A stretch of 64,000 nt of DNA from Escherichia phage vB_VIPECOMC06. The notes beneath the pieces were generated by a model, which was not told the origin of the DNA, did no database searches, and worked only from the letters and a program-made list of their open reading frames with translations. Position numbers and translations under genes: made by a program. Location of the stretch: the sequence record PQ416618.1; one strand, given 5' to 3'. Shown piece after piece: positions 1 through 64,000 of this stretch (positions within the stretch are counted from its first letter, which is position 1; every line of letters starts with the position of its first letter).

Positions 1-29
1 CGTCTTCTGCGATGTGCTAAGGAATCATT

Positions 30-302
30 ATGTCTAAAGAACAAACCGAACTGGCCGAAGCCGTAGAAAAAATCTATGCAGCTATTGAGGCTGCCAAAGA
101 AATTGCTGATAAACAAAACACAACATTCGACTTGTATCCAGCTTATGGTATGGGTGGAACCTATCATTCACCTGGACAACTTAAAGCCGATCTTGAACGT
201 TGTACAAAAAACGGCTATGCTGAATGGGCTGACGTTTACCAATACGACTACAACCTGAGCCTCGAAACCGGTGGTTGGATTGCATCTTCTCACACTTGCT
301 AA
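30..302 (+). CDS. hypothetical protein (90 aa)
   Basis: ORF with AAGGAA SD before ATG; C-terminal GWIASSHTC resembles the C-terminus of the next ORF. Confidence 0.45.
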   Translation: MSKEQTELAEAVEKIYAAIEAAKEIADKQNTTFDLYPAYGMGGTYHSPGQLKADLERCTKNGYAEWADVYQYDYNLSLETGGWIASSHTC

Positions 303-311
303 GGAAATCAT

Positions 312-509
312 ATGTCTCGTGAATTAGATTGTGCTGTACGTACGGCAGTAGCTGCTCTGGAAAACCTGTTCCAAATTGCAACAGAAGAACGCGAAGAAGT
401 TACATTATGGATTGAAGATAACGCAGGTCTGAATCTCCAGAATGCAATCTCGGTATCAAATAATAGTATTACTGTTCAAGGCTGGGTATCATCTAGTTAT
501 TCTTGCTAA
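312..509 (+). CDS. hypothetical protein (65 aa), paralog of preceding ORF
   Basis: Near-identical SD/start context (AAGGAAATCATATGTCT) and similar C-terminus QGWVSSSYSC. Confidence 0.45.
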   Translation: MSRELDCAVRTAVAALENLFQIATEEREEVTLWIEDNAGLNLQNAISVSNNSITVQGWVSSSYSC

Positions 510-513
510 AACA

Positions 514-552
514 GTTTACAACAAGATAGGGCTATGTTATAGTAGTCCTATC
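514..552 (+). promoter_or_regulatory. early promoter with flanking inverted repeat (PeSL-like)
   Basis: GTTTAC, TGTTATAGT; GATAGGGCTA / TAGTCCTATC arms around the -10. Confidence 0.55.
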
Positions 553-571
553 AAATTAAATGGAGTCCACA

Positions 572-811
572 ATGATTTATTACGAAAGTATCGGAACCAA
601 AGTGGTTGGTAAAACCATTACTCGTGAAAAGTTTGCAAAGATATTCGATATGCGTTATAAAAAATCTGAACACAAAGGCATCAGATTCGAAGATGCACAC
701 TGTACAATTTGCCCTTATAATGAAGACATAAATGGTACAATCGTTCCATTGGTAGAGGCTTCACATGACGACCTCTGGGATGAATATAATATCGCATGTC
801 GCGAAATTTAA
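572..811 (+). CDS. hypothetical protein (~80 aa)
   Basis: ORF downstream of early-promoter cassette; GGAG SD before ATG at 572 (track start 560 is upstream in-frame). Confidence 0.4.
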   Translation: MIYYESIGTKVVGKTITREKFAKIFDMRYKKSEHKGIRFEDAHCTICPYNEDINGTIVPLVEASHDDLWDEYNIACREI

Positions 812-839
812 GTTAATGAATTAATCCGAGGAAATTATT

Positions 840-1796
840 ATGATGTTAGTTATTGGTTCTCGTGCACTTCACTATCATGGACTTATTGATTCTAACGCTA
901 TCAAAAATAGTGACTGGGACTTTATTGCGGACCAAGGTTCTTGGAATACATTCAAAAATCAAATGATGGGTGTATATGTTCACCAAGATAACCCTGATGT
1001 CCAAGTTTTCAAATGCTTCCATAACGGACGCGAAACTCATTTTGAAGCATATATTGTTCCGGCAATCACTAATGTCCGTGAATTAGTCGGTGAACTCACT
1101 CCTGAAGATTTCACGTCTTCTTACGACCTTTTAAAATACGCCAAGAAAAATTTAACTAAAGACCGTTTGAACGGGTTTTACTGGGCAACTCCTGGGATGT
1201 GTCTTGCAATTAAGATGTCTCATCGTTTCAAGAAAAATAATCCATTCTTTTTAAAGACTATGAACCATATTCAGTATCTTCGTGGTAAAGGTGTTACACT
1301 GAACGATGAACTTACTGAAATTATGCTGAAACGCCAGAAAGAAACCTTGAACTATGCTCACCCAGTTCTTGACACTTCTAAAAGTGCGTTCTTTAAAGAT
1401 GACATCTATACATATGACCATGATACTATTCATGAAGCCATTGCACTAACAGACCGTCCAGCATATACATTTTATATGAAAGACGGTTCTGAAGTCATGA
1501 CCTCACGCGAGAAGTTTGAATCATTACCAGAAATGGTCAAATTGGCCGGTGTATACGAAGAATCATGTGTACTAGCATTAGAACGTTCTCAGATTCCTAA
1601 TGACTTTAAAATTAACCCTGAATCCAGTTTCATGATGGCATTGGAAAAAGTCTGTACAAGCATCACCTCCGGTTGGTTCCGTGAGTATGCCTGGGAAAAC
1701 TACAGCAAAGTAGTAAGTATGTACCAAAGCTTAGGACATGATGATTACGTCAAACGTTTCAAACAAAATTTCCATATGGTAAAACCTTTCAAATAA
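840..1796 (+). CDS. hypothetical protein (318 aa)
   Basis: Long ORF with GAGGAAA SD; no family recognised. Confidence 0.55.
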   Translation: MMLVIGSRALHYHGLIDSNAIKNSDWDFIADQGSWNTFKNQMMGVYVHQDNPDVQVFKCFHNGRETHFEAYIVPAITNVRELVGELTPEDFTSSYDLLKYAKKNLTKDRLNGFYWATPGMCLAIKMSHRFKKNNPFFLKTMNHIQYLRGKGVTLNDELTEIMLKRQKETLNYAHPVLDTSKSAFFKDDIYTYDHDTIHEAIALTDRPAYTFYMKDGSEVMTSREKFESLPEMVKLAGVYEESCVLALERSQIPNDFKINPESSFMMALEKVCTSITSGWFREYAWENYSKVVSMYQSLGHDDYVKRFKQNFHMVKPFK

Positions 1797-1808
1797 CTTC
1801 ACAAAACT

Positions 1809-1846
1809 GTTTACAACATGATAGGACTATGTTATAGTAGTCCTAT
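1809..1846 (+). promoter_or_regulatory. early promoter with flanking inverted repeat (PeSL-like)
   Basis: GTTTAC, TGTTATAGT; ATAGGACTA / TAGTCCTAT perfect arms. Confidence 0.55.
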
Positions 1847-1866
1847 TAAAACATGAGGAGAATATT

Positions 1867-2172
1867 ATGAAATTAGGCGAAACCAACCGAATTGGTCTTT
1901 TAACAATATTTGCATCACCTTTTTACGCAGCCCTTTCTGTTGCAGTATTACAAAAGGCTTACGATATGGATGGTGTTCCTGGTTTTGTATTCTTATCGCC
2001 GTTTTTGCTATTCGTTGGAGCATTGTTATTATATGCCACGACTAGTTTCGACCATAACGTCTGGGTCAATTATAAATGTAAATTGTCTGAAGAAGAACAC
2101 GCGGAAGCTCGTAAAAAAGCTATTGAATCTACTAATCTAGAAAATTTCATTAAAGAATGTCGAGGAAAATAA
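1867..2172 (+). CDS. predicted membrane protein (101 aa)
   Basis: Two hydrophobic helices (LLTIFASPFYAALSVAVL, FVFLSPFLLFVGALLLYA); SD GAGGAGA upstream. Confidence 0.5.
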   Translation: MKLGETNRIGLLTIFASPFYAALSVAVLQKAYDMDGVPGFVFLSPFLLFVGALLLYATTSFDHNVWVNYKCKLSEEEHAEARKKAIESTNLENFIKECRGK

Positions 2173-2243
2173 TATGAATAGTTGATGGCAATGAAGGTAT
2201 TTCATACTATTCAGTAGATTGGACATCCTGTCCATCCTACTTA

Positions 2244-2642
2244 GTGAAACATATTTGCCAAGAATTTAAAATCGACCAGCCAGCAGGTATTATCGTGAAC
2301 AGATACATTAATGGATATCAACCTATCGATGAAGTAATACGAACAACCCAAGCTGAGCTTGAAAAGTTTTTCAATAAGTGCCAATGGATAACAGGATGGA
2401 TTATATTTGTACCATCGGTATGGTTTTTTAGTACTAAAGTAAGTGCCTTTGCCGTACTAGATATTATCGCCATCTTATTAGCATCTATTATCATAAGTGT
2501 TGTTGGTGGCATCATTGGCGGCGGTACCGCCGCCATCATTATTAATCTTATTAAAAGTAGTTTACAAGAACGTAAAGACAAGATAAAAGCCAAGAATAAT
2601 GAAGTTGAACGTTTTATTACCGAATGCAGGAATTTGAGATGA
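2244..2642 (+). CDS. predicted membrane protein (132 aa)
   Basis: Hydrophobic core with Gly-rich helix VVGGIIGGGTAAIII; start may be downstream of the track start. Confidence 0.45.
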   Translation: MKHICQEFKIDQPAGIIVNRYINGYQPIDEVIRTTQAELEKFFNKCQWITGWIIFVPSVWFFSTKVSAFAVLDIIAILLASIIISVVGGIIGGGTAAIIINLIKSSLQERKDKIKAKNNEVERFITECRNLR

Positions 2643-3097
2643 TGAGTAAGAAAAATAAAGTGAAAGAACTATCAGCCGGTATTATTTTCCTTACCGAAGA
2701 TAAAGAATTATTCATGGGGCGTGTAACTGGTTCTCGTCCTAAAGGTTCTTTAGCTCATCGGTGGGATATTCCTAAAGGTCGTGTCGAGCCCGGCGAATCT
2801 CCTATTGAAGCCGCTATTCGTGAATGTGAAGAAGAAACTGGGTTTACACAATATGACCCTGCCTTCCTGAAAGACCTAGGTGAACATCGTTACTCAGACA
2901 ATAAGAATATTCATCTGTTCCTATATACCATCCCTGTAGAGCACGAGCAATTCAGAAACAGTGTTTGTAATTCCTATCATACGTTCCCAGACGGACGACA
3001 GATTCCTGAATTTGATGCATTCGCTTTAATTAAACCTTCTCAATGGGAATATGTAATGGGCAAATCATTATATAAGGTGCTCACTACCCTCCTATAA
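2639..3097 (+). CDS. nudE: Nudix hydrolase
   Basis: Nudix box GRVEPGESPIEAAIRECEEETGF; sits immediately upstream of lysozyme as in T4 (e.1); ATGA overlap with upstream ORF. Confidence 0.8.
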   Translation: MMSKKNKVKELSAGIIFLTEDKELFMGRVTGSRPKGSLAHRWDIPKGRVEPGESPIEAAIRECEEETGFTQYDPAFLKDLGEHRYSDNKNIHLFLYTIPVEHEQFRNSVCNSYHTFPDGRQIPEFDAFALIKPSQWEYVMGKSLYKVLTTLL

Positions 3098-3104
3098 GTA
3101 ATAA

Positions 3105-3130
3105 ATACCTCCTATAAACGTGGGAGGTAT
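3105..3130 (+). promoter_or_regulatory. SD-sequestering hairpin with internal late-promoter-like box upstream of e
   Basis: ATACCTCC / GGAGGTAT inverted repeat; loop TATAAACG; right arm contains the e Shine-Dalgarno. Confidence 0.6.
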
Positions 3131-3131
3131 T

Positions 3132-3620
3132 ATGAATATATTTGAAATGCTTCGTAATGACGAAGGTCTTAGACTGACTTTATACAAAGACACTGAAGGC
3201 TTTTGGACGATTGGCATAGGTCATTTAGTAACAAAGAACCCGTCTTTAGCTGTAGCTAAAGCCGAACTTGACAGAATGATCGGGCGTAAATGCAACGGTA
3301 CAATTACCCTTGATGAGGCTGAAAAGTTATTTAATGAAGACGTTGATAAAGCTGTTCGCGGAATCTTGGGTAATGCTAAACTTAAACCGGTGTATGATTC
3401 TTTAGATGCAGTTCGTCGATGTGCATTGGTCAATATGGTCTTCCAAATGGGTGTAGCAGGCGTCGCCGGTTTTACTAATTCTCTTCGTATGCTTCAACAG
3501 AAACGTTGGGACGAAGCGGCAGTAAATCTAGCCCAATCTAAATGGTATCGTCAGACACCTAATCGCGCGAAACGCGTAATCTCAACATTTAAAACAGGAA
3601 CTTGGAAAGCGTATATATGA
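3132..3620 (+). CDS. e: endolysin (T4-type lysozyme)
   Basis: N-terminus [28 protein letters not shown] is the T4 lysozyme signature; ATG at 3132 (track start 3120 is a GTG inside the regulatory hairpin). Confidence 0.95.
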
Positions 3621-3898
3621 AAACATATAGTGAATTTTTATCAGAATCTATTCTTAACGAAGCTACTGACACATTTGCAACTAAGCTAGGTGCAGCTTTG
3701 GTTGAAGCTGAAAGTTTATTAGCACGTATTTCTGAACTTGCTAGTAAGATAGATACTCGCAAATTTGAGCGCACCAGTGATATCGTTAAGCTTGAAGCCT
3801 TGTTGCGTATGTGCGATAAACCAGAAGAAATCGCTAAGAACGGCTCGCTGATGAAACAACGTCTTGAAAAATATATTTCAGGCGCTTCAGAAAAATAG
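3617..3898 (+). CDS. internal-protein-like protein with capsid-targeting N-terminus
   Basis: Starts [10 protein letters not shown], resembling the T4 IP capsid targeting sequence MKTYQEFIAE; ATGA coupling to e. Confidence 0.5.
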
Positions 3899-3899
3899 T

Positions 3900-3953
3900 G
3901 TTTACTTCCTCCAAGGACTTTGATACTATACATTCATCAACTACTTGGAGGAA
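3900..3953 (+). promoter_or_regulatory. early promoter cassette with SD-pairing inverted repeat (denV)
   Basis: GTTTAC -35, TGATACTAT extended -10; TTCCTCCAAG (3906-3915) is the exact reverse complement of CTTGGAGGAA (3944-3953). Confidence 0.55.
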
Positions 3954-3956
3954 ATT

Positions 3957-4370
3957 ATGACTCGTATCAATTTAACACTTGTTTCTGAACTGACCGACCA
4001 ACATCTTATGGCGGAGTATCGTGAATTACCACGCGTATTTGGTGCAGTCCGTAAACATGTTCAAAACGGTAAACGTGTAAAGGATTTTAAAATCTCTCCA
4101 ACATTTATCTTAGGCACAGGACACGTAACATTCTTTTACGACAAACTCGAATTTTTACGTTTACGTCAAATCGAGCTAATCGCTGAATGCTTGAAACGTG
4201 GTTTCAAAATCAAGGACACGACTGTCCAGGATATTTCCGACATCCCTGCAGAATTTCGTAATAATTATGTCCCGTCCGAAGCGTCCATTGCGATAAGTCA
4301 AGCACGCTTAGACGAAAAAATTGCCCAACGTCCTACTTGGTACAAATACTATGGTAAATCAATTTACTAA
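3957..4370 (+). CDS. denV: endonuclease V (pyrimidine dimer DNA glycosylase)
   Basis: [32 protein letters not shown] matches the T4 endo V family; ATG at 3957 after GGAGG SD. Confidence 0.9.
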
Positions 4371-4401
4371 GGAAAAAGGTTGCGATGGTAAAGCTTAAAT
4401 T

Positions 4402-4431
4402 GTTTACGCTTAAGTATTAATATGGTATAAT
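4402..4431 (+). promoter_or_regulatory. early promoter upstream of internal protein genes
   Basis: GTTTAC, 18-bp spacer, TGGTATAAT. Confidence 0.55.
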
Positions 4432-4461
4432 TACTCTATCAAAACAAACAAGGAAACAAAA

Positions 4462-4776
4462 ATGAAAACGTATAAAGAATTTATTGCAGAATCCGCCAAC
4501 CAACGCGTTGAAGGTGGTTATATTTGGATTGAACAAGTTGAGCCACCGAGCCGCACTTCTACAGGTAAATGGAAAATTACTGTTGATGGTCCTGGTGGTA
4601 AACGTAGGACTCTTAAAGAAATTAATGGGTACTATGAAGAAGCTCTTTCGGATGCAGGAACTTACATGATGCAAATCATGATTAAAAACCCTGAAAACCG
4701 TTTTGCAGCTAAAGTCTTCCGTCGCATCGGTAATAAACTTTATGACGCATACTCTAAAAACTTCCCTAAAGAATAA
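4462..4776 (+). CDS. internal protein (injected, capsid-targeted)
   Basis: N-terminus MKTYKEFIAE (T4 IP capsid-targeting sequence with prohead-protease site). Confidence 0.7.
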   Translation: MKTYKEFIAESANQRVEGGYIWIEQVEPPSRTSTGKWKITVDGPGGKRRTLKEINGYYEEALSDAGTYMMQIMIKNPENRFAAKVFRRIGNKLYDAYSKNFPKE

Positions 4777-4802
4777 CATGAATTAAAACAATAGGAACAA
4801 AA

Positions 4803-5381
4803 ATGAAAACATATAAAGAATTTATCGCCGAGGCCTTTGCAGGAAAAGCTCAAGGCATTAATAAGGACGAGTGGACTTATCGTGGTGGAAACGGCTTTGA
4901 CCCTAAAACTGCTCCACTTGAACGATATCTAGCCACAAAGGCTTCCGACTTTAAAGCTTTCGCTTGGGAAGGACTTCGCTGGCGTAACGATCTAAATATT
5001 GAAGTTGACGGACTTAAATTTGCTCATATTGAAGATGTTGTTGCTAGTAACTTAGACGCAGCTTTTGTTAAAGCCGACAGTGATCTTCGACGCTGGAATT
5101 TAAAACTGTTCTCTAAACAAAAAGGACCGAAGTTTGTGCCTAAAGCTGGTAAATGGGTCATTGATAATAAATTAGCTAAGGCTGTCAACTACGCTGGTCT
5201 TGAATTCGCCAAGCACAAATCATCATGGAAAGGTCTTGATGCAATGGCTTTCCGTAAAGAATTTGCTGATGTTATGGCTAAAGGCGGCTTTAAGGCAGAA
5301 ATAGATACCTCTAAAGGTACGTTTAAAGACGCTAATGTTCAGTACGCTTACGCCGTTGCTAATGCAGCCCGTGGTAATTAA
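4803..5381 (+). CDS. internal protein (IPIII-like, 192 aa)
   Basis: N-terminus MKTYKEFIAEA; size similar to T4 IPIII. Confidence 0.7.
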   Translation: MKTYKEFIAEAFAGKAQGINKDEWTYRGGNGFDPKTAPLERYLATKASDFKAFAWEGLRWRNDLNIEVDGLKFAHIEDVVASNLDAAFVKADSDLRRWNLKLFSKQKGPKFVPKAGKWVIDNKLAKAVNYAGLEFAKHKSSWKGLDAMAFRKEFADVMAKGGFKAEIDTSKGTFKDANVQYAYAVANAARGN

Positions 5382-5402
5382 GGCCTATACTTAGGCCTAT
5401 TT
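5381..5402 (+). terminator. stem-loop, putative terminator after IPIII-like gene
   Basis: AGGCCTA-TACT-TAGGCCT perfect 7-bp stem followed by ATTT. Confidence 0.4.
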
Positions 5403-5419
5403 ACATTTAAAGGACACAT

Positions 5420-5749
5420 ATGAAAACATATCAAGAGTTTATCACTGAAGTTACATTATCTGCGGAACAGAAAGCTGCTATCGAAGAAGGTAAAAATCCC
5501 AAAGTAACATATAAAGTAAATAGTAAAGGCGTTTTTGATGGCTTGGTTCAAGACCCTGAATTGAAAAAAGCTCTTTCTAAAACTAATGCGTACTTTGCTC
5601 CTAAATTTAACACAGCCGGTGTACTTATTGGATTGGATGTATTCAACTCTAAAGGTGTTCTATCTAGTGCCTTTGGTTATGCCGCTAACAAAATTACCAA
5701 AGCCGCATGGGAATCCAATACCAAACAAGCTCAAAAGCCTAGAGTATAA
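5420..5749 (+). CDS. internal protein (109 aa)
   Basis: N-terminus MKTYQEFITE. Confidence 0.7.
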   Translation: MKTYQEFITEVTLSAEQKAAIEEGKNPKVTYKVNSKGVFDGLVQDPELKKALSKTNAYFAPKFNTAGVLIGLDVFNSKGVLSSAFGYAANKITKAAWESNTKQAQKPRV

Positions 5750-5922
5750 TTCTTGCCTAATAAAGGGAAACGCAACCTCTCCTTATGAACGTCGAGTCCT
5801 CTGAGTGATGTACCTTTTCCAACCTGTAATAAGGTCGAGCCCAAGTGCGGTAATGGGTTTACATAGCGAGTCGAAGGACCTAACATGTGCCACGGAATGG
5901 CCCCAACCTTAAGAGAAACTAA

Positions 5923-6462
5923 ATGAGAACATTTTTAACTGGACCTTATCTATCCCTGATGAATGCTTTTACACACCATTCTGATGCTAGAGTAGAAGAA
6001 ATTTGTAAGAACGGTTATGCCCCACCATTTGAAGACGTACTCAAGCAGTACTGTACACTTCGTTTAGATGGTGGCAGACAATCTGGTAAATCAACTGCAG
6101 TAACTAATTTTGCTGTTAATTGGCTGTATGACGGTGGAACGATTATTGTTCTTTCTAATACTTCAGCTTATGCTAAAATTTCTGCTGGCAACATTGAAAA
6201 AGAATTTTCTCGTTATTCTAGCGACGATATTCGATTCCGTTTATTTACTGATTCTGTTCGTAGTTTTATTGGCAATGAAGGTTCTAAATTCCGTGGATTA
6301 ACGCTTTCTCGTATTCTGTATATAATTGATGAGCCTATTAAAGCTCCTGATATGGATAAGATTTACAATGTCCATATTAAAACAGTCCAACACTGTTGCA
6401 AAAGCAAATATTGCATCAGCGGTAATGCTCGTCCTCAATTTTTTGTGATTGGAATGCAATGA
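5923..6462 (+). CDS. P-loop-containing hypothetical protein (179 aa)
   Basis: Walker-A-like GGRQSGKST; no family recognised. Confidence 0.45.
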   Translation: MRTFLTGPYLSLMNAFTHHSDARVEEICKNGYAPPFEDVLKQYCTLRLDGGRQSGKSTAVTNFAVNWLYDGGTIIVLSNTSAYAKISAGNIEKEFSRYSSDDIRFRLFTDSVRSFIGNEGSKFRGLTLSRILYIIDEPIKAPDMDKIYNVHIKTVQHCCKSKYCISGNARPQFFVIGMQ

Positions 6463-6767
6463 TGACAACTATTGAAGTTTTTGAGTATTGTTATAACAGC
6501 CCAGTATGCAATAAAAGGGCTCTTGTAGAAAATTATGAGATTTATCATTTTAAACCTAAACGATATCGTTTGACTAAAGGTCCGTTCGCAGGGCAGCAGG
6601 TTCTTTGTACTGCTCCTAATGCACGGTTGATGACTAGTATTCCGCATTTCAAAATGGAATTTATTGATGGGCCGTTTAAGGGATTAATCACTCAAAGTTT
6701 AATGGCGTTTAATTCCGACCCATTTTTGATTAAAGAAAAATCTTGGATAAATTTATTTTCTAATTGA
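6459..6767 (+). CDS. hypothetical protein (102 aa)
   Basis: ATGA start/stop overlap with upstream gene. Confidence 0.4.
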   Translation: MMTTIEVFEYCYNSPVCNKRALVENYEIYHFKPKRYRLTKGPFAGQQVLCTAPNARLMTSIPHFKMEFIDGPFKGLITQSLMAFNSDPFLIKEKSWINLFSN

Positions 6768-6773
6768 GGTTAT

Positions 6774-7136
6774 ATGAAAGCATATCAAATTCTTGAAGGC
6801 ACGCATAAAGGTACTATTTATTTTGAAGACGGTATTCAAGCACGAATTATTGTCTCTAAAACTTTTAAAGAAGACGCTATTGTAGACCCGGAAATTTTCT
6901 ACGGTTTGAATGCTCGTGAAATTGAAATTGAACATCAACCTAAAGTTAAAATTGAAGGTGGTCAACACCTGAACGTTAACGTTCTGCGTCGCGAAACTCT
7001 GGAAGATGCAGTTAAGCATCCAGAAAAATATCCACAGCTGACCATCCGTGTATCTGGTTATGCAGTTCGCTTTAACTCTCTGACTCCAGAACAGCAGCGC
7101 GACGTTATCGCTCGTACCTTTACTGAGAGTCTATAA
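6774..7136 (+). CDS. autonomous glycyl-radical cofactor (GrcA/YfiD-like)
   Basis: C-terminal glycyl radical motif [25 protein letters not shown]; ~120 aa as in GrcA and T4 Y06I. Confidence 0.8.
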
Positions 7137-7360
7137 TGGCTAAATTGATTATAGAAGGGTCTGAAGATGTTTTAAAATGTTTTGCCGCCTGGTTTAGTTG
7201 CTCAGGCGAGCAATCATTCATTGAAGCATTTAGAACGGGTGATATTACTGGAAAATATCCGTCAACCGATATCACTGTACGCGGATATGGTATTAATGAG
7301 CCTATCCAATTGGTCGAATATGACCTTGCCACCGATGAGGAAATTCCTTATGTCGATTGA
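7136..7360 (+). CDS. hypothetical protein (74 aa)
   Basis: Start overlaps upstream stop (TAATG). Confidence 0.4.
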   Translation: MAKLIIEGSEDVLKCFAAWFSCSGEQSFIEAFRTGDITGKYPSTDITVRGYGINEPIQLVEYDLATDEEIPYVD

Positions 7361-7616
7361 AGACATCAAAGGCTACAAGCCGCATACCGATGATAAAATC
7401 AGTAAAGTGAACGCTATTAAAGATGCAGAAGTCCGTCTTGGATTGATGTTTGATGCTCTGATTGAAGAAGCATATATCTTGAAAGAAAATGAATCAGAGC
7501 AACAAACCAAAGAAGATATGGATGCAGTGCAGGCTCTTAAGTATGCTAAGCAACATCTAAAAGAAGCCAGCATGTGGGCATGTCGTGCAGTATTTCGACC
7601 TGAGGAAAAATACTAA
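7350..7616 (+). CDS. hypothetical protein (~88 aa)
   Basis: In-frame ATG at 7350 overlapping the upstream stop; the longer track ORF from 7182 would overlap the upstream gene. Confidence 0.35.
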   Translation: MSIEDIKGYKPHTDDKISKVNAIKDAEVRLGLMFDALIEEAYILKENESEQQTKEDMDAVQALKYAKQHLKEASMWACRAVFRPEEKY

Positions 7617-7831
7617 TGGCTTCTACTATTACTGGGTTATTGGACTTTCAAGAAAAGGTCAACAAAATTTGTAGTGAATACTTAAAGTATCTTGAAGAAG
7701 ACCTTGAAGATTGTAAGGAAGAAGGCGAAGAAGACTATGCTGACCAGCGTCGTCGCCAAATCGAAGAGATGAGGCATTTCGCCGATATGGTATCTAAAGA
7801 ATCTTGGGCTTTAACTCCATTTTATCAATAA
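7616..7831 (+). CDS. hypothetical acidic protein (71 aa)
   Basis: TAATG coupling; highly acidic. Confidence 0.4.
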   Translation: MASTITGLLDFQEKVNKICSEYLKYLEEDLEDCKEEGEEDYADQRRRQIEEMRHFADMVSKESWALTPFYQ

Positions 7832-7835
7832 AGTA

Positions 7836-7886
7836 GTTTACTTCTCCTCTAGATGTGTTACTATAGACCTGTCAACTAGAGGAGAA
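7836..7886 (+). promoter_or_regulatory. early promoter cassette with SD-pairing inverted repeat (regB)
   Basis: GTTTAC, TGTTACTAT; TCTCCTCTAG (7843-7852) complementary to CTAGAGGAGA (7877-7886). Confidence 0.55.
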
Positions 7887-7892
7887 ATCAAA

Positions 7893-8351
7893 ATGACTAT
7901 CAATTCTGACGTTTTTATCCGCCGTAATAAACTCCGTCGAATCTTTGAAACGGAGTTCCGCAAAATAAATGCCGGTATAAAAGATGCTGCAAAGTCTCTT
8001 GGAATACCAGGCTTTCATATCAAGTATTCTCAACATCTCTTAGATCGTGCTATCCAGAGAGAAATAGATGAGAACTACGTTTTTGAATTATTTCGTAAAG
8101 TAAAAAATCATGTTAAAGAAGTTGCAGAATTTTTATCAATGCCGGCACGTCCAGATGTTGATGAAGATTTTGTCGAAGGTGTTGAATATCGCCCAGGCCG
8201 TTTAGAAATAACTGACGGAAATCTTTGGTTAGGACTTACAGTTTGTCGCGAAAATCCAGCATTCAAAATGAAGACTCTTCAATGCAGAATGGCTATTATT
8301 AACAGTAAACGACTACCAGGAAAAGCTTCTAAAGCAGTGATTAAAATCTAG
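7893..8351 (+). CDS. regB: RegB-like sequence-specific endoribonuclease
   Basis: MTINSDVFIRRNKLRR...HLLDRAIQREIDE...EYRPGRLEITDGNLWLG resembles T4 RegB as recalled; size ~152 aa; correct locus between denV and tk. Confidence 0.7.
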   Translation: MTINSDVFIRRNKLRRIFETEFRKINAGIKDAAKSLGIPGFHIKYSQHLLDRAIQREIDENYVFELFRKVKNHVKEVAEFLSMPARPDVDEDFVEGVEYRPGRLEITDGNLWLGLTVCRENPAFKMKTLQCRMAIINSKRLPGKASKAVIKI

Positions 8352-8359
8352 AGGTAAAC

Positions 8360-8902
8360 ATGAGAAAAGCACTACTCGCTGGTCTATTTGCTCTTTCATT
8401 ATCAGCACATAGCTCCGAGCATACTTTTAGTAATGTCCAACTCGATAACTTGAATTATGCTTATCAGTTTGGGGAACAGTTTTCTAAGGACGGAAAATTT
8501 AAAACGCATGAAAATATGCATAAGAAAGGACTTGGATACATAATGGCCGCAATACTATGGCAGGAATCATCTGCCGGTATTAATCTTAAAGATAAGAAAG
8601 GTCACCATGCGTATGGAATGTTCCAAAATTATCTACCAACAATGAGGGCAAGAATTAACCAGCTTGGTTATAATATGACTGATGCCCAAATTAAGAAAAT
8701 GCTATCTAAGCGGTCTAATTCAGCCAGATGGGCTTATATCGAATTTTCTTATTGGTTAAATATACATAACGGGGATATAAGAAAAGCTATATCCTCATAT
8801 AATGCGGGATGGAAGACGAGTGCTGGAAGTAAATATGCTTCTGAAGTCCTAGAAAAGGCTAATTACCTTAAATCAAACAAACTACTGGAAATAAAAGAAT
8901 GA
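8360..8902 (+). CDS. secreted protein, possible lytic transglycosylase-like
   Basis: Signal peptide MRKALLAGLFALSLSAHS; QESS...GxxQ motif region; family assignment tentative. Confidence 0.45.
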   Translation: MRKALLAGLFALSLSAHSSEHTFSNVQLDNLNYAYQFGEQFSKDGKFKTHENMHKKGLGYIMAAILWQESSAGINLKDKKGHHAYGMFQNYLPTMRARINQLGYNMTDAQIKKMLSKRSNSARWAYIEFSYWLNIHNGDIRKAISSYNAGWKTSAGSKYASEVLEKANYLKSNKLLEIKE

Positions 8903-9246
8903 CCAAAATGTTGGCTTTAATAGTTGGCTTGGTTTCATTTAACGCTCTTGCTAATACTACATATACTGATGTAACGGAGTATACAAACAGAACAGCGTCT
9001 GATTATTGTGGTAAAAGTCAAGAGTGTAAAGTAGATTTTTCACAAAAATTGTTATATGCGTATAAAGACGGAGAAAAAGATGGGGCGTCTAGTAGGTTCA
9101 AGGCGTCTACCTTAATTAAAAGATACTATAAAAAATGGCAAATATTAGAATGCTCGGTGGCGGAACCTAAAGATAAGGCAGCATGCAATTCTATGGTGGA
9201 CCGTCTAGTTGACTCTTATACTAGAGGACTTGCAGCAAGTGATTAA
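8899..9246 (+). CDS. secreted protein (115 aa)
   Basis: Signal peptide MTKMLALIVGLVSFNALA; Cys-containing mature part. Confidence 0.45.
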   Translation: MTKMLALIVGLVSFNALANTTYTDVTEYTNRTASDYCGKSQECKVDFSQKLLYAYKDGEKDGASSRFKASTLIKRYYKKWQILECSVAEPKDKAACNSMVDRLVDSYTRGLAASD

Positions 9247-9706
9247 AAACTATATCAAGGGCGATATTGTCGCCCTGTTTTCTAAAGGTAATAATATTGC
9301 TCATGGGTGTAATTGTTTTCATACAATGGGCGCTGGTGTGGCAGGACAATTAGCAAAGGCTTATCCAAAAATTCTAGAAGCCGATAAACTTCAAACCGAA
9401 TTCGGAGACGAGTCTAAACTCGGGACTTATTCGGTTTATGAAAAATATTTTAAGACCCATAAAGCTTATTGCTTTAATCTTTATACACAGTTTGAGCCTG
9501 GACCTAATTTTGAGTACTATGCTTTAATGAATTGTATAATAGAATTAAATGAATTCGGAAAGAATAAGATAACAAAGCCTGTAATTTATATGCCAAGAAT
9601 TGGTGCAGGTATCGGTGGCGGAAACTGGGATGTCATCGAAGAGATTTTAGATACGTATTCCACTAAACTAGAAATTGTGATTGTTGATTGGGAACCATTA
9701 TTATGA
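9209..9706 (+). CDS. macro-domain protein (ADP-ribose binding/processing)
   Basis: Macro-domain-like core NNIAHGCNCFHTMGAGVAGQLAKAYP and C-terminal GAGIGGGNW; start uncertain (overlaps upstream ORF by 38 nt). Confidence 0.55.
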   Translation: MTLILEDLQQVIKNYIKGDIVALFSKGNNIAHGCNCFHTMGAGVAGQLAKAYPKILEADKLQTEFGDESKLGTYSVYEKYFKTHKAYCFNLYTQFEPGPNFEYYALMNCIIELNEFGKNKITKPVIYMPRIGAGIGGGNWDVIEEILDTYSTKLEIVIVDWEPLL

Positions 9707-9915
9707 ATATACATTATCCACATCCATATGACCCAAAGAATAAGGCAGTAATTATTCGTCAATGGGAACGCATTTGTCGTACCAAATGTCCAATTAATAG
9801 TCCACACGATGTAGATAAAGACTACATCGGAACATTCGTTGAATATACCTTTATTGATAAGAAAGGCCGTAAACAACATGTAGAAGAATACTGCTTAAAG
9901 GTGACATGGCTATGA
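9703..9915 (+). CDS. hypothetical protein (~70 aa)
   Basis: ATGA overlap with macro-domain gene stop. Confidence 0.4.
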   Translation: MNIHYPHPYDPKNKAVIIRQWERICRTKCPINSPHDVDKDYIGTFVEYTFIDKKGRKQHVEEYCLKVTWL

Positions 9916-10097
9916 GTTTAAGCAAAGAACAAAAAGACAAACTCTTTTCTCTTATCCATGAAGTTATGGATAAAAATAGTGAATTGGAAAAAGTTTGTAA
10001 TGAATGCGGTCCTTTTAGTGCAAACGAGTACGAAGAACTTTCTAAAGAATTCGATAATAAAGAGCAAGAACTCATTGATTATATAAATTCCTTATGA
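9906..10097 (+). CDS. hypothetical protein (~61-63 aa)
   Basis: Overlapping start region with upstream stop (ATG at 9906 or 9912). Confidence 0.4.
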   Translation: MAMSLSKEQKDKLFSLIHEVMDKNSELEKVCNECGPFSANEYEELSKEFDNKEQELIDYINSL

Positions 10098-10291
10098 TTA
10101 CTCGCAAACAAAAGAACGAAATATTATTTTTAGTTAGTGAAATTGTTAGTTTAGAAAAGGATTTGTCTTTTGAAATATCTTCTGAATACGGAGATGCCGA
10201 AACATATTACGAATTAGTAAAATCTATCGATAAAGCTGAAAATGATTTAGAAACATATTTAGAAAATTTAACTAAGGACTCTTATGGCTAG
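10094..10291 (+). CDS. hypothetical acidic protein (65 aa)
   Basis: ATGA coupling. Confidence 0.4.
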   Translation: MITRKQKNEILFLVSEIVSLEKDLSFEISSEYGDAETYYELVKSIDKAENDLETYLENLTKDSYG

Positions 10292-10865
10292 TTTAATTTT
10301 TACATATGCCGCTATGAACGCTGGTAAATCTGCTTCATTACTTACTGCCGCACATAACTATAAAGAACGTGGCATGGGTGTATTAGTTCTTAAACCGGCT
10401 ATTGATACTCGCGATTCAAAAGGTGAAATAGTCTCTCGTATTGGTATTCGTCAGGACGCCAATATAATTACAAAAGACATGGATATCTTTGAATTCTATA
10501 AATGGGCTGCAGCACAAAAGGATATTCATTGTGTATTTGTTGACGAAGCTCAGTTTTTAACTACTGAAAAGGTGTATCAACTTAGTCGTATTGTTGACGT
10601 ATACAATGTGCCGGTAATGGCATATGGACTACGAACAGATTTTAAAGGTAATTTATTTGAAGGTTCTCAAGCATTAATGGCTATTGCCGATAAACTTGTT
10701 GAACTTAAAGGTGTCTGTCATTGCGGTAAAAAGGCCACAATGGTAGCTAGAGTCACGGAAGATGGACTTCCAATTACAGACGGCAGTCAAATTGAAATTG
10801 GTGATACTGATAGATATGTGTCATTATGCCGGAAGCATTGGAATGATTTGACAGGGTTGTTATAA
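10284..10865 (+). CDS. tk: thymidine kinase
   Basis: P-loop AAMNAGKSASLL, FVDEAQF, C-terminal Zn-binding CHCGKKAT...LCRKH; 193 aa as in T4 Tk. Confidence 0.9.
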   Translation: MASLIFTYAAMNAGKSASLLTAAHNYKERGMGVLVLKPAIDTRDSKGEIVSRIGIRQDANIITKDMDIFEFYKWAAAQKDIHCVFVDEAQFLTTEKVYQLSRIVDVYNVPVMAYGLRTDFKGNLFEGSQALMAIADKLVELKGVCHCGKKATMVARVTEDGLPITDGSQIEIGDTDRYVSLCRKHWNDLTGLL

Positions 10866-10892
10866 ATACTAATATCTAACCAAGAGGTATAT

Positions 10893-11105
10893 ATGCAGCA
10901 ATTAAACGAAAGACAACTTCGTAATCTTACTGTAACCCAATTGGATGAAATCCGAAGAGAATTAGGACATTCTATTTCTCATTTAAACGAGGATATCCGT
11001 CAAACTGGTTCTAAAGCTGATTATACACGCAAGCGCAAGCTGGAAAAATACCTCACAGATGTTAAGGCCGTCCAAAGGCGAAAAATAAATACTGGCCAAA
11101 ATTAA
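10893..11105 (+). CDS. hypothetical protein (70 aa)
   Basis: SD AAGAGG before ATG. Confidence 0.4.
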
Positions 11106-11117
11106 CAGGAGGCCTAT

Positions 11118-11420
11118 ATGGCCTTAAGAGCGATAGCTGTCATGGCGATGCTGGGGTTTTTTGCAGCAACAACTCCTATCGTTGGTACTGCGTACACTGA
11201 CCCATATTTTGATAACTTTATGGAATCAGGGATTAAAAACGTATATACTTTGTTTGAAATTCAAAATGTCGAGAATTCTGAAAAATTCTATAAGTATATG
11301 GCAAAGCATTACAAAAATAGCCCCTGTGATGATGCATTTGAATGTCATGAACAAGGCATAAAAACTGCTAGACAATTTGCCGAGTTCATGAAAATAAAAT
11401 TAGAGCCTACATCTATCTAA
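11118..11420 (+). CDS. hypothetical protein with N-terminal hydrophobic segment (100 aa)
   Basis: SD AGGAGG; N-terminus MALRAIAVMAMLGFFAATTPIVGTA is signal-peptide-like. Confidence 0.4.
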   Translation: MALRAIAVMAMLGFFAATTPIVGTAYTDPYFDNFMESGIKNVYTLFEIQNVENSEKFYKYMAKHYKNSPCDDAFECHEQGIKTARQFAEFMKIKLEPTSI

Positions 11421-11426
11421 TTTACT

Positions 11427-11454
11427 AGCCCCTTCCTTACGGTTGGGGCTTTTT
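11427..11454 (+). terminator. putative rho-independent terminator
   Basis: AGCCCC...GGGGCT stem followed by TTTT. Confidence 0.5.
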
Positions 11455-11465
11455 GGCATTTAGCA

Positions 11466-11494
11466 GTTTACTTTTCCTCAGGTTGTGTTATAGT
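11466..11494 (+). promoter_or_regulatory. early promoter
   Basis: GTTTAC, 17-bp spacer, TGTTATAGT. Confidence 0.55.
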
Positions 11495-11521
11495 AGACCT
11501 TACTTACTAGAGGAGAACGTT

Positions 11522-11701
11522 ATGTCACGTAAAGAAAAAATTTCTAAGTTAATGTTTTTGATTGAAGAGTACGCTAATGCGGTGTCTGATTGGGAAAATG
11601 CTCATGGTTGCGAAGATGGAGACATCGACATTAACAGAGCTATGAAAAAGATGGCAGATGCCCACACTGAATTACAAATGTATGTTAACGAGATTATGTG
11701 A
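11522..11701 (+). CDS. hypothetical protein (~59 aa)
   Basis: ATG at 11522 after GAGGAGA SD; track start 11453 lies inside the promoter. Confidence 0.35.
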   Translation: MSRKEKISKLMFLIEEYANAVSDWENAHGCEDGDIDINRAMKKMADAHTELQMYVNEIM

Positions 11702-11708
11702 GGATATT

Positions 11709-11876
11709 ATGCTTTACGATTATACCGGAAAATCTGAAGACGGTGTATTTGAACTTTTACCTGAAAGCGCTGAAGATGATGATATGGTGGTGATATATTG
11801 TGTTGGTTGTCAATCAATGCATGATGAAATTTTTAAACGTGAACCAAGAAACTGTTGGCACAGGAGCATGAGATGA
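11709..11876 (+). CDS. hypothetical protein (~55 aa), member of tandem paralog pair
   Basis: Starts MLYDYTGKSEDGVFELLPE; similar to ORF at 11968. Confidence 0.4.
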   Translation: MLYDYTGKSEDGVFELLPESAEDDDMVVIYCVGCQSMHDEIFKREPRNCWHRSMR

Positions 11877-11967
11877 TTTATTATCTTGAACCTTGGGCTT
11901 GGTTAACAATGGCTGTAGGACCTGTTTTAATTGGTTTATTCTTTTCATGGTTAGCGAGGAAACTGTA

Positions 11968-12183
11968 ATGTTATATGACCCAAGCGGTTGTTCTGAAGAT
12001 GGTGTGATTGTTCTGGAGCCTGAGCATCCAGTTGGTGATGTATATCGCACCGTTGAAGTATGCGAATGTAATTTCGTTGAAGGTAATACTGGCGGAATTT
12101 CCATTGAGCAAGATGATGATGTTATTTACCTGGATGCAAGCCAAGTAGAAGCTCTTTATAACATTTTAAAACATAATCGGTAG
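11968..12183 (+). CDS. hypothetical protein (~71 aa), member of tandem paralog pair
   Basis: Starts MLYDPSGCSEDGVIVLEPE; SD GAGGAAA. Confidence 0.4.
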   Translation: MLYDPSGCSEDGVIVLEPEHPVGDVYRTVEVCECNFVEGNTGGISIEQDDDVIYLDASQVEALYNILKHNR

Positions 12184-12221
12184 TTTACGTCTTGGTAGGA
12201 CTATGATATAGTAATCCTACC
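12183..12221 (+). promoter_or_regulatory. early promoter with flanking inverted repeat (PeSL-like)
   Basis: GTTTAC, TGATATAGT; GGTAGGACTA / TAATCCTACC arms. Confidence 0.55.
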
Positions 12222-12528
12222 AAAACAAATGGAGAACAAAATGAAACTTTTGCTTATCGCTTATGTTGTAGTACAATACAATTATCCGATGTTTACTTAT
12301 AACATGGTAAACGGCATAGTGAATCTTATTGAAACGAGTATGGTAAAATGACCCGTGAACAAGCTAATAAATTGATGGACCTTATCCATGACTTACGTGA
12401 AGCCGATTCAGATTTGAATGATGTAGCTTATCACGCGGTAAATGATAACGGAGACTTTTATGAAAATCAGGTTGATGCTTGCCAGAATGCTTTGGTGAAT
12501 TTTGTTGAAACTTTAATTGGTGAATAAT

Positions 12529-13059
12529 ATGAAAACTGTAATTGAAACGACCGAACTGTTCGGTGATTTGACTATCGAAAAACGTGGTAATGTATACGTT
12601 CTGACTCAGGAAGATGATGGTATTACTATTTGTCCTATGGAACTAGACGAGATTTTGAAACTCAATCCGCCTGGTCATGCATCGGCAATTAATATTGGTG
12701 GAGACCTTCAGGCTCGTTTTTATCATGGGCTTTATAACGGTGCTAATATCGAAACTGAAGACAAATGCCTTTCTATCGATAACTGGAAAACATTCGTTGC
12801 TAAGGTGAAAGAATTCTTGGAATCCGAACCACCTGAAAAGGCTAAACTTAAATGGGGTATCAGTCGTGGTGCTTACATTATTAATCCAATAGCTCCAAAC
12901 TATACCACGACTTTGGCTGTCATGAATTCTTATGAAGATGGTGATGTAGTAACTATTCGCCAAAATGATGATTTACGTTCACATGTTACTACATTTACCA
13001 AAGACGAAGCTGTAGCTCTTAAAGCTTATCTCGATTCCATTATCCCAACTTTGAAATAA
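12529..13059 (+). CDS. hypothetical protein (~176 aa)
   Basis: ATG at 12529 (track start is a TTG). Confidence 0.5.
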   Translation: MKTVIETTELFGDLTIEKRGNVYVLTQEDDGITICPMELDEILKLNPPGHASAINIGGDLQARFYHGLYNGANIETEDKCLSIDNWKTFVAKVKEFLESEPPEKAKLKWGISRGAYIINPIAPNYTTTLAVMNSYEDGDVVTIRQNDDLRSHVTTFTKDEAVALKAYLDSIIPTLK

Positions 13060-13068
13060 GGAATTATT

Positions 13069-13542
13069 ATGATTATCAATGAAAACTCTTGGCACTTTAA
13101 AATTTATGCCGCGTTCAATAGTACATGGAATCGTCCGAAAACGTTGTGTGTTTATTTTTGGAAAACGTTAATCCCGGTATTGGCTGTTTCAATTATTGGA
13201 TTTGCTATTTTAGCCGCAGTCACAATTATTGGCCAGGAATTTTTAACTAGATTCTTTGTTTTTAGTAGTCTATGGACATTAGTTCCGGCCTCAATTGGCG
13301 TAGGCATTTTAATGGTAGCAGTCATGGCTTTTATTGCTGCCGGGGCGGTAATTGGTCCGTCTTGGTTGTTAGACAAATATAACGACAGAAAATATTATAA
13401 AGAAATTGAGCTCATTGCGCAAAACCAAGAACGAATTAAAAATGGACTTGAACCTATTGAACGTAAGAAATCATTAATAGGTGAATACCTTAAAGCTCGT
13501 AAAGAAAAAGTCTGTCCTACTCTTGAATATAAGGCTAAATGA
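13069..13542 (+). CDS. predicted membrane protein (157 aa)
   Basis: Three hydrophobic helices; C-terminal charged tail. Confidence 0.5.
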   Translation: MIINENSWHFKIYAAFNSTWNRPKTLCVYFWKTLIPVLAVSIIGFAILAAVTIIGQEFLTRFFVFSSLWTLVPASIGVGILMVAVMAFIAAGAVIGPSWLLDKYNDRKYYKEIELIAQNQERIKNGLEPIERKKSLIGEYLKARKEKVCPTLEYKAK

Positions 13543-14528
13543 TGAAAACAATTATGAAAGGCTACTTTGGTAGCCACCTTTATGGAACGTCTACTCCTGA
13601 ATCTGACGTCGATTTTAAAGAAATTTATGTCCCTCACGCTCGTGATATCTTGACCGGTAACGTTAAAGAACACATGAGCAAGAACACGAATAACACATCT
13701 TCTAAGAACACAAAAGACGACGTGGACCATGAGTTGTATAGTCTCAAATATTTCTTTAAACTAGCTGCAGACGGTGAAACCGTCGCATTAGATATGCTTC
13801 ACACTCCACAAAGTCTAGTAGTTAAATCTGATTTGCCTGATGTATGGAAGTATATTCAAGATAACAGGTCTCGTTTCTATACTACTAACATGAAATCTTA
13901 TTTAGGGTATGTCCGTAAGCAAGCTTCTAAATATGGTGTCAAGGGTTCTCGACTGGCTGTTCTTCGTCAAGCCCTTAAACGTTCTAATGAATGGGGACAA
14001 TACTTTGATAATGGTGCAGTAATTCGTTTATCACATATGAAGAATGTTCTGCCTATAGGTGAATTTGCTTCATGGGTTGAAACAGAAAACGAGAAAACAG
14101 GTAAGCAAACATTCTATAATCTGTTAGACCGTAAATTCCAAGACACATTAACCAATAAAGAGTTCAATGCCATCCTGGTTAAACTGGAAGAGAACTATGG
14201 TGAACGTGCTCGTAAGGCAGAAGCTAACGAAGGTATTGACTGGAAAGCATTGAGTCATGCATGTCGTGGTGGACTTCAATTATTGGAAATTTACAAAACC
14301 GGCGACCTGGTTTACCCACTTCAGGATGCTCCATTTATTCTCGATGTTAAGCTTGGTAAACATACTTTTAAAACTGTACAAGAATTCCTAGAAGATATCG
14401 TTGACCAAGTTGAACATGCGTCAGAACAAGCTGCCAAGAACGGTATGCAACAAAAAGTAGATATGAGTTTCTGGGATGACTTCCTTGAACAGGTCTATCT
14501 CGAAAATCATAATTCTTACTATAAATAA
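13539..14528 (+). CDS. predicted pol-beta-superfamily nucleotidyltransferase (329 aa)
   Basis: N-terminal GSHLYGTSTPESDVDF (GS...SDxD nucleotidyltransferase signature); ATGA coupling. Confidence 0.55.
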   Translation: MMKTIMKGYFGSHLYGTSTPESDVDFKEIYVPHARDILTGNVKEHMSKNTNNTSSKNTKDDVDHELYSLKYFFKLAADGETVALDMLHTPQSLVVKSDLPDVWKYIQDNRSRFYTTNMKSYLGYVRKQASKYGVKGSRLAVLRQALKRSNEWGQYFDNGAVIRLSHMKNVLPIGEFASWVETENEKTGKQTFYNLLDRKFQDTLTNKEFNAILVKLEENYGERARKAEANEGIDWKALSHACRGGLQLLEIYKTGDLVYPLQDAPFILDVKLGKHTFKTVQEFLEDIVDQVEHASEQAAKNGMQQKVDMSFWDDFLEQVYLENHNSYYK

Positions 14529-14559
14529 GTAGATAAATAACCATTAACTTGAGGTAAAT

Positions 14560-14823
14560 ATGAAAAAATTGGTAATTGGTTTATTCGCAGTAATGATGGC
14601 ATTCTCTGTTGGTGCTACCACGGGTGCAGCCGGCGGTAACCAGACTTCTGGGCCTTCTAATGGTTCGGTAAATGCATCACATTCTCAGGGTATTGAGAAC
14701 ATTAAATCAAGCTATATTAATAGCACGGCCGGACAAGCAACTGAAGCATGGTCAAAGGGACGAGTAGTTACTCGCTCCGTATTCTGTGATATGCCTAATT
14801 ATGTTGCTAAGTGCGATAAGTAA
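14560..14823 (+). CDS. small secreted protein (87 aa)
   Basis: Signal peptide MKKLVIGLFAVMMAFSVGA; followed by GGGACC-TTCG-GGTCCC stem-loop. Confidence 0.45.
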   Translation: MKKLVIGLFAVMMAFSVGATTGAAGGNQTSGPSNGSVNASHSQGIENIKSSYINSTAGQATEAWSKGRVVTRSVFCDMPNYVAKCDK

Positions 14824-14826
14824 ATG

Positions 14827-14843
14827 TGGGGACCTTCGGGTCC
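14827..14843 (+). terminator. stem-loop, putative terminator
   Basis: GGGGACC-TTCG-GGTCCC; weak T-tract (TTTAGGGGG). Confidence 0.4.
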
Positions 14844-14875
14844 CTTTAGGGGGTTAAAATATTTTTAAAAAAGTA

Positions 14876-14904
14876 GTGTACATGCTTTTAGGATATGTTA
14901 TTAT
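14876..14904 (+). promoter_or_regulatory. early promoter variant
   Basis: GTGTAC, 17-bp spacer, TGTTATTAT. Confidence 0.5.
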
Positions 14905-14942
14905 AGACCTATCGAAACGAAATGAGTAAATTGGAGAATAAA

Positions 14943-15923
14943 ATGTTCAACGTTCAAATCAAAAAAGGTATCTATCGTAATAACGAAATCTCTGGTTCTT
15001 ATGTTGCCACAAAGACATGGTTCCCGGCAAAGCTTAATCCTGAATGTTCCCACTTAGGTGATGGTAAAATTTTCGTTATGATTGATGGTTCTGAACGTGG
15101 AGTATGGGTCTTCAAATCAGACATCGTAATGGAAGGAGTTGAGACATCACCAGTTGCAGTTGTTGAAAGCACTGAAGATATGAAAACTCGTATCAACAAA
15201 CGCTTTAAAGTAATGAACATGATGACGAATGGCATTATCGATGGCAAAATTCGTTCACTCATTATTTCAGGTGCAGCTGGTATTGGTAAGACGTATTCTC
15301 TGGATAAAGCACTTAATAACGCTAATGATAATGGTTTCATCAAATACAAAAGCATTAATGGTAAAATCTCTGGTATTGGCCTTTACGAACAACTTTGGCT
15401 CAACCGTGATGCAGACAGCGTTCTCTTAATCGACGACGTTGACGTATTCTCAGATATGGACATCTTGAACCTTCTTAAAGCAGCATTAGATACTGGAGAT
15501 AAACGCAAAGTTTGCTGGAGCACTGCGTCATCTTATCTCGATGATAAGGGTATTGATAAAGAATTTGAGTTTGAAGGTACTATCGTTTTCATTACAAACG
15601 TTGATATCGATAAAGAGTTAGAACGCGGTTCGAAACTTGCTCCACACCTTCAAGCTTTAGTATCTCGTTCAGTGTATCTCGACCTTGGAGTACACTCTAA
15701 TGAAGAGATTATGGTTCGAGTTGAAGATGTAATATTATCTACTGACATGATGCAGAAACGTGGTCTGACAGATGCAGAAACGTATAAAGCATTGTCCTGG
15801 ATGAAGGCTAACGTATCTCGTCTTCGCAATGTATCATTACGTACGGCTCTTTACGTAGCAGATTTTATTTCAACTGATAAAGATGGTTGGGAGGAAATCT
15901 CTGAAGTTACTTTACTGAAATAA
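14943..15923 (+). CDS. AAA+/P-loop ATPase (~326 aa)
   Basis: Walker A SGAAGIGKT and Walker B VLLIDDVD; ATG at 14943 preceded by GGAG. Confidence 0.6.
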   Translation: MFNVQIKKGIYRNNEISGSYVATKTWFPAKLNPECSHLGDGKIFVMIDGSERGVWVFKSDIVMEGVETSPVAVVESTEDMKTRINKRFKVMNMMTNGIIDGKIRSLIISGAAGIGKTYSLDKALNNANDNGFIKYKSINGKISGIGLYEQLWLNRDADSVLLIDDVDVFSDMDILNLLKAALDTGDKRKVCWSTASSYLDDKGIDKEFEFEGTIVFITNVDIDKELERGSKLAPHLQALVSRSVYLDLGVHSNEEIMVRVEDVILSTDMMQKRGLTDAETYKALSWMKANVSRLRNVSLRTALYVADFISTDKDGWEEISEVTLLK

Positions 15924-15939
15924 GCTTATAGGAAGTTCT

Positions 15940-15985
15940 GAGGTAACAAAAGCCATAAAGATGAATAATCATATGGCTTACCTCA
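15940..15985 (+). other. long imperfect hairpin in intergenic region
   Basis: GAGGTAA..GCCATA / TATGGC..TTACCTC nested inverted repeats. Confidence 0.35.
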
Positions 15986-16061
15986 AAGAAGGACACCAGG
16001 AACCTACTGAGGGCATAGAAATATTTAAAAATAATGTTGTACAAATCAAAGAGGCTATGTT

Positions 16062-16349
16062 ATGGATTTTATGCAAAAAATTAAAGCCGCAGTAGAACTG
16101 TATGCTCATCGTATGGTTAGTTCTACAATGCAATATAGCGAGGAGGTTCGCCAGGACTCTTCCTTGAAAGGAAAAACTAAAGCCTTAATTACCTTAGATC
16201 GTTTGCAAAAGAATGCCCTAGAGTTGTTCCAGTACGACAAGGATGCATATAAGAAAGAACAGGAAGAGAAACTTAAATCTGAAAAATTACAGAAAATTCC
16301 GAAATCAGTTTGGTTCAGTGGAAAAAATACCGAAAAAAGTTTCTTTTAG
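16062..16349 (+). CDS. hypothetical protein (95 aa)
   Basis: ORF, Lys/Glu-rich. Confidence 0.4.
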   Translation: MDFMQKIKAAVELYAHRMVSSTMQYSEEVRQDSSLKGKTKALITLDRLQKNALELFQYDKDAYKKEQEEKLKSEKLQKIPKSVWFSGKNTEKSFF

Positions 16350-16351
16350 TT

Positions 16352-16386
16352 GTTTACAAGGTCTATGGTTATGTTATTATAGACCT
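16352..16386 (+). promoter_or_regulatory. early promoter with flanking inverted repeat (PeSL-like)
   Basis: GTTTAC, TGTTATTAT; AGGTCTAT / ATAGACCT arms. Confidence 0.55.
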
Positions 16387-16407
16387 ATCAACTACTGGAG
16401 GTAAAAC

Positions 16408-16935
16408 ATGAACGCTAAAGATATTTTCAACCTGGTAAATTATAACGACGGTAAATTTAAATCTGAAGCACAAAGCAAGTTCTTTAATGACGTTGCTTAT
16501 GGTAACGAGATTACCGTGGACGGAGGTCAGATTTTCAAATCTCGCTGGAATTGGATTGTTATCATCGATTCAGTTGGAATTGTGGAAGTCTACAAAAACA
16601 CTAACAAAAAACGTACATTATTCTGGTCTCGTGAAACTAACGAGCAGTACAAAAAGGATAAAGCATCTCGTTTATCTAAAGTAACCCAGGAAGATATCGA
16701 GTTTATCAAGAAAGATATCGAGATGTACGAAAATTTAATCGCTGAAGACCAGGCAGTACTCGATAAGTTTGATGAAATTAAAGCTTCTCGTGAAATCCCT
16801 GACTTCATGAAAGAAACAGTAAACGAACGATACGCTCTCACTTCAGAACGTATTGCAAACTATACAAAACAGAAAGCAGAACGTATTAGTACTCTTCGGA
16901 AATTTGAAGAACGTTTAAAGACGGTTCACGCATAA
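16408..16935 (+). CDS. hypothetical protein (175 aa)
   Basis: SD GGAGG; downstream of promoter cassette. Confidence 0.45.
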   Translation: MNAKDIFNLVNYNDGKFKSEAQSKFFNDVAYGNEITVDGGQIFKSRWNWIVIIDSVGIVEVYKNTNKKRTLFWSRETNEQYKKDKASRLSKVTQEDIEFIKKDIEMYENLIAEDQAVLDKFDEIKASREIPDFMKETVNERYALTSERIANYTKQKAERISTLRKFEERLKTVHA

Positions 16936-16997
16936 ACGCTTTACCCAAGGACGGGTTATAATGGTTCTGAGTTCCAATTAAATCTGAGGAAATAGTT

Positions 16998-17993
16998 ATG
17001 AGCATTACATCTGATGCGGTAAAACATGAAATTAACGGTTTATGTGCTTCACAGATTAAAGTGTGGTTTAAAGACCATAATGATCGCAGAGCACTTAATT
17101 ATGAGCAAATTGCTATCCAAGTTCATCAATTACTGACTAGTAAATTTGATTTTCATATGCCGTCTGAAATCTATACTAATCTACCGCGAGCGCTTATTAA
17201 AGCGTGTAAAGGTTATGGAAAATCAATGGCTGATGGAATCTTCAGCGCGCTGAATAAACTTAACGTTCTGTCGATGATTAACTCTAACAACATCCTGCGT
17301 AATCTAGGACGTACTGATTTGTTCGGTCGTGAACAGTGTAAAATGCCTTTGAAATGGATTGTTGCTCATCTTAACGAGAACCAAACACGTTTTATGGCTG
17401 TATCAGCACGCTTACAAATGGGCCTAGATCGTCAGATGAACTTTAAAACTCATCCACGTTATTCAGGTTCAACAGACTTTTATAAATGTGAGCTTCAAAA
17501 GGTTGCAGGTAAAACTGTCTTAGTAGTTCGTGTAACGTTTGAAGGACGACGTCAAGGATATTTTGACCTAATCGGCTCTGGTCTTAAACATTGTGGATTT
17601 ATTGACGAAGTTGATATCAAGCGAGACAGCATTGGATACCGTATTGGATATGTTTGTACTCTTAAAGAAGAGATTTCAGGACCAGTACCAGGACTAAAAG
17701 ACGTTAGATATAAAGACGAGCTCGTTGAAGAAATAAAAGAAGTTGAATATGATATCAACCAAGAAGATGCTCTTAAAGACCTTATTGATGAACTAAACCA
17801 AGACGTTATTCCGGTTCAGAAATTTGAATCAAAACATGCTGAGCAAATCAAATACTTTGAAGCTTTGATTAACGAACTTAATGTAACTATTCAACAGACT
17901 GACGATGAAATCTCGCGATTAGCAGGCTTAAACGGTAAAAATAAAACGGAACGAGCTAATCTTATTCAGGTAGTAAAACTTCTTAAGGAATGA
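16998..17993 (+). CDS. hypothetical protein with C-terminal coiled coil (331 aa)
   Basis: SD GAGGAAA; heptad-like C-terminus. Confidence 0.5.
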   Translation: MSITSDAVKHEINGLCASQIKVWFKDHNDRRALNYEQIAIQVHQLLTSKFDFHMPSEIYTNLPRALIKACKGYGKSMADGIFSALNKLNVLSMINSNNILRNLGRTDLFGREQCKMPLKWIVAHLNENQTRFMAVSARLQMGLDRQMNFKTHPRYSGSTDFYKCELQKVAGKTVLVVRVTFEGRRQGYFDLIGSGLKHCGFIDEVDIKRDSIGYRIGYVCTLKEEISGPVPGLKDVRYKDELVEEIKEVEYDINQEDALKDLIDELNQDVIPVQKFESKHAEQIKYFEALINELNVTIQQTDDEISRLAGLNGKNKTERANLIQVVKLLKE

Positions 17994-18022
17994 TGTACAA
18001 CCAAGGATGGTTGGAGTATAAT
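17994..18022 (+). promoter_or_regulatory. repeated promoter cassette CAACCAAGGATGGTTGGAGTATAAT (copy 1)
   Basis: TGTACA -35-like, palindrome CAACCA-AGGA-TGGTTG, -10 TATAAT. Confidence 0.55.
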
Positions 18023-18048
18023 AAATTTTTCAACATGAGGAATATAAA

Positions 18049-18981
18049 ATGGCTTTTATTACACGTAGAGAACTTATCAAAGAATTTACCTCGAACGCAT
18101 ATACTCCAGGACCTAATCCTATCCGTATGCCTGTAAAGACTCCTGAAGAGATTGAGGAAATCTGTTCATATTATGGGATTAATTCTCGTAAGTTTACTCA
18201 ATTTGAATGCGTTACTAACACACCCGTTAAAGAGTTCATTAAAAATGGTGAGTTCAGCCGTTTATTAGCCAAACAGAAACTTCGTAATTTTTGTATCGGC
18301 GGTGAAGGACAATATTTCGCTAAGCAGTTCAGGAATAACCTTAACAATCTGATGGCCATTGCTTCTCGTATTCGTCCTCAAGCAATTAACATGAAACATT
18401 TGAAATATACTTACGATAAGTTAGAAATCATGGTTATCAGTGAGAACGAGTTCACTCTTAAGTATAAACCTAAGAATGATAACGTTGCTCGTGTATTCCA
18501 CCAAGCGTTGGAAGTTTTAGGTGATAATATCCACCAGATTAAAGCAATTTATTCTCGTGAGCTTAATATTATCGACCCTATCAAGAATAAGGGCCATATC
18601 GCTATCCAGGCTCGTGTATCTATTGGTAAAAAGGTTCCTGCGCCATGGTGGCACAAAGACTCTGAATATTATAAAAATCTTAAAAAGGAAAATGCAACGT
18701 TTGAAGCGTCAATTATTGTCGCCCCGACTATCGGTAAGATTAACGCAGCTTCAGCACAACCTGTTATGTTTAACGGCACGTCTTCGACTAAACTGGAAAT
18801 CTCTAATGGTCTTCTTCCTGCCGAAGATTACTATTATAATCAAATCAAAGCCACTGTGGACCAACTGTCTGTTGAACTTGACAAAGCACAAGCTAAGCTT
18901 CGTGATGCTCAACAAGTAGTTACCAAGCTCCAGTTGCAGTACTCTAAACTTTTTAACGCAATGAATGCATTAAAATCATAA
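18049..18981 (+). CDS. hypothetical protein with C-terminal coiled coil (310 aa)
   Basis: Preceded by CAACCAAGGATGGTTGGAGTATAAT cassette; C-terminal LDKAQAKLRDAQQVVTKLQLQ. Confidence 0.5.
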   Translation: MAFITRRELIKEFTSNAYTPGPNPIRMPVKTPEEIEEICSYYGINSRKFTQFECVTNTPVKEFIKNGEFSRLLAKQKLRNFCIGGEGQYFAKQFRNNLNNLMAIASRIRPQAINMKHLKYTYDKLEIMVISENEFTLKYKPKNDNVARVFHQALEVLGDNIHQIKAIYSRELNIIDPIKNKGHIAIQARVSIGKKVPAPWWHKDSEYYKNLKKENATFEASIIVAPTIGKINAASAQPVMFNGTSSTKLEISNGLLPAEDYYYNQIKATVDQLSVELDKAQAKLRDAQQVVTKLQLQYSKLFNAMNALKS

Positions 18982-18985
18982 ATCA

Positions 18986-19015
18986 GTTTACAACCAAGGA
19001 TGGTTGGAGTATAAT
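18986..19015 (+). promoter_or_regulatory. repeated promoter cassette (copy 2)
   Basis: GTTTAC, CAACCAAGGATGGTTGG, TATAAT. Confidence 0.6.
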
Positions 19016-19043
19016 CTTTCTATCTTAACGAGAGGAAAATATT

Positions 19044-19994
19044 ATGACACGTTCACATTACATTGATTATTTTGCAGGTCTTATCGCTAACGTTCATGCC
19101 CAACGTGCTTCTGGTTCATTAGGATTTGATGTTCCACACCGAGTTGTAGTAAGTGGTATTCTTCGCGATTTTGGTACATACACAGGCCAAGAAAATCATA
19201 TCTGTAAAGATACTCAGAATGCGTATTCTCATTCATTAGGGACACTGCTTCAATGGTTCAAACGTTCTCGTTTATTATCTTCTACTGTAGCTCGCGATAA
19301 CATTAAAAACTTTATGAAGCCGAGCTTTATTAAATCTGTGACATCTAAAACCGATTTGGTTGAATTTACTATTATTAACGATGTTAAAAAGACTCATTTA
19401 GCTGATTGGTTATCTACCATTCCTGAAACTAAATTTGCTGATAAATTTGCTTGTGAATTCAATAACCAAGTGAATATGCTTTTTAAACATTCTCGTAAAT
19501 TATTCACAGGTGGCGATGATCGTACAAATAAAGTTCATGTTAAAGATTGGGTTACTGCAGTATTCAAACCGACCGGTAATGGTAACGCATCATTGTCAAT
19601 TGATATCCAGGTTCCGTATTACTACTCACGTAATCTCGGCACCATGAAAGCTGAAGAAATTAAGAAGCACAACAAAACCATTCGTTCGCTGTCTTATAAA
19701 CTTCGCATGATGTTAAGAATCATGGACGTGGTAGAAATGTATGATGAAACCGAAGATAACGGTTCAATGTTATTCAGTTCTCGTATTCAAATTAAGCTGA
19801 AGAACCCTAACGAGTATAAGCCTAAGCCTATTAAAGAGACTAAAGCAGAAAAAGCTGATAATTTAAGAGAAGAACGCGAATATCTCAAATCTCGTCTGAA
19901 AGAAGTCGAAGCCCAGATTGCAGAACAAACTAAATCATTAAAAGCTCTGAATGCAAAAGCTGATGGTTTACGAAATGCTATTGAGGTTTTATAA
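19044..19994 (+). CDS. hypothetical protein with C-terminal coiled coil (316 aa)
   Basis: Preceded by the same promoter cassette; C-terminal LKSRLKEVEAQIAEQTKSLKALNAKADGL. Confidence 0.5.
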   Translation: MTRSHYIDYFAGLIANVHAQRASGSLGFDVPHRVVVSGILRDFGTYTGQENHICKDTQNAYSHSLGTLLQWFKRSRLLSSTVARDNIKNFMKPSFIKSVTSKTDLVEFTIINDVKKTHLADWLSTIPETKFADKFACEFNNQVNMLFKHSRKLFTGGDDRTNKVHVKDWVTAVFKPTGNGNASLSIDIQVPYYYSRNLGTMKAEEIKKHNKTIRSLSYKLRMMLRIMDVVEMYDETEDNGSMLFSSRIQIKLKNPNEYKPKPIKETKAEKADNLREEREYLKSRLKEVEAQIAEQTKSLKALNAKADGLRNAIEVL

Positions 19995-20299
19995 TGAAAC
20001 TACGTCTTTTAGAGGATATTGATATGAGCACTAATCACGGCTTGGTTAAGTTTATTGACGATAGTTCAAAGATTGAATTTGTTCAGCGAGATAAAATCCA
20101 CGGTGAAGAAGAGTTCGTTCCTCCGGCATGGAACGAAATCATGAAAATGGTTGAACGACGTGAAAATGCTGCCAAATCGGCAGCAAAACATCCGTGCCCG
20201 GAATGTGGAACTATCCAAGTCCAACTGGTTAACTGGACCACTGATAACTTGAAATTGAAATGCCGTAAATGCTTCCACAAATTTGAGAGAACATTATAA
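19994..20299 (+). CDS. zinc-ribbon protein (101 aa)
   Basis: CPECG...CRKCFH four-Cys motif. Confidence 0.45.
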   Translation: MKLRLLEDIDMSTNHGLVKFIDDSSKIEFVQRDKIHGEEEFVPPAWNEIMKMVERRENAAKSAAKHPCPECGTIQVQLVNWTTDNLKLKCRKCFHKFERTL

Positions 20300-20712
20300 T
20301 GAGATATAGCCTTCGTTGTTTTATCGCAGCTTTAGTTTTTGCCATCATTCCATTCATTTGGAACAGCCAGAATACTTACATGGAAACTAAAGTAATTCCT
20401 GTGGAGGTAGTGGAATTAATCTCAGGCCAATCTACAGGAAAATATTCTAAATTGGAATTTATTGCAGTTTATAAAGATGAACAAGGTCGAGTTTTTGACA
20501 GGCATGTATCACCGTCGTTTTATACGCTTCTGAATAAAGGTGATACGATAGCTATAGAAATTCGTGAGATGGATATCAAACAAACTACTAAAGATAACTT
20601 GATTTGGTTCTTTGGTACAGTGTTGTTGGTTTCTATCTGTATCACAGGTTTTATTACATGTATTGTATTTGGCATTACATATTTAATCGATGAAAGGAAA
20701 AATAATGTTTAA
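20299..20712 (+). CDS. predicted membrane protein (137 aa)
   Basis: N- and C-terminal hydrophobic helices. Confidence 0.45.
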   Translation: MRYSLRCFIAALVFAIIPFIWNSQNTYMETKVIPVEVVELISGQSTGKYSKLEFIAVYKDEQGRVFDRHVSPSFYTLLNKGDTIAIEIREMDIKQTTKDNLIWFFGTVLLVSICITGFITCIVFGITYLIDERKNNV

Positions 20713-20968
20713 AGTGTATGGTTATGACTCTACTATTCATAAATGCATTTATTGCGATAATGTAAAACGATTGCTGACTGTTAAGAAACAGCCATTCGAA
20801 TTCATTAATGTTATGCCAGAAAAAGGTATTTTTGATGATGAGAAAATTGCTGAGCTTCTGGTTAAGCTTGGACGTGAATCACAAGTCGGATTGACTATGC
20901 CTCAAGTGTTTGCTCCTGATGGAACTTCGATCGGTGGCTTTGACCAACTACGAGAATATTTTAAATGA
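20705..20968 (+). CDS. nrdC: thioredoxin/glutaredoxin-like (T4 NrdC type)
   Basis: MFKVYGYDS..HKCIYCDN..FDQLREYFK; 87 aa; CxYC active site; ATG at 20705 after AGGAAA. Confidence 0.85.
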   Translation: MFKVYGYDSTIHKCIYCDNVKRLLTVKKQPFEFINVMPEKGIFDDEKIAELLVKLGRESQVGLTMPQVFAPDGTSIGGFDQLREYFK

Positions 20969-21321
20969 CATATTCATTAAATCTTAAAGATTTCCAAGAT
21001 GTATACGAAGTTTGTGCTAATGAACTTGGTCCTGATGCTCCAACTATTATTGAAGTTTTAAATGTGCTCCCTTCATCATTAGCTTACGAAGCCAAATCAT
21101 GGGGTTGGAACGACACTGTCGTTCGTGATGACCTTTACGTCCTGATGAACGATATGATGGTTAAAAAGGCAGAACAGGCTGCACCAATGGTTACCATTAC
21201 CGTTAAAGAATATAATCGCCTGCAAGCCATTGAAGAGCTTCTGTGGAACATTGAATGTGACCTGCCATCCGGACTAGAATCCTGGATTGATTATGAAGAG
21301 CTCAATAAACTCCGGGGTTAA
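20965..21321 (+). CDS. hypothetical protein (118 aa)
   Basis: ATGA coupling to nrdC. Confidence 0.45.
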   Translation: MTYSLNLKDFQDVYEVCANELGPDAPTIIEVLNVLPSSLAYEAKSWGWNDTVVRDDLYVLMNDMMVKKAEQAAPMVTITVKEYNRLQAIEELLWNIECDLPSGLESWIDYEELNKLRG

Positions 21322-21333
21322 ACCGTGGTATTC

Positions 21334-21357
21334 GGCTCGATGGGAGACAGTCGAGCC
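21334..21357 (+). terminator. stem-loop, putative terminator
   Basis: GGCTCGA-(10 nt)-TCGAGCC perfect 7-bp stem. Confidence 0.35.
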
Positions 21358-21370
21358 AGACGTCGAAACA

Positions 21371-21400
21371 GTTTACAACGACGAAGAAAAATGTTATGAT
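21371..21400 (+). promoter_or_regulatory. early promoter
   Basis: GTTTAC, TGTTATGAT. Confidence 0.5.
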
Positions 21401-21449
21401 GAGCCTTCAATAAATGAATTAATTGATATGGAAATGGGAAGAGATTATT

Positions 21450-21620
21450 ATGCAAGTTAAATTATTGTACCGTTTATTAAAAAATGGCAAGCATGATTGG
21501 TATTTGCTTATTAAAACCGATCCGAATTTTTTCTCTGGACAACCATTTACAGTTCGTCCTACTAAACGTCAGCTTCGCAAAGCTAAACGTTCTCATCATA
21601 ACTTTTATAGAGAATATTGA
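21450..21620 (+). CDS. small basic protein (~56 aa)
   Basis: ATG at 21450; C-terminus VRPTKRQLRKAKRSHHNFYREY; paralog of the ORF at 22046. Confidence 0.35.
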   Translation: MQVKLLYRLLKNGKHDWYLLIKTDPNFFSGQPFTVRPTKRQLRKAKRSHHNFYREY

Positions 21621-21621
21621 T

Positions 21622-22035
21622 ATGAATATTTCTGAAACTCGCGGTAAATGGTTCAAGATTGTTAAAGAAGACGAAGAACTCCAAGATAAGTTTCCTGAAT
21701 TAAAGAAAGATACGATCATCAAGGTAATTGGTACTACTACCGAAGATGGTTATGGCGACCATGGCATTATCGAAGTGATGTTGAACACAGGTGAGAAACT
21801 TTGCATCTATGACCGTGATACTTCTCTTTGGTGCTTCTGGGAATCCCATTCAATAGATGAACTCGAAGAAATTGACCAAGTAGTTTGTGATGGTGGACTT
21901 GGCGAATTCGAAGGTGAACGTATTTCTTATGCTTTAGCTAAATTAGCCGCCCAAGAAAATAATGACGGTTATGAAGGTAATCTGATGCAAGCCGCAGCGG
22001 AATACATTGAATATTTAGAAAGACGTTTAAGTTAA
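21622..22035 (+). CDS. hypothetical acidic protein (~137 aa)
   Basis: ATG at 21622 just after upstream stop. Confidence 0.45.
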   Translation: MNISETRGKWFKIVKEDEELQDKFPELKKDTIIKVIGTTTEDGYGDHGIIEVMLNTGEKLCIYDRDTSLWCFWESHSIDELEEIDQVVCDGGLGEFEGERISYALAKLAAQENNDGYEGNLMQAAAEYIEYLERRLS

Positions 22036-22045
22036 GGGCTTATTA

Positions 22046-22225
22046 TGAAAACTGCATTATTTTTTGGCGAAAGAACAAACGGTCAAAAATCTTGGAAATT
22101 TGTTATGATTGGTGCTCCAAACAATCCGAACATGAGGACTTCAATCATTTCTGTAACACGTCCTACTAAAAGAATGATTCGCCAATACAAACGTTTCCAT
22201 CGTGACTTTTATAACATTTATTAAA
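22046..22225 (+). CDS. small basic protein (59 aa)
   Basis: Below track cutoff; C-terminus VTRPTKRMIRQYKRFHRDFYNIY parallels the ORF at 21450. Confidence 0.3.
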
Positions 22226-22226
22226 T

Positions 22227-22257
22227 TATAAATACCCTTATCTAATATGGTAAGGGT
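22227..22257 (+). promoter_or_regulatory. late promoter plus SD-sequestering hairpin upstream of gene 49
   Basis: Exact TATAAATA at 22227-22234; ACCCTTA / TAAGGGT stem including the SD. Confidence 0.65.
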
Positions 22258-22262
22258 TTATT

Positions 22263-22736
22263 ATGTTATTATCAGGCGCAAAATATAAAGAAGAAAAACA
22301 AAAATTTTATGATGCACAGAATGGTAAGTGTCCTATTTGCCACCGTGAATTAGACCCTGATGTTCAAGGTAACCATCTTGACCACGACCACGAATTAAAC
22401 GGGCCAAAAGCAGGTAGAGTTCGTGGGTTACTCTGTAATCTGTGCAACGCAGCAGAAGGCCAAATGAAGCATAAGTTCAACCGTTCGGGTCTTAAAGGAC
22501 GTGATGTCGACTACCTCGAATGGCTTGAAGCTCTTCTTGCTTATTTGAAACAAGATTATTCTGATAATAATATCCATCCTAATTTTGTTCCAGACAAAAC
22601 TAAAGAGTTCTCAAGACTAGGTAAAGAGGAAATGATGGCCGAGATGCTTCAAAGAGGATTTGAATATAATGAATCTGATACTAAAACACAATTAATAGCT
22701 TCATTCAAAAAGCAGCTTAGAAAGAGTTTAAAATGA
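22263..22736 (+). CDS. 49: endonuclease VII (Holliday junction resolvase)
   Basis: MLLSGAKYKEEKQKFYDAQNGKCPIC..HLDHDHELNGPKAG..RGLLCNLCN; 157 aa as in T4 gp49. Confidence 0.9.
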   Translation: MLLSGAKYKEEKQKFYDAQNGKCPICHRELDPDVQGNHLDHDHELNGPKAGRVRGLLCNLCNAAEGQMKHKFNRSGLKGRDVDYLEWLEALLAYLKQDYSDNNIHPNFVPDKTKEFSRLGKEEMMAEMLQRGFEYNESDTKTQLIASFKKQLRKSLK

Positions 22737-24550
22737 AAATTGAAAAAGAAATTGAAGGATTAATTCATAAAACTAATAAAGATCTTTTGAACGAGAATGC
22801 TAATAAAGATTCTCGTGTTTTTCCAACTCAACGGGACCTTATGGCTGGTATTGTGTCTAAGCACATTGCCAAAAATATGGTCCCGTCTTTTATTATGAAA
22901 GCACATGAAAGCGGAATTATCCATTTCCATGATATTGATTATTCCCCTGCTCTTCCATTTACTAATTGTTGTTTAGTAGATTTAAAGGGAATGCTTGAAA
23001 ATGGGTTTAAGCTAGGTAATGCTCAAATTGAAACGCCTAAATCTATCGGTGTTGCTACTGCAATTATGGCACAAATTACCGCACAGGTTGCTTCCCATCA
23101 ATATGGCGGAACGACTTTTGCTAATGTAGATAAAGTACTTTCTCCTTATGTTAAACGCACCTATGCAAAACATATTGAGGATGCAGAAAAATGGCAAATC
23201 GCTGATGCGTTGAATTATGCCCAATCTAAAACAGAAAAAGACGTATACGATGCATTTCAAGCTTATGAGTATGAAGTAAATACTCTTTTTAGCTCAAACG
23301 GTCAAACGCCTTTTGTAACAATTACATTTGGTACTGGAACTGACTGGACTGAACGAATTATTCAGAAGGCAATTCTTAAAAACCGCATTAAAGGCCTTGG
23401 TCGTGATGGAATAACTCCTATTTTCCCTAAACTTGTTATGTTCGTTGAAGAGGGTGTCAATCTTTATAAAGACGACCCGAACTACGATATTAAGCAGCTT
23501 GCTCTAGAGTGTGCAAGCAAAAGAATGTATCCTGATATTATTTCAGTTAAGAACAATAAAGCTATCACCGGTTCATCTATTCCTGTTTCTCCAATGGGTT
23601 GTCGTAGTTTCTTGAGTGTATGGAAAGATTCGACAGGTAATGAAATTCTTGATGGGCGTAATAATCTTGGTGTTGTAACACTGAATCTTCCTCGTATTGC
23701 GTTAGATTCTTATATTGGAACACAGTTCAATGAACAAAAATTTACTGAATTGTTCAATGAGCGAATGGATCTGTGTTTTGAAGCATTGATGTGTAGAATT
23801 AGTTCCTTAAAAGGAGTTAAAGCTACTGTTGCTCCTATTCTTTACCAAGAAGGTGCATTTGGGGTCCGTCTTAAACCTGATGATGATATAATTGAGTTAT
23901 TTAAAAACGGTAGAAGTTCAGTGTCCTTAGGATACATTGGAATTCACGAATTGAATATTCTTGTCGGACGTGATATTGGACAGGAAATTTTGACTAAAAT
24001 GAATGCTCGTCTTAAGCAGTGGACTGAAAGAACCGGTTTTGCTTTTAGCTTGTATTCTACTCCTGCTGAAAACCTGTGCTATCGATTCTGTAAACTTGAT
24101 ACTGAGAAATATGGAAGGGTAAAAGATGTTACTGATAAAGGCTGGTACACTAATAGTTTCCACGTTTCGGTAGAAGAAAATATTACTCCGTTTGAAAAGA
24201 TTTCTCGCGAAGCCCCATATCATTTCATTGCGACTGGCGGACACATTTCTTATGTTGAACTTCCTGATATGAAAAATAACCTAAAAGGTCTTGAGGCTGT
24301 CTGGGATTATGCTGCGCAACATTTAGATTATTTTGGTGTTAATATGCCGGTAGATAAATGTTTTACGTGTGGAAGTACTCATGAAATGACTCCTACTGAA
24401 AACGGATTTGTTTGTTCTATTTGTGGAGAAACTGATCCTAAAAAGATGAACACAATAAGAAGAACTTGTGGTTATTTGGGAAATCCGAATGAACGCGGAT
24501 TTAATCTCGGCAAAAATAAAGAAATCATGCATAGGGTTAAACACCAATGA
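22733..24550 (+). CDS. nrdD: anaerobic ribonucleoside-triphosphate reductase (class III)
   Basis: 605 aa; C-terminal Zn ribbon CFTCGS..CSICG and glycyl radical motif RRTCGYLG; uninterrupted (no intron). Confidence 0.95.
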   Translation: MKIEKEIEGLIHKTNKDLLNENANKDSRVFPTQRDLMAGIVSKHIAKNMVPSFIMKAHESGIIHFHDIDYSPALPFTNCCLVDLKGMLENGFKLGNAQIETPKSIGVATAIMAQITAQVASHQYGGTTFANVDKVLSPYVKRTYAKHIEDAEKWQIADALNYAQSKTEKDVYDAFQAYEYEVNTLFSSNGQTPFVTITFGTGTDWTERIIQKAILKNRIKGLGRDGITPIFPKLVMFVEEGVNLYKDDPNYDIKQLALECASKRMYPDIISVKNNKAITGSSIPVSPMGCRSFLSVWKDSTGNEILDGRNNLGVVTLNLPRIALDSYIGTQFNEQKFTELFNERMDLCFEALMCRISSLKGVKATVAPILYQEGAFGVRLKPDDDIIELFKNGRSSVSLGYIGIHELNILVGRDIGQEILTKMNARLKQWTERTGFAFSLYSTPAENLCYRFCKLDTEKYGRVKDVTDKGWYTNSFHVSVEENITPFEKISREAPYHFIATGGHISYVELPDMKNNLKGLEAVWDYAAQHLDYFGVNMPVDKCFTCGSTHEMTPTENGFVCSICGETDPKKMNTIRRTCGYLGNPNERGFNLGKNKEIMHRVKHQ

Positions 24551-25017
24551 ATTATGATAGATTTTATCCTTGCGATTTTGTGAATGGCCCTGGTTGCAGG
24601 GTCGTTCTTTTCGTTACAGGTTGTTTGCATAAATGCGAAGGGTGTTATAATAAATCAACATGGAACGCTAGAAATGGTATTCCATTCACGGGTGAAACAC
24701 TAGAGCAATTAATTGAATGTTTGAATAATGATTATATAGAAGGATTAACTATAACTGGAGGAGACCCTCTCTATCCTGATAACCGAGATGATGTTCATTG
24801 CATTGCTCAAACAGTAAAAAATCTTTATCCCAATAAAAGCATTTGGTTGTGGACAGGGTACAAGTTTGAAGATATTAAACAACTAGAAATGCTTAAATAT
24901 GTTGATGTTATTATTGATGGGAAGTATGAGAAAAATCTTCCGACTAAAAAGCTGTGGCGAGGATCAGATAATCAGCGACTTTGGTCAAATACCGATGGGG
25001 TGTGGAAACATGATTAA
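24547..25017 (+). CDS. nrdG: anaerobic RNR activating enzyme (radical SAM)
   Basis: N-terminal Cys-rich radical-SAM-type region (FVTGCLHKCEGCYNK); ATGA coupled to nrdD. Confidence 0.9.
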   Translation: MNYDRFYPCDFVNGPGCRVVLFVTGCLHKCEGCYNKSTWNARNGIPFTGETLEQLIECLNNDYIEGLTITGGDPLYPDNRDDVHCIAQTVKNLYPNKSIWLWTGYKFEDIKQLEMLKYVDVIIDGKYEKNLPTKKLWRGSDNQRLWSNTDGVWKHD

Positions 25018-25131
25018 ATTGAATTATATTATGGATACTATAAATGATATGATTTTTCATTTTGGTCCAGAATTTTATTCACAATATAGTTTAGTGTTTA
25101 TCAATGCTTGGTTAATTAATTAAGGGTAAAT

Positions 25132-25347
25132 ATGTATAAATTTCGTAAAGGTTTAGCTGATTTTCTTACAACTGTAACGTTCTTTTTGTTTATGGCAGTT
25201 GGAGCTATTTTTCTTATTCCTTTTACTGTTGTATTTTTCTTGATTAGTTTAATTTCTCCGGAAAAGGGTTTATCCTCCAGCGAATTCAATGAACGTTTGG
25301 ACAAAATTACTAATAAACTGAATTCTGTTCTTGATAAAAAGGCTTAA
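25132..25347 (+). CDS. small membrane protein (71 aa)
   Basis: Hydrophobic helix FFLFMAVGAIFLIPFTVVFFLISLI. Confidence 0.4.
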   Translation: MYKFRKGLADFLTTVTFFLFMAVGAIFLIPFTVVFFLISLISPEKGLSSSEFNERLDKITNKLNSVLDKKA

Positions 25348-25349
25348 TT

Positions 25350-25667
25350 ATGATTAGTTTTGAGCAGTATGTGGTAGAGAGTTGGAAAGGTTTTGATATG
25401 TTCGGTAATGACTATTATTTTTATGAATGTAGTCTAAATCCTAGTTTTTGGGCTGGACGTGAACGAGATCTCGAAGAAATTAATGCTCGTGTCGAATTGT
25501 TAGGTGAACTGCCTACAGTTTATTTTACCTTTGATGAATCTGGATTTGTTATCCAGGTTTATTTTCCTGAAGAAAACTCTGGCGAGGATTCTGTTAATCC
25601 TCCTTATTGGGCTTACCAAGGAATTATTTCTCGTGGAACAAAACTCGAACTTAAAGAACAAGATTGA
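25350..25667 (+). CDS. hypothetical protein (105 aa)
   Basis: ORF directly after upstream stop. Confidence 0.4.
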   Translation: MISFEQYVVESWKGFDMFGNDYYFYECSLNPSFWAGRERDLEEINARVELLGELPTVYFTFDESGFVIQVYFPEENSGEDSVNPPYWAYQGIISRGTKLELKEQD

Positions 25668-25956
25668 AATCTATGGCATCCCTGAAGAAGTAGGACGTTG
25701 TCCCGGATGTTATACTGTTACAAAACTTTTAAAGGAGCTCAATGCTCCTTATACATTTTATAAAGTCCTCACTAATAATGGTAAGATTGAATATGACCGT
25801 CCTTTAATCGTATCTCTTGCTAAACGTGCAGGATTCACTTCACTTAATATTCGTTATCCTGTCATATTTTTAAATGATAAGAAACAAAAGAATATTGCAG
25901 AGTTTAAAAAGTCCTTGATTTCATTAGGATATGACTCTGATATCATAGAAGATTGA
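25633..25956 (+). CDS. nrdH: glutaredoxin-like protein (NrdH-like)
   Basis: KIEIYGIPEEVGRCPGCYTV (CxxC redox motif) in the T4 nrdH position; no in-frame ATG, so a GTG at 25633 is assumed; start uncertain. Confidence 0.45.
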   Translation: MEQNSNLKNKIEIYGIPEEVGRCPGCYTVTKLLKELNAPYTFYKVLTNNGKIEYDRPLIVSLAKRAGFTSLNIRYPVIFLNDKKQKNIAEFKKSLISLGYDSDIIED

Positions 25957-26064
25957 CCAGGTGCCGCCTGGTCTTCTTTATCTCATTTCTAATATAATCC
26001 ATTGGAATCTTCACTTCACTATCTCCTTGTGCCCCTCTCAAATCAAAAATATTTTCATAAAACA

Positions 26065-26093
26065 GTTTACATCCTCAATAGATGTGTTAAGAT
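26065..26093 (+). promoter_or_regulatory. early promoter
   Basis: GTTTAC, 17-bp spacer, TGTTAAGAT. Confidence 0.5.
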
Positions 26094-26121
26094 TAAACCA
26101 TCTACTATAGAGGAAAATAAA

Positions 26122-26370
26122 ATGATTAGTTTAGATTCAAAGAAAGTTGTTCTAACTCTTAATGTAAACAACGAACGTCTGATATTCATTACCATTTCCG
26201 ATTTGAACGTTGAAATTGCTAATGGCGTCCGTACTTATCAAACGTCTAAAACACAATGGGACTATATCCCAATGTTGACGCTTACTCAGCGTTTAGAATC
26301 AATCGGTCTTAAAGACCTTTCAGTAAGTGAAGTGAATTTTATCAAACGCATTGTATCAATCAACCTCTGA
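26122..26370 (+). CDS. hypothetical protein (~82 aa)
   Basis: ATG at 26122 after AGAGGAAA SD, downstream of promoter cassette. Confidence 0.4.
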   Translation: MISLDSKKVVLTLNVNNERLIFITISDLNVEIANGVRTYQTSKTQWDYIPMLTLTQRLESIGLKDLSVSEVNFIKRIVSINL

Positions 26371-26377
26371 GGTACTT

Positions 26378-26671
26378 ATGGGTAAAACGTATCGTCGTAA
26401 AGATTTGAAAGTTCGTGATTACGACTATTTTGGTAAACGTAAAGCTCCTGACGGTGTTAGCCACAAAGACATGGTTGAAAACATTTTCCGCTCAGATAAA
26501 TGGAAACGTATGAAAGGTGTTGATTCTGAAGTCAAGAACGAAATGAATCGACAACTTCGCAAAGAAGTTCGTAAGTTGAAAAAAGATGTTTACAGTAAAG
26601 AAGATTATGATTATAATACTTCTCATACTGAAGCCAAACGTAAAGCTAACGAATGTTATCGTTACAGTTGA
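26378..26671 (+). CDS. small basic protein (~97 aa)
   Basis: ATG at 26378 after GAGG SD; Lys/Arg-rich. Confidence 0.4.
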   Translation: MGKTYRRKDLKVRDYDYFGKRKAPDGVSHKDMVENIFRSDKWKRMKGVDSEVKNEMNRQLRKEVRKLKKDVYSKEDYDYNTSHTEAKRKANECYRYS

Positions 26672-26678
26672 GGAAATT

Positions 26679-26813
26679 ATGAATATCAAACGAATGCTTT
26701 TTAAGCAGGGATTATATACTTTAAATGCTAATCCAAAGGGTGATACAACTAAATGGTCTGTAAATGACTGGATTAAGTTCATCGACGAAAACGGGGCGTG
26801 GAACACAAAATGA
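26679..26813 (+). CDS. hypothetical small protein (~44 aa)
   Basis: ATG at 26679 after GAGGAAA SD; the longer track ORF from 26586 overlaps the upstream gene. Confidence 0.3.
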   Translation: MNIKRMLFKQGLYTLNANPKGDTTKWSVNDWIKFIDENGAWNTK

Positions 26814-27010
26814 ATCCTGAAAATATTGTGTCATGGCAACTTCGTGAAGAACGTGCCGAATTCTTTGCCAATATGAAACTCAACGGTGTTGAGGACGAAG
26901 ACTTTTTACGTTGGTTCTGGATTTACAAATACAAAGAATGCCAGCACGCTGTACTACTGACTTGTGCAGTTATGTATGAAGGCTGGAAAGGCGCTAAAAA
27001 GTTCGGTTAA
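26810..27010 (+). CDS. hypothetical protein (~66 aa)
   Basis: ATG at 26810 overlapping upstream stop (ATGA). Confidence 0.35.
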   Translation: MNPENIVSWQLREERAEFFANMKLNGVEDEDFLRWFWIYKYKECQHAVLLTCAVMYEGWKGAKKFG

Positions 27011-27023
27011 TAATATACAACGA

Positions 27024-27057
27024 TAGGAAGACATGTTATTATCTTCCTATCGTCTTA
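27024..27057 (+). other. perfect 12-bp inverted repeat (PeSL-like stem-loop)
   Basis: ACGATAGGAAGA-(10 nt)-TCTTCCTATCGT. Confidence 0.5.
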
Positions 27058-27073
27058 AAATGAGGAAAATATC

Positions 27074-27313
27074 ATGGAACAAGAATTAGACATTATTACA
27101 TCGAAAAAACGTCTTGAAGTCGTAGTGAATGGCTCAACTATTAAGTTTGTATACGACACTTTAACTGATGCTATTACTGTTAGTTGTGGTGGAAAGGCTT
27201 TTAGTCTAGATTCTACTGAAAACAAATACCCGTTCTATAAAGGTATCTTTGATATGGGTGTTGATATCAGTGTTCGTCAAGCAAACTATTTACATTATCT
27301 TATCACGGAATAA
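27074..27313 (+). CDS. hypothetical protein (79 aa)
   Basis: SD GAGGAAA; downstream of inverted-repeat cassette. Confidence 0.4.
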   Translation: MEQELDIITSKKRLEVVVNGSTIKFVYDTLTDAITVSCGGKAFSLDSTENKYPFYKGIFDMGVDISVRQANYLHYLITE

Positions 27314-27381
27314 TGCACAAACTCTTGAGAGCAGAGTATAATGCTCTCTCATTGGATAATAAAATAACCGAGGAAAATAAT

Positions 27382-27714
27382 ATGTCTACTAAAATCAAAA
27401 ACGTAGTTAATTCTTTCGCTTTCGATAAAGTTGTTGCTCTTCTGGAATCCGGCAATATTGTTACTCCTCAAGTCCTTGACGCGTGGGAATTCCGTCTTTA
27501 TGAAATCATGCAAAAACACGACCAGAAAATTGGACGTAATTCTATTCGCGAAATTCTAGTACAATATATTCTTTCTGAATTTGACGTTGCTGCATTTGGT
27601 GTTGAATCTAAAGCTTATCAGAAACATGAAATCTCTGAAAAAACTATCCGTCGTATGAAAAATCAACGTAAGAAAAAATTCGTTGACCTGAAAATTGTTA
27701 AGGCGGTAAAATGA
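27382..27714 (+). CDS. hypothetical protein (~110 aa)
   Basis: ATG at 27382 after GAGGAAA SD. Confidence 0.4.
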   Translation: MSTKIKNVVNSFAFDKVVALLESGNIVTPQVLDAWEFRLYEIMQKHDQKIGRNSIREILVQYILSEFDVAAFGVESKAYQKHEISEKTIRRMKNQRKKKFVDLKIVKAVK

Positions 27715-27938
27715 GCGTATTAACAGAAACTTTGATTAATGACCTGCGTCTAGCTGGTTACGAAGTTGGTACAAATAGCCTAGGTCTTTCTCAGATTGAA
27801 GGGCTTGGATTTATCCTAGAATATGAATTCAAACAATGGTGGCTATATGCTACGGCTGACGATGCGTTGAATATCGATTTCGTTGACCAATTTGATTCGT
27901 TGGATGATGCTCTTGAAGCAGCAAAGGAACTAGAATGA
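27711..27938 (+). CDS. hypothetical acidic protein (75 aa)
   Basis: ATGA coupling. Confidence 0.4.
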   Translation: MSVLTETLINDLRLAGYEVGTNSLGLSQIEGLGFILEYEFKQWWLYATADDALNIDFVDQFDSLDDALEAAKELE

Positions 27939-28204
27939 AATTAACTCGAATCAGTATAACTGAAGAAAAGCTGGGCGAATTTTATGTTGACGAATACATG
28001 AAAGTCACGTATTTTCCATTCGTTAAAGGTGTTGGTTTTTGGGAAACTCATGTATCTCAATTAAACGAAGGCGACTATAACGAAACTCATGAGAACTTTT
28101 TAGATTTTCTTTATAATGCCGGTCTTACTGAGCTTTATATCGATATCCATGAGTTCAAACGTTTAATGGAAAAAGTGTTTCAGGCTTATTGTTTGCTCCG
28201 ATAG
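27935..28204 (+). CDS. hypothetical protein (89 aa)
   Basis: ATGA coupling. Confidence 0.4.
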   Translation: MKLTRISITEEKLGEFYVDEYMKVTYFPFVKGVGFWETHVSQLNEGDYNETHENFLDFLYNAGLTELYIDIHEFKRLMEKVFQAYCLLR

Positions 28205-28211
28205 TATCTCG

Positions 28212-28250
28212 TGCTTTAAGATAGGTCTCTAAATATTATGATATAATAGA
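28212..28250 (+). promoter_or_regulatory. putative middle/early promoter with inverted repeat upstream of gene 55
   Basis: MotA-box-like TGCTTTA; ATAGGTCT / AGACCTAT arms flanking TATGATATAAT. Confidence 0.4.
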
Positions 28251-28276
28251 CCTATGAATTGAGCTAAGAGGTACTT

Positions 28277-28834
28277 ATGACTGAACAAAAACCTAAAAAT
28301 AACTATGTGAATAATAAAGAGCTTCTCGCCGCTATAATCGAGTGGAAAAAGGAGCTCTTAAATAATAAAGACCCAAACAAAATTATTCGTCAGAATGATA
28401 CCATCGGTTTAGCAATTATGCTTATCGCCGAAGGCCTGTCCAAACGTTTCAACTTTTCAGGATATACCCAGTCTTGGAAGCAGGAGATGATTGCAGATGG
28501 GATTGAAGCCTCTATTAAGGGACTTCATAATTTCGACGAAACTAAGTACAATAACCCACATGCATACATAACTCGAGCTTGTTTTAATGCTTTTGTCCAA
28601 CGTATCAAAAAAGAACGTAAGGAAGTTGCAAAGAAATATAGTTACTTCGTTCATAACGTCTACGACAGTCATGACGATGATATGGTAGCGTTGGTAGATG
28701 AAACGTTTATTCAAGACATCTACGATAAAATGACGCATTACGAAGAATCCGCTTATAAAGCTCCTGGGGCTGAAAAGAAGGAAGTTGTTAGCGATTCGCC
28801 TAGTTTGGATTTTTTATATGAGGATGACAATTGA
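28277..28834 (+). CDS. 55: late sigma factor gp55
   Basis: 185 aa as in T4 gp55; position between nrdD side and gene 47; sequence recalled as gp55-like. Confidence 0.8.
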
Positions 28835-29033
28835 CATCTCTAACTACTTAGAAGAACCTTTTGACGAAGCAATCCCTTATTTGGTAAAACTGTTGGGTCG
28901 TGAATTTAAAATTAATTTTGACATCGACCCTTTGAACCCACATGACGTGTCATTTTCGATAAATGGGACTCCGGTTGAGTATGAGTTCTGTATTGAAGAG
29001 GACGGACGTTTTTATTTTAATTTAATGAGATAA
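28824..29033 (+). CDS. hypothetical protein (~69 aa)
   Basis: ATG overlapping end of gene 55. Confidence 0.35.
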
Positions 29034-29034
29034 T

Positions 29035-29358
29035 ATGACTACCGAGATTATTGAAAATAAAGAAGCAGAAGATGCAGTAGCTAAAATGCTACAAGAAATC
29101 CAAAAGAAAAATGAAGCTGAAGCACGTAAAAAATCCGAAAAGATTCTTAAAAAGAATCGTTTTGAACTAAACCGTCTTTATGCTCATGCTCAAGAAGCAG
29201 CAATTCAAAACAACTTCGAAGCTTATGAATATGCTATTAAGAAATCTCGGGATATTCTACGACAACCATATAATGACAAGTTAATTAAAATCCAGTGGGT
29301 TACTACACGTCAGGCTATTGAGGACATCATTAATGGCGCTAGTTCAAACAAAGTTTAA
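29035..29358 (+). CDS. hypothetical protein (107 aa)
   Basis: Lys/Glu-rich helical ORF. Confidence 0.4.
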   Translation: MTTEIIENKEAEDAVAKMLQEIQKKNEAEARKKSEKILKKNRFELNRLYAHAQEAAIQNNFEAYEYAIKKSRDILRQPYNDKLIKIQWVTTRQAIEDIINGASSNKV

Positions 29359-29539
29359 ACGTCTGAAGTTGAACGCAGGGTTCACCCTTAAATTGGGAGG
29401 TCCTCTTTGTGTTAAAATCTCTGAAAAGGAATATCACGACGGTTCTATTACAGAAATTTGTCCGCCTATTGTAAAGGCAGACCCAAAACAACTCGTGTGG
29501 GTTGATTCATTTCAAGTTAAGAAATGGTGGAAACGATGA
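29333..29539 (+). CDS. hypothetical protein (~68 aa)
   Basis: ATG at 29333 overlapping upstream gene end. Confidence 0.35.
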   Translation: MALVQTKFKRLKLNAGFTLKLGGPLCVKISEKEYHDGSITEICPPIVKADPKQLVWVDSFQVKKWWKR

Positions 29540-29578
29540 GAGAAATCGATTTAGGTATTTTCTGAGAGGTGATTATGC

Positions 29579-29752
29579 ATGACGAACGACCTGACCTCTG
29601 AAAATTTCGATAAAATCCGTAAAGGCAAAGCAGAAAGAATGAGACGTTTTAAAGAGTCTTATGATAAAGCTAAAGCCGAAGGAACTATTACATACAAGCC
29701 CATTCGATTTAAAAGTTCAAATGAGCCTCTGTACGGTGTACTATGTGGATAG
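29579..29752 (+). CDS. hypothetical small protein (57 aa)
   Basis: Below track cutoff; followed directly by a strong terminator. Confidence 0.3.
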   Translation: MTNDLTSENFDKIRKGKAERMRRFKESYDKAKAEGTITYKPIRFKSSNEPLYGVLCG

Positions 29753-29775
29753 GAACTCTTCGGAGTTCCTTTTTT
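29752..29775 (+). terminator. rho-independent terminator
   Basis: GGAACTC-TTCG-GAGTTCC followed by TTTTTT. Confidence 0.8.
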
Positions 29776-29821
29776 GCTTTATAAACGGATGATAGAATGA
29801 ATTAACTAATGAGGAAATAAT

Positions 29822-30841
29822 ATGAAAATTTTAAATTTAGGTGATTGGCATTTAGGTGTTAAAGCTGATGATGAGTGGGTTCAATCCATTCAGTTGGATG
29901 GAATTAAGCAGGCGATAGAATATTCTAAGAAAAATGGAATTACTACATGGATTCAATACGGTGATATTTTTGATGTGCGAAAAGCAATCACGCATAAAAC
30001 TATGGAGTTCGCACGTGAAATAGTTCAAATGCTTGATGATGCTGGTATTACCCTACATACTGTTGTAGGAAACCATGATATGCACTTTAAAAATACTTTA
30101 ACTCCAAACGCTTCTACTGAGCTTTTAGCTAAATATCCTAATGTTAAAGTATATGATAAGCCTACTACAGTAGATTTTGACGGATGTTTGATTGATTTAA
30201 TTCCTTGGATGTGCGAAGAAAATACTGGTGAAATTCTTGAACATATCAAAACTTCATCTGCTTCTTTTTGTGTTGGGCACTGGGAACTGAATGGCTTTTA
30301 TTTCTATAAAGGAATGAAGTCTCATGGGCTTGAACCTGATTTCTTAAAGACCTATAAACAAGTCTGGTCCGGCCACTTCCACACAATCTCTGAAGCTGCT
30401 AACGTCAAATATATTGGGACACCATGGACACTTACTGCAGGTGATGAGAATGACCCGCGCGGATTCTGGGTATTTGACACTGATGTTGAACGTATGGAAT
30501 TTATTCCTAATGAAACAACATGGCATCGACGAATCACTTATCCGTTTAAAGGCAAAATCAATTATTCTGATTATACTAATCTAGCCGTACGTGTTATAGT
30601 ATCAGAAATTGATTCAGAGTTGACTAAGTTTGAATCTGAACTTGAAAAAGTAGTTCACTCTCTTCGTATGGTTTCTAAAGTTGATAACAGTGTTGAATCT
30701 GATGATGACCAGGAAATCGAGATTAAATCACTTCAAGATATCATTAAAGAATATATTGACGCGATTCCAGATATCTCAGACGAAGACAGAGAAGCGCTGG
30801 TCAAATATTCTAACGAACTTTATATTGAGGCAACACAATGA
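29822..30841 (+). CDS. 47: recombination endonuclease subunit gp47 (Mre11/SbcD-like)
   Basis: Phosphoesterase motifs GDWHLG, GDIFD, GNHD, GHWE; 339 aa. Confidence 0.9.
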   Translation: MKILNLGDWHLGVKADDEWVQSIQLDGIKQAIEYSKKNGITTWIQYGDIFDVRKAITHKTMEFAREIVQMLDDAGITLHTVVGNHDMHFKNTLTPNASTELLAKYPNVKVYDKPTTVDFDGCLIDLIPWMCEENTGEILEHIKTSSASFCVGHWELNGFYFYKGMKSHGLEPDFLKTYKQVWSGHFHTISEAANVKYIGTPWTLTAGDENDPRGFWVFDTDVERMEFIPNETTWHRRITYPFKGKINYSDYTNLAVRVIVSEIDSELTKFESELEKVVHSLRMVSKVDNSVESDDDQEIEIKSLQDIIKEYIDAIPDISDEDREALVKYSNELYIEATQ

Positions 30842-31095
30842 CTTTAGATGAATTTAACAATGCTGGGCTTGGGCTTGAAGTTGAAATGGACGTTAAAGAT
30901 GATGACGGATTCGAGAACACTATCAAGTATTGGATTGAGCCATTACGCGTTGAAGGCAATGAAGTTAAAGCAGTTCATGTCTGCACCGACTGGGCTATTG
31001 AATTTAGCTTTAATATAATGGACAACGATACTCCTGGCTCTATTCTTAAAATGGCTGAAGCATGTATTGAGGACGCGTATAATGACGAAGACTGA
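30838..31095 (+). CDS. hypothetical acidic protein (85 aa)
   Basis: ATGA coupling to gene 47. Confidence 0.4.
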   Translation: MTLDEFNNAGLGLEVEMDVKDDDGFENTIKYWIEPLRVEGNEVKAVHVCTDWAIEFSFNIMDNDTPGSILKMAEACIEDAYNDED

Positions 31096-31321
31096 TTATG
31101 AAATCCATCGTCATGAATTTAGTATTGGCGACGGTTATATTGGTGTCGTTGAATGGACTGAGAATTACGAGGAATCAACTCCTCGTTTCTTTGGAACCAT
31201 GTATGTTACCTGTGAGTACGCACCAGGTGTTGTCATGTATGCAGAACTAGATGAATATTTTGCTGATAGAGATGACATGTTAAAATATGTAGAGGACTTC
31301 ATTCGAAGAGAATACATATGA
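31082..31321 (+). CDS. hypothetical protein (~79 aa)
   Basis: ATG at 31082; start uncertain. Confidence 0.4.
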   Translation: MTKTDYEIHRHEFSIGDGYIGVVEWTENYEESTPRFFGTMYVTCEYAPGVVMYAELDEYFADRDDMLKYVEDFIRREYI

Positions 31322-33006
31322 AATCATTTAAATTAAATCGTGTTCGTTATCAAAACATCATGTCGGTAGGTGGGAATCCTATTGACATCCAATTAGATAA
31401 AGTCCAAAAGACATTAATCACTGGTAAAAATGGTGGTGGTAAATCTACGATGTTAGAAGCCATTACTTTCGGACTTTTCGGTAAACCATTTCGTGATGTT
31501 AAGAAAGGGCAAATCATTAATAGCACGAACAAGAAAGAGCTCTTAGTTGAGCTTTGGATGGAATTTGATGGTAAAAAATACTTCATTAAACGTGGCCAAA
31601 AGCCCAATATTTTCGAAATCTCCGTTGACGGTGTTCGTCTCGATGAATCTGCCAGCAGTCGTGACTTCCAAGAAGAATTTGAACGTAGCATCGGAATGTC
31701 ATACGCGTCTTTTAAACAAATCGTTGTGCTTGGGACGGCAGGGTATACCCCTTTCATGGCTCTTAGCACCCCTGCTCGCAGAAAACTTGTCGAAGACCTT
31801 TTAGAAGTCGGCACACTCGCTGAAATGGATAAAATCAATAAGTCTCAAGTTCGAGAACTTAATTCCCAAGGACAAGTTCTCGATGCCAAGAAAGATGGTA
31901 TTATCCAACAAATTAAGATTTATAACGAGAATATCGAACGTCAAAAGAAATTATCTGGTGATAATGTAGCGCGTCTACAGAATATGTATGACGACCTAGC
32001 CAAAGAAGCTCGTTCATTAAAAGCAGAAATCGAAGAAGCTAACGAGCGTCTACTTAATATCGTTCTTGACGAAGACCCTACTGAGGCATTCAACAAGATA
32101 GGACAAGAAGCATTCTTGATTAAATCTAAAATTGACTCATATAATAAAGTTATTAAGATGTATCATGATGGTGGTACATGTCCTACTTGTGCATCACAGT
32201 TGCACCAGGGTGATCCTATTGTCTCTAAGATTACCGATAAGCTTCATGAATGTAATCACTCATTCGAGCAACTTACCTGTCACAGAGATAATCTGAGTGT
32301 CCTAGTGGACGAATATAGAGCTAATGTTAAGACTAAACAGGACCTTGCATCTGATATTCGTACTAAGAAACAAGCAATGATTGCCACTATTGATAAAGCT
32401 AAGAAAGTTAAAGCTGCAATAGAACAAGCCTCAGCGGAATTTATCGACCATGCTGATGAGATAGCTTTGCTTCAAAAAGAACTTGATAAAATCATTAAAA
32501 CAAAATCGGATATCGTTCTTGAAAAATACCATCGTGGTATTATCACAGATATGTTAAAAGATTCCGGTATTAAAGGTGCTATCATTAAAAAATATGTGCC
32601 TCTGTTCAACAAGCAGATTAACTATTATCTTAAAATCATGGAAGCTGATTATGTGTTTTCTATTGACGAAGAATTCAATGAATCTATAAAATCACGTGGT
32701 CGTGAAGATTTTAGTTATGCTTCATTTAGTCAAGGTGAAAAGGCACGTATCGATATCGCATTGTTGTTTACATGGCGAGATATTGCTGAAAAGGTCTCTG
32801 GTGTTAAAATCAACACTCTGATTCTTGATGAGGTTTTTGATGGTGCTGTCGATTCTGAGGCTGTTAAGGCTATAGATACCATTCTTGGAAGTTTACAAAA
32901 TACTAATGTGTTCATTATCTCTCATCGAGACCATGACCCTCAACGTTATGGACAACATCTTCAAATGAGCAAAGTTGGACGATTTACGGTAATGACTGTT
33001 TCATAA
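31318..33006 (+). CDS. 46: recombination endonuclease subunit gp46 (Rad50/SbcC-like)
   Basis: Walker A GKNGGGKST, central coiled coil with Zn-hook-like CPTC, C-terminal signature/Walker B LILDEVFDG; 562 aa. Confidence 0.9.
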   Translation: MKSFKLNRVRYQNIMSVGGNPIDIQLDKVQKTLITGKNGGGKSTMLEAITFGLFGKPFRDVKKGQIINSTNKKELLVELWMEFDGKKYFIKRGQKPNIFEISVDGVRLDESASSRDFQEEFERSIGMSYASFKQIVVLGTAGYTPFMALSTPARRKLVEDLLEVGTLAEMDKINKSQVRELNSQGQVLDAKKDGIIQQIKIYNENIERQKKLSGDNVARLQNMYDDLAKEARSLKAEIEEANERLLNIVLDEDPTEAFNKIGQEAFLIKSKIDSYNKVIKMYHDGGTCPTCASQLHQGDPIVSKITDKLHECNHSFEQLTCHRDNLSVLVDEYRANVKTKQDLASDIRTKKQAMIATIDKAKKVKAAIEQASAEFIDHADEIALLQKELDKIIKTKSDIVLEKYHRGIITDMLKDSGIKGAIIKKYVPLFNKQINYYLKIMEADYVFSIDEEFNESIKSRGREDFSYASFSQGEKARIDIALLFTWRDIAEKVSGVKINTLILDEVFDGAVDSEAVKAIDTILGSLQNTNVFIISHRDHDPQRYGQHLQMSKVGRFTVMTVS

Positions 33007-33046
33007 ACGCTTTAACACGATGTGGTTATAATGACCACATCAAATT
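33007..33046 (+). promoter_or_regulatory. putative middle promoter with hairpin after gene 46
   Basis: CGCTTTA box, TATAAT 13 bp downstream, inside ATGTGGT-TATAATG-ACCACAT hairpin. Confidence 0.4.
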
Positions 33047-33060
33047 AAATGGAGAACAAC

Positions 33061-33249
33061 ATGGAGTATTCAACCGGACAACATCTTCTCGTTGTCCCTG
33101 AAATTAAAAAATATGTTTTGACCAATACGTTTTCAGGTGAAGAACATATTGTTACTGAACAAATGCTCAAATCTGCTTTTAAAGATGAGTATAATAAAAT
33201 AATGTCTAATCGCAATTCCGCATGGACAGTTACCGACTTCTACGAATAA
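33061..33249 (+). CDS. hypothetical protein (~62 aa)
   Basis: ATG at 33061 after GGAG; downstream of hairpin/promoter. Confidence 0.35.
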   Translation: MEYSTGQHLLVVPEIKKYVLTNTFSGEEHIVTEQMLKSAFKDEYNKIMSNRNSAWTVTDFYE

Positions 33250-33261
33250 GAGAGAAATAAT

Positions 33262-33678
33262 ATGTTTACTACTGCTAAAGGTTTCACTGCTGCTGATCTG
33301 AAAGTTACTTCTATCCGTACTGACGCTAACCCACATAACCATAATCGTGTTCGTAAAGCATGGGTCCTGCATTGTGATGACGCAAGTGCTAAAAAACTCC
33401 AATCTTTGCCACAAGAAACTCGTTTTATGATTTATGGTTTTATTGATAACGATGTATCTGATATGTGGATTCATCTGATGCGTAAGCACTATAAAGATTC
33501 TATTGAAGCCGGCGGAAAAATCGTTCTTGATAAAGATGGTTCTGAGCGTCTGGAAGATTTCTACTGTGTTGATGCCGACGAACAACTAATTGCAGCTGGC
33601 GAAATTGTTGCTTCTAAAATTCCAGAATATATTGAATCATTGCCTGAAGCTATTAAAAAGCAGATGGTTGCTGCATAA
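33262..33678 (+). CDS. rpbA: RNA polymerase-binding protein RpbA-like
   Basis: Position between gene 46 and gene 45 as in T4; ~138 aa; assignment is positional. Confidence 0.5.
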   Translation: MFTTAKGFTAADLKVTSIRTDANPHNHNRVRKAWVLHCDDASAKKLQSLPQETRFMIYGFIDNDVSDMWIHLMRKHYKDSIEAGGKIVLDKDGSERLEDFYCVDADEQLIAAGEIVASKIPEYIESLPEAIKKQMVAA

Positions 33679-33720
33679 TAAATTTGTTATAAACTTTGAA
33701 TTGTCTTGAAAGGAAATAAA

Positions 33721-34407
33721 ATGAAACTGTCTAAAGATACTATCGCTATTCTGAAAAACTTTGCCTCTATTAACTCTGGTATTCTGCTGAGTCAAGGTAA
33801 ATTTATTATGACTCGTGCAGTTAATGGCACCACTTATGCGGAAGCAAATATCTCTGATGAAATTGATTTTGACGTAGCACTTTATGATTTGAATAGCTTC
33901 TTAAGCATTTTGAGTCTAGTGTCTGATGACGCCGAAATTTCAATGCACACCGATGGCAATATTAAAATTGCAGATACACGTTCCACGGTTTATTGGCCTG
34001 CCGCTGACAAGAGCACCATTGTTTTTCCTAATAAGCCAATTCAATTCCCAGTGGCTTCTGTGATTACTGAAATTAAAGCTGAAGACCTTCAACAATTGCT
34101 TCGAGTTTCACGTGGTCTTCAGATTGATACAATTGCTATTACAAATAAAGATGGTAAAATTGTTATCAATGGCTATAATAAAGTTGAAGATTCTGGACTA
34201 ACTCGTCCTAAGTATTCTTTGACTCTTACCGATTATGATGGTTCTAACAATTTTAACTTCGTAATCAATATGGCTAATATGAAAATCCAGCCAGGTAACT
34301 ATAAAGTAATGTTGTGGGGAGCTGGTGATAAAGTTGCAGCCAAGTTTGAAAGCTCTCAAGTAAGTTATGTTATTGCGATGGAAGCCGATTCTACTCACGA
34401 CTTCTAA
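33721..34407 (+). CDS. 45: sliding clamp gp45
   Basis: MKLSKDTIAILKNFASINSGI...EADSTHDF; 228 aa as T4 gp45; ATG at 33721 (track start is a TTG). Confidence 0.9.
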   Translation: MKLSKDTIAILKNFASINSGILLSQGKFIMTRAVNGTTYAEANISDEIDFDVALYDLNSFLSILSLVSDDAEISMHTDGNIKIADTRSTVYWPAADKSTIVFPNKPIQFPVASVITEIKAEDLQQLLRVSRGLQIDTIAITNKDGKIVINGYNKVEDSGLTRPKYSLTLTDYDGSNNFNFVINMANMKIQPGNYKVMLWGAGDKVAAKFESSQVSYVIAMEADSTHDF

Positions 34408-34482
34408 GTCAAAGCTTTACGTTTATTGTGATACGATTATGGAGGAGAAATCCTCCAGTTTAATGATAATGAGGAAAATTAC

Positions 34483-35445
34483 ATGATTACTATCAATTCC
34501 AAAGAACACATTCTAGAACAGAAATATCGTCCTTCTTCCATTGACGAATGTATTCTGCCTGCGTATGACCATGAAACATTCAAGTCTTTAGTATCTAAAG
34601 GAAAACTTCCTCATATTATTTTGCACTCTCCTTCTCCTGGTACAGGTAAAACAACCGTAGCAAAAGCATTATGTAATGATATCAATGCCGAAATGATGTT
34701 CGTCAACGGTTCTGATTGTAAGATTGATTTTGTGCGGGGTCCGTTAACCGCATTCGCTCGTTCAGTCTCAATGGAAGGCAAGCCTAAAGTTATTGTTATT
34801 GATGAATTTGACCGTAGTGGCCTCGCCGAATCACAACGTCACCTTCGTACGTTTATGGAAGAATTCTCTAGTAACTGTTCTATTATTATTACTGCTAACA
34901 ACATCGATGGAATTATTGAACCATTACGTAGTCGTTGTCGAGTTATCGAATTCGGACGTCCAACCGAAGAAGATAAAATCTCGATGATGAAGAAAATGAT
35001 TCATCGTATGGTTGAAATCTGTAAGAACGAAAATATCGAAATCGCTGATATGAAAGTTGTTGCAGCTCTGGTTAAAAAGAACTTCCCGGACTTTCGTCGC
35101 ACAATCGGTCAATTAGACCAGTACTCGTCTAAAGGTGTTCTTGATGCGGGTATTTTGTCTATCGTAACTAATGACCGTGGCACAGTCTCTGATGTTATCG
35201 AAGCAATGAAGAACAAAGATATCAAACAGCTTCGTGCATTAGCTCCAAAATATGCCGCAGATTATTCATGGTTCATCGATAAATTAGTTTCAGAATGTTA
35301 TGACCAAGTTGCACCTGGTAAAAGTATTATTTCGCTTTATGAAATTGCAGGCGAAAACAATAAGTTTCATGGATTAGCAAGTAATATTGAATTACATGTT
35401 ATGTATATGCTTCTTCAACTGACCTGCGAACTGACTTGGAAATAA
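34483..35445 (+). CDS. 44: clamp loader large subunit gp44 (AAA+)
   Basis: Walker [11 protein letters not shown], Walker [12 protein letters not shown] motif LRSRC; 320 aa. Confidence 0.9.
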
Positions 35446-35446
35446 T

Positions 35447-36010
35447 ATGAACTTATTTGATGATGACGTCCAGCTTAACGAGCACCAAATTGCATGGAAG
35501 TCTAATGACGCTGATGCGATTCAAAAATGTGCTGATATGTTTAAAGAAAAACCTGAGAATGAATTCTTTAAAATCATTAATGCTATTAATGAAAAGAAAT
35601 CTATGTCAATTGCTCAGGTCGACTACTCAAAATTTATGGTTGAGAACTCATTATCCCAGTTCCCAGAATGTATGCCAGCTGTTTACATGATGAACTTAGT
35701 CGGTTCTGAATTAAGTGATGAAGCGCACTTCAACTATATGATGGCGGCAATTCCGCGTGGTCGTCGATTCTCTAAATGGGCTAAACTAGTCGAAGACACT
35801 TCAGAGTTACTAGTTATCAAACTGTTGATGAAACATTACACAATCAACATGAATGATGCTACAGAGTATAAGCGGCTCCTTGAAAAAAATAACAAGTTGC
35901 CAATAGTCCTTAAAGAACTGAAGGCCATGGTCACTGATGAGTTTCTCAAAGAAGTTACAAAAAATGTGAAAGAACAAAAACAATTTAAAAAATTAGCATT
36001 GGAATGGTAA
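35447..36010 (+). CDS. 62: clamp loader small subunit gp62
   Basis: 187 aa immediately after gene 44, as in T4. Confidence 0.85.
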
Positions 36011-36012
36011 AA

Positions 36013-36381
36013 ATGATTGAAATTAAATTGAAGAACCCTGAAGATTTTCTGAAAGTCAAAGAGACTTTGACCCGTATGGGCATCGCTAATAACAAGGATA
36101 AAGTCCTTTACCAGTCTTGTCATATCCTCCAAAAGCAAGGTAAGTACTATATCGTCCACTTTAAAGAAATGCTGCGTATGGACGGACGTCAGGTTGATAT
36201 TGATGGTGAAGACTATCAGCGACGTGATTCGATTGCTCAGTTGCTTGAAGAATGGGGATTGATTGTTATTGAAGACTCTGCTCGTGAAGATCTGTTTGGC
36301 CTGACTAATAACTTCCGTGTTATCTCTTTTAAACAGAAAGATGACTGGACTTTGAAAGCAAAATATACAATTGGTAATTAA
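36013..36381 (+). CDS. regA: translational repressor RegA
   Basis: MIEIKLKNPEDFLKVKETLTRMGIANNKDKVLYQSCHILQK; 122 aa; ATG at 36013. Confidence 0.85.
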   Translation: MIEIKLKNPEDFLKVKETLTRMGIANNKDKVLYQSCHILQKQGKYYIVHFKEMLRMDGRQVDIDGEDYQRRDSIAQLLEEWGLIVIEDSAREDLFGLTNNFRVISFKQKDDWTLKAKYTIGN

Positions 36382-36385
36382 AGCA

Positions 36386-36415
36386 ATGGGACTTCGGTCC
36401 CATTTGGAGTATAAT
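36386..36415 (+). promoter_or_regulatory. stem-loop plus -10 element between regA and gene 43
   Basis: ATGGGAC-TTCG-GTCCCAT hairpin followed by GAGTATAAT. Confidence 0.5.
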
Positions 36416-36462
36416 AAGTTCATCAACAAACAAAAGACAATAACTCGTCTAAAGGAAATTAA

Positions 36463-39174
36463 ATGAAAGAATTTTACTTAACGGTTGAACAGATTGGTGA
36501 TTCAATTTTTGAACGTTACATCGATTCTAATGGCCGTGAACGTACTCGTGAAGTAGAATATAAACCATCACTGTTTGCTCATTGTCCAGAAAGTCAGGCT
36601 ACGAAATATTTCGATATCTACGGTAAGCCGTGTACTCGTAAGTTGTTCGCCAATATGCGTGATGCCTCCCAATGGATTAAACGCATGGAAGATATCGGAC
36701 TTGAAGCACTTGGCATGGACGATTTCAAATTGGCGTATTTGTCTGACACTTATAACTATGAAATCAAATACGACCATACAAAAATTCGTGTGGCTAACTT
36801 CGACATCGAAGTAACATCTCCAGATGGGTTCCCTGAGCCGGCACAAGCAAAACATCCTATTGATGCTATCACCCATTATGACTCAATTGACGACAGGTTC
36901 TACGTATTTGATCTATTGAATTCTCCATATGGTAATGTAGAAGAATGGTCTATCGAAATTGCGGCTAAGCTTCAAGAACAAGGTGGTGATGAAGTTCCAT
37001 CTGAAATTATCGATAAAATCATTTATATGCCGTTCGATAACGAAAAAGAATTGTTGATGGAATATCTCAACTTCTGGCAACAGAAAACTCCTGTCATTTT
37101 GACTGGATGGAACGTTGAGTCATTTGATATTCCATATGTGTATAACCGAATCAAGAATATTTTTGGCGAATCTACTGCGAAACGTTTATCACCACATCGT
37201 AAAACTCGTGTTAAAGTTATCGAAAACATGTATGGTTCTCGTGAAATCATTACATTGTTCGGTATCTCTGTTCTTGATTACATTGACCTTTACAAAAAAT
37301 TCTCTTTTACCAATCAACCGTCATATTCCCTGGATTACATTTCAGAATTTGAATTGAACGTTGGTAAACTGAAATATGACGGCCCTATTTCTAAGCTTCG
37401 TGAAAGCAATCACCAACGATATATTTCTTATAACATTATCGACGTGTATCGTGTATTGCAAATTGATGCTAAGCGTCAGTTCATCAACTTGAGTTTGGAC
37501 ATGGGTTATTATGCTAAAATTCAGATTCAATCTGTGTTTAGCCCAATTAAAACATGGGATGCTATTATTTTTAATAGCCTTAAAGAGCAGAACAAGGTGA
37601 TTCCACAAGGTCGTTCTCATCCGGTTCAACCTTATCCTGGCGCTTTTGTTAAGGAACCTATTCCAAATCGATACAAATATGTAATGAGTTTCGACCTTAC
37701 ATCTCTGTATCCAAGTATTATTCGCCAAGTGAATATTAGCCCAGAAACAATAGCAGGAACGTTTAAAGTAGCTCCATTGCATGATTATATTAACGCTGTT
37801 GCTGAACGTCCTTCTGATGTGTACAGTTGTTCTCCTAACGGCATGATGTATTATAAAGACCGTGACGGTGTTGTTCCAACTGAAATCACTAAGGTCTTTA
37901 ATCAACGTAAAGAACATAAAGGTTACATGCTTGCAGCTCAACGTAATGGTGAAATAATTAAAGAGGCATTGCATAATCCTAATCTTTCTGTTGACGAACC
38001 ATTAGATGTTGATTATCGTTTCGACTTCAGTGATGAGATTAAAGAAAAGATTAAAAAGTTGTCTGCTAAATCTCTTAATGAAATGTTGTTTAGAGCTCAA
38101 CGTACTGAAGTTGCAGGTATGACTGCCCAAATTAACCGTAAATTGCTCATCAACTCGCTTTATGGTGCGCTTGGCAACGTTTGGTTCCGTTATTACGATT
38201 TGCGTAATGCTACTGCAATCACAACATTTGGTCAAATGGCTTTACAGTGGATTGAACGTAAAGTTAATGAATATCTGAATGAAGTTTGTGGCACAGAAGG
38301 TGAAGCTTTCGTTCTTTATGGTGATACAGACTCTATTTACGTATCTGCCGATAAAATTATCGATAAGGTTGGTGAATCTAAATTCCGTGATACCAACCAT
38401 TGGGTAGACTTCTTAGATAAGTTTGCACGTGAACGTATGGAACCAGCTATTGATAGAGGTTTCCGTGAAATGTGTGAATACATGAACAATAAACAACACT
38501 TAATGTTCATGGACCGAGAAGCTATCGCTGGGCCTCCACTCGGTTCTAAAGGTATTGGCGGATTCTGGACCGGTAAGAAACGTTATGCATTAAACGTGTG
38601 GGATATGGAAGGTACTCGTTACGCTGAGCCTAAACTCAAAATCATGGGTCTAGAGACTCAGAAATCTTCGACTCCTAAAGCAGTACAGAAAGCTCTTAAA
38701 GAATGTATTCGTCGTATGCTTCAAGAAGGTGAAGAATCATTACAAGAATATTTTAAAGAGTTTGAAAAAGAATTCCGTCAATTGAATTATATTAGCATCG
38801 CGTCGGTATCTTCTGCGAATAACATTGCTAAATATGATGTAGGTGGATTCCCTGGTCCCAAATGCCCGTTCCATATTCGTGGAATTCTGACGTATAACCG
38901 GGCTATCAAAGGTAATATCGATGCACCGCAAGTTGTAGAAGGTGAAAAAGTATATGTTCTGCCTTTACGTGAAGGAAACCCATTCGGTGATAAATGTATC
39001 GCATGGCCTTCCGGTACTGAAATCACAGATTTAATTAAAGACGACGTACTTCATTGGATGGACTACACTGTTCTCCTTGAGAAGACATTTATTAAACCAC
39101 TTGAAGGATTCACATCAGCAGCGAAACTCGAGTATGAGAAGAAAGCATCTCTGTTCGATATGTTCGATTTTTGA
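36463..39174 (+). CDS. 43: DNA polymerase (family B) gp43
   Basis: 903 aa; exo motifs FDIEV and YNIIDV, polymerase motifs DLTSLYPSII, KLLINSLYG, YGDTDS; length and N-terminus typical of the RB69-type enzyme. Confidence 0.97.
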   Translation: MKEFYLTVEQIGDSIFERYIDSNGRERTREVEYKPSLFAHCPESQATKYFDIYGKPCTRKLFANMRDASQWIKRMEDIGLEALGMDDFKLAYLSDTYNYEIKYDHTKIRVANFDIEVTSPDGFPEPAQAKHPIDAITHYDSIDDRFYVFDLLNSPYGNVEEWSIEIAAKLQEQGGDEVPSEIIDKIIYMPFDNEKELLMEYLNFWQQKTPVILTGWNVESFDIPYVYNRIKNIFGESTAKRLSPHRKTRVKVIENMYGSREIITLFGISVLDYIDLYKKFSFTNQPSYSLDYISEFELNVGKLKYDGPISKLRESNHQRYISYNIIDVYRVLQIDAKRQFINLSLDMGYYAKIQIQSVFSPIKTWDAIIFNSLKEQNKVIPQGRSHPVQPYPGAFVKEPIPNRYKYVMSFDLTSLYPSIIRQVNISPETIAGTFKVAPLHDYINAVAERPSDVYSCSPNGMMYYKDRDGVVPTEITKVFNQRKEHKGYMLAAQRNGEIIKEALHNPNLSVDEPLDVDYRFDFSDEIKEKIKKLSAKSLNEMLFRAQRTEVAGMTAQINRKLLINSLYGALGNVWFRYYDLRNATAITTFGQMALQWIERKVNEYLNEVCGTEGEAFVLYGDTDSIYVSADKIIDKVGESKFRDTNHWVDFLDKFARERMEPAIDRGFREMCEYMNNKQHLMFMDREAIAGPPLGSKGIGGFWTGKKRYALNVWDMEGTRYAEPKLKIMGLETQKSSTPKAVQKALKECIRRMLQEGEESLQEYFKEFEKEFRQLNYISIASVSSANNIAKYDVGGFPGPKCPFHIRGILTYNRAIKGNIDAPQVVEGEKVYVLPLREGNPFGDKCIAWPSGTEITDLIKDDVLHWMDYTVLLEKTFIKPLEGFTSAAKLEYEKKASLFDMFDF

Positions 39175-39214
39175 TATAATGTCATGGACGGTAAACTAAT
39201 TAAATGAGAGAAAT

Positions 39215-39850
39215 ATGAAAACTACTCCTATTACTATCGCTATTGACGCAATCATAAAACAAGCTTCTTCTTTGGCCGCTATGGCCAAAGTAATTAGTCA
39301 AAACCCTGCTCGTTATAATGCTATTCTAGAAACTCTTCGACGCCCAGGACTTAGTAATTATGAAAGCCGAGTAATTATTACAGGTGTTGGTAAGAATGCT
39401 AATATTGCAACTAAAGCTTCTGAGACATTTGCTTCACTCGGTATCCCGAGTATGTACTTGAACACAGGGCATTATTCTCATGGTGATGCAGGATTCATTG
39501 CGCCTAATGATGTGTTGATTCATATTAGTCGTTCTGGTAAAACTGAAGAAATGATAGGTGTGGCTAAGCATCTTAAAATGATTCGTCCGAACGTCAAACA
39601 GATTCTGTTGCATTGTAACCCTGACATTCCACAAGAATACGAAGCTCTTTTTGATTATACGTTCTGTACAGGCATCGCAGTAGAGGTTGATGAGAATTCT
39701 CTGGCTCCGACCATGTCCACTACATTGTTGTTAGCGCTTATCGATACGTTTGCTATCAACCTTTCGTCTGAACGTGGATTTACCTCTAATGACTTCCTTA
39801 AGTTCCACCCTGGCGGTGCACTAGGTGCCATGTTACGAGGCGAACAATGA
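39215..39850 (+). CDS. SIS-domain sugar-phosphate isomerase (KdsD/GutQ-like arabinose-5-phosphate isomerase, no CBS domains)
   Basis: SIS core VIITGVGKNANIATKASETFASLGIPSMYLNTGHYSHGDAGFIAPNDVLIHISRSGKTEEM parallels the KdsD N-terminal domain. Confidence 0.7.
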   Translation: MKTTPITIAIDAIIKQASSLAAMAKVISQNPARYNAILETLRRPGLSNYESRVIITGVGKNANIATKASETFASLGIPSMYLNTGHYSHGDAGFIAPNDVLIHISRSGKTEEMIGVAKHLKMIRPNVKQILLHCNPDIPQEYEALFDYTFCTGIAVEVDENSLAPTMSTTLLLALIDTFAINLSSERGFTSNDFLKFHPGGALGAMLRGEQ

Positions 39851-39990
39851 AAGCAATAACAATAGGACTTTTACTATTGATGCTTGTCATGACTATCTAC
39901 TGGAGCTTAACGGCTCCAGTATTGATTCCAACACTTGTAATCGGATGGATTATGATTGGACTACAAGCAAAGTATGAATGCTTTAACTAG
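39847..39990 (+). CDS. small hydrophobic peptide (47 aa)
   Basis: ATGA-coupled to the SIS gene; two hydrophobic segments; not in ORF track (<60 aa). Confidence 0.35.
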   Translation: MKAITIGLLLLMLVMTIYWSLTAPVLIPTLVIGWIMIGLQAKYECFN

Positions 39991-40003
39991 AATAGTGTAC
40001 AAT
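39979..40003 (+). promoter_or_regulatory. putative MotA-dependent middle promoter for the nucleotidyltransferase/kinase gene
   Basis: MotA-box TGCTTTA (39979-39985) with TACAAT 12 bp downstream. Confidence 0.4.
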
Positions 40004-40031
40004 ACACCTACTTACCAATGAGGACCACAAC

Positions 40032-41717
40032 ATGAAAAAAGCTGTTATTCTTGGTGCTGGATTGGCAACTCGTTTGTATCCAATAACGCATCATATTCCT
40101 AAGGTGCTTGTTAACTATAAACAAGACACTATTCTGAGCAATTTGTATACAATTTATTCTGACCTTGGCGCAGATGAAATTATTGTAGTAGTTCATTCAA
40201 AATTTGCTGAAACTGTTCGAGCTTATTGTGAGCAAGAAGGGTTCAATGTGACTATTCGTACAGTTGATGAAGCGTATGGTTCTGCTTATGCTCTTGCTAA
40301 ATTACACAAAGATTTAGACGGCCATAATGTAATTGTTAACTGGTGTGATATTATTCCTGATTTCGGTTCATGGTCTTGGAATGTTAACGCAATCTATGTT
40401 AAGGGTGACGAATGTCGATATAATTTCGACGGTGAAAATATCACTAACGTAGGTTCAACAGGTGGTAATGTTGTAGGAATTTATCAGTTCAAAGACTGGG
40501 AATTCTATATGGGTTCTACTGATGAGGAAATTCATGAATACTGCAAAGGACGTGATTTCGTAGAATTCCTTTACGGCAGCGCATTCAATAAATCAGAGCT
40601 TATGAATCTAATTGATTTAGGTGATATGCCTAAACTTGAAAAAGCTCATGAAGTTCGTGAACTTAATCGTAGTTTTAATGCAGTTGAAATTGGTGAAGAA
40701 ACTGTAACTAAATTCGCATTAACCGAACAGGGCCGAGCTCTTCAGAAAGATGAGATTTCATGGTATCTTAAAGTGAAATCAGATTCAGTTCCTCAGTTAG
40801 TTTCTGTTAATGAAAATAACTTTGAAATGGAACGCATTAAAGGTAAGCCGGCATTTGAATATATTAAATCCAAATCAAGTCTTGCTCGTCCACAAATTGT
40901 TGATGCAATTTTAGACGCACTGAAATTCAGCACAGACACTTATTTTGTAAGTCCTGAAACTGTTCGTCGTGATTTCACTAAAGAATTCTATACGAAAGTT
41001 ATTGATCGTTGTGAAAGTATTCAACCATTGATTGATTCATTTGGTAAAATCACACATGTAAACTACACTAAGATTGGGCGTCTGAAGCCAATGTTGAAAC
41101 AAGCTTTAGAACACCTTATTCGTTATCATAACCGTTCTCAGGGACAGTACTCTGTTATTCATGGTGACCCGAACTTCAGTAATACTATGATTACTGATAA
41201 CGGTGAAGTCAAGTTTATCGACCCTCGTGGATATTTTGGCGAAACCAAGATTTACGGGCCAAAATTGTATGATGAAGCTAAAGTGCTTTATGCTGTTTCA
41301 GGTTATGATGAATTCAACGCTAATCCGACCTGGGGGCAGTTTACTATTGATGAAACAACTTGTAATGTGACTATTAACATCAATCCATTAGTTTACAAAT
41401 ATGGAAAGATGAGTTCGTTTAACGAGTATCATCATTTGGCAGTGGCAATTATCTGGATTGCATTAGGTGGTTATTTCAAGAATAATCCACTTAAAGCGGT
41501 AGCCGCATATTATAAAGGTATGGAACTTCTGACTAAGCAATTACGTAACATGGGCCGTGTACTTCAGGACGGCTCTATTAGTTATGACGTAGCAGAACCT
41601 GTAACGGCTACTCTGATTACAAAAAATCCTGGTAAATGGGTACTAACTGATAAAGAAACTGGTGTTTCCTATCGTCCAATCGGTGGCGATATCACTCATC
41701 AATGGGAACGAATCTAA
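40032..41717 (+). CDS. bifunctional sugar-1-phosphate nucleotidyltransferase / anomeric sugar kinase (561 aa)
   Basis: N-terminal RmlA/MurU-type motif AVILGAGLATRLYP; C-terminal APH/choline-kinase-type catalytic loop VIHGDPNFSN and FIDPRGYFG. Confidence 0.7.
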   Translation: MKKAVILGAGLATRLYPITHHIPKVLVNYKQDTILSNLYTIYSDLGADEIIVVVHSKFAETVRAYCEQEGFNVTIRTVDEAYGSAYALAKLHKDLDGHNVIVNWCDIIPDFGSWSWNVNAIYVKGDECRYNFDGENITNVGSTGGNVVGIYQFKDWEFYMGSTDEEIHEYCKGRDFVEFLYGSAFNKSELMNLIDLGDMPKLEKAHEVRELNRSFNAVEIGEETVTKFALTEQGRALQKDEISWYLKVKSDSVPQLVSVNENNFEMERIKGKPAFEYIKSKSSLARPQIVDAILDALKFSTDTYFVSPETVRRDFTKEFYTKVIDRCESIQPLIDSFGKITHVNYTKIGRLKPMLKQALEHLIRYHNRSQGQYSVIHGDPNFSNTMITDNGEVKFIDPRGYFGETKIYGPKLYDEAKVLYAVSGYDEFNANPTWGQFTIDETTCNVTININPLVYKYGKMSSFNEYHHLAVAIIWIALGGYFKNNPLKAVAAYYKGMELLTKQLRNMGRVLQDGSISYDVAEPVTATLITKNPGKWVLTDKETGVSYRPIGGDITHQWERI

Positions 41718-42103
41718 TGCACCGTGTAAAAAACATGCTTAATCTTTGTTTTGATGTCGATGATTGTATAACAGAGTGGAATAACAATCGTGATTACGTG
41801 AACTTCAAACCAGACGTCGAAATGGTATCTGCCATTAATGCTCTGTATGATGCAGGGCATACCATAACGCTTTACACTGCTCGCGGTATGAAGTCAGTCG
41901 GTCCTGGTCGTATAGCAATCGACATTCTCCCAAGTCTGATTCAGAACTTGGCAAACATTGGCTTGAAGTACCATAATTTGCTAACACATAAACCAGTATA
42001 TGATTGGATTATCGACGACAAAGCTATGCGTCCTGACGAATTCAAAGCTCTTATGAATAAAGGCGAATTCGAAACATTTAAATCATATAAACCGAATCTA
42101 TAA
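41717..42103 (+). CDS. HAD-superfamily phosphatase (KdsC-like)
   Basis: HAD motif I FDVDDCITE, motif II TLYTARG, motif III K (THKPVYD), motif IV IIDDKA; start uncertain (41717 or 41735). Confidence 0.65.
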   Translation: MHRVKNMLNLCFDVDDCITEWNNNRDYVNFKPDVEMVSAINALYDAGHTITLYTARGMKSVGPGRIAIDILPSLIQNLANIGLKYHNLLTHKPVYDWIIDDKAMRPDEFKALMNKGEFETFKSYKPNL

Positions 42104-42157
42104 TAATTTAAGTAAGACCTGCAAAAACCATCGCAACAATTAACGCGAGATGCAAAA

Positions 42158-43318
42158 ATGAATACCTTTAAAATCGGAACGAATTTTGATTTAGCTCTTC
42201 TTGATAAAATCGTAGAGCTCAATAAAACTTATCCTAATAGCTTGATAAACGAAGTATACGGCTCTACAAGAGAAATGGCTTTTGTAGCAGCCAGACCTGA
42301 TTTTAGGCTTCCTGACGTTGACAAAAAGATGTTAGAAGATTACGTTAAACGTTGTAACGAATTAGGTATTTGCTTTAACTATACACTCAACACGATAAAT
42401 CCTGGTTCAAAAAGAGAACTAGTTGAGTGGAAGAAGAAAGCTATTCAGGATTATGTTCAGTATCTTTGGTCAATAGGCGTATGGCGTATTACTATCGCTA
42501 ACCCTGTTGTTATGGAAATTGTTCGTGAAGTCAATAAAGACATTGAGATTGAAGTTTCAACAATTCTACATGTCGATGCTGTAACTCAAATCAAATACTT
42601 GCATGACCAGTATAATATCAAAAAGGTCTGCTGTGGAATTCATAAGAACCGTTCAGTTTCTTTCCTGAAGCGTGCAGCAGAGTTTTGCAATAAGAACAAT
42701 ATAATATTTGAAGTTCTTGTAAATGAGTTCTGTTCTAATGCTGGTAAAGGGTATACAACACATTGTAGTTATCGTGACTCTTGCTATATTTTCCATAGCA
42801 CCGATGTTACAGTAGATGATGCCAAATCCTTAAATGGATATCCAATGCAACACTGCATTAAAGCTCGTGATACAGACCCATTTAACTGGTTGAGAACTCG
42901 TTTTGTTCGTCCTCAAGATTTGAAACTTTATAATGATATTGGTATCACTCAATTTAAAGTTTCTGGACGTACAGGTAGCACCGACTACATTTTGAAAGTT
43001 CTTGAAGCTTATGCTTCTGAAAAGTTTGAAGGTAATTTGTTAGAACTGTGGAAGCCTTTAGAGACTATTTTCACTCTTGAAAACGAAACTGAGTTTTCAC
43101 ATACGGTAAATATTGAAACCTCTTTGTTAGATGGCTTTTTAGAAAAAAGGTGGTTCAAACATCCAGATTTCGATTGTGCTAATGAAATCTGTGGGACGAC
43201 GTGTACATATTGTGAAAGATATTATAAACGTCAGTTATCTAAAAACGGGTTATCAGAAAATTCTATATCTATTATTGATATAACTAACTCTGATGACGCT
43301 TTGAGGTACCCAGAATGA
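42158..43318 (+). CDS. Cys-rich enzyme of unknown function (386 aa)
   Basis: Cys cluster EFCSNAGKGYTTHCSYRDSC and C-terminal CANEICGTTCTYC; weak resemblance to the TIM-barrel peptidase-U32 (RlhA/UbiU) pattern; part of the sugar-nucleotide cassette. Confidence 0.55.
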   Translation: MNTFKIGTNFDLALLDKIVELNKTYPNSLINEVYGSTREMAFVAARPDFRLPDVDKKMLEDYVKRCNELGICFNYTLNTINPGSKRELVEWKKKAIQDYVQYLWSIGVWRITIANPVVMEIVREVNKDIEIEVSTILHVDAVTQIKYLHDQYNIKKVCCGIHKNRSVSFLKRAAEFCNKNNIIFEVLVNEFCSNAGKGYTTHCSYRDSCYIFHSTDVTVDDAKSLNGYPMQHCIKARDTDPFNWLRTRFVRPQDLKLYNDIGITQFKVSGRTGSTDYILKVLEAYASEKFEGNLLELWKPLETIFTLENETEFSHTVNIETSLLDGFLEKRWFKHPDFDCANEICGTTCTYCERYYKRQLSKNGLSENSISIIDITNSDDALRYPE

Positions 43319-43458
43319 TTTCTAGAAAAACTTTTAACCACCAACTTAATGAAGAGATTTTGACTATTAAAATTAACAGCAACGAACAAATTCTTAAACA
43401 GGCCCATAAGGGCCTGTTTGAAACTAAAGCGGCTAAAGTGATTAAAGAACCTAACTAG
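43315..43458 (+). CDS. hypothetical small ORF (47 aa)
   Basis: ATGA-coupled to upstream gene; contains CAGGCCC-ATAA-GGGCCTG hairpin; may be noncoding. Confidence 0.2.
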   Translation: MISRKTFNHQLNEEILTIKINSNEQILKQAHKGLFETKAAKVIKEPN

Positions 43459-43591
43459 AATACTACGCTGATGCATTTCTTCATAGTGTTCTTGGAAGTA
43501 TCGATGCCGAAGCTTTACGTTATATCAACATCGCTAAGAAATTCAAATAAGCTTTATGAATTGAGTATATAATAACTGTATTGAGGTAAAC

Positions 43592-44308
43592 ATGGGAAAA
43601 CATAACACAATGAAATATATTAAAGCCGCAGATTTTCAATCCGCATTTAAAGCAGTCAATCGTGAAATTTTAGAAAACCCGGAATTCGTAACTGATTCTC
43701 GTATTGGACGTTGTAATGAAATTGGGTCTATGACAGTAGTTGTTGACACTCCATCTTCATTCAAAATGACCGATCCACGTATTAACCGCATCTCTTATGA
43801 ATATGCTGAAGATTTCTGGAAGTTTATGATTTCTGGTGGTACTGATGCAGAAGAAGCATTTAAGGCATATCCTAACGTTGCTAAATTTATTTCTAAACCT
43901 AAATCAGACGCTTTGCCTGCAAACTTCAACACTTTCTATGGTCCACGAATTGCGGCCCAGTTACCAGCTCTTTTAAAAGAACTTAAAGAGAAACCTAACT
44001 CCCGAAGAGTTGTGTTCCAAATTCTTGAAAGTTCAGATCAGGCTTTGCTTGATTCAGACGAAACACTTGAATATCCATGTACTGACTCAGTGACTTATTA
44101 TATTCGTGATGGTAAGCTTTATACCCACTGTCATATGCGTTCACAGAACTGTGCTGTTGTTATGCAGTTGGATTTTTATCTCCAAGGAAAATTACTTCAT
44201 TATATCGCTAAAGAATGTGGTGTAGAAGTTGGTGATTATACTCATACCATGGTAAGTGCCCATGTGTTTGAACGTGATTTTGATTATGTTAAAGGATTCC
44301 TTGACTAA
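43592..44308 (+). CDS. 42: thymidylate-synthase-fold pyrimidine hydroxymethylase (dCMP hydroxymethylase-like)
   Basis: TS-family pattern NSRR, catalytic Cys in YPCTDSVTYYIRDGK, MRSQN; position of gene 42 between 43 and uvsX; N-terminal half differs from T4 gp42 as recalled. Confidence 0.6.
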   Translation: MGKHNTMKYIKAADFQSAFKAVNREILENPEFVTDSRIGRCNEIGSMTVVVDTPSSFKMTDPRINRISYEYAEDFWKFMISGGTDAEEAFKAYPNVAKFISKPKSDALPANFNTFYGPRIAAQLPALLKELKEKPNSRRVVFQILESSDQALLDSDETLEYPCTDSVTYYIRDGKLYTHCHMRSQNCAVVMQLDFYLQGKLLHYIAKECGVEVGDYTHTMVSAHVFERDFDYVKGFLD

Positions 44309-45207
44309 TGGCTATTTTCCGCGTACCTATCTTGAGTATGCGGTCTTATGAAACTGGACAGTATGCTATCCTTAAGGATGGCAACTTCCAACTTCATTTG
44401 CACCGTGCTAATCCAGGTGATGTGATTACATATCCACGTAATGCATCTGATATTAAAGAATGCGAACGTCTTTTCCCAGAATTTAAGTTTGTTCCATTAT
44501 GGTATAAAGATAACGCGTATAACACTCGTAAATATTTCTGGTCTGAAAATGAATTTGTGGTTGATTCATTAATTGATTATTATGATTGTGATTTTCTAAT
44601 CACAGATATCACTGGATATGACGGCGCTTTTGATGTGGAATTCAATTTCAATATCACTGCAGACCCTAATAAACCACGTTTTTATATTGACGAATTCTTA
44701 AAAACCGACATGTTGTCTGTTAATCGTTCACTTCAAACTACTGTGTTGAATGAACGTCAAAAAGAAGTGCTGGTTAACGCAGGTGCAGATGGTAATAAGA
44801 TTATCGTAACCCAGAAAGTTATACGTCCTTCCATCATGCAGCGTCTTGTAGGTGATTTGGCTCCTATTCATCTAGATGGTATTTTTCATCCATTTCGAAT
44901 TAGTGACCCATGCTATCGTTTTGAACAAGTGGTTGAATGCGCAATTCAATTAGGCCAACCGCTTTATATAACCGATCCAAATAATAGCTTCGACAGAAAT
45001 AAGTATCCTGAAGAAGCGCTGATTCGAATTTTTAATCCAACTAAAACTGAGTACTATCAAATTCTTAAAGGACGTCCGAAGATTCAATATTTCGAAAATC
45101 CTGAAGAAGTATTCCATCCAGGTCTTGGTGAGTTCATCTACTTTAATGCTTTAATTTCTTCGCCGTATAATATACCTAAATATGAAGATGTCGTAATCGA
45201 GGAATAA
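44308..45207 (+). CDS. hypothetical protein in the beta-gt slot (299 aa); candidate DNA sugar transferase
   Basis: TAATG-coupled to gene 42; occupies the locus where T4 has beta-glucosyltransferase; no motif recognised. Confidence 0.5.
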   Translation: MAIFRVPILSMRSYETGQYAILKDGNFQLHLHRANPGDVITYPRNASDIKECERLFPEFKFVPLWYKDNAYNTRKYFWSENEFVVDSLIDYYDCDFLITDITGYDGAFDVEFNFNITADPNKPRFYIDEFLKTDMLSVNRSLQTTVLNERQKEVLVNAGADGNKIIVTQKVIRPSIMQRLVGDLAPIHLDGIFHPFRISDPCYRFEQVVECAIQLGQPLYITDPNNSFDRNKYPEEALIRIFNPTKTEYYQILKGRPKIQYFENPEEVFHPGLGEFIYFNALISSPYNIPKYEDVVIEE

Positions 45208-45208
45208 A

Positions 45209-45757
45209 ATGGCTAAAATTATTTTAGTAGATGGCCCGGATAATGCCGGTAAAACAACTTTCATTAATGACATAATGGAAATTAGTGAAAGATATGTAAA
45301 GATTGATTTCCCTAAACGAACAGTTGATGGACGTTTCGATGTTAAGTCTCGAAATGAAGTTGGCTGTTTCGAAACGATGTTGAATTATTTAGACCCTACT
45401 AAGATTTATCTGTTAGACCGTGGATATATTAGTAACTGGGTTTATGGACGTATTCGACAAGATGCGGACTCGGTTCTTGACGTTTATGAACAGGATTATG
45501 TTCGTCTTTGCCAAAACCATGATGTGTTCACAATTATTTTAACACGTAACGAAATGACTGAAAGTTTTGAAGACGACCTTATTACTTTGTCTTCATTCGG
45601 TTTTAATACAGTCATTTCATATTTTGAAGAGTTTGCAATTCATAACAAAATTCAAACGTATCAATTACTTAATCATGATGGTGCTAACAAAGTTATAGGA
45701 TTTAATGCAAGCGAACGTAATAATTTGATTACAGAAATTATCAAATGGGCTCGTTAA
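45209..45757 (+). CDS. P-loop nucleoside/nucleotide kinase-like protein (182 aa)
   Basis: Walker A ILVDGPDNAGKTT, LLDRGY; resembles dNK/TMK-type kinases, not T4 gp1. Confidence 0.55.
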   Translation: MAKIILVDGPDNAGKTTFINDIMEISERYVKIDFPKRTVDGRFDVKSRNEVGCFETMLNYLDPTKIYLLDRGYISNWVYGRIRQDADSVLDVYEQDYVRLCQNHDVFTIILTRNEMTESFEDDLITLSSFGFNTVISYFEEFAIHNKIQTYQLLNHDGANKVIGFNASERNNLITEIIKWAR

Positions 45758-45856
45758 GAGCCTGTTTAAAGTTTTAAATGCTGTATAACCGTTAGTATAT
45801 AATCGTCTTATCTTTTAAACATGAGTAAAATATAATGATGCCTATGGAAAAATACA

Positions 45857-47029
45857 ATGTCTGATTTAAAATCTCGTCTGATTAAAGCTTCTACTTCTAA
45901 AATGACTGCAGACTTGACTAAGTCTAAGCTGTTTAATAATCGTGATGAAGTCCCTACTCGTATTCCGATGTTGAATATTGCATTAGGTGGTGCACTGAAT
46001 GCCGGGTTGCAATCAGGCTTAACTATTTTTGCTGCTCCTTCTAAACACTTTAAAACGTTGTTTGGACTGACCATGGTTGCAGCGTATATGAAGAAATATA
46101 AAGATGCAATTTGTTTGTTCTATGATTCAGAATTTGGTGCTTCAGAATCTTATTTTCGTTCAATGGGTGTTGATTTAGACCGTGTAGTTCATACCCCGAT
46201 TCAATCTGTCGAACAACTTAAAGTTGATATGACTAATCAGCTTGACGCGATTGAACGCGGTGATAAAGTTATTATCTTTATCGATTCAATCGGTAATACT
46301 GCATCTAAGAAAGAAACCGAAGATGCGTTGAACGAGAAAGTTGTAGGTGATATGTCTCGTGCTAAGGCACTTAAATCTCTGTTCCGCATTGTGACTCCTT
46401 ATCTGACTATTAAAGATATTCCATGTGTTGCAATCAACCACACAGCAATGGAAATCGGCGGACTATATCCTAAAGAGATTATGGGTGGTGGTACAGGTAT
46501 TCTTTACTCTGCTAACACTGTGTTCTTTATCTCTAAACGTCAGGTTAAAGAAGGTACAGAATTGACTGGTTATGACTTCACACTGAAAGCAGAAAAATCT
46601 CGTACAGTTAAAGAGAAATCTACTTTCCCGATCACGGTTAATTTTGATGGCGGTATTGACCCATTCAGTGGCTTGTTAGAAATGGCAACTGAAATTGGTT
46701 TTGTAGTTAAGCCTAAAGCTGGTTGGTATGCTCGCGAATTCCTTGACGAAGAAACAGGCGAAATGATTCGTGAAGAAAAATCATGGCGTGCTAAAGCTAC
46801 TGATTGTGTAGAATTCTGGGGGCCGTTGTTTAAACATAAGCCTTTCCGTGACGCAATTGAAACTAAATATAAACTAGGTGCTATCTCTTCTATTAAAGAA
46901 GTTGATGATGCTGTTAACGACCTTATTAATTGCAAAGCAACAACTAAAGTTCCGGTTAAAACTTCTGATGCTCCGTCTGCAGCAGATATAGAAAACGACC
47001 TTGACGAAATGGAAGATTTCGATGAATAA
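45857..47029 (+). CDS. uvsX: RecA-like recombinase UvsX
   Basis: Walker A region FAAPSKHFKT, 390 aa, acidic C-terminus DLDEMEDFDE; order uvsX-40-41. Confidence 0.95.
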   Translation: MSDLKSRLIKASTSKMTADLTKSKLFNNRDEVPTRIPMLNIALGGALNAGLQSGLTIFAAPSKHFKTLFGLTMVAAYMKKYKDAICLFYDSEFGASESYFRSMGVDLDRVVHTPIQSVEQLKVDMTNQLDAIERGDKVIIFIDSIGNTASKKETEDALNEKVVGDMSRAKALKSLFRIVTPYLTIKDIPCVAINHTAMEIGGLYPKEIMGGGTGILYSANTVFFISKRQVKEGTELTGYDFTLKAEKSRTVKEKSTFPITVNFDGGIDPFSGLLEMATEIGFVVKPKAGWYAREFLDEETGEMIREEKSWRAKATDCVEFWGPLFKHKPFRDAIETKYKLGAISSIKEVDDAVNDLINCKATTKVPVKTSDAPSAADIENDLDEMEDFDE

Positions 47030-47363
47030 TCTCGATGATTTAAATCTAGAAATCGTTGATGAATCCCCTTCTTCGGAAGGGGAAGACATTCGCAAAGAAC
47101 GAGTGTTTAATGAATCTCTTAAAATTATCCGTTCAGCAATGGAAAATGTCATTCAAGAGATTCTGATTACACTTGAAGATGGTTCTCATCATATAGTCTA
47201 TATTACAAAACTAGACTGGGTTGATGGTAAAATCGTAATGGACTTTGCAGTTCTTGACCAGGACAGAAAAGCAGAACTTGCACCACATGTTGAAAAATGT
47301 GTTACAATGCAAGTACAACAAGCTTTTAATGAACGGGCCAAGAAAAAATTTAAATTCTTTTAA
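47022..47363 (+). CDS. 40: gp40-like protein (head vertex assembly accessory)
   Basis: Small ORF between uvsX and gene 41 as in T4; ATG at 47022 overlapping uvsX end. Confidence 0.55.
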   Translation: MNNLDDLNLEIVDESPSSEGEDIRKERVFNESLKIIRSAMENVIQEILITLEDGSHHIVYITKLDWVDGKIVMDFAVLDQDRKAELAPHVEKCVTMQVQQAFNERAKKKFKFF

Positions 47364-47372
47364 GGAGTTATC

Positions 47373-48815
47373 GTGGTAGAAATTATTTTGTCTCATCTAG
47401 TATATGACCAGGCTTATTTTTCTAAGGTCTGGCCTTATATGGATTCTGAGTATTTTGAGCGTGGACCGGCAAAAAACGTCTTTAAAATTATAAAGAGCCA
47501 CGTTAACGAATATAATGCAATGCCGTCTATCAATGCATTAAAGGTGGCTTTAGATAACAGTTCTTTAACTGAAGCCGAATATAAAGGAACTTCAGACCTA
47601 ATTGAAAAATTGGCTGATACTCCTGAAGACCATGAATGGTTGGTTAAAGAAACTGAGAAATATGTCCAGCAAAAAGCGATGTATAATGCTACATCCAAAA
47701 TCATTGAGATTCAGTCTAATGCTGAACTACCTCCAGAACAACGTAACAAGAAAATGCCTGATGTAGGAGCTATTCCTGATATTATGCGTCAAGCACTTTC
47801 AATTTCGTTTGATAGTTATGTTGGACATGACTGGATGGAAGACTACGAAGCACGCTGGCTTTCTTATCTGAACAAAGCACGTAAGGTCCCGTTCAAATTA
47901 AACATTCTGAATAAAATCACTAAAGGTGGTGCTGAAACCGGTACACTGAATGTTTTAATGGCTGGTGTTAACGTTGGTAAATCTTTAGGCCTTTGTTCAC
48001 TTGCTGCAGATTATCTTCAAACAGGTCATAACGTTCTTTATATTTCCATGGAAATGGCTGAAGAAGTTTGTGCTAAGCGTATAGATGCAAACATGCTTGA
48101 CGTATCGCTCGATGATATCGATGATGGTAACGTATCTTATGCTGAATATAAAGCTAAGATGGAAAAATGGCGTTCAAAAACAACATTAGGACGTTTAGTA
48201 GTTAAACAGTATCCTACTGGCGGAGCTAATGCTAATACATTCCGTGCATTGCTTAATGAATTGAAACTCAAGAAGAACTTTGTGCCGTCTGTAATCATGG
48301 TTGATTACTTAGGTATTTGTGGGTCTTGTCGTATCAGAGTTTACACTGAAAATAGCTACACATTAGTTAAAGCTATCGCAGAAGAACTTCGGGCATTAGC
48401 AGTAGAATCTGAAACAGTTCTATGGACTGCAGCTCAAGTAGGACGTGCAGCATGGGATGCTTCGGATATGAACATGAGTGATATTGCAGAATCAGCAGGT
48501 TTACCAGCAACGGCAGATTTCATGTTGGCTGTAATTGAAACCGAAGAACTTGCACAAGCTGAACAACAACTTATCAAGCAAATCAAATCACGATATGGCG
48601 ATAAGAATAAGTGGAATAAATTCCTGATGGGTGTACGTAAAGGCAACCAGAAATGGGTTGAGATTGAGCAAGAAGGCATGAACACACCTAACACAGTAAA
48701 TGAAAACGCAGGTGCTCAGATGCGTCAGGCAGAGGTGAATCGTACGGAACGCGTAGGTAAAGCCAAAGCAACACGTGCTGACCTAGATAGCTTAGCCAAT
48801 GAGTTAAAATTTTAA
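47373..48815 (+). CDS. 41: replicative DNA helicase gp41 (DnaB-like)
   Basis: MVEIILSHL...Walker A GVNVGKSLG; 480 aa; GTG start after AAGGAG SD. Confidence 0.95.
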   Translation: MVEIILSHLVYDQAYFSKVWPYMDSEYFERGPAKNVFKIIKSHVNEYNAMPSINALKVALDNSSLTEAEYKGTSDLIEKLADTPEDHEWLVKETEKYVQQKAMYNATSKIIEIQSNAELPPEQRNKKMPDVGAIPDIMRQALSISFDSYVGHDWMEDYEARWLSYLNKARKVPFKLNILNKITKGGAETGTLNVLMAGVNVGKSLGLCSLAADYLQTGHNVLYISMEMAEEVCAKRIDANMLDVSLDDIDDGNVSYAEYKAKMEKWRSKTTLGRLVVKQYPTGGANANTFRALLNELKLKKNFVPSVIMVDYLGICGSCRIRVYTENSYTLVKAIAEELRALAVESETVLWTAAQVGRAAWDASDMNMSDIAESAGLPATADFMLAVIETEELAQAEQQLIKQIKSRYGDKNKWNKFLMGVRKGNQKWVEIEQEGMNTPNTVNENAGAQMRQAEVNRTERVGKAKATRADLDSLANELKF

Positions 48816-48821
48816 TAAAAA

Positions 48822-48840
48822 GGAGACTTCGGTCTCCTTT
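48822..48840 (+). terminator. rho-independent terminator after gene 41
   Basis: GGAGAC-TTCG-GTCTCC followed by TTT. Confidence 0.65.
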
Positions 48841-48844
48841 CGGG

Positions 48845-48875
48845 GTTTACATCTTCCTCTAGGCATGATATGATA
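48845..48875 (+). promoter_or_regulatory. early promoter
   Basis: GTTTAC, TGATATGAT. Confidence 0.5.
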
Positions 48876-48903
48876 TACTTACACTAACCAAGAGGAGAAC
48901 AAA

Positions 48904-49221
48904 ATGGAAACCATCGATTGTAAAGCAGAATTTAAGATTTTTTATCACGGTTCAAGCAGTTCAGCTAACATCGAAAACATGCTTTGTCCTCCTGAGGAAA
49001 CAGGAGTTCTGTCTGAAACTGGACGTAAGAAAAACTTGGATCGTGTATTCTTTACTGAAGATATCGGTTTAGCAAAGATTTATGCAGGACGAGCAGCACG
49101 CTCTTATGGAGGTGAACCACGTCTCTATCGAGTAATTTCTCCGGTAGACGTAGTTCAAATGAATAATACTAAAGGTGCTACAGTTTATCACGCTGAATGG
49201 GCATTTTGCGAGGAAATATGA
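48904..49221 (+). CDS. hypothetical protein (105 aa)
   Basis: SD AGAGGAGAA downstream of promoter cassette. Confidence 0.4.
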   Translation: METIDCKAEFKIFYHGSSSSANIENMLCPPEETGVLSETGRKKNLDRVFFTEDIGLAKIYAGRAARSYGGEPRLYRVISPVDVVQMNNTKGATVYHAEWAFCEEI

Positions 49222-49406
49222 ACAAATTAACTAAAGTTACTTTTATCGGTTGGTTTAAAAGCGGCGAGATGTTCACTAAAGATATCATGTTATCAGGTGA
49301 TCGCGAAGAAATCGAGTGGGTTGCGGTACAACTCGCTGAAGTGAACAGTGCACTTGTTAAAGCATTTGTCGATGATAAGAAAGTTTTTGAAGCAGATTTT
49401 CGATAA
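49218..49406 (+). CDS. dmd: Dmd-like antitoxin (inhibitor of host RnlA/LsoA toxins)
   Basis: VTFIGWFKSGEMFTKDI...WVAVQLAEVNSALVKAFVDDKKVFEADFR matches the T4 Dmd pattern as recalled; ~62 aa; next to gene 41. Confidence 0.6.
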   Translation: MNKLTKVTFIGWFKSGEMFTKDIMLSGDREEIEWVAVQLAEVNSALVKAFVDDKKVFEADFR

Positions 49407-49419
49407 TTTTAAAATAACT

Positions 49420-49449
49420 GTTTACAAGCATCGCATACTGTGTTACTAT
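49420..49449 (+). promoter_or_regulatory. early promoter
   Basis: GTTTAC, 18-bp spacer, TGTTACTAT. Confidence 0.55.
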
Positions 49450-49477
49450 CTTTCTATCAACTACAGAGGAAATTGAA

Positions 49478-49846
49478 ATGAAAAAATTAATCGCTTTAGC
49501 AATGGTATTTGGATTAACCGGATGTGGTGCCCATGGCTTTATCCCTAATAACGTCGGCCAATTGATTTACAATCCGAATGTTAAACAGTATGACCAACCT
49601 AAAGTTGAAGTGGAAGACCCGGTTACTGTAGGTAATCGAATGATTCAAGCTGATGCCCATGCTCAACGTTATCGTGACTCTGATACTGTAGCATTGTCAA
49701 AAGAACAACGCGTTAAAGAACATTGTCTACAGGCTACTGAAATCGCATTCATTCGCTATGTTGAAACAACTGGTAAAGAGCCTACCCAGAAACAAATCGC
49801 AAATAACTACGTCCAGTGTATTGAACGTTTAAACAAATTTAACTAA
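49478..49846 (+). CDS. predicted lipoprotein (122 aa)
   Basis: Signal peptide with lipobox LTGC (MKKLIALAMVFGLTGC). Confidence 0.5.
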   Translation: MKKLIALAMVFGLTGCGAHGFIPNNVGQLIYNPNVKQYDQPKVEVEDPVTVGNRMIQADAHAQRYRDSDTVALSKEQRVKEHCLQATEIAFIRYVETTGKEPTQKQIANNYVQCIERLNKFN

Positions 49847-49907
49847 TTGGTTTATACCAAAGTTAAAATAAGATATTATAAACATAACAAATCAAGAGGA
49901 AATTAAC

Positions 49908-50156
49908 ATGGAATTATTCGTAGCTAGTTCAGTAGCTGTTTTAATCGCAGGTATTGGTTCAATCATCATTTACATGTTGCCTTGGGTAATCGCACTTATT
50001 CGTGGCACAAAAAGCACAACAGCAATCTTTTTTGTATCTTTACTCTTTAACTGGACGATGATTGGTTGGATTGGAACTTTAATTTGGTCTATCGTTGCCG
50101 AAAAGAAATCTGCTCAGCAGCCTCAACAAGTAATTATTATTCGCGAAAAAGAATAA
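49908..50156 (+). CDS. small inner-membrane protein (82 aa)
   Basis: Two hydrophobic helices; size and topology reminiscent of superinfection-immunity-type proteins. Confidence 0.45.
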   Translation: MELFVASSVAVLIAGIGSIIIYMLPWVIALIRGTKSTTAIFFVSLLFNWTMIGWIGTLIWSIVAEKKSAQQPQQVIIIREKE

Positions 50157-50160
50157 ACTT

Positions 50161-50198
50161 GTTTACATTATAGATGGACTATAGTATAGTAGTCCTAT
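50161..50198 (+). promoter_or_regulatory. early promoter with flanking inverted repeat (PeSL-like)
   Basis: GTTTAC; GGACTAT / TAGTCC arms around TATAGT. Confidence 0.5.
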
Positions 50199-50219
50199 CA
50201 AATCAACTAAGGAGTTAAA

Positions 50220-50513
50220 ATGAAAAAGTTATCATTGGCAGCAATCTTACTTGCAGTATCATGTGCACCGGCTCCAGTTACGGCAGGTTATGATAAAGAC
50301 CTCTGTGAGTGGTCAATGACTGCAAATCAAGAAGATGTTGAACAACAAATCTTCTCTGATATCATGAACATCACTAAACGAGACCGTCCTAATATGGTTA
50401 ATAAAGTTGTTGAACAACTTAAGTCTGGCGGTATCATGCAGTACAATTATGTTTTGTATTGTGACCCTAATTTCGATAACAAAGATATCGTAACCGAAAT
50501 CACAGGTGAATAA
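50220..50513 (+). CDS. sp: spackle-like periplasmic protein (97 aa)
   Basis: Signal peptide MKKLSLAAILLAVSCAPAPVTAG; mature part GYDKDLCEWSMT...YNYVLYCD; size and locus (41-61 interval) as T4 sp. Confidence 0.45.
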   Translation: MKKLSLAAILLAVSCAPAPVTAGYDKDLCEWSMTANQEDVEQQIFSDIMNITKRDRPNMVNKVVEQLKSGGIMQYNYVLYCDPNFDNKDIVTEITGE

Positions 50514-50514
50514 T

Positions 50515-51165
50515 ATGATTTATTATATGCACAAAAATGCGCCATTTAAATATGGTAAATTTCCTAATGCACAATGTTATAATATAACGCCGAACGAAAA
50601 TAATAACGGATATCATATTGGTGTAATTTTTGTAATTGTTAAAGATAACGAAATCGTTGCCTGGGCAGATTTTAAAGGTACAACGTATGATGTTAATCCA
50701 GTGCCTTTCACATATTACAATATAATGGATTTGGCATATGATTATAATTGGTTTAATCACGACGCGTTGGCTCATATTGAAGGTGTAGGATTTGACATCT
50801 CTTATTCTAGCTATTCATTATGTCCTATGAGCCGAGCTCACGGTAAAGATGCATCATATCTTTCATTTCGGAAACGTGTAAACTTCAAACGTAGTACAGA
50901 GTATGTCGGTGGACTCTTTGTTAAAGATAATAAAATAACCCGTATTAGTTATCCTTTAAGTGTAGGTCAAAAAGATGTTGATGTTGATTTAGACTTAACC
51001 GAAAATAACATTAATCATATTGCTTCTGTATATTTTGATATCGATGAAAAAATTGTAGTGTGTGGATACGAATTACCACCTGAAGAAAAGGCCGAAACAA
51101 TTGAAGTCGAATTAGAAATTTCTGTTGATGACCAAATATTTAATGCATTTATGAATCGAGGTTAA
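50515..51165 (+). CDS. hypothetical protein (~216 aa)
   Basis: ATG at 50515 (track start is a GTG overlapping the upstream stop). Confidence 0.45.
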   Translation: MIYYMHKNAPFKYGKFPNAQCYNITPNENNNGYHIGVIFVIVKDNEIVAWADFKGTTYDVNPVPFTYYNIMDLAYDYNWFNHDALAHIEGVGFDISYSSYSLCPMSRAHGKDASYLSFRKRVNFKRSTEYVGGLFVKDNKITRISYPLSVGQKDVDVDLDLTENNINHIASVYFDIDEKIVVCGYELPPEEKAETIEVELEISVDDQIFNAFMNRG

Positions 51166-51166
51166 A

Positions 51167-51364
51167 ATGACTACTGCAATTTGCACTGGTTCTAAAATTA
51201 GTGTTTTTACAAGTTTTGAAGATTATGAAGTTGTTTCAAAACACCAATACCATATTAGCGTAAAAGCTAATGATGGTGTAATTTGGAATATTCCACAGTA
51301 TGAAGGCACCACATATGAAGTCACAGATATAAATGGTGACAAAGCAATCTTTGTAATTGATTAA
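51167..51364 (+). CDS. hypothetical protein (65 aa)
   Basis: SD GAGG before ATG. Confidence 0.4.
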   Translation: MTTAICTGSKISVFTSFEDYEVVSKHQYHISVKANDGVIWNIPQYEGTTYEVTDINGDKAIFVID

Positions 51365-51383
51365 ATATACTCAGGAGGTACCT

Positions 51384-51851
51384 ATGGGTATTATTAACAC
51401 TGCAATAGATTCTGTTTATGCATATAAGTTTATTCGACTAATGCAAAAACCTTTTATCGAATGGAAAGCATACGAAGCCAAAATCATCGATGAACGTGGA
51501 AGCGTTCTTAAACGTCCTTCTACTCCCGAAGAGAAAGCGGCGTATACACCTTTTCATGCTTCAGTTCGTTCAATGAAGCGAATGATGAGCACTGTTCCGG
51601 GTCTTAATGGAATGGCCTCAATGATGTCTGCCTGGAGTGCTGTAGCATCCCGCTATAACATTACAGAAGAACAACAGAAAGAAATATTTAAAGAACTCCC
51701 TTTATTTGAGGATATGGTTGCTGGTGATTCAGGTGGCAGCCCCCAAGCTATTGCATCAGGAACAACTACAGGTGCAGTCGTAAATAAAGGTCCAGAACAA
51801 ATTCCTTCCAAGAAAAGAAAGCGAATTAAAGTAAATATTAATAAGTTGTGA
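51384..51851 (+). CDS. hypothetical protein (~155 aa)
   Basis: ATG at 51384 after AGGAGG SD; basic C-terminus KKRKRIK. Confidence 0.45.
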   Translation: MGIINTAIDSVYAYKFIRLMQKPFIEWKAYEAKIIDERGSVLKRPSTPEEKAAYTPFHASVRSMKRMMSTVPGLNGMASMMSAWSAVASRYNITEEQQKEIFKELPLFEDMVAGDSGGSPQAIASGTTTGAVVNKGPEQIPSKKRKRIKVNINKL

Positions 51852-51890
51852 TATGATGGCCTTATTAATTTAAGGCCTCTGGAGAATACT

Positions 51891-52913
51891 ATGGCTGAAT
51901 GGATAGATAATGAATTTGCTTATCGTGCGTTTTCTCACCTACCTCGTTTTAGACAAATCAATAATTCAAGCACATTTAAATTAACATTTCGATGTCCAGT
52001 TTGTGGCGACTCCCAGACAGATGCAATGAAAGCTCGCGGATGGTATTATGGCGGTACTCCTGGTAATGTACATTGCTATAATTGTCAATACCACAATACA
52101 ATTTCCGGATACTTAAAAGAGTATGATGAAGAGCTTTATCGCGAATATCTAATGGAAGTTCGTAAAGAAAAAGCTAGAATGGAACCAAAGATTGAAAAGG
52201 TTCCTGAACATAAACCAGAGCCGGAGAAAAAGACTATAAATTCTTTGCCGTCTTGTTCTCGTCTGGACAAGCTGCCTGAAGAGCATCCTATTGTGAAATA
52301 TGTTAAGTCTCGATGCATTCCTAAAGAATCATGGAACAGATTATGGTTCACATTAGAATGGCCTAAATTGGTCAACAAGATTCAACCCGGCACATATAAG
52401 AAAGAGATTCCTGAACCGCGTTTGGTTATTCCTATTTTTAATAAAGACGGGAAGGCTGAGTCATTCCAAGGACGTGCACTTCGTAAAGATGCTCCTCAGA
52501 AATATATCACTATTAAAGCGTTTGAGTCTGCAACAAAAATTTATGGTGTTGAACGTGTTAAGGAAGGAGACGTCTGGGTAATGGAAGGCCCTATTGATAG
52601 TTTATTCATACCCAATGCAATAGCTATTACAGGCGGCTCGATAGATTTAGATGTGGTACCATTTAAAGAACGTCGGGTATGGGTAATGGATAATGAACCT
52701 AGGCATCCGGATACTATAGCTCGCATGAAGCGATTAGTTGATGCAGGCGAACGTGTCATGTTCTGGGACCGAGCTCCGTGGAGATCAAAGGATGTGAATG
52801 ATATGGTGATGAAAGAAAATGCAACACCACAAGAAATTTTAGAATATATGAAACAGAATATTTCAAGTGGGTTGCATGCTAAAATGAGATTATCTCGTTA
52901 TTCGAAGATTTAA
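51891..52913 (+). CDS. 61: DNA primase gp61
   Basis: Zn ribbon CPVCGDS...CYNC followed by TOPRIM-like region (VMEGPIDS); 340 aa. Confidence 0.9.
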   Translation: MAEWIDNEFAYRAFSHLPRFRQINNSSTFKLTFRCPVCGDSQTDAMKARGWYYGGTPGNVHCYNCQYHNTISGYLKEYDEELYREYLMEVRKEKARMEPKIEKVPEHKPEPEKKTINSLPSCSRLDKLPEEHPIVKYVKSRCIPKESWNRLWFTLEWPKLVNKIQPGTYKKEIPEPRLVIPIFNKDGKAESFQGRALRKDAPQKYITIKAFESATKIYGVERVKEGDVWVMEGPIDSLFIPNAIAITGGSIDLDVVPFKERRVWVMDNEPRHPDTIARMKRLVDAGERVMFWDRAPWRSKDVNDMVMKENATPQEILEYMKQNISSGLHAKMRLSRYSKI

Positions 52914-53107
52914 ACAAGCCCTATAATAGCAAAGGCCAAATCAACTACAGTATCCAATGGAACAGAAGGAACTATAATACCATGGGCAACTAACAATGGT
53001 GCAATCCCGAAGTTCCACGAAATAATGCCACCTACAACTATTGCAGCGATAGCAGTTTTCTTTTTATTGCCTTTAATAGCGTTGATTAACGATGGAAGTT
53101 TAAACAT
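52910..53107 (-). CDS. small hydrophobic membrane protein (65 aa)
   Basis: Only convincing minus-strand gene: strong SD (AAGGAG, 5-nt spacer) before ATG on the minus strand; lies in the 61-56 intergenic gap. Confidence 0.5.
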   Translation of the reverse strand: MFKLPSLINAIKGNKKKTAIAAIVVGGIISWNFGIAPLLVAHGIIVPSVPLDTVVDLAFAIIGLV

Positions 53108-53196
53108 AATATCTCCTTAGTTACCTTATTATTTATTACGCTTTATAAAATTAATGTTAGAATTAACTCTCTTATACTGAATTGAAAGGAAAAATA

Positions 53197-53718
53197 ATGG
53201 CGCACTTTAACGAATGTTCACAACTTATTTCTGGTGTTGATAAAGCAGAAGAAGCTTATTTTAATGCTCTGATTCACGAAGATAAAGACCCACTGCAGGT
53301 AATGCTTGATATGCAGAAATCTTTACAAGTTCGTCTGGCAAATGACAAGCCTGAACATAACAAACATCCTGATGAATTGGCCACTGCTGGTGATGTTGTT
53401 GATTGGCTGCGTAATCAGAAAGATTATATTGATGATGAATTCCGTGAACTGTTGACTTCACTTGGCGGTATGAGCAATGGTGAAAAAGCCGCTAGCTCTG
53501 TATGGAAACCGTGGAAGGCACAACATGCTGAATATCGAAATCGTCGTATCGATGAACTGTCTCCTGAAGACCAGCTTGAAATTAAATTCGAGATGATTGA
53601 TATCCTCCACTTTGTCCTGAACATGTTCCAAGGTCTGGGTCTTTCTGCTGAAGAAATCTTTAAACTGTATTACTTGAAAAACCAACACAACTTTGAACGT
53701 CAGGATAATGGTTACTAA
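53197..53718 (+). CDS. 56: dCTP pyrophosphatase (dCTPase) gp56
   Basis: MAHFNECSQLISGVDKAEE...EIFKLYYLKNQHNFERQDNGY matches the T4 gp56 pattern; ATG at 53197. Confidence 0.85.
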   Translation: MAHFNECSQLISGVDKAEEAYFNALIHEDKDPLQVMLDMQKSLQVRLANDKPEHNKHPDELATAGDVVDWLRNQKDYIDDEFRELLTSLGGMSNGEKAASSVWKPWKAQHAEYRNRRIDELSPEDQLEIKFEMIDILHFVLNMFQGLGLSAEEIFKLYYLKNQHNFERQDNGY

Positions 53719-53724
53719 TTAAGT

Positions 53725-53732
53725 TATAAATA
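53725..53732 (+). promoter_or_regulatory. late promoter (soc)
   Basis: Exact T4 late consensus TATAAATA about 30 nt upstream of soc ATG. Confidence 0.65.
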
Positions 53733-53763
53733 CACCTGTAATTAAACAACAAAGGAGTTAATT

Positions 53764-54000
53764 ATGGGTGGTTATGTAAACATCAAAACCTTTACGCATC
53801 CTGCCGGTGAAGGCAAAGAAGTTAAAGGTATGGAAGTTTCTGTACCGTTTGAGATTTATTCAAACGAACATCGGATTGCAGATTCTCATTACCAAATCTT
53901 TCCGTCAGAAAAGGCAGCATATTCTACTGTAGTTTCTGATGCAGCTGATTGGAAAACTAAGAATGCTGCAATGTTTACCCCTACACCGGTAAGCGGTTAA
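53764..54000 (+). CDS. soc: small outer capsid protein Soc
   Basis: GYVNIKTF...HYQIFPSEKAAYSTV; 78 aa; preceded by exact late-promoter box TATAAATA and followed by a strong terminator. Confidence 0.75.
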   Translation: MGGYVNIKTFTHPAGEGKEVKGMEVSVPFEIYSNEHRIADSHYQIFPSEKAAYSTVVSDAADWKTKNAAMFTPTPVSG

Positions 54001-54008
54001 TAATTTAA

Positions 54009-54042
54009 GGAATCCTTCGGGATTCCTTTTTTTTTTTTTTGT
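54009..54042 (+). terminator. strong rho-independent terminator after soc
   Basis: GGAATCC-TTCG-GGATTCC followed by a 16-nt T-tract. Confidence 0.9.
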
Positions 54043-54049
54043 TTCTACA

Positions 54050-54078
54050 GTTTACAACCACTAAAAACTGTGTTAAGA
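54050..54078 (+). promoter_or_regulatory. early promoter
   Basis: GTTTAC, TGTTAAGAT. Confidence 0.5.
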
Positions 54079-54108
54079 TAATTCTTACTTACTCAAGAGG
54101 AGAACAAT

Positions 54109-54336
54109 ATGTTAAATCGTTGGATTAAACCTAATAACACATTAGGTGCTTTGATTGCTCAAGAAGTTTCGTTGAAATACGGTCTTGGATATTACGATGA
54201 TGTAGTCGTACACTCATTCATGATGGATGGTGAAGACGTCAAATTTAATGCCGAAATCCGTTGGGATGATGGTGGTGTTCGTTTTGTTCGAGGAACAATT
54301 AATGCTTACGATGCTGAAGAAGTTGTTTGCTGTTAA
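54109..54336 (+). CDS. hypothetical protein (75 aa)
   Basis: SD GAGGAGAA downstream of promoter. Confidence 0.45.
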   Translation: MLNRWIKPNNTLGALIAQEVSLKYGLGYYDDVVVHSFMMDGEDVKFNAEIRWDDGGVRFVRGTINAYDAEEVVCC

Positions 54337-54349
54337 ACCAGGCGAAGGT

Positions 54350-54550
54350 ATGATGCCTATTCCCGATGCACACGAAAAAAGTTGGGAATATATCGGTGAC
54401 GGAATGGTGGAAGAAGTTGTTCGTCCAAAAACAAAACAGGTTAATGTTTCAAGCTCTTCAAGTTATAATCATTCATACGTATCGTCTTGGCCCGGTGATT
54501 CTGGGTCAAGTTATTCTGATTGTGGTTCAAGCTCAGGGAGCTGCGAATGA
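54350..54550 (+). CDS. hypothetical Ser-rich protein (~66 aa)
   Basis: ATG at 54350; Ser-rich C-terminus. Confidence 0.35.
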   Translation: MMPIPDAHEKSWEYIGDGMVEEVVRPKTKQVNVSSSSSYNHSYVSSWPGDSGSSYSDCGSSSGSCE

Positions 54551-54726
54551 ACAGAGTGATAAGATGGTTTAAAAGCTGGGACGATGGTGTCGGTCCGGAA
54601 GATTGGCTGGATGTTCTTGAAGAGAATATGGCTAAAGAATTCCAGAAACACGAAGAGAAGCTCATCGAAGATGAAGGCGAACGTATTGTAAAACTTTATA
54701 TGGGTGAACCATTGAGGAAATTATAA
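54547..54726 (+). CDS. hypothetical protein (~59 aa)
   Basis: ATGA coupling. Confidence 0.35.
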   Translation: MNRVIRWFKSWDDGVGPEDWLDVLEENMAKEFQKHEEKLIEDEGERIVKLYMGEPLRKL

Positions 54727-55190
54727 TGGATGCTATGTTATTTAAAATGTATTTGCTTGAAGCCAAGTCGTTTAAACATATACCAGTAGAAGATAAGACT
54801 CCACTAGAAATAGCTATTCTCATTAACAAAAGTCTAAATAATCCGCAATATATCGTAGAAGAATTCTGTAAATTGCAGATTCCTAAAGGTTACAAAATTC
54901 GTGTAGAGCGAGTTGGAGCTATTACTCATTCTAAAAATTCTCCGTTTAGTCTTGAAGAAGGCATAAAGGACTTAGGTTATGAATCTACGGAAAATGCCGT
55001 TTATGTTAATCCTGAAAAGCGTTTAGATTTGTTTGAAAAGCGAGACCATAAGTATTTTGCTAAAAAATACTTTATTACATCATTAGCAGATTTAACCCAT
55101 TTGCAACGAGCTATTTGGAAATTTTTTAAGACAAAAGGTGTATCGCTAGAAACATTCTCTGAACCTGCTAGTTTTTATCTCGGTGAATAA
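54726..55190 (+). CDS. hypothetical protein (154 aa)
   Basis: TAATG coupling. Confidence 0.45.
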   Translation: MDAMLFKMYLLEAKSFKHIPVEDKTPLEIAILINKSLNNPQYIVEEFCKLQIPKGYKIRVERVGAITHSKNSPFSLEEGIKDLGYESTENAVYVNPEKRLDLFEKRDHKYFAKKYFITSLADLTHLQRAIWKFFKTKGVSLETFSEPASFYLGE

Positions 55191-55191
55191 T

Positions 55192-55371
55192 ATGGACTTG
55201 ATGAGTATGTTTGATGAGCCTGAAGTTGAGGCTCCTAAAGTGCATCGTAGTGAACTTGTTGATGAACTAGATAGTATTATACAACGTCACGGCTTTAGTT
55301 TACCTGTTGAAGCCCTGAAAGACCTTGCCTCTTATTATGATGACCCTCCACCATGGAGTCCTTGGAAATGA
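55192..55371 (+). CDS. hypothetical acidic protein (~59 aa)
   Basis: ATG at 55192. Confidence 0.35.
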   Translation: MDLMSMFDEPEVEAPKVHRSELVDELDSIIQRHGFSLPVEALKDLASYYDDPPPWSPWK

Positions 55372-55532
55372 AAGAGAAATTTAAAGAGAAATTCTTACTA
55401 GAAATCAAGGAAAAAGACTTTGAGACATGGTATCGAATGGTGAAAGGGTTGACATTGCTTTTTAAAGCATCGTTATTCATGTTAGAACAACCTGGACCTG
55501 ATGGACCTTTAGTAGGAAAGCTTAAAAAGTAG
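55368..55532 (+). CDS. hypothetical small protein (54 aa)
   Basis: ATGA coupling; below track cutoff. Confidence 0.3.
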   Translation: MKEKFKEKFLLEIKEKDFETWYRMVKGLTLLFKASLFMLEQPGPDGPLVGKLKK

Positions 55533-55560
55533 TTTACATTCCCTCCTCTCGTGTTATGAT
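55532..55560 (+). promoter_or_regulatory. early promoter
   Basis: GTTTAC, 17-bp spacer, TGTTATGAT. Confidence 0.5.
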
Positions 55561-55660
55561 AGGCTTATCTTTAAATGGAGGTCTATCATGACATGTCAAT
55601 CTGAACTTCAAGAACGCGAATACCTAACAAAATCATTCATTTAAAAATATTGAATTTTTA

Positions 55661-55690
55661 GTGTACAATCTCTTCCGATGATGATACTAT
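55661..55690 (+). promoter_or_regulatory. early promoter variant upstream of the ART gene
   Basis: GTGTAC, TGATACTAT. Confidence 0.45.
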
Positions 55691-55718
55691 ACCTTTATCA
55701 ACCATAGGAGAAACCTAA

Positions 55719-56327
55719 ATGTTTATGCCGTATAATGAATGTGAAATTGAAGAAATGGTTCGTCGTGCTCAATGCCCGGACTATCAGGATGAACTTCAGT
55801 ACAAAATAGATGAGCAATTCAGTGACATTGAACAAAGTGTACTGTGGCAATGTATGGAAAACAAGCCAGACAGCATCCAACAAGATTTAAGTGCAATTGT
55901 TCGTAGAAATTGGTCTTCTTCTGTTCCTGAGACAATGTATCGTGGAATCTCTAAGAAAACTATGGCCACACTCGATGATAAAGGCATTGGTAGTATTATT
56001 AAATTTGACAGAGTAATGAGCTTCAGCCCAGTGTTCAGTGTAGCACGTAACTTCGCTTCATATAATTTTTATGGAACATTTAATATGTTCTGCATCAAAG
56101 ATGCACCATTTGCTTTCAACTTCCGTGAACATATGCTTAACATGATTCTGGCTGCACCATCTTGCGAGTTCAATGGAGCTTTCCCTGAAGCTACAAGACG
56201 GTCTAATGCTAGACTTATATCTGACGAATGTGAATTTATGCTCCCTATAGGGACTACACTGCGTGTAGATTCTATTATTCAAGATGGACGTTATACAATC
56301 TGGAATCTGTCTATTGTAGGTTACTGA
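55719..56327 (+). CDS. ADP-ribosyltransferase (T4 ModA/ModB-like)
   Basis: ART triad-like elements: Arg in YRGIS, S-x-S in FSPVFSV, ExE in SDECEFM; ~200 aa; locus between soc and dda as T4 mod genes. Confidence 0.55.
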   Translation: MFMPYNECEIEEMVRRAQCPDYQDELQYKIDEQFSDIEQSVLWQCMENKPDSIQQDLSAIVRRNWSSSVPETMYRGISKKTMATLDDKGIGSIIKFDRVMSFSPVFSVARNFASYNFYGTFNMFCIKDAPFAFNFREHMLNMILAAPSCEFNGAFPEATRRSNARLISDECEFMLPIGTTLRVDSIIQDGRYTIWNLSIVGY

Positions 56328-56401
56328 CTGGATTGGAATAACCAGATGGAACTCAGAACCATTATAACACATAAAAAATTAAAGCATTTTACGAAAAAAG
56401 A

Positions 56402-56430
56402 GTGTACACTACCTGAGGGCATGATATTAT
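56402..56430 (+). promoter_or_regulatory. early promoter variant
   Basis: GTGTAC, 17-bp spacer, TGATATTAT. Confidence 0.45.
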
Positions 56431-56479
56431 AAGCTTATCAGCTAAACGACCTAACGTCCGTAAGACAGAGGAAAATATT

Positions 56480-57226
56480 ATGTTATCAAATAATAAAATT
56501 AACAAAATCAATCGTCGTCTTGACCACACCAGAGCTTCTGCGAAGAGACGCTCTAAGGATTTTAACTTAGACTTTAATTACCTTAAAAACATTCTTGATC
56601 AAAAGGTCTGCGCTTACTCAGGTGAATCTTTCAATAACTCTGTTGAAGGTGAGAAATTATCCTTAGAACGTTTTAATAATGATATAGGCTACATTAAAGG
56701 TAATGTTATCCCAGTTAAGAAAAAATATAACACGGCTCGTTCTGATTTAACATTAGAAGAGCTTATTGAGAAACGTGATGCCATTGCAAGACGTATCGCT
56801 AATCCTTCTGCCCGTAAAGTAGAGAAACTTAACCTCGACGAGAAGAAATGGGCCCAAATTAAAAAGGTTTATGGTACTATTTTAAAAATCCGAGCAAAAC
56901 GTGAAAATCGTGTTAAGCATATGGCGAACATGATGAAAAATCAACCTTTATCTAACGAATCTAAACTTAGAATTGTTGCTTTGAAAGCACGCATTAATGG
57001 CTCACATCAAGCAGAAGGCCATGAACTTACTAAACTCAACGTTCTTCTTAAAGGCTCTGACTGGAAAACTAAAACTAAATTAACTGACGCTGAATCGCTT
57101 TTCGATACATATGATAAAGTTATCCAAGGTCTGCAACGTTTTGAAAAGATCGGTTTCATTGGTAAATTAAAATTGAAACGTGGCTTACCACTTAGCGCAT
57201 CATTATTCCAACTGATTAAAGGTTAA
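56480..57226 (+). CDS. hypothetical basic protein (248 aa), possibly Srd-like
   Basis: Position corresponds to T4 srd (upstream of dda.1/dda); assignment is positional only. Confidence 0.4.
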   Translation: MLSNNKINKINRRLDHTRASAKRRSKDFNLDFNYLKNILDQKVCAYSGESFNNSVEGEKLSLERFNNDIGYIKGNVIPVKKKYNTARSDLTLEELIEKRDAIARRIANPSARKVEKLNLDEKKWAQIKKVYGTILKIRAKRENRVKHMANMMKNQPLSNESKLRIVALKARINGSHQAEGHELTKLNVLLKGSDWKTKTKLTDAESLFDTYDKVIQGLQRFEKIGFIGKLKLKRGLPLSASLFQLIKG

Positions 57227-57228
57227 TT

Positions 57229-57540
57229 ATGGTTTATGTATATGCAATAGTTTATCGAGATATGGAAGGATTTACTGTCCCGGTTCCACTTGATGAGCAT
57301 CGTCCTGCAGTATTTTTTAGAAAGGATATTGCAGATAAAGTTTTCGATACTTTGAAAACACAGTATAAAACAGATTTAAAAATGGGAGTTCTAAGAATGG
57401 TCGAAACTCCGCGTAAGTTCTGGTTTAATAAGCTTGAAATGAAACACGTTAAACTGGATGCGGAGACGCAAAAATTGTATCAACGAATCCTGGACACAGG
57501 CCGTATTGTTAGTATTCCAATTGCAGGGACTTTACGATGA
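57229..57540 (+). CDS. hypothetical protein (103 aa)
   Basis: Immediately upstream of dda, ATGA-coupled. Confidence 0.45.
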   Translation: MVYVYAIVYRDMEGFTVPVPLDEHRPAVFFRKDIADKVFDTLKTQYKTDLKMGVLRMVETPRKFWFNKLEMKHVKLDAETQKLYQRILDTGRIVSIPIAGTLR

Positions 57541-58850
57541 CATTTGATGATTTGACTGAAGGCCAGAAAAACGCCTTCAACGTTGTTATGAACGCTATTA
57601 AAGAAAAGAAACATCACGTAACTATTAATGGGCCTGCTGGTACAGGTAAAACAACCCTTACTAGATTCATCGTTGAAGCCCTTATTTCTTCTGGAGAATC
57701 AGGTATTATTTTAGCAGCCCCTACACATGCCGCTAAAAAGGTTCTAAGCAAACTTGCTGGACAAGAAGCATCGACTATTCATAGCATTCTTAAAATCAAC
57801 CCAACTACATACGAAGAAAACGTATTGTTTGAACAGAAAAAGGTTCCCGACTTAGCCTTGTGCCGTGTACTGTTATTTGATGAAGCATCAATGTGCGACC
57901 GTTCTCTGTTTAAAATAATGTTAGCTAGTATCCCTAAATGGTGTACAGTAATTGGAATCGGCGACCGATGCCAGATTCGTCCAGTAGACCCAGGCGAATC
58001 AACTGCGTATCTAAGTCCTTTCTTCACTCACAAAGACTTCGTGCAATGCAACCTTACAGAAGTTAAACGTAGCAATGCGCCAATTATTGATGTTGCGACT
58101 GATATTCGTAATGGCAAATGGATTTATGATAAAGTAGTTGATGGACATGGTGTTCATGGATATACAGACCTTAAATCGTATATGATGAACTATTTTAATG
58201 TCGTTAAAACTCCTGAAGACCTTTTCGAAAATCGAATGATGGCATTCACAAATAAGTCGGTGGACAAGTTAAATTCAATTATTCGCCGAAAACTTCTTGA
58301 AACAGAAAAACCATTTATTAAAGACGAAGTCATTGTTCTACAAGAGCCATTTACTAAGACATATAAGCTAGATGGTAAAAATATGACCGAAATGCTTTTC
58401 AATAACGGTCAATTCGTTCGTATTCGAGATGCTGTAGAAACGTCTACATTCGTTAAAGCACGTGGTGTTTCGGGCGAATATATGATACGATACTGGAATC
58501 TTACAGTAGAAACATATGGGGATGATGAAGAATACATCCGTGAAGATATAAAGGTTATTTCTTCTGAAGAAGAGCTTTATAAATTCAATTTGTTTTTGGC
58601 TAAGACAGCAGAAACATACAAATTCTGGAATAAAGGTGGTAAAGCTCCATGGAGCGAATTCTGGGATGCTAAACGTATGTTCACTAAGGTGAAGGCACTA
58701 CCAGTATCAACCTTCCATAAGGCTCAGGGTATGTCTGTTGACACGGCCTTTGTTTATACACCGTGTATCCATTATGCCGATTCAGAATTAGCTAAACAGT
58801 TATTGTATGTCGGCACAACTCGTGGCCGGTTTGACGTCCATTTTATTTGA
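57537..58850 (+). CDS. dda: SF1 DNA helicase Dda
   Basis: Walker A GPAGTGKTT, Walker B LFDEASM, C-terminal YVGTTRG; 437 aa. Confidence 0.9.
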   Translation: MTFDDLTEGQKNAFNVVMNAIKEKKHHVTINGPAGTGKTTLTRFIVEALISSGESGIILAAPTHAAKKVLSKLAGQEASTIHSILKINPTTYEENVLFEQKKVPDLALCRVLLFDEASMCDRSLFKIMLASIPKWCTVIGIGDRCQIRPVDPGESTAYLSPFFTHKDFVQCNLTEVKRSNAPIIDVATDIRNGKWIYDKVVDGHGVHGYTDLKSYMMNYFNVVKTPEDLFENRMMAFTNKSVDKLNSIIRRKLLETEKPFIKDEVIVLQEPFTKTYKLDGKNMTEMLFNNGQFVRIRDAVETSTFVKARGVSGEYMIRYWNLTVETYGDDEEYIREDIKVISSEEELYKFNLFLAKTAETYKFWNKGGKAPWSEFWDAKRMFTKVKALPVSTFHKAQGMSVDTAFVYTPCIHYADSELAKQLLYVGTTRGRFDVHFI

Positions 58851-58859
58851 GAGAAAATT

Positions 58860-59537
58860 ATGAGCACTGATGTTATTATAGATTTTGAAACATTCGGCAA
58901 TACATCAAAAGCGGCTGTTATTGACCTTGCGGTTATTGCATATAATTCCGGCCCTGAAGTTGTTGAATCATTTGAAGAACTTGTTCAACGAGGTAAGCGA
59001 ATTAAATTTAATTTAGCTTCTCAGAAAGGGAAGCGAGTTTTCGCTAAATCCACTATGAAATGGTGGAAAGAACAATCGGCTGAAGCACGTAAAAACTTGG
59101 CTCCGTCTGAAGACGATGTCACTACGCTTGAAGGCATTAAAATCTTTTTAGATTATTGTCGAGCTAATAAAGTTGACCAATGGAAATCACAGATGTGGTG
59201 CCGTGGTATGAGCTTTGACTTCCCGATCTTGGTCGATTTGATTCGTGACCTCTATCGTGATGAAGGTGTTCTTGAACCAGATATTGATACTGATAAATTA
59301 GAACCGGTTAAATTCTGGGCTCAACGTGATATTCGTACGGCAATCGAAGCTTACTCGTTGACACGAGGATTAAGTATGTGTCCATTACCGATGGGTACGC
59401 TAAAAGGATTCATTGCCCATGATAGTATTCATGATTGTGCTAAAGATATTTTGATGTTAAAATATGCTCAGCGTTATGCGCTTGGCCTTGAAGATGTCCC
59501 TGAGAATCCTGACCCGTTAAGTGTAAAACAGCGATAA
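58860..59537 (+). CDS. dexA: exonuclease A (DEDD-type)
   Basis: N-terminal IIDFETFG exonuclease motif; 225 aa; adjacent to dda as in T4. Confidence 0.85.
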   Translation: MSTDVIIDFETFGNTSKAAVIDLAVIAYNSGPEVVESFEELVQRGKRIKFNLASQKGKRVFAKSTMKWWKEQSAEARKNLAPSEDDVTTLEGIKIFLDYCRANKVDQWKSQMWCRGMSFDFPILVDLIRDLYRDEGVLEPDIDTDKLEPVKFWAQRDIRTAIEAYSLTRGLSMCPLPMGTLKGFIAHDSIHDCAKDILMLKYAQRYALGLEDVPENPDPLSVKQR

Positions 59538-59542
59538 AACCA

Positions 59543-59572
59543 GTTTACAACCAAGGATGGTTGGAGTATAAT
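59543..59572 (+). promoter_or_regulatory. repeated promoter cassette (copy 3)
   Basis: GTTTAC, CAACCAAGGATGGTTGG, TATAAT; same sequence as at 18986. Confidence 0.6.
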
Positions 59573-59601
59573 GAATTCAATTAAACAAAGAGAGAGAAAT
59601 T

Positions 59602-60057
59602 ATGATTACTATTGGTGAAATTAAGTATGTATCGCCTGTATCTCGTTCTAAAGCTGCAGGACGATTGGTTGAAGTGGTGGGACTTCGCACAAATGGCATG
59701 GGACGCATTAAAGAAGTTAAAGTTCGAATCATTCATAACTCCGGGCAAAAAGATGTTCAGTTCGCTTATGTAAGTCCTAAATTCTTGGAAACTCCTGCGA
59801 GCGCTCATTCTGCTTCTACCGAACCTAATGTACAGTTCAAATGGGCCCTTTGCAAAGGCGTTGAATTTATAACCGATAAAGAATTTGATTACATCGACGA
59901 ATACGGTTATCCAAGCAAAACTGATACTATGTGTGGCTTCATTAGTGACCAATGGGTTGAAGATGGTGAAAAGCTATACAATATCGTATTCTTAGGTGAC
60001 TTCCGAGTTGTTAAAGAATCTGAAATCACTCGCTATGTGTCTCCTCGTAAAGCTTAA
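59602..60057 (+). CDS. hypothetical protein (151 aa), tandem paralog A
   Basis: Shares FKWxLC..GFISDxWVEDGxKLYNIVF with the next ORF. Confidence 0.5.
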   Translation: MITIGEIKYVSPVSRSKAAGRLVEVVGLRTNGMGRIKEVKVRIIHNSGQKDVQFAYVSPKFLETPASAHSASTEPNVQFKWALCKGVEFITDKEFDYIDEYGYPSKTDTMCGFISDQWVEDGEKLYNIVFLGDFRVVKESEITRYVSPRKA

Positions 60058-60066
60058 GGAATTATT

Positions 60067-60486
60067 ATGAATATTGTAAATCTCTCTACAGGTGATTACG
60101 TATATGTATCTGTTGCTTCTCACTCTAAAGTTGCCGGGAAGTTGGTTGAAGTTCTTTCTGTGAGTGATCCGGTTTTTGGACGTAACCAAGTTAAAGTTCG
60201 TGATGCTAATGGTAATATTGGTTACGTTAAAAGCCAATTCATTGAACCAGAAGAAAAAGCGTTCAAATGGGGACTATGCAGATCAGTTTCTGTTGAAAAA
60301 GACCATGAATTCACTATTGCTGCGGCAACTGATGGAACACCGTGGAAAACTAAGCAAATCGCCGGATTTATTAGCGACCGTTGGGTAGAAGATGGTGTTA
60401 AGCTTTATAACATCGTTTTCGCTGGACAGTTCATGGTAGTTCCTGAATTCCAAATTAAAAAATATAGCCCAGCTGCTTTCGCATAA
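60067..60486 (+). CDS. hypothetical protein (139 aa), tandem paralog B
   Basis: Paralog of the ORF at 59602. Confidence 0.5.
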   Translation: MNIVNLSTGDYVYVSVASHSKVAGKLVEVLSVSDPVFGRNQVKVRDANGNIGYVKSQFIEPEEKAFKWGLCRSVSVEKDHEFTIAAATDGTPWKTKQIAGFISDRWVEDGVKLYNIVFAGQFMVVPEFQIKKYSPAAFA

Positions 60487-60490
60487 AGTT

Positions 60491-60541
60491 GTTTACTTCT
60501 CCTCCGGTTTTGATATTATAACCATATCAACCAGAGGAGAA
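60491..60541 (+). promoter_or_regulatory. early promoter cassette with SD-pairing inverted repeat
   Basis: GTTTAC, TGATATTAT; TTCTCCTCCGGTT vs AACCAGAGGAGAA (12/13 complementary). Confidence 0.5.
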
Positions 60542-60545
60542 TAAT

Positions 60546-61070
60546 ATGTTAGTTTACCGCGTAGAACGTAGTTTTTGTACTCAACGTGAATCATTACCAG
60601 GAATTGCTATCGAAGATGGTAAAGCCGTCAGAATTTGGGAAACCTCTTGGAATAAAGAACCTCGCTCGCCATACGGTTGGTCGGGCACCGACAACTCTGA
60701 AGAAACATGGGAGTTCCTTGATAAGCATGGAATAATCTCAGGTAACTTCTACCATCACGGCGACAACTATAATGTCCCTAATCGTCCTACAGTAAATGAA
60801 GACAAACTCCTTGAACAAAATATCTTAAGATACCATAGAATTGAGCACACATTTGAATTGAGTGAAGATTGGGCTCAAGGGTTCTATTTTGGATTTGAAA
60901 GTGTTGACGCGGTTTATGCATGGTTTGATGACCAGATGGATGTTGAACTCTTGAAAGCTAAAGGATACTACATCGCGATCTATGAAGCACCTGATTTCAT
61001 CCTCGGAAGTTGTCAATTAATGTTTAGACGTTCATTGGCAGAACAAGTTGATTTTATTTTGCTAAAATGA
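60546..61070 (+). CDS. hypothetical protein (174 aa)
   Basis: SD GAGGAGAA. Confidence 0.45.
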   Translation: MLVYRVERSFCTQRESLPGIAIEDGKAVRIWETSWNKEPRSPYGWSGTDNSEETWEFLDKHGIISGNFYHHGDNYNVPNRPTVNEDKLLEQNILRYHRIEHTFELSEDWAQGFYFGFESVDAVYAWFDDQMDVELLKAKGYYIAIYEAPDFILGSCQLMFRRSLAEQVDFILLK

Positions 61071-61103
61071 TGTACAACAACTACGGTCTATGATACTATA
61101 GAC
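61071..61103 (+). promoter_or_regulatory. early promoter variant with flanking inverted repeat
   Basis: TGTACA, TGATACTAT; GGTCTAT / ATAGACC arms. Confidence 0.45.
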
Positions 61104-61127
61104 CTATCAAAACAAGAGGAGAATATT

Positions 61128-61355
61128 ATGAAACGTCAAATCATTAAAAACGTGACTACTGATTCAAACATCGATGAGTTTGAAGATGTTCTGTTTAATC
61201 CTGATTTAGTTGTTGTACAGAAAAACTGGACCGAATTTTTATGCTACACTGAAGTGGTTTACGTTTATGAAAAACTCGGTGATGAAATGCCTATCTATGG
61301 TATCTTCCGTGAAATCACTGAAAACGGTACAACTTATTGGAAGGAAACTTACTAA
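61128..61355 (+). CDS. hypothetical protein (75 aa)
   Basis: SD AGAGGAGAA. Confidence 0.4.
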
Positions 61356-61765
61356 TGGCTAATAAATTCCGCGTTAACTCATGGTACCAATTTATAGATA
61401 AACGTGCCCAAGAAGAGTTTATTAAAGACCACACTGATAACGGGATTTATGCACGACGTCTTGGCATGGAACCATTTAAAGTATTAGATGTTGACCATCT
61501 TGGTCGTCCTACTAAAATTGTGACATCTACTGGCACGGTTGGATACGCAACAGGCGGTGATATTCTTGATGAAAACTTTATCTGGCTCTCTACTAGTGAA
61601 GCAGAGTTTTTTGACGAAGTGGGAAATCCATATCAAGCGTCTGAAGAGCAAGATTCTGGTGAACTTGACGAATTGACTGAATTTCCTGTGATGACGATTA
61701 CTATCGAAAATAACGACCAGGCATGGTCTTTGTATCAAATGTTGAAAGCACATTTTAAGGAATAA
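61355..61765 (+). CDS. hypothetical acidic protein (~136 aa)
   Basis: ATG at 61355 overlapping upstream stop (TAATG). Confidence 0.45.
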
Positions 61766-61767
61766 TA

Positions 61768-61947
61768 ATGCCGTTATACGACTATAAATGTCAATCTGAA
61801 GATTGTGGTCATGAATATGAAAAAATTAAAAGGATCTCTGAACGAGAAAACGATGTTTGCCCTGAATGTCATCGTCTGTCTACTCGTCGGGTTTCTGCTC
61901 CTAAACATGTAAATGGTGGTTTTTACGACTTACTTAAGAAGGGTTAA
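61768..61947 (+). CDS. FmdB-type zinc-ribbon protein (59 aa)
   Basis: MPLYDYKCQSEDCGHEYE...CPECH; below track cutoff. Confidence 0.4.
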   Translation: MPLYDYKCQSEDCGHEYEKIKRISERENDVCPECHRLSTRRVSAPKHVNGGFYDLLKKG

Positions 61948-61949
61948 TT

Positions 61950-62375
61950 ATGGCTTTTAAAGGTTTTGAAGTTGGTAAGAAATATCGTATTATCAAAGGA
62001 CAGGAAGATAATTTCTTGAGAATGCTTAATACGACTGGTAAACGTCTTAATACTAATCTGCATACTACTTTATTGTCCAAAGATTTTATTGTAGAAGAGA
62101 TGATTGGTTACGGCGTTTCGATTATTGCTGTAGAAGCCGTAGGCGATTATGGCCGAACTATTCATAGTATGCAAGGTGATATTCTGCTTTATGGTGCAGA
62201 ATTTAAATTCTTTGAAGAAGTTCCGGAACCAGATACAGCTGTCGATTTCAAAAAAGGCTCTGTAGAATTTGTTGATGGTTCGGTGATCGTATCAGGTGAT
62301 GTGGTCATTACAGTTAAAAGTGAACAAGGGCGTTTGGCTGCAATTGATGCACTTCAGAAAATTAAATTTAAATAA
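61950..62375 (+). CDS. hypothetical protein (141 aa)
   Basis: Followed by GGGC-TTCG-GCCC-TTTTT terminator. Confidence 0.45.
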   Translation: MAFKGFEVGKKYRIIKGQEDNFLRMLNTTGKRLNTNLHTTLLSKDFIVEEMIGYGVSIIAVEAVGDYGRTIHSMQGDILLYGAEFKFFEEVPEPDTAVDFKKGSVEFVDGSVIVSGDVVITVKSEQGRLAAIDALQKIKFK

Positions 62376-62392
62376 GGGCTTCGGCCCTTTTT
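62376..62392 (+). terminator. rho-independent terminator upstream of gene 39
   Basis: GGGC-TTCG-GCCC followed by TTTTT. Confidence 0.75.
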
Positions 62393-62438
62393 GCTTTAGA
62401 TTTCGGATGATAGAATACCTTCATAACGAGGAGACAAC

Positions 62439-64000
62439 ATGATTAAAAATGAAATTAAGGTATTGTCAGATGTAGAACATATTAAGAAACGCAGTGGCAT
62501 GTATATTGGTTCTTCGGCCAAAGAAGCCCACGAGCGTTTTTTGTTTGGTAAATATCAACAAGTTGAATATGTTCCTGGTCTGGTTAAATTAATCGATGAG
62601 ATTATTGACAACTCGGTTGATGAAGCTATTCGTACATCATTTAAGTTTGCAAATAAAATCGATGTGCAAATTAAAAATAATCAAGTTTCGGTGGAAGATA
62701 ACGGACGTGGTATTCCTCAAGGTTTAGTTACTGACCAAACAGGTGAACAAATTCCTGGGCCTGTAGCAGCCTGGACTATTCCAAAGGCTGGCGGCAACTT
62801 TGGCGATGACTCTGAACGCAAGACTGGTGGTATGAACGGCGTCGGGAGTAGTTTAACTAATATCTTCTCTACGTTGTTTACAGGCATCACGTCAGATGGC
62901 GAAAATGAAATCACCGTTAACTGTTCAAACGGAATGGAAAACAAATCATGGTCTTCTAAGAAATCTAAAGGTAAAGGCACTAAAGTAATCTTCACTCCTG
63001 ATTTCTCTTCATTTGAAGAACATAATTTATCTCAAATTTATTTAGATATTACTTTAGACCGACTTCAAACGTTGGCAGTCGTTTATCCTGATATCAAGTT
63101 CACATTTAATGGTAAAAAGGTTGATGGTAATTTTAAACGATTTGCTAAACAATTTGGCGAAGATAACATCATTCAAGAAAATGATAAAGTCTCTATAGCA
63201 TTCACAACATCACCAGACGGCTTCCGTCATTTAACTTATGTGAATAACATCCATACTAAAAATGGCGGTCATCATGTTGAATGTGTAATGGATGATATCT
63301 GCGAACATCTTTTGCCGGGTATTAAAAAGAAATATAAGGGTATTGAAGTCACTAAAGCTCGTGTTAAAGAATGCCTCACAATGTTGATGTTTATTAGAGA
63401 CATGAGCAACATGCGTTTTGATTCTCAGACTAAAGAACGTTTAACGTCAACGTATGGTGATATTCGTAATCATATCCAATTAGATGCTAAGAAAATTGCT
63501 CAGGCACTTCTTAAAAACGAAGCCTTGATTATGCCTATTGTTGAAGCAGCATTAGCTCGTAAATTGGCAGCAGAAAAGGCTGCAGAAACTAAAGCAGCTA
63601 AAAAGGCAACTAAAGCTAAGGTTCATAAGCATATTAAAGCTAACCAATGCGGTAAAGATGCAGATACGACATTGTTCTTAACAGAAGGTGATTCAGCAAT
63701 TGGTTATCTCATTGATGTTCGTGACCGTGAACTACACGGCGGATTCCCATTACGTGGTAAGGTGATGAATAGCTGGGGTATGTCATATGCTGATATGATG
63801 AAGAACAAAGAGCTCTTTGATATCTGTGCTATCACAGGTCTTATTCTTGGTGAAAAGGCAGAGAATACAAACTATCGTAATATTGCAATTATGACCGATG
63901 CCGATCATGACGGTCTTGGAAGTATTTATCCGGCTTTGCTTGCTTTCTTTAGTAATTGGCCTGAATTGTTTGAACAAGGACGTATTCGCTTTGTTAAAAC
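62439..64000 (+). CDS. 39: DNA topoisomerase II large subunit gp39 (GyrB-like), 5' partial
   Basis: GHKL ATPase motifs EIIDNSVDE, DNGRGIP, GGMNGVGSS; TOPRIM region TEGDSA; runs off the window end. Confidence 0.9.
   Translation, partial: MIKNEIKVLSDVEHIKKRSGMYIGSSAKEAHERFLFGKYQQVEYVPGLVKLIDEIIDNSVDEAIRTSFKFANKIDVQIKNNQVSVEDNGRGIPQGLVTDQTGEQIPGPVAAWTIPKAGGNFGDDSERKTGGMNGVGSSLTNIFSTLFTGITSDGENEITVNCSNGMENKSWSSKKSKGKGTKVIFTPDFSSFEEHNLSQIYLDITLDRLQTLAVVYPDIKFTFNGKKVDGNFKRFAKQFGEDNIIQENDKVSIAFTTSPDGFRHLTYVNNIHTKNGGHHVECVMDDICEHLLPGIKKKYKGIEVTKARVKECLTMLMFIRDMSNMRFDSQTKERLTSTYGDIRNHIQLDAKKIAQALLKNEALIMPIVEAALARKLAAEKAAETKAAKKATKAKVHKHIKANQCGKDADTTLFLTEGDSAIGYLIDVRDRELHGGFPLRGKVMNSWGMSYADMMKNKELFDICAITGLILGEKAENTNYRNIAIMTDADHDGLGSIYPALLAFFSNWPELFEQGRIRFVK

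What the first reader, a model, noticed from the sequence alone, without database searches (positions are those of the whole stretch)
43592..44308. Gene-42-position hydroxymethylase is TS-fold but diverged at the N-terminus
The C-terminal half keeps thymidylate-synthase-family landmarks (catalytic Cys in YPCTDSVTYYIRDG, MRSQN), but the N-terminal about 100 residues do not resemble T4 gp42 as I recall it. That could mean altered substrate or product specificity in the first modification step.
Basis: partly seen in the sequence, partly recalled or inferred. Interest (0 to 1): 0.5.

Follow-up and report, generated by a model that had tools for sequence, protein, structure and literature searches.

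The report
Known flavin-dependent dCMP 5-hydroxylase, not hydroxymethylase
This gene of an RB69-like coliphage is a thymidylate-synthase-fold enzyme that puts a hydroxyl group, not a hydroxymethyl group, on dCMP as the first step of arabinosylated phage DNA, and this was published with crystal structures in 2025-2026.

Summary
The ORF is real: 43592..44308, + strand, 238 aa. It carries the quoted motifs and sits where T4 has gene 42. The N-terminal 120 residues barely match T4 gp42 (E 0.06). The C-terminal half is also only about 28% identical, and the whole protein 25%.

It is not a diverged gp42. It is 236/238 identical to RB69 ORF048c (gp48) and about 99% identical to phage HY126 AfhB, whose crystal structures are 9IQC and 9IQU ("monooxygenase dependent on riboflavin with dCMP and FAD"; "dCMP hydroxylase-AfhB"). 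Published work shows that these enzymes make 5-hydroxy-dCMP from dCMP with O2 and a flavin, not methylene-tetrahydrofolate. The product is the precursor of arabinosyl-5-hydroxycytosine DNA.

The published diagnostic signature is present: Asn186 (the N of "MRSQN") replaces the folate-binding Asp169 of E. coli ThyA. Cys163, Glu160 and Asp194 are also present. All four are invariant in 40 relatives. The N-terminal half is as conserved within this clade as the C-terminal half.

Verdict: observation confirmed, "altered product specificity" right in spirit, "hydroxymethylase" wrong, already known.

Side lead: the adjacent U32-family iron-sulfur-type gene has no assigned function.

The parts
43592..44308 (+). 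5-hydroxy-dCMP synthase (dCMP 5-hydroxylase; AfhB / RB69 gp48 orthologue), 238 aa, thymidylate-synthase fold
   Evidence: ORF. It is 236/238 identical to RB69 ORF048c and about 99% identical to PDB 9IQC/9IQU. The AF2 model has pLDDT 85.6 and TM 0.93-0.95 to 9IQC.
44078..44080 (+). Codon of Cys163, the catalytic nucleophile (E. coli ThyA Cys146 equivalent)
   Evidence: Alignment. Invariant in 40 family members.
44147..44149 (+). Codon of Asn186 (E. coli Asp169 equivalent), the published 'D169N' diagnostic of 5hodCMP synthases
   Evidence: Alignment. Invariant. The signature is described in PMC13326640. T4 gp42 has Asp here.
44171..44173 (+). Codon of Asp194 (E. coli Asn177 equivalent), the cytosine-versus-uracil specificity determinant
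   Evidence: Alignment. Invariant. Role as described in PMC13326640.
44069..44071 (+). Codon of Glu160 (E. coli Leu143 equivalent), acidic as in enzymes that do not make a methyl product
   Evidence: Alignment. Invariant. PMC13326640.
43865..43960 (+). Codons of aa 92-123, which contain the clade-specific block aa 94-123 (YPNVAKF..KPKS..LP.NFNTFYGPRI..Q). This is the most conserved segment of the family, is absent from gp42 and ThyA, and has low AF2 confidence. Inferred to be a cofactor-site loop.
   Evidence: Mean majority-residue fraction is 0.87 for aa 94-123. K102, P103, L108, P109 and N111-R119 are invariant. pLDDT is 53-66. The function of the block is inference only.
43583..43586 (+). 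Shine-Dalgarno GAGG, 5 nt before the ATG
   Evidence: Read directly from the sequence.
43551..43573 (+). Possible T4-type middle promoter: MotA-box-like GCTTTA (43551-43556), 11 nt spacer, TATAAT (43568-43573)
   Evidence: Read directly from the sequence and conserved in RB69 and 348Ecol098PP. The sigma-70 scan did not flag it. This is inference from the known form of T4 middle promoters.
39215..39850 (+). Pathway context: arabinose-5-phosphate isomerase (SIS domain; RB69 gp55 equivalent)
   Evidence: Pfam SIS. phrog_5670 at E 2e-116. PMC13326640.
40032..41717 (+). Pathway context: bifunctional sugar kinase / UDP-arabinose pyrophosphorylase (AfhE, RB69 gp52:53 equivalent)
   Evidence: Pfam NTP_transferase in the N-terminal part. 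PMC13326640.
41717..42103 (+). Pathway context: HAD-type sugar phosphatase (AfhF, RB69 gp51 equivalent)
   Evidence: phrog_1238. Annotation of 348Ecol098PP. PMC13326640.
44308..45207 (+). Pathway context: putative DNA arabinosyltransferase 1 (RB69 gp46:47 equivalent), at the position of T4 beta-gt
   Evidence: Synteny. phrog_3891, of unknown function. The assignment comes from PMC13326640.
45209..45757 (+). Pathway context: thymidylate-kinase-like P-loop kinase (RB69 gp45 equivalent), role not established
   Evidence: phrog_761. PMC13326640 Table 1.
53182..53718 (+). Pathway context: dCTP pyrophosphatase (gp56-like), which supplies dCMP and removes dCTP
   Evidence: phrog_173 at E 1.8e-45. Same position relative to the primase gene as in LC53.

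Best explanation
The gene encodes a dCMP 5-hydroxylase, also called 5-hydroxy-dCMP synthase (AfhB or RB69 gp48 type). [quoted passage not shown]

Proposed mechanism:
- Cys163 adds to C6 of dCMP, as in all TS-family enzymes. dCMP is selected by Asp194.
- This activates C5, which then takes an oxygen atom derived from O2 via a reduced flavin (hydroperoxide).
- Elimination of the Cys gives 5-hydroxy-dCMP.

Downstream steps: the phage dNMP kinase and host NDP kinase raise the product to the triphosphate. The dCTPase encoded at 53182..53718 removes dCTP. The phage polymerase incorporates 5-hydroxy-dC. The neighbouring transferase adds arabinofuranose from UDP-arabinose, which is made by the upstream isomerase, kinase-pyrophosphorylase and phosphatase genes.

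Shown in the literature for proteins 99% identical to this one: the 5hodC product, incorporation of 18O from 18O2, a bound flavin, and crystal structures with dCMP and FAD.

Inferred here: that this copy behaves the same, the order of the chemical steps, and that the clade-specific N-terminal block (aa 94-123) forms part of the flavin site that replaced the folate site.
For: - Identity to RB69 ORF048c is 236/238.
- Identity to PDB 9IQC/9IR2/9IQU is about 99% (E 1e-161). Foldseek of the AF2 model gives 9IQC 'Monooxygenase dependent on riboflavin with dCMP and FAD' and 9IQU 'phage HY126 dCMP hydroxylase-AfhB with substrate dCMP' at TM 0.88-0.96.
- PMC13326640 reports that RB69 gp48 expressed in E. 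coli puts 5hodC into DNA, that 18O2 labels the product, that a flavin (FMN-like) co-purifies, and that He et al. (Nat Chem Biol 2026) reconstituted the reaction. It also reports that D169N is diagnostic, and all D169N homologues tested made 5hodC.
- The query has Asn186 (D169N), Cys163, Glu160 and Asp194, all invariant in 40 relatives.
- The window is a Mosigvirus, 97.9% identical to phage F2 and 97.7% to HY126 over 5.6 kb.
- The complete arabinosylation cluster and a dCTPase are present.
- There is no other TS-family gene in the window.
Against: - Nothing here tests enzymatic activity of this particular allele. It differs from RB69 gp48 at 2 positions and from the 9IQC protein at 3.
- The sources disagree on the flavin form: FMN-like in PMC13326640, but FAD and 'riboflavin' in the PDB titles.
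- The primary structural paper (He et al. 2026) could not be read. The role I assign to residues 94-123 is therefore untested.
- Many GenBank records, and the PDB molecule name, still call the protein 'thymidylate synthase' or 'dCMP hydroxymethylase'.
Confidence: 0.95

Rival explanations
1. It is a true but diverged T4-type dCMP hydroxymethylase (gp42 orthologue). It would use methylene-THF and water to make 5-hydroxymethyl-dCMP, which is then arabinosylated. This is the 2018 reading of RB69 DNA.
For: - The gene is syntenic with T4 gene 42 and is followed by a putative glycosyltransferase at the beta-gt position.
- It has the TS fold, the catalytic Cys, and Asp at the N177 position, as gp42 does.
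- Thomas et al. 2018 (PMC6024577, abstract) interpreted RB69 DNA as arabinosyl-hmC.
Against: - Identity to gp42 is only 25%.
- The folate-binding Asp169 equivalent is Asn in every family member.
- RB69 gp48 is 99% identical and yields 5hodC (243 Da), eluting apart from the 5hmdC made by T4 gp42, with 18O coming from O2.
- The PDB entries contain a flavin, not folate.
- NMR and MS in PMC13326640 show an ether link directly at C5 (abstract).
Confidence: 0.02
2. It is an ordinary thymidylate synthase (dUMP to dTMP), as many database records and the PDB molecule name say.
For: Pfam PF00303 scores above its cut-off (57 bits against 24.3). PHROG 160 is 'thymidylate synthase'. GenBank annotations say the same.
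Against: - It fails every NCBIfam thymidylate-synthase equivalog cut-off. The best is 70 bits against 174.55.
- The Asn177 equivalent is Asp, which confers cytosine specificity. The Leu143 equivalent is Glu and the Asp169 equivalent is Asn.
- It lacks the C-terminal ~40 residues of ThyA.
- There is experimental evidence for the orthologues.
Confidence: 0.01
3. The enzyme is a 5-hydroxylase aerobically, but it is not the only source of 5-hydroxy-pyrimidine in this phage. The adjacent U32-family iron-sulfur-type protein would provide an O2-independent route, so this gene would be dispensable under anaerobiosis.
For: - A U32 gene lies directly upstream.
- Its family has 10 invariant Cys.
- Serratia phage LC53 has a chorismate mutase gene between its U32 gene and its TS homologue.
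- The characterised U32 proteins RlhA, TrhP and UbiU/V are O2-independent, prephenate-dependent C5 or ring hydroxylases (my own knowledge; PMC13326640 cites Kimura 2017 and Lauhon 2019 for rRNA/tRNA pyrimidine hydroxylation).
- Distant U32 relatives sit in phage nucleotide and DNA-glycosylation modules that lack any TS homologue.
Against: - Dhakaviruses and Acinetobacter phages carry the hydroxylase without a U32 gene.
- Sequence similarity to UbiU is marginal (E 5e-4, far below the cut-off).
- PMC13326640 lists the protein only as a 'sugar or heterocycle reductase'.
- There are no biochemical data.
Confidence: 0.2

Closest known systems
Phage HY126 AfhB (PDB 9IQC, 9IR2, 9IQU; He et al., Nat Chem Biol 2026) and RB69 gp48 / ORF048c (Lee et al., NAR 2026, PMC13326640)
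   Same: Essentially the same protein: 235/238 and 236/238 identical, same length, same gene order, same genus.
   Different: Two or three conservative substitutions (E30Q, E88K and K208N against the 9IQC protein; S17T and K208N against RB69). None is at a signature residue.
Acinetobacter phage DLP3 gp80 and other Straboviridae 5hodCMP synthases (Dhakavirus, Lazarusvirus, Winklervirus LC53, Shewanella phage Thanatos)
   Same: Conserved over the full length at 53-88% identity, including the N-terminal half and all signature residues. They lie in a similar arabinosylation cluster.
   Different: The number of arabinosyltransferases differs, and so does the presence of the U32 and isomerase genes. 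DLP3 DNA is tri-arabinosylated, RB69 DNA mono- and di-arabinosylated.
Rhizobium phage RL38J1 gp216 (5hodCMP synthase of Pootjesviridae)
   Same: It carries the D169N signature and was shown to make 5hodC. It aligns with query residues 33-238 (H73).
   Different: Only about 30% identical. The product is hexosylated (galactose and glucose) rather than arabinosylated.
T4 gp42 dCMP hydroxymethylase
   Same: TS fold, catalytic Cys, Asp at the N177 position, an acidic residue at the L143 position, dCMP substrate, same genomic slot, and the first step of cytosine hypermodification.
   Different: 25% identity. gp42 keeps Asp169 (MRSND) and uses methylene-THF to add CH2OH. The query has Asn186, uses flavin and O2, and adds OH. 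The query has 9- and 5-residue insertions and a clade-specific block in aa 77-120.
MilA, CMP 5-hydroxymethylase of mildiomycin biosynthesis (PDB 5JNH, 5B6D)
   Same: The best solved-structure match outside the clade: TMq 0.81, 24% identity, alignment over the full length. It is cytosine-specific.
   Different: About 320 aa, folate-dependent hydroxymethylation, ribonucleotide substrate.
E. coli ThyA thymidylate synthase
   Same: Same core fold. Arg138/Arg139 (SRR), Cys163, Arg183-Ser184 and His224 are retained.
   Different: N177D, L143E and D169N substitutions. No detectable similarity in residues 1-120. The C-terminal ~40 residues are missing. The cofactor and product differ.

Membership tests
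5hodCMP synthase / AfhB (flavin-dependent dCMP 5-hydroxylase branch of the TS superfamily) | Thymidylate-synthase fold over the whole protein | tested here: met
   Pfam PF00303. The AF2 model (pLDDT 85.6) matches 9IQC at TM 0.93-0.95 and MilA at TMq 0.81. hhalign to gp42 gives 97.6% probability over aa 25-238.
5hodCMP synthase / AfhB (flavin-dependent dCMP 5-hydroxylase branch of the TS superfamily) | Asn at the position of E. coli ThyA Asp169 (the published diagnostic 'D169N') | tested here: met
   Asn186 in MRSQN. Invariant in 40 relatives. The criterion comes from PMC13326640.
5hodCMP synthase / AfhB (flavin-dependent dCMP 5-hydroxylase branch of the TS superfamily) | Catalytic Cys (C146 equivalent), Asp at the N177 position (cytosine specificity), acidic residue at the L143 position | tested here: met
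   Cys163, Asp194 and Glu160 are all invariant.
5hodCMP synthase / AfhB (flavin-dependent dCMP 5-hydroxylase branch of the TS superfamily) | Close sequence relationship to experimentally characterised members | tested here: met
   99% identical to RB69 gp48 and to the HY126 AfhB structures.
5hodCMP synthase / AfhB (flavin-dependent dCMP 5-hydroxylase branch of the TS superfamily) | Genomic association with NDP-sugar synthesis genes, a DNA glycosyltransferase and a dCTPase | tested here: met
   SIS isomerase, NTP-transferase/kinase, HAD phosphatase, the 299-aa putative transferase, a Tmk-like kinase and a dCTPase are all in the window.
5hodCMP synthase / AfhB (flavin-dependent dCMP 5-hydroxylase branch of the TS superfamily) | Flavin binding, O2 dependence and 5-hydroxy-dCMP as product | not testable with these tools
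   Reported for the 99%-identical orthologues (PMC13326640; PDB titles). Not measured for this allele.
T4-type dCMP hydroxymethylase (gp42) | Orthologue-level similarity to T4 gp42 along the whole length | tested here: not met
   25% identity. The N-terminal 120 aa give E 0.061. True gp42 genes of other phages match the query at only ~25-27% (H75, H76).
T4-type dCMP hydroxymethylase (gp42) | Asp at the folate-binding D169 position (MRSND) | tested here: not met
   The query has Asn186. T4 gp42 has Asp.
T4-type dCMP hydroxymethylase (gp42) | Same genomic slot between gene 43 and uvsX, followed by a DNA glycosyltransferase | tested here: met
   Synteny alone does not establish membership. The glycosyltransferase assignment of the downstream gene rests on PMC13326640, not on a family match made here.
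T4-type dCMP hydroxymethylase (gp42) | Methylene-THF-dependent formation of 5-hydroxymethyl-dCMP | not testable with these tools
   The literature on RB69 gp48 reports 5hodC instead, distinct from the T4 gp42 product in the same assay.
Thymidylate synthase ThyA | Score above the curated equivalog cut-offs | tested here: not met
   Best NCBIfam score is 70.1 bits against a cut-off of 174.55. All seven other matches listed, six of them ThyA models, are also far below their cut-offs.
Thymidylate synthase ThyA | Asn177 (uracil specificity), Leu143 and Asp169 | tested here: not met
   Asp194, Glu160 and Asn186 occupy these positions.

The most novel reading that the evidence does not exclude
The O2-dependent TS-fold hydroxylase may be only half of the first modification step. 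The neighbouring U32-family protein (42158..43318) has ten invariant cysteines. In some relatives it is accompanied by a chorismate mutase. It could be an O2-independent, prephenate-dependent pyrimidine C5 hydroxylase that lets these enterobacterial phages make 5-hydroxy-dC without oxygen. That would mirror the TrhO/TrhP dual pathway for tRNA ho5U. More distant members of the same U32 subfamily sit in phage deoxynucleotide and DNA-glycosylation modules that have no TS homologue at all. In those modules the U32 protein might be the sole base hydroxylase.
Probability: 0.2. Interest if true: 0.7.

Novelty: already known. Interest (0 to 1): 0.15.

Why it matters
The biology is remarkable. A folate enzyme fold has been re-purposed as a flavin monooxygenase, founding a second family of glycosylated phage cytosines linked by an ether at C5. 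These bases shape sensitivity to restriction, CRISPR and type IV systems. It has already been described for proteins 99% identical to this one, with structures, so the window adds no new knowledge.

The practical value is annotation. Hundreds of phage records still label this gene 'thymidylate synthase' or 'dCMP hydroxymethylase'. The Asn-for-Asp169 signature separates hydroxylases from hydroxymethylases at a glance.

The open question nearby is the unassigned U32-family iron-sulfur-type gene.

Tried and rejected
- **Second TS-family gene.** I searched the window for a true gp42 or td with tblastn, using T4 gp42, E. coli ThyA and the query. Nothing else matched at E below 0.3.
- **N-terminal domain swap.** I rejected this. 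hhalign aligns residues 25-238 collinearly with gp42. The AF2 model aligns over its full length with MilA and ThyA structures.
- **Decaying N-terminus.** I rejected this. Within the clade the N-half (aa 14-120) is as conserved as the C-half (0.716 in both). Residues 61-120 are the most conserved part, at 0.85.
- **Primary structural paper.** He et al. 2026 is not held. Searches for '9IQC' and 'AfhB' found nothing relevant.
- **Sigma-70 promoter scan.** It found no + strand promoter upstream. The middle-promoter reading is mine, from the sequence.
- **Small ORF between the U32 gene and this gene.** I tested whether it is a remnant of the chorismate mutase seen in phage LC53. There is no similarity and no Pfam match.
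- **U32 protein against reference sets.** Solved structures gave no sequence match. NCBIfam gave only a marginal UbiU hit.
- **Literature link for the U32 gene.** Searches linking U32 or prephenate with arabinosylated phage DNA found nothing.

Full report
**What is there**

The ORF at 43592..44308 on the + strand is real.
- It has an ATG start preceded by GAGG 5 nt upstream.
- It codes for 238 aa, and its stop overlaps the ATG of the next gene.
- The quoted motifs are present: YPCTDSVTYYIRDG at aa 161-174 and MRSQN at aa 182-186.
- Pfam recognises Thymidylat_synt only in aa 122-235 (E 1.8e-15).
- It is the only TS-family gene in the 64-kb window (tblastn).

**Where the window comes from**

The surrounding 5.6 kb is 97.9% identical to phage F2 and 97.5-97.9% identical to the other listed Mosigvirus (RB69-like) coliphages, such as ST0 and HY126 (taxonomy).

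The gene order here is: DNA polymerase, SIS isomerase, nucleotidyltransferase/kinase, HAD phosphatase, U32 'peptidase', a small ORF, this gene, a 299-aa protein, a thymidylate-kinase-like protein, uvsX, 40, 41.

T4 has 43, imm.1, imm, 42, beta-gt, segA, uvsX, 40, 41. So 'gene-42 position' is correct.

- Against T4 gp42, the whole protein gives 25% identity over 218 columns (E 9e-13).
- Residues 1-120 alone give E 0.061 over 41 aa. Residues 121-238 give E 1.5e-11 at 27.6% identity.
- The observation therefore stands, but the divergence is not confined to the N-terminus.
- It is not a domain swap either. A profile of 40 relatives aligns residues 25-238 collinearly with gp42 17-231 (97.6% probability). 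The AlphaFold model (pLDDT 85.6) superposes over its full length on MilA (TMq 0.81) and on ThyA structures.
- RB69 has no gp42 orthologue at this position. Its gene there, ORF048c, is 236/238 identical to the query.

**What it is**

- The PDB holds three entries of an almost identical 238-aa protein: 9IQC, 9IR2 and 9IQU (E 1e-161).
- Foldseek gives their titles as 'Monooxygenase dependent on riboflavin with dCMP and FAD' and 'phage HY126 dCMP hydroxylase-AfhB with substrate dCMP'. They were released on 2025-07-16, with TM 0.88-0.96 to my model.
- Lee et al., NAR 2026 (PMC13326640), report that RB69 and Acinetobacter phage DLP3 DNA carry arabinosylated 5-hydroxycytosine. The sugar is ether-linked directly to C5 (abstract).
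- In E. coli, RB69 gp48 yields 5-hydroxy-dC in DNA. This is distinct from the 5hmdC made by T4 gp42 in the same assay.
- 18O from 18O2 ends up in the product. The enzyme is yellow and releases an FMN-like flavin.
- He et al. (Nat Chem Biol 2026) found the flavin in the HY126 crystal structure and reconstituted the O2-dependent reaction. I could not read that paper.

**Signature residues**

The NAR paper defines a diagnostic: Asn in place of E. coli ThyA Asp169. Every D169N homologue the authors tested made 5hodC.

| Query residue | E. coli ThyA equivalent | Meaning |
|---|---|---|
| Asn186 (the N of MRSQN) | Asp169 | Hydroxylase signature |
| Cys163 | Cys146 | Catalytic nucleophile |
| Asp194 | Asn177 | Cytosine specificity |
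| Glu160 | Leu143 | Non-methyl product |

All four residues are invariant in a 40-sequence alignment spanning 53-88% identity. T4 gp42 has MRSND. The protein also fails every NCBIfam thymidylate-synthase cut-off.

**The N-terminal half**

- Within the clade it is not degenerate. The mean majority-residue fraction is 0.716 for aa 14-120 and 0.716 for aa 121-238. It is 0.85 for aa 61-120.
- The block aa 94-123 (YPNVAKF..KPKS..LP.NFNTFYGPRI..Q) is the most conserved segment. K102, P103, L108, P109 and N111-R119 are invariant.
- This block carries insertions relative to gp42.
- It is also the least confident part of the model, at pLDDT 53-66.
- I infer that it is a mobile loop of the new cofactor site, in the region where ThyA binds folate. 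This is inference; I could not inspect 9IQC.

**Distribution**

- tblastn finds the protein in 468 phage records.
- A full-length clade at 60% identity or more covers 342 records. It includes Mosigvirus, Dhakavirus, Klebsiella, Serratia and Enterobacter phages, Acinetobacter Lazarusvirus and Thanatos.
- Rhizobium and Agrobacterium phages, including RL38J1, follow at about 30%. True gp42s match at about 25%.
- Annotations vary between 'thymidylate synthase', 'dCMP hydroxymethylase' and 'hypothetical protein'.

**Mechanism**

Cys163 adds to C6 of dCMP. The activated C5 is then oxygenated by a flavin-derived species made from O2. Elimination gives 5-hydroxy-dCMP. The phage dNMP kinase phosphorylates it; this was shown for RB69 gp159. 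The dCTPase at 53182..53718 removes dCTP. After incorporation, the putative transferase at 44308..45207 adds arabinofuranose from UDP-arabinose, which the upstream genes make.

The product, the oxygen source and the flavin are published for orthologues. The order of the chemical steps is inferred from TS and flavin-monooxygenase chemistry.

**Verdict**

The matter is already known, so interest is low.

**Noticed on the way: the U32-family gene**

The U32-family gene directly upstream (42158..43318) has no assigned role.
- PMC13326640 lists it only as a 'sugar or heterocycle reductase'.
- It occurs in 221 phage records, all at 80% identity or more.
- It is absent from Dhakavirus VR5 and Acinetobacter phage Octan, which do carry the hydroxylase.
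- Its family has ten invariant cysteines, including C340-x4-C345-x3-C349-x2-C352.
- In Serratia phage LC53 a genuine chorismate mutase gene lies between its U32 gene and its TS homologue.
- Relatives at 46-58% identity lie in phage replication, deoxynucleotide or DNA-glycosylation modules. None of these has a TS homologue within 6-7 kb.
- The characterised U32 enzymes RlhA, TrhP and UbiU/V are O2-independent, prephenate-dependent hydroxylases (my own knowledge). An anaerobic route to 5-hydroxy-pyrimidines is therefore a testable idea.
- No held paper makes this link. The two key subscription papers could not be checked.

Noticed in passing
window 42158-43318 (+): A U32-family 'peptidase' gene lies directly upstream of the hydroxylase. 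Pfam U32 gives E 6e-11. It has ten invariant Cys, including a C-terminal C-x4-C-x3-C-x2-C. There is no PDB sequence match and only a marginal UbiU hit. It is present in 221 phage records, all at 80% identity or more, but absent from Dhakavirus and Acinetobacter phages that carry the hydroxylase. Its function is unassigned in the literature I could read. It may be an O2-independent hydroxylase.
   Followed up: partly
L004 6660-7004 (Serratia phage LC53); also annotated in Klebsiella phage PWKp16 and Erwinia phage Virsaitis27: A bona fide chorismate mutase type II gene (Pfam CM_2, E 1.7e-11) sits between the U32 gene and the TS-fold hydroxylase. Prephenate is the co-substrate of the known U32 hydroxylases. 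This window has no such gene.
   Followed up: partly
L007, L008, L010, L011, L012, L013 (metagenomic contigs): U32 relatives at 46-58% identity lie in phage nucleotide-metabolism modules. Neighbours include dCMP deaminase, Tmk-like kinases, dNK, NT5C, UDG and pol III alpha. L010 has a DAHP_synth_1 gene next door. In L012 the U32 gene sits between two glycosyltransferase-like genes, with a UDP-galactopyranose mutase nearby. No TS-family gene lies within 6-7 kb in any of these loci.
   Followed up: partly
window 43315-43550 (+): The small gene between the U32 gene and the hydroxylase is interrupted here. The 47-aa ORF (43315..43458) matches the first part of RB69 ORF049 (79 aa). The rest continues in another frame (43461..43550), because of a 4-nt deletion relative to RB69. 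Phage 348Ecol098PP has a 1-nt insertion at the same spot. This is either a decaying gene or a hotspot for sequencing errors.
   Followed up: partly
window 45209-45757 (+): The role of the thymidylate-kinase-like P-loop kinase (RB69 gp45 equivalent) in the pathway is not established, because the T4-type dNMP kinase already phosphorylates 5hodCMP. Tmk-like genes also accompany the distant U32 relatives (L007, L010, L013).
   Followed up: no
window 43551-43573 (+): GCTTTA, an 11-nt spacer, then TATAAT upstream of the gene looks like a T4-type MotA-dependent middle promoter. It is conserved in RB69 and 348Ecol098PP. The sigma-70 scan did not flag it.
   Followed up: no
public records matched: The annotation of this gene is inconsistent across hundreds of phage genomes and in the PDB molecule name: 'thymidylate synthase', 'dCMP hydroxymethylase', 'deoxycytidylate 5-hydroxymethyltransferase' or 'hypothetical protein'. 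The Asn-for-Asp169 signature would allow systematic re-annotation.
   Followed up: no
window 43865-43960 (aa 92-123 of the protein): The most conserved block of the family coincides with the lowest-confidence part of the AlphaFold model (pLDDT 53-66). This is consistent with a loop that becomes ordered only when the cofactor is bound.
   Followed up: no

What the first reader, a model, noticed from the sequence alone, without database searches (positions are those of the whole stretch)
44308..45207. Unassigned 299-aa protein exactly where T4 encodes beta-glucosyltransferase
It is translationally coupled to the hydroxymethylase and occupies the beta-gt slot between 42 and uvsX, yet shows no resemblance to beta-gt as recalled. 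Given the adjacent sugar-nucleotide cassette, it is a candidate DNA hmC sugar transferase, possibly a second arabinosyltransferase.
Basis: inference. Interest (0 to 1): 0.7.

Follow-up and report, generated by a model that had tools for sequence, protein, structure and literature searches.

The report
First-step cytosine arabinosyltransferase, RB69-type phage
This gene of an RB69-like phage encodes a small protein with a glycosyltransferase fold. A 2026 paper already proposed that it attaches the first arabinose to the phage's 5-hydroxycytosine (not hydroxymethylcytosine), so it is a real but published candidate whose activity has not been shown.

Summary
The ORF (44308-45207, +, 299 aa) is real. 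Its ATG overlaps the upstream stop (TAATG), and it occupies the T4 beta-gt slot between the gene-42 homolog and uvsX.

- **Identity.** The window is a Mosigvirus. The gene is about 99% identical to RB69 gp46:47, which a 1-nt insertion splits in the RB69 record.
  - The upstream enzyme is a flavin-dependent 5-hydroxy-dCMP synthase (RSQN signature, essentially identical to PDB 9iqc), so the acceptor is 5-hydroxycytosine.
  - Synteny and phyletic pattern point to the first transferase, not the second.
  - Lee et al. (NAR 2026) already call it putative "arabinosyltransferase 1".
- **What is unproven.**
  - The DLP3 ortholog was inactive alone on 5hoC-DNA.
  - The Thanatos ortholog was reported to make UDP-xylose.
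- **New here.**
  - The family is small and isolated in sequence (230 representatives among 1.84 billion proteins).
  - It sits next to the synthase in about 50 diverse loci.
  - It is repeatedly fused to the module's dTMP-kinase-like protein or to a KdsC-like phosphatase.
  - Whether the acceptor is DNA or the mononucleotide remains open.

The parts
44308..45207 (+). 299-aa GT-B-fold protein, ortholog of RB69 gp46:47, DLP3 gp79 and Thanatos TH1_063; putative initiating 5-hydroxycytosine arabinosyltransferase
44308..44820 (+). N-terminal Rossmann-like domain (about residues 1-170); presumed acceptor side. Family-invariant R12, Y19, D24, N26, P43, R74, Q151
   Evidence: Alternating beta/alpha elements in the model. 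Invariants come from 234 sequences down to 21% identity. The role of the residues is inferred.
44860..45204 (+). C-terminal Rossmann-like domain (about residues 185-299); presumed NDP-sugar side. Invariant P195, R197, D200, Y203, N225, H270; T222-D223-P224 at about 90%, E275 at 89%, K246 at 79%. H270-P-G-L-G-E275 sits at the start of a helix
   Evidence: The position of an Arg/Lys plus a glycine loop and Glu matches where GT-B enzymes bind the nucleotide diphosphate. This rests on established knowledge of GT-B enzymes; it is inference and was not verified by residue-level superposition.
44306..44310 (+). TAATG stop/start overlap between the 5hodCMP synthase gene and this ORF
   Evidence: The same kind of junction is the rule in relatives: a 4-nt overlap in 19 loci and a 1-nt overlap in 12.
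45195..45211 (+). GAGGA Shine-Dalgarno, TAA stop and ATG of the downstream kinase-like gene (one base between stop and start)
43592..44308 (+). Thymidylate-synthase homolog: 5-hydroxy-dCMP synthase (not a dCMP hydroxymethylase)
   Evidence: Pfam PF00303. Only 26% identical to T4 gp42, and carries RSQN where gp42 has RSND. Matches PDB 9iqc/9ir2/9iqu at E 1e-161. Activity of RB69 gp48 was shown in PMC13326640.
45209..45757 (+). dTMP-kinase-like P-loop nucleotide kinase (RB69 gp45 homolog), an obligate partner of the module
   Evidence: PHROG 761. Found in 343 phage records against 348 for the GT, with the same host split. Natural fusions with the GT exist.
39215..39850 (+). SIS-domain arabinose-5-phosphate isomerase (sugar-donor cassette)
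   Evidence: Pfam SIS; PHROG 5670 at E 2.3e-116.
40032..41717 (+). Bifunctional NTP-transferase / APH-like kinase (RB69 gp52:53; analogous to HY126 AfhE), which makes UDP-arabinose
   Evidence: Pfam PF00483 plus weak APH-type hits. Function in HY126 as summarised in PMC13326640.
41702..42103 (+). HAD-like sugar phosphatase (RB69 gp51; analogous to AfhF)
   Evidence: PHROG 1238; PMC13326640.
42158..43318 (+). Peptidase-U32-family protein of unknown role within the cluster
   Evidence: Pfam PF01136 at E 6.3e-11. Weak UbiU similarity. Present in 20 of 59 loci.

Best explanation
The ORF encodes the initiating glycosyltransferase of the arabinosyl-5-hydroxycytosine pathway of RB69-type phages.

Proposed pathway:
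1. The adjacent cassette converts ribulose-5-P into UDP-arabinofuranose, using the isomerase (39215-39850), the kinase/uridylyltransferase (40032-41717) and the phosphatase (41702-42103).
2. The upstream thymidylate-synthase homolog makes 5-hydroxy-dCMP.
3. This 299-aa GT-B enzyme binds the UDP-sugar in its C-terminal domain (R197, K246, H270-P-G-x-G-E275). It transfers the first arabinose onto the 5-OH of 5-hydroxycytosine held by its N-terminal domain (R12, D24, N26, R74, Q151).
4. A separate ORF003c-type GT4 enzyme, encoded outside this window, adds the second arabinose on DNA.

Basis of each step:
- Shown by others: the base structure, the synthase activity, the sugar-activation steps in HY126, and addition of the third sugar on DNA by DLP3 gp76 and gp77.
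- Shown here: the fold, orthology, synteny, fusions and phyletic pattern.
- Inferred: the transfer reaction itself, the donor, the residue roles, and whether the acceptor is 5hoC in replicated DNA (my slight preference, about 0.4) or the mononucleotide 5hodCMP (about 0.3).
For: Fold and sequence:
- The fold is GT-B, with high model confidence.
- Residues conserved at the expected NDP-sugar site persist across 234 sequences down to 21% identity.

Synteny:
- The gene is orthologous and syntenic with RB69 gp46:47, DLP3 gp79 and Thanatos TH1_063.
- In 55 loci with usable upstream sequence, 51 have the ThyA homolog upstream on the same strand, and 46 of these end within 15 nt of the GT start. Most junctions are 4-nt or 1-nt overlaps.

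Links to both branches of the pathway:
- The sugar-donor branch: fusions with a KdsC-like HAD phosphatase.
- The nucleotide branch: fusions with the kinase in both orders.

First step, not a later one:
- Thanatos carries a single pentose on cytosine. Its whole 160,584-bp genome has no ORF003c-type or beta-gt-type enzyme (PMC13326640 also says it encodes a single ara-GT).
- GT4b copies number 0 in Thanatos, 1 in RB69 and 2 in DLP3, against 1, 2 and 3 sugars (PMC13326640).
- DLP3 gp76 plus gp77 add the third sugar to RB69 DNA.

Against: - No activity has been shown for any member of the family.
- The Thanatos ortholog TH1_063 did not transfer xylose from UDP-xylose to plasmid DNA, dCMP, dCTP or cytosine. 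None of these acceptors carries the 5-OH. It did yield UDP-xylose from UTP and xylose-1-P (PMC12838424).
- The canonical GT4 EX7E motif is not conserved: E267 varies and only E275 is kept.
- No curated GT family matches.
- UDP-GlcNAc 2-epimerases, which share the fold but are not transferases, score nearly as well in Foldseek.
- Two key papers could not be read: He et al., Nat Chem Biol 2026, and Mahler et al., Cell Host Microbe 2025. They may contain decisive data either way.
Confidence: 0.68

Rival explanations
1. Same enzyme, but it acts before replication. It glycosylates the free mononucleotide (5hodCMP to 5-O-arabinosyl-dCMP). The co-evolving dTMP-kinase-like protein (45209-45757) then phosphorylates this bulky nucleotide, so the phage polymerase incorporates an already glycosylated dCTP analogue. 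This is a variant of the best explanation, so its probability lies inside the 0.68 and is not added to it.
For: - The gene order synthase, GT, kinase has coupled junctions and matches the proposed reaction order.
- GT and kinase co-occur strictly: 348 against 343 of 50,697 phage records, with the same host split.
- At least eight independent fusions join the GT to this kinase, in both orders, and they sit in the usual module context.
- RB69 already has a gp1-type dNMP kinase that phosphorylates 5hodCMP, so a second kinase kept in every genome suggests a different substrate.
- DLP3 gp79 is inactive on 5hoC-DNA.
- The family is acidic: pI 4.99 here and a median of 5.2, against 9.05 for T4 beta-gt.
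- Lee et al. state that their data cannot tell the mononucleotide from DNA as acceptor.
Against: - Every phage DNA glycosylation characterised so far happens after replication (established knowledge of T-even phages).
- Fusions in this module also join non-consecutive steps. The kinase/uridylyltransferase fusion brackets the phosphatase step, and the phosphatase is fused to the GT. Fusion therefore proves a shared pathway, not adjacent steps.
- The kinase may simply be the ancestral 5hodCMP kinase of a mobile module.
- pI is weak evidence: the DNA-acting DLP3 gp77 has pI 5.7.
- 5hodC is readily incorporated into DNA when only the synthase and the dNMP kinase are expressed.
Confidence: 0.3
2. 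The protein is a UDP-pentose pyrophosphorylase (a sugar-1-phosphate uridylyltransferase) that makes the activated sugar, and does not transfer it, as reported for the Thanatos ortholog TH1_063.
For: His-tagged TH1_063 with UTP and xylose-1-phosphate gave UDP-xylose by LC-MS/MS, and no transfer of xylose to DNA or nucleotides was seen (PMC12838424). TH1_063 is a true ortholog: 47.5% identity and the same position.
Against: - There is no PF00483 or PF12804 signal.
- The cluster already encodes a genuine NTP-transferase domain in the 561-aa protein, whose HY126 counterpart AfhE was shown to make UDP-arabinose.
- The published assay had only a no-enzyme control, so a co-purifying host uridylyltransferase is not excluded.
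- The acceptors tested lacked the 5-OH group.
Confidence: 0.06
3. One reading: an hmC-directed sugar transferase, functionally equivalent to beta-gt, or the second arabinosyltransferase that makes the di-arabinosyl form.
For: - It occupies the same genomic slot as T4 beta-gt.
- RB69-type DNA does contain di-arabinosylated bases.
Against: - The phage makes 5hoC, not hmC.
- The family is present and alone in the mono-pentosylated Thanatos.
- Extra sugars correlate with ORF003c-type GT4 enzymes. DLP3 gp76 plus gp77 extend RB69 DNA in vitro.
- A Bas46 mutant deleted for an arabinosyltransferase called 'Aat' was obtained (cited in PMC13216743). My recollection, which I could not verify, is that Aat is the second-step enzyme.
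Confidence: 0.05
4. A GT-B-fold protein that is not itself a transferase. It could be an NDP-sugar epimerase or mutase, as UDP-GlcNAc 2-epimerases share the fold. It could also be a non-catalytic partner that presents the substrate to another enzyme.
For: - DLP3 gp79 was inactive alone.
- DLP3 gp76 and gp77 work only as a pair, which shows that these systems can need partners.
Against: - There is no Epimerase_2 Pfam signal.
- Thanatos would then have no transferase at all.
- The minimal modules Flavodoxin_2 - ThyA homolog - GT - kinase contain no other transferase candidate within 6-8 kb.
Confidence: 0.1

Closest known systems
RB69 gp46:47 / Acinetobacter phage DLP3 gp79 / Shewanella phage Thanatos TH1_063 ('arabinosyltransferase 1' of Lee et al., NAR 2026)
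   Same: - Orthologs: 98.7% nucleotide identity to RB69, and 45.6% and 47.5% protein identity to DLP3 gp79 and TH1_063.
- Same position directly after the 5hodCMP synthase.
- Same predicted GT-B fold and the same top structural neighbours (6kih, MshA 3c4q).
   Different: Nothing substantive. In the window the ORF is intact. The RB69 record has an extra T after window position 44851 (codon 182) that creates a TAG.
T4 beta-glucosyltransferase (gene b-gt; CAZy GT63 from my own knowledge)
   Same: - Same genomic slot between the gene-42 homolog and uvsX.
- Both have a GT-B architecture. For beta-gt this rests on established knowledge; I did not see beta-gt among my top hits.
- Both are presumed to decorate a C5-oxygen of a modified cytosine.
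   Different: - No detectable sequence relationship (BLASTP E 3.8; hhalign 0.1%).
- 299 aa against 351 aa; pI 4.99 against 9.05.
- The acceptor is a ring 5-OH (5hoC), not the hydroxymethyl group.
- The sugar is arabinofuranose, not glucose.
- This looks like non-orthologous replacement in a plastic locus, not divergence.
T4 alpha-glucosyltransferase (PDB 1y6f)
   Different: - 12% identity.
- Different acceptor and sugar.
RB69 ORF003c / phage HY126 glycosyltransferase (PDB 9iqz, 9ir0) / DLP3 gp76 and gp77: the GT4-type chain-extending arabinosyltransferases
   Same: - UDP-Araf was used as donor by the DLP3 pair.
   Different: - A separate family: hhalign probability 0.12% against DLP3 gp77.
- About 366-373 aa.
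- Variable copy number and location; not in this window (tblastn best E 0.099).
- 9iqz is the ORF003c homolog (E 5e-249), not a member of the 299-aa family, which has no solved structure.
Bacterial retaining GT4 enzymes (sucrose-phosphate synthase 6kih, BshA 6n1x, MshA 3c4q, PimA 2gej)
   Same: - They use UDP or GDP sugars and small-molecule or lipid acceptors.
   Different: - 7-12% identity.
- No Glycos_transf_1 profile match.
- About 60-100 residues shorter.
- EX7E is not conserved.

Membership tests
GT-B fold glycosyltransferase superfamily | Two facing Rossmann-like beta/alpha/beta domains | tested here: met
   [not shown]
GT-B fold glycosyltransferase superfamily | NDP-sugar binding residues in the C-terminal domain (basic residue for the diphosphate, a glycine-rich loop at a helix N-terminus, an acidic residue for the ribose) | tested here: inconclusive
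   R197, N225 and H270 are at least 95% conserved; E275 is 89% and K246 is 79% across 234 sequences. They lie after C-domain strands or at the start of a helix. No residue-level superposition could be made with these tools.
GT-B fold glycosyltransferase superfamily | Catalyses glycosyl transfer from an activated donor | not testable with these tools
   Published in vitro attempts on orthologs were negative: DLP3 gp79 alone on 5hoC-DNA, and TH1_063 with UDP-xylose on acceptors lacking the 5-OH.
GT4 / Pfam Glycos_transf_1 (PF00534) | Match to the family sequence profile | tested here: not met
   No Pfam family at E <= 0.1 for the window protein, nor at E <= 1 for nine divergent members. NCBIfam gave nothing meaningful. 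hhalign against the GT4-type DLP3 gp77 gave probability 0.12%.
GT4 / Pfam Glycos_transf_1 (PF00534) | EX7E motif | tested here: not met
   E267-x7-E275 exists in the window protein, but position 267 is not conserved in the family. Only E275 is conserved, at 89%.
T4 beta-glucosyltransferase family | Sequence homology to T4 b-gt | tested here: not met
   BLASTP E 3.8 and hhalign probability 0.1%. No T4 GT among the top 50 BFVD hits.
T4 beta-glucosyltransferase family | Acceptor is 5-hydroxymethylcytosine in DNA | tested here: not met
   The phage's ThyA homolog has the 5hodCMP-synthase signature and is essentially identical to 9iqc. RB69-type DNA contains arabosylated 5-hydroxycytosine (PMC13326640; PMC13390438).
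T4 beta-glucosyltransferase family | Genomic position between gene 42 and uvsX | tested here: met
Phage 'arabinosyltransferase 1' family (RB69 gp46:47, DLP3 gp79, TH1_063; PHROG 3891) | Sequence orthology | tested here: met
   PHROG 3891 at E 1.5e-155. 98.7% nucleotide identity to RB69. 45.6% and 47.5% protein identity to DLP3 gp79 and TH1_063 over at least 98% of the length.
Phage 'arabinosyltransferase 1' family (RB69 gp46:47, DLP3 gp79, TH1_063; PHROG 3891) | Immediate adjacency to a 5hodCMP-synthase-type ThyA homolog, with the dTMP-kinase-like gene in the cluster | tested here: met
   Seen in the window. Among relatives, 51 of 55 loci have the synthase upstream, 46 of them within 15 nt. 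The kinase is in 52 of 59 loci by phmmer, plus L060 by Pfam.
Sugar-1-phosphate nucleotidylyltransferases (the published activity of TH1_063) | NTP_transferase (GT-A-like) fold and profile | tested here: not met
   [not shown]
UDP-GlcNAc 2-epimerase family (GT-B fold, not a transferase) | Epimerase_2 sequence profile | tested here: not met
   [not shown]

The most novel reading that the evidence does not exclude
The first sugar is attached before replication. This GT arabinosylates the free nucleotide 5-hydroxy-dCMP made by its translationally coupled upstream neighbour. The module's dedicated dTMP-kinase-like protein exists to phosphorylate the bulky arabinosyl-dCMP, so the phage polymerase incorporates a ready-glycosylated dCTP analogue. 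Only the later sugars are added on DNA. As far as I know, this would be the first case of nucleotide-level glycosylation in phage DNA hypermodification. The repeated GT-kinase fusions, the strict co-occurrence, the redundancy with the gp1-type kinase and the inactivity of DLP3 gp79 on 5hoC-DNA are all compatible with it. None of them proves it, and He et al. 2026, which I could not read, may already settle the question.
Probability: 0.3. Interest if true: 0.8.

Novelty: already known. Interest (0 to 1): 0.3.

Why it matters
Arabinosyl-5-hydroxycytosine protects a large group of therapeutic-candidate coliphages and Acinetobacter phages from restriction enzymes, DNA glycosylases and some CRISPR systems. 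In the literature I could read, the enzyme that installs the first sugar is the one step of the pathway still without biochemical proof.

For annotation, more than 340 phage genomes label this gene 'hypothetical' and its upstream neighbour 'dCMP hydroxymethylase' or 'thymidylate synthase'. Both labels can be improved.

For mechanism, the open question is whether a glycosylated nucleotide can be made and polymerised before replication. The fusions with a nucleotide kinase make that directly testable.

As a discovery the finding itself is not new. Lee et al. (2026) published the same structural inference for the RB69 ortholog.

Tried and rejected
1. Sequence-profile assignment gave nothing. This covers Pfam, NCBIfam, PDB sequence profiles, and hhalign against T4 beta-gt and DLP3 gp77. 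The GT call rests on predicted fold only.
2. I looked for the second (ORF003c-type) transferase in the window. It is absent (best tblastn E 0.099). By collinearity with RB69 it lies just beyond the window end.
3. I looked for a solved structure of this family. The 'phage HY126 glycosyltransferase' 9iqz turned out to be the ORF003c homolog.
4. He et al. (Nat Chem Biol 2026) and Mahler et al. (Cell Host Microbe 2025) are not held in the library. No preprint or other accessible paper tests this protein.
5. I tried pI as a discriminator between DNA and nucleotide acceptors. It is suggestive only, because the DNA-acting DLP3 gp77 is also acidic.
6. The sigma-70 promoter and terminator scan was uninformative: 9 sites against 13 expected, and T4-type middle and late promoters are not covered.
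7. I tested whether the unassigned 265-288-aa proteins upstream of the GT in L055 and L060 are cryptic ThyA homologs. They are not (hhalign 0.1-0.2%).
8. Single-sequence phmmer missed the fused domains. A custom HMM built from 46 kinase ORFs was needed to find them.
9. I rejected 'UDP-pentose pyrophosphorylase' as the primary function on grounds of fold and because of the dedicated NTP-transferase next door. I keep it as a low-probability rival because it is the only positive biochemical result for any ortholog.
Full report
**1. Observation.** The ORF listing and the raw sequence show an ATG ORF at 44308-45207 on the + strand, 299 aa. Its start codon shares one base with the TAA of the upstream gene (43592-44308; 'TAATG'). 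Its stop is followed after one base by the ATG of the next gene (45209), with a GAGGA ribosome-binding site inside the 3' end of the ORF. The consensus scan found no + strand terminator-like site across 43200-46000. Its only two + strand promoter-like matches (45508-45537 and 45845-45872) fall inside or beyond the kinase-like gene. The scan as a whole was not enriched (9 sites against 13 expected) and does not cover T4-type promoters.

I checked the 'beta-gt slot' statement against the annotated T4 record. T4 reads 43 - imm.1 - imm - 42 - b-gt - segA - uvsX - 40 - 41. The window reads 43 (36463-39174), a five-gene insert, a gene-42 homolog, this ORF, a kinase-like gene, uvsX (45857-47029), 40 and 41.

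There is no sequence resemblance to T4 beta-gt: BLASTP E 3.8 and profile-profile probability 0.1%.

**2. Provenance.** The ORF is 98.6-98.9% identical in DNA to 153 Mosigvirus (RB69-like) genomes. It matches PHROG 3891, 'unknown function', at E 1.5e-155. In the RB69 reference it appears as two ORFs (ORF047c and ORF046c). The record has one extra T after window position 44851 (codon 182) that creates a TAG. Nearly every other Mosigvirus record (152 of 153) matches in one uninterrupted piece. Every record calls the gene 'hypothetical'.

**3. What the literature already says.**
- Thomas et al. 2018 (PMC6024577) found arabinose in RB69 DNA and proposed ORF003c as the transferase. They did not discuss this ORF.
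- Lee et al., NAR 2026 (PMC13326640), revised the chemistry. The base is mono- or di-arabinosylated 5-hydroxycytosine, with the sugar joined to C5 through an ether oxygen.
- In the same paper, the thymidylate-synthase homolog (RB69 gp48) was shown in vivo, with 18O2 labelling and a bound flavin, to make 5-hydroxy-dCMP.
- The same paper reports that the individual DLP3 transferases, including the ortholog gp79, gave no arabinosylation of 5hoC-DNA. DLP3 gp76 plus gp77 together add a third arabinose to RB69 DNA. The authors cannot tell whether the first arabinosylation happens on the mononucleotide or after replication.
- A Durham-collection paper says the same of the Mosigvirus NP.
- Brandt et al. 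(PMC12838424) studied Shewanella phage Thanatos. I verified that TH1_063 is the ortholog (47.5% identity, same position). They reported that purified TH1_063 forms UDP-xylose from UTP and xylose-1-P. It did not transfer xylose to plasmid DNA, dCMP, dCTP or cytosine.
- Two papers likely to be decisive are not held in the library: He et al., Nat Chem Biol 2026, on phage HY126, and Mahler et al., Cell Host Microbe 2025.

**4. Independent structural test.** Curated profile libraries gave nothing:
- Pfam, for the window protein and for nine divergent relatives;
- NCBIfam;
- a family profile searched against all PDB sequences (best E 0.37).

A 58-sequence alignment gave an AlphaFold2 model with mean pLDDT 95.1 and pTM 0.89.

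- **Foldseek.** It agrees (9v0w 6.6e-7, MshA 1.7e-6), but UDP-GlcNAc 2-epimerases, which share the fold, rank close behind.
- **BFVD.** It returns family members, then generic viral GT1/GT4 proteins. T4 alpha-gt and beta-gt are not in the top 50.
- **Nucleotidyltransferases.** None appears in any list.

9iqz is not a member of this family. It is the ORF003c homolog (E 5e-249), so the 299-aa family has no solved representative.

**5. The upstream gene is not a hydroxymethylase.** It is only 26% identical to T4 gp42. It carries R-S-Q-N where gp42 has R-S-N-D, which is the D169N signature Lee et al. use to diagnose 5hodCMP synthases. It matches PDB 9iqc/9ir2/9iqu over its full length at E 1e-161. 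The acceptor oxygen is therefore the ring 5-OH of 5-hydroxycytosine, not a hydroxymethyl group.

**6. Extent of the family and its invariant core.** An exhaustive profile search of 1.84 billion representative proteins found only 230 hits at E <= 1e-3, 163 of them at E <= 1e-10. The family is small and isolated in sequence, and it does not grade into the very large GT4 or GT1 families.

I aligned 234 members, down to 21% identity.
- Residues kept in at least 95% are R12, Y19, D24, N26, P43, R74 and Q151 in the N-terminal domain, and P195, R197, D200, Y203, N225 and H270 in the C-terminal domain.
- T222-D223-P224 is kept at about 90%, E275 at 89% and K246 at 79%.
- The C-domain set (Arg or Lys after strands, and H-P-G-x-G-E at the start of a helix) lies where GT-B enzymes hold the nucleotide diphosphate and ribose. 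This is inference from established knowledge of GT-B enzymes.
- The canonical GT4 EX7E motif is not conserved.

**7. Genomic context across distant phages.** I examined 56 IMG/VR loci plus reference loci.
- Of 55 loci with enough upstream sequence, 51 have the ThyA homolog upstream on the same strand.
- In 46 of these it ends within 15 nt of the GT start. The commonest junctions are a 4-nt overlap (19 loci) and a 1-nt overlap (12 loci).
- The dTMP-kinase-like gene lies directly downstream in 40 of 59 loci and somewhere in the cluster in at least 52.
- Across 50,697 phage records the kinase occurs in 343 and the GT in 348, with the same host breakdown.
- A subgroup from metagenomic phages has only Flavodoxin_2 - ThyA homolog - GT - kinase, with no arabinose cassette nearby (L007, L036-L049). 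The flavodoxin-like reductase fits the flavin-dependent hydroxylase.
- ORF003c-type GT4 genes appear in the cluster only in Acinetobacter phages, in two copies. In RB69 there is one distant copy.
- The whole 160,584-bp Thanatos genome has none (best E 0.11). The window has none.
- The number of GT4-type enzymes (0, 1, 2) matches the number of extra sugars in Thanatos, RB69 and DLP3. The 299-aa family is constant throughout. This is the main argument that it performs the first transfer, not the second.

**8. Natural fusions.**
- *Phosphatase fusion.* In L058 the GT is fused behind a KdsC-like HAD sugar phosphatase (TIGR01670, E 1.3e-12). Related 536-553-aa forms exist.
- *Kinase fusions.* Using an HMM built from 46 kinase-like ORFs of these loci, I found GT-kinase fusions in P0213, P0238, P0242, P0252, P0257 and P0258, and P0233 by Pfam. 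P0229 is a fusion in the opposite order, kinase then GT.
- *Context.* P0258 sits directly after a ThyA homolog and before an APH-type sugar kinase. P0229 sits between a dCMP deaminase and a U32-family gene.

The fusions tie the protein both to the sugar-donor branch and to the nucleotide branch of one pathway.

**9. Mechanism.** The best-supported reading (0.68) is that this is the initiating arabinosyltransferase. It takes UDP-arabinofuranose from the adjacent cassette and glycosylates the 5-OH of 5-hydroxycytosine. The sugar-activation steps were shown for HY126 AfhE and AfhF, as summarised by Lee et al.. The ORF003c-type enzyme then extends the chain on DNA.

The transfer step is inferred, and so is the state of the acceptor.
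- *For DNA (about 0.4).* The T-even precedent, and the easy incorporation of 5hodC into DNA.
- *For the mononucleotide (about 0.3).*
  - The order synthase, GT, kinase, with coupled junctions.
  - The kinase fusions.
  - The retention of this kinase even though RB69's gp1-type kinase already phosphorylates 5hodCMP.
  - The inactivity of DLP3 gp79 on 5hoC-DNA.
  - The acidic character of the family: pI 4.99 here and a median of 5.2, against 9.05 for T4 beta-gt.
- *Caveats.*
  - Fusions in this module also join non-consecutive steps.
  - DLP3 gp77, which acts on DNA, has pI 5.7.

**10. Rivals.**
- *UDP-pentose pyrophosphorylase (0.06).* This is the only positive biochemical result for an ortholog. 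It conflicts with the fold and with the genuine NTP-transferase domain next door. The assay had only a no-enzyme control.
- *A GT-B-fold protein that is not a transferase: an epimerase, a mutase or a non-catalytic partner (0.10).* The epimerase similarity and the need for partners in DLP3 allow it. Thanatos and the minimal modules would then lack any transferase.

**11. Comparison and novelty.**
- *How it works.* It most likely works like T4 alpha-gt and beta-gt, as a GT-B enzyme decorating an oxygen at C5 of a modified cytosine.
- *Family membership.* It is not a member of either T4 family or of GT4 by sequence. It is a non-orthologous occupant of the beta-gt slot.
- *What it is.* It is an ortholog of RB69 gp46:47, for which the same structural inference was published in 2026, so the finding is already known.
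  - An independent confirmation of the fold.
  - The size and invariant core of the family.
  - The quantified synteny.
  - The whole-genome check of Thanatos.
  - The kinase and phosphatase fusions.
  - An explicit statement of the conflict with the Thanatos biochemistry.

**12. Verdict.**
It is not novel.
- Interest is 0.3. A specialist would not be surprised, but the unresolved acceptor question is directly testable and would be notable if the nucleotide-level route proved true.

Noticed in passing
It is 26% identical to T4 gp42, carries RSQN where gp42 has RSND, and matches PDB 9iqc/9ir2/9iqu at E 1e-161. Many GenBank records still label it dCMP hydroxymethylase or thymidylate synthase.
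   Followed up: yes
window 42158-43318 (+); also L055 6954-8051, L060 6876-7964, L070 9179-10276: A peptidase-U32-family gene sits in the cluster (Pfam E 6.3e-11; weak NCBIfam similarity to the O2-independent hydroxylase UbiU, E 4.8e-4).

In L055, L057, L060, L070 and L071 it lies next to the GT (one 174-aa gene away in L070 and L071). No ThyA homolog could be found in these loci.

From my own knowledge, the U32 family includes O2-independent hydroxylation factors (UbiU/V, RlhA for ho5C, TrhP for ho5U). It might therefore be an oxygen-independent route to the 5-OH, which would be useful in the anaerobic gut. Lee et al. list it only as 'sugar or heterocycle reductase'.
   Followed up: partly
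window 45209-45757 (+): The dTMP-kinase-like P-loop protein co-occurs almost perfectly with the GT (343 against 348 phage records). This holds even though these phages also carry a gp1-type dNMP kinase shown to phosphorylate 5hodCMP. Its substrate is unknown, and it has no relative in the PDB by sequence.
   Followed up: partly
P0213, P0229, P0233, P0238, P0242, P0252, P0257, P0258; loci L069 3714-5405 and L070 7001-8662; L058 5452-7107: Natural fusions of the GT domain occur with the module's kinase-like domain, in both orders, and with a KdsC-like HAD sugar phosphatase.
   Followed up: partly
L007 6739-9594; L036-L049: A minimal four-gene module, Flavodoxin_2 - ThyA homolog - long-form GT (about 345-360 aa) - kinase, occurs in metagenomic phages with no arabinose-nucleotide cassette within 6-8 kb. 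This suggests a host-derived sugar donor and other glycosylated 5hoC variants. The flavodoxin-like gene is a plausible flavin reductase for the hydroxylase.
   Followed up: partly
L070 6555-10276 and L071: One variant reads dCMP deaminase - kinase-GT fusion - 174-aa protein - U32-like gene, with a dUTPase/DCD gene upstream and no ThyA homolog. This could point to a different hydroxylated pyrimidine, possibly a uracil derivative, as the acceptor. That is pure speculation.
   Followed up: no
window 44851 (codon 182 of the ORF); RB69 NC_004928 about 24947-24949: The RB69 reference record has one extra T ('GTAGTGTG' against 'GTAGGTG') that creates a TAG and splits the gene into ORF047c and ORF046c. 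The window and about 150 other Mosigvirus genomes are intact.
   Followed up: yes
window 43319-43591: This 273-nt gap before the synthase gene is the only sizeable intergenic gap in the cluster. Two GenBank records (SA79RD, SA35RD) annotate a 'promoter' overlapping the region matched by this ORF. The sigma-70 scan was uninformative, and T4 middle and late promoters were not examined.
   Followed up: no
L001 9917-12317 (Thanatos TH1_067-070); also L022, L031, L033: In several relatives uvsX is split into two pieces. In Thanatos a Seg-like GIY-YIG homing endonuclease lies between them. This recalls segA next to uvsX in T4 and shows how plastic this locus is.
   Followed up: no
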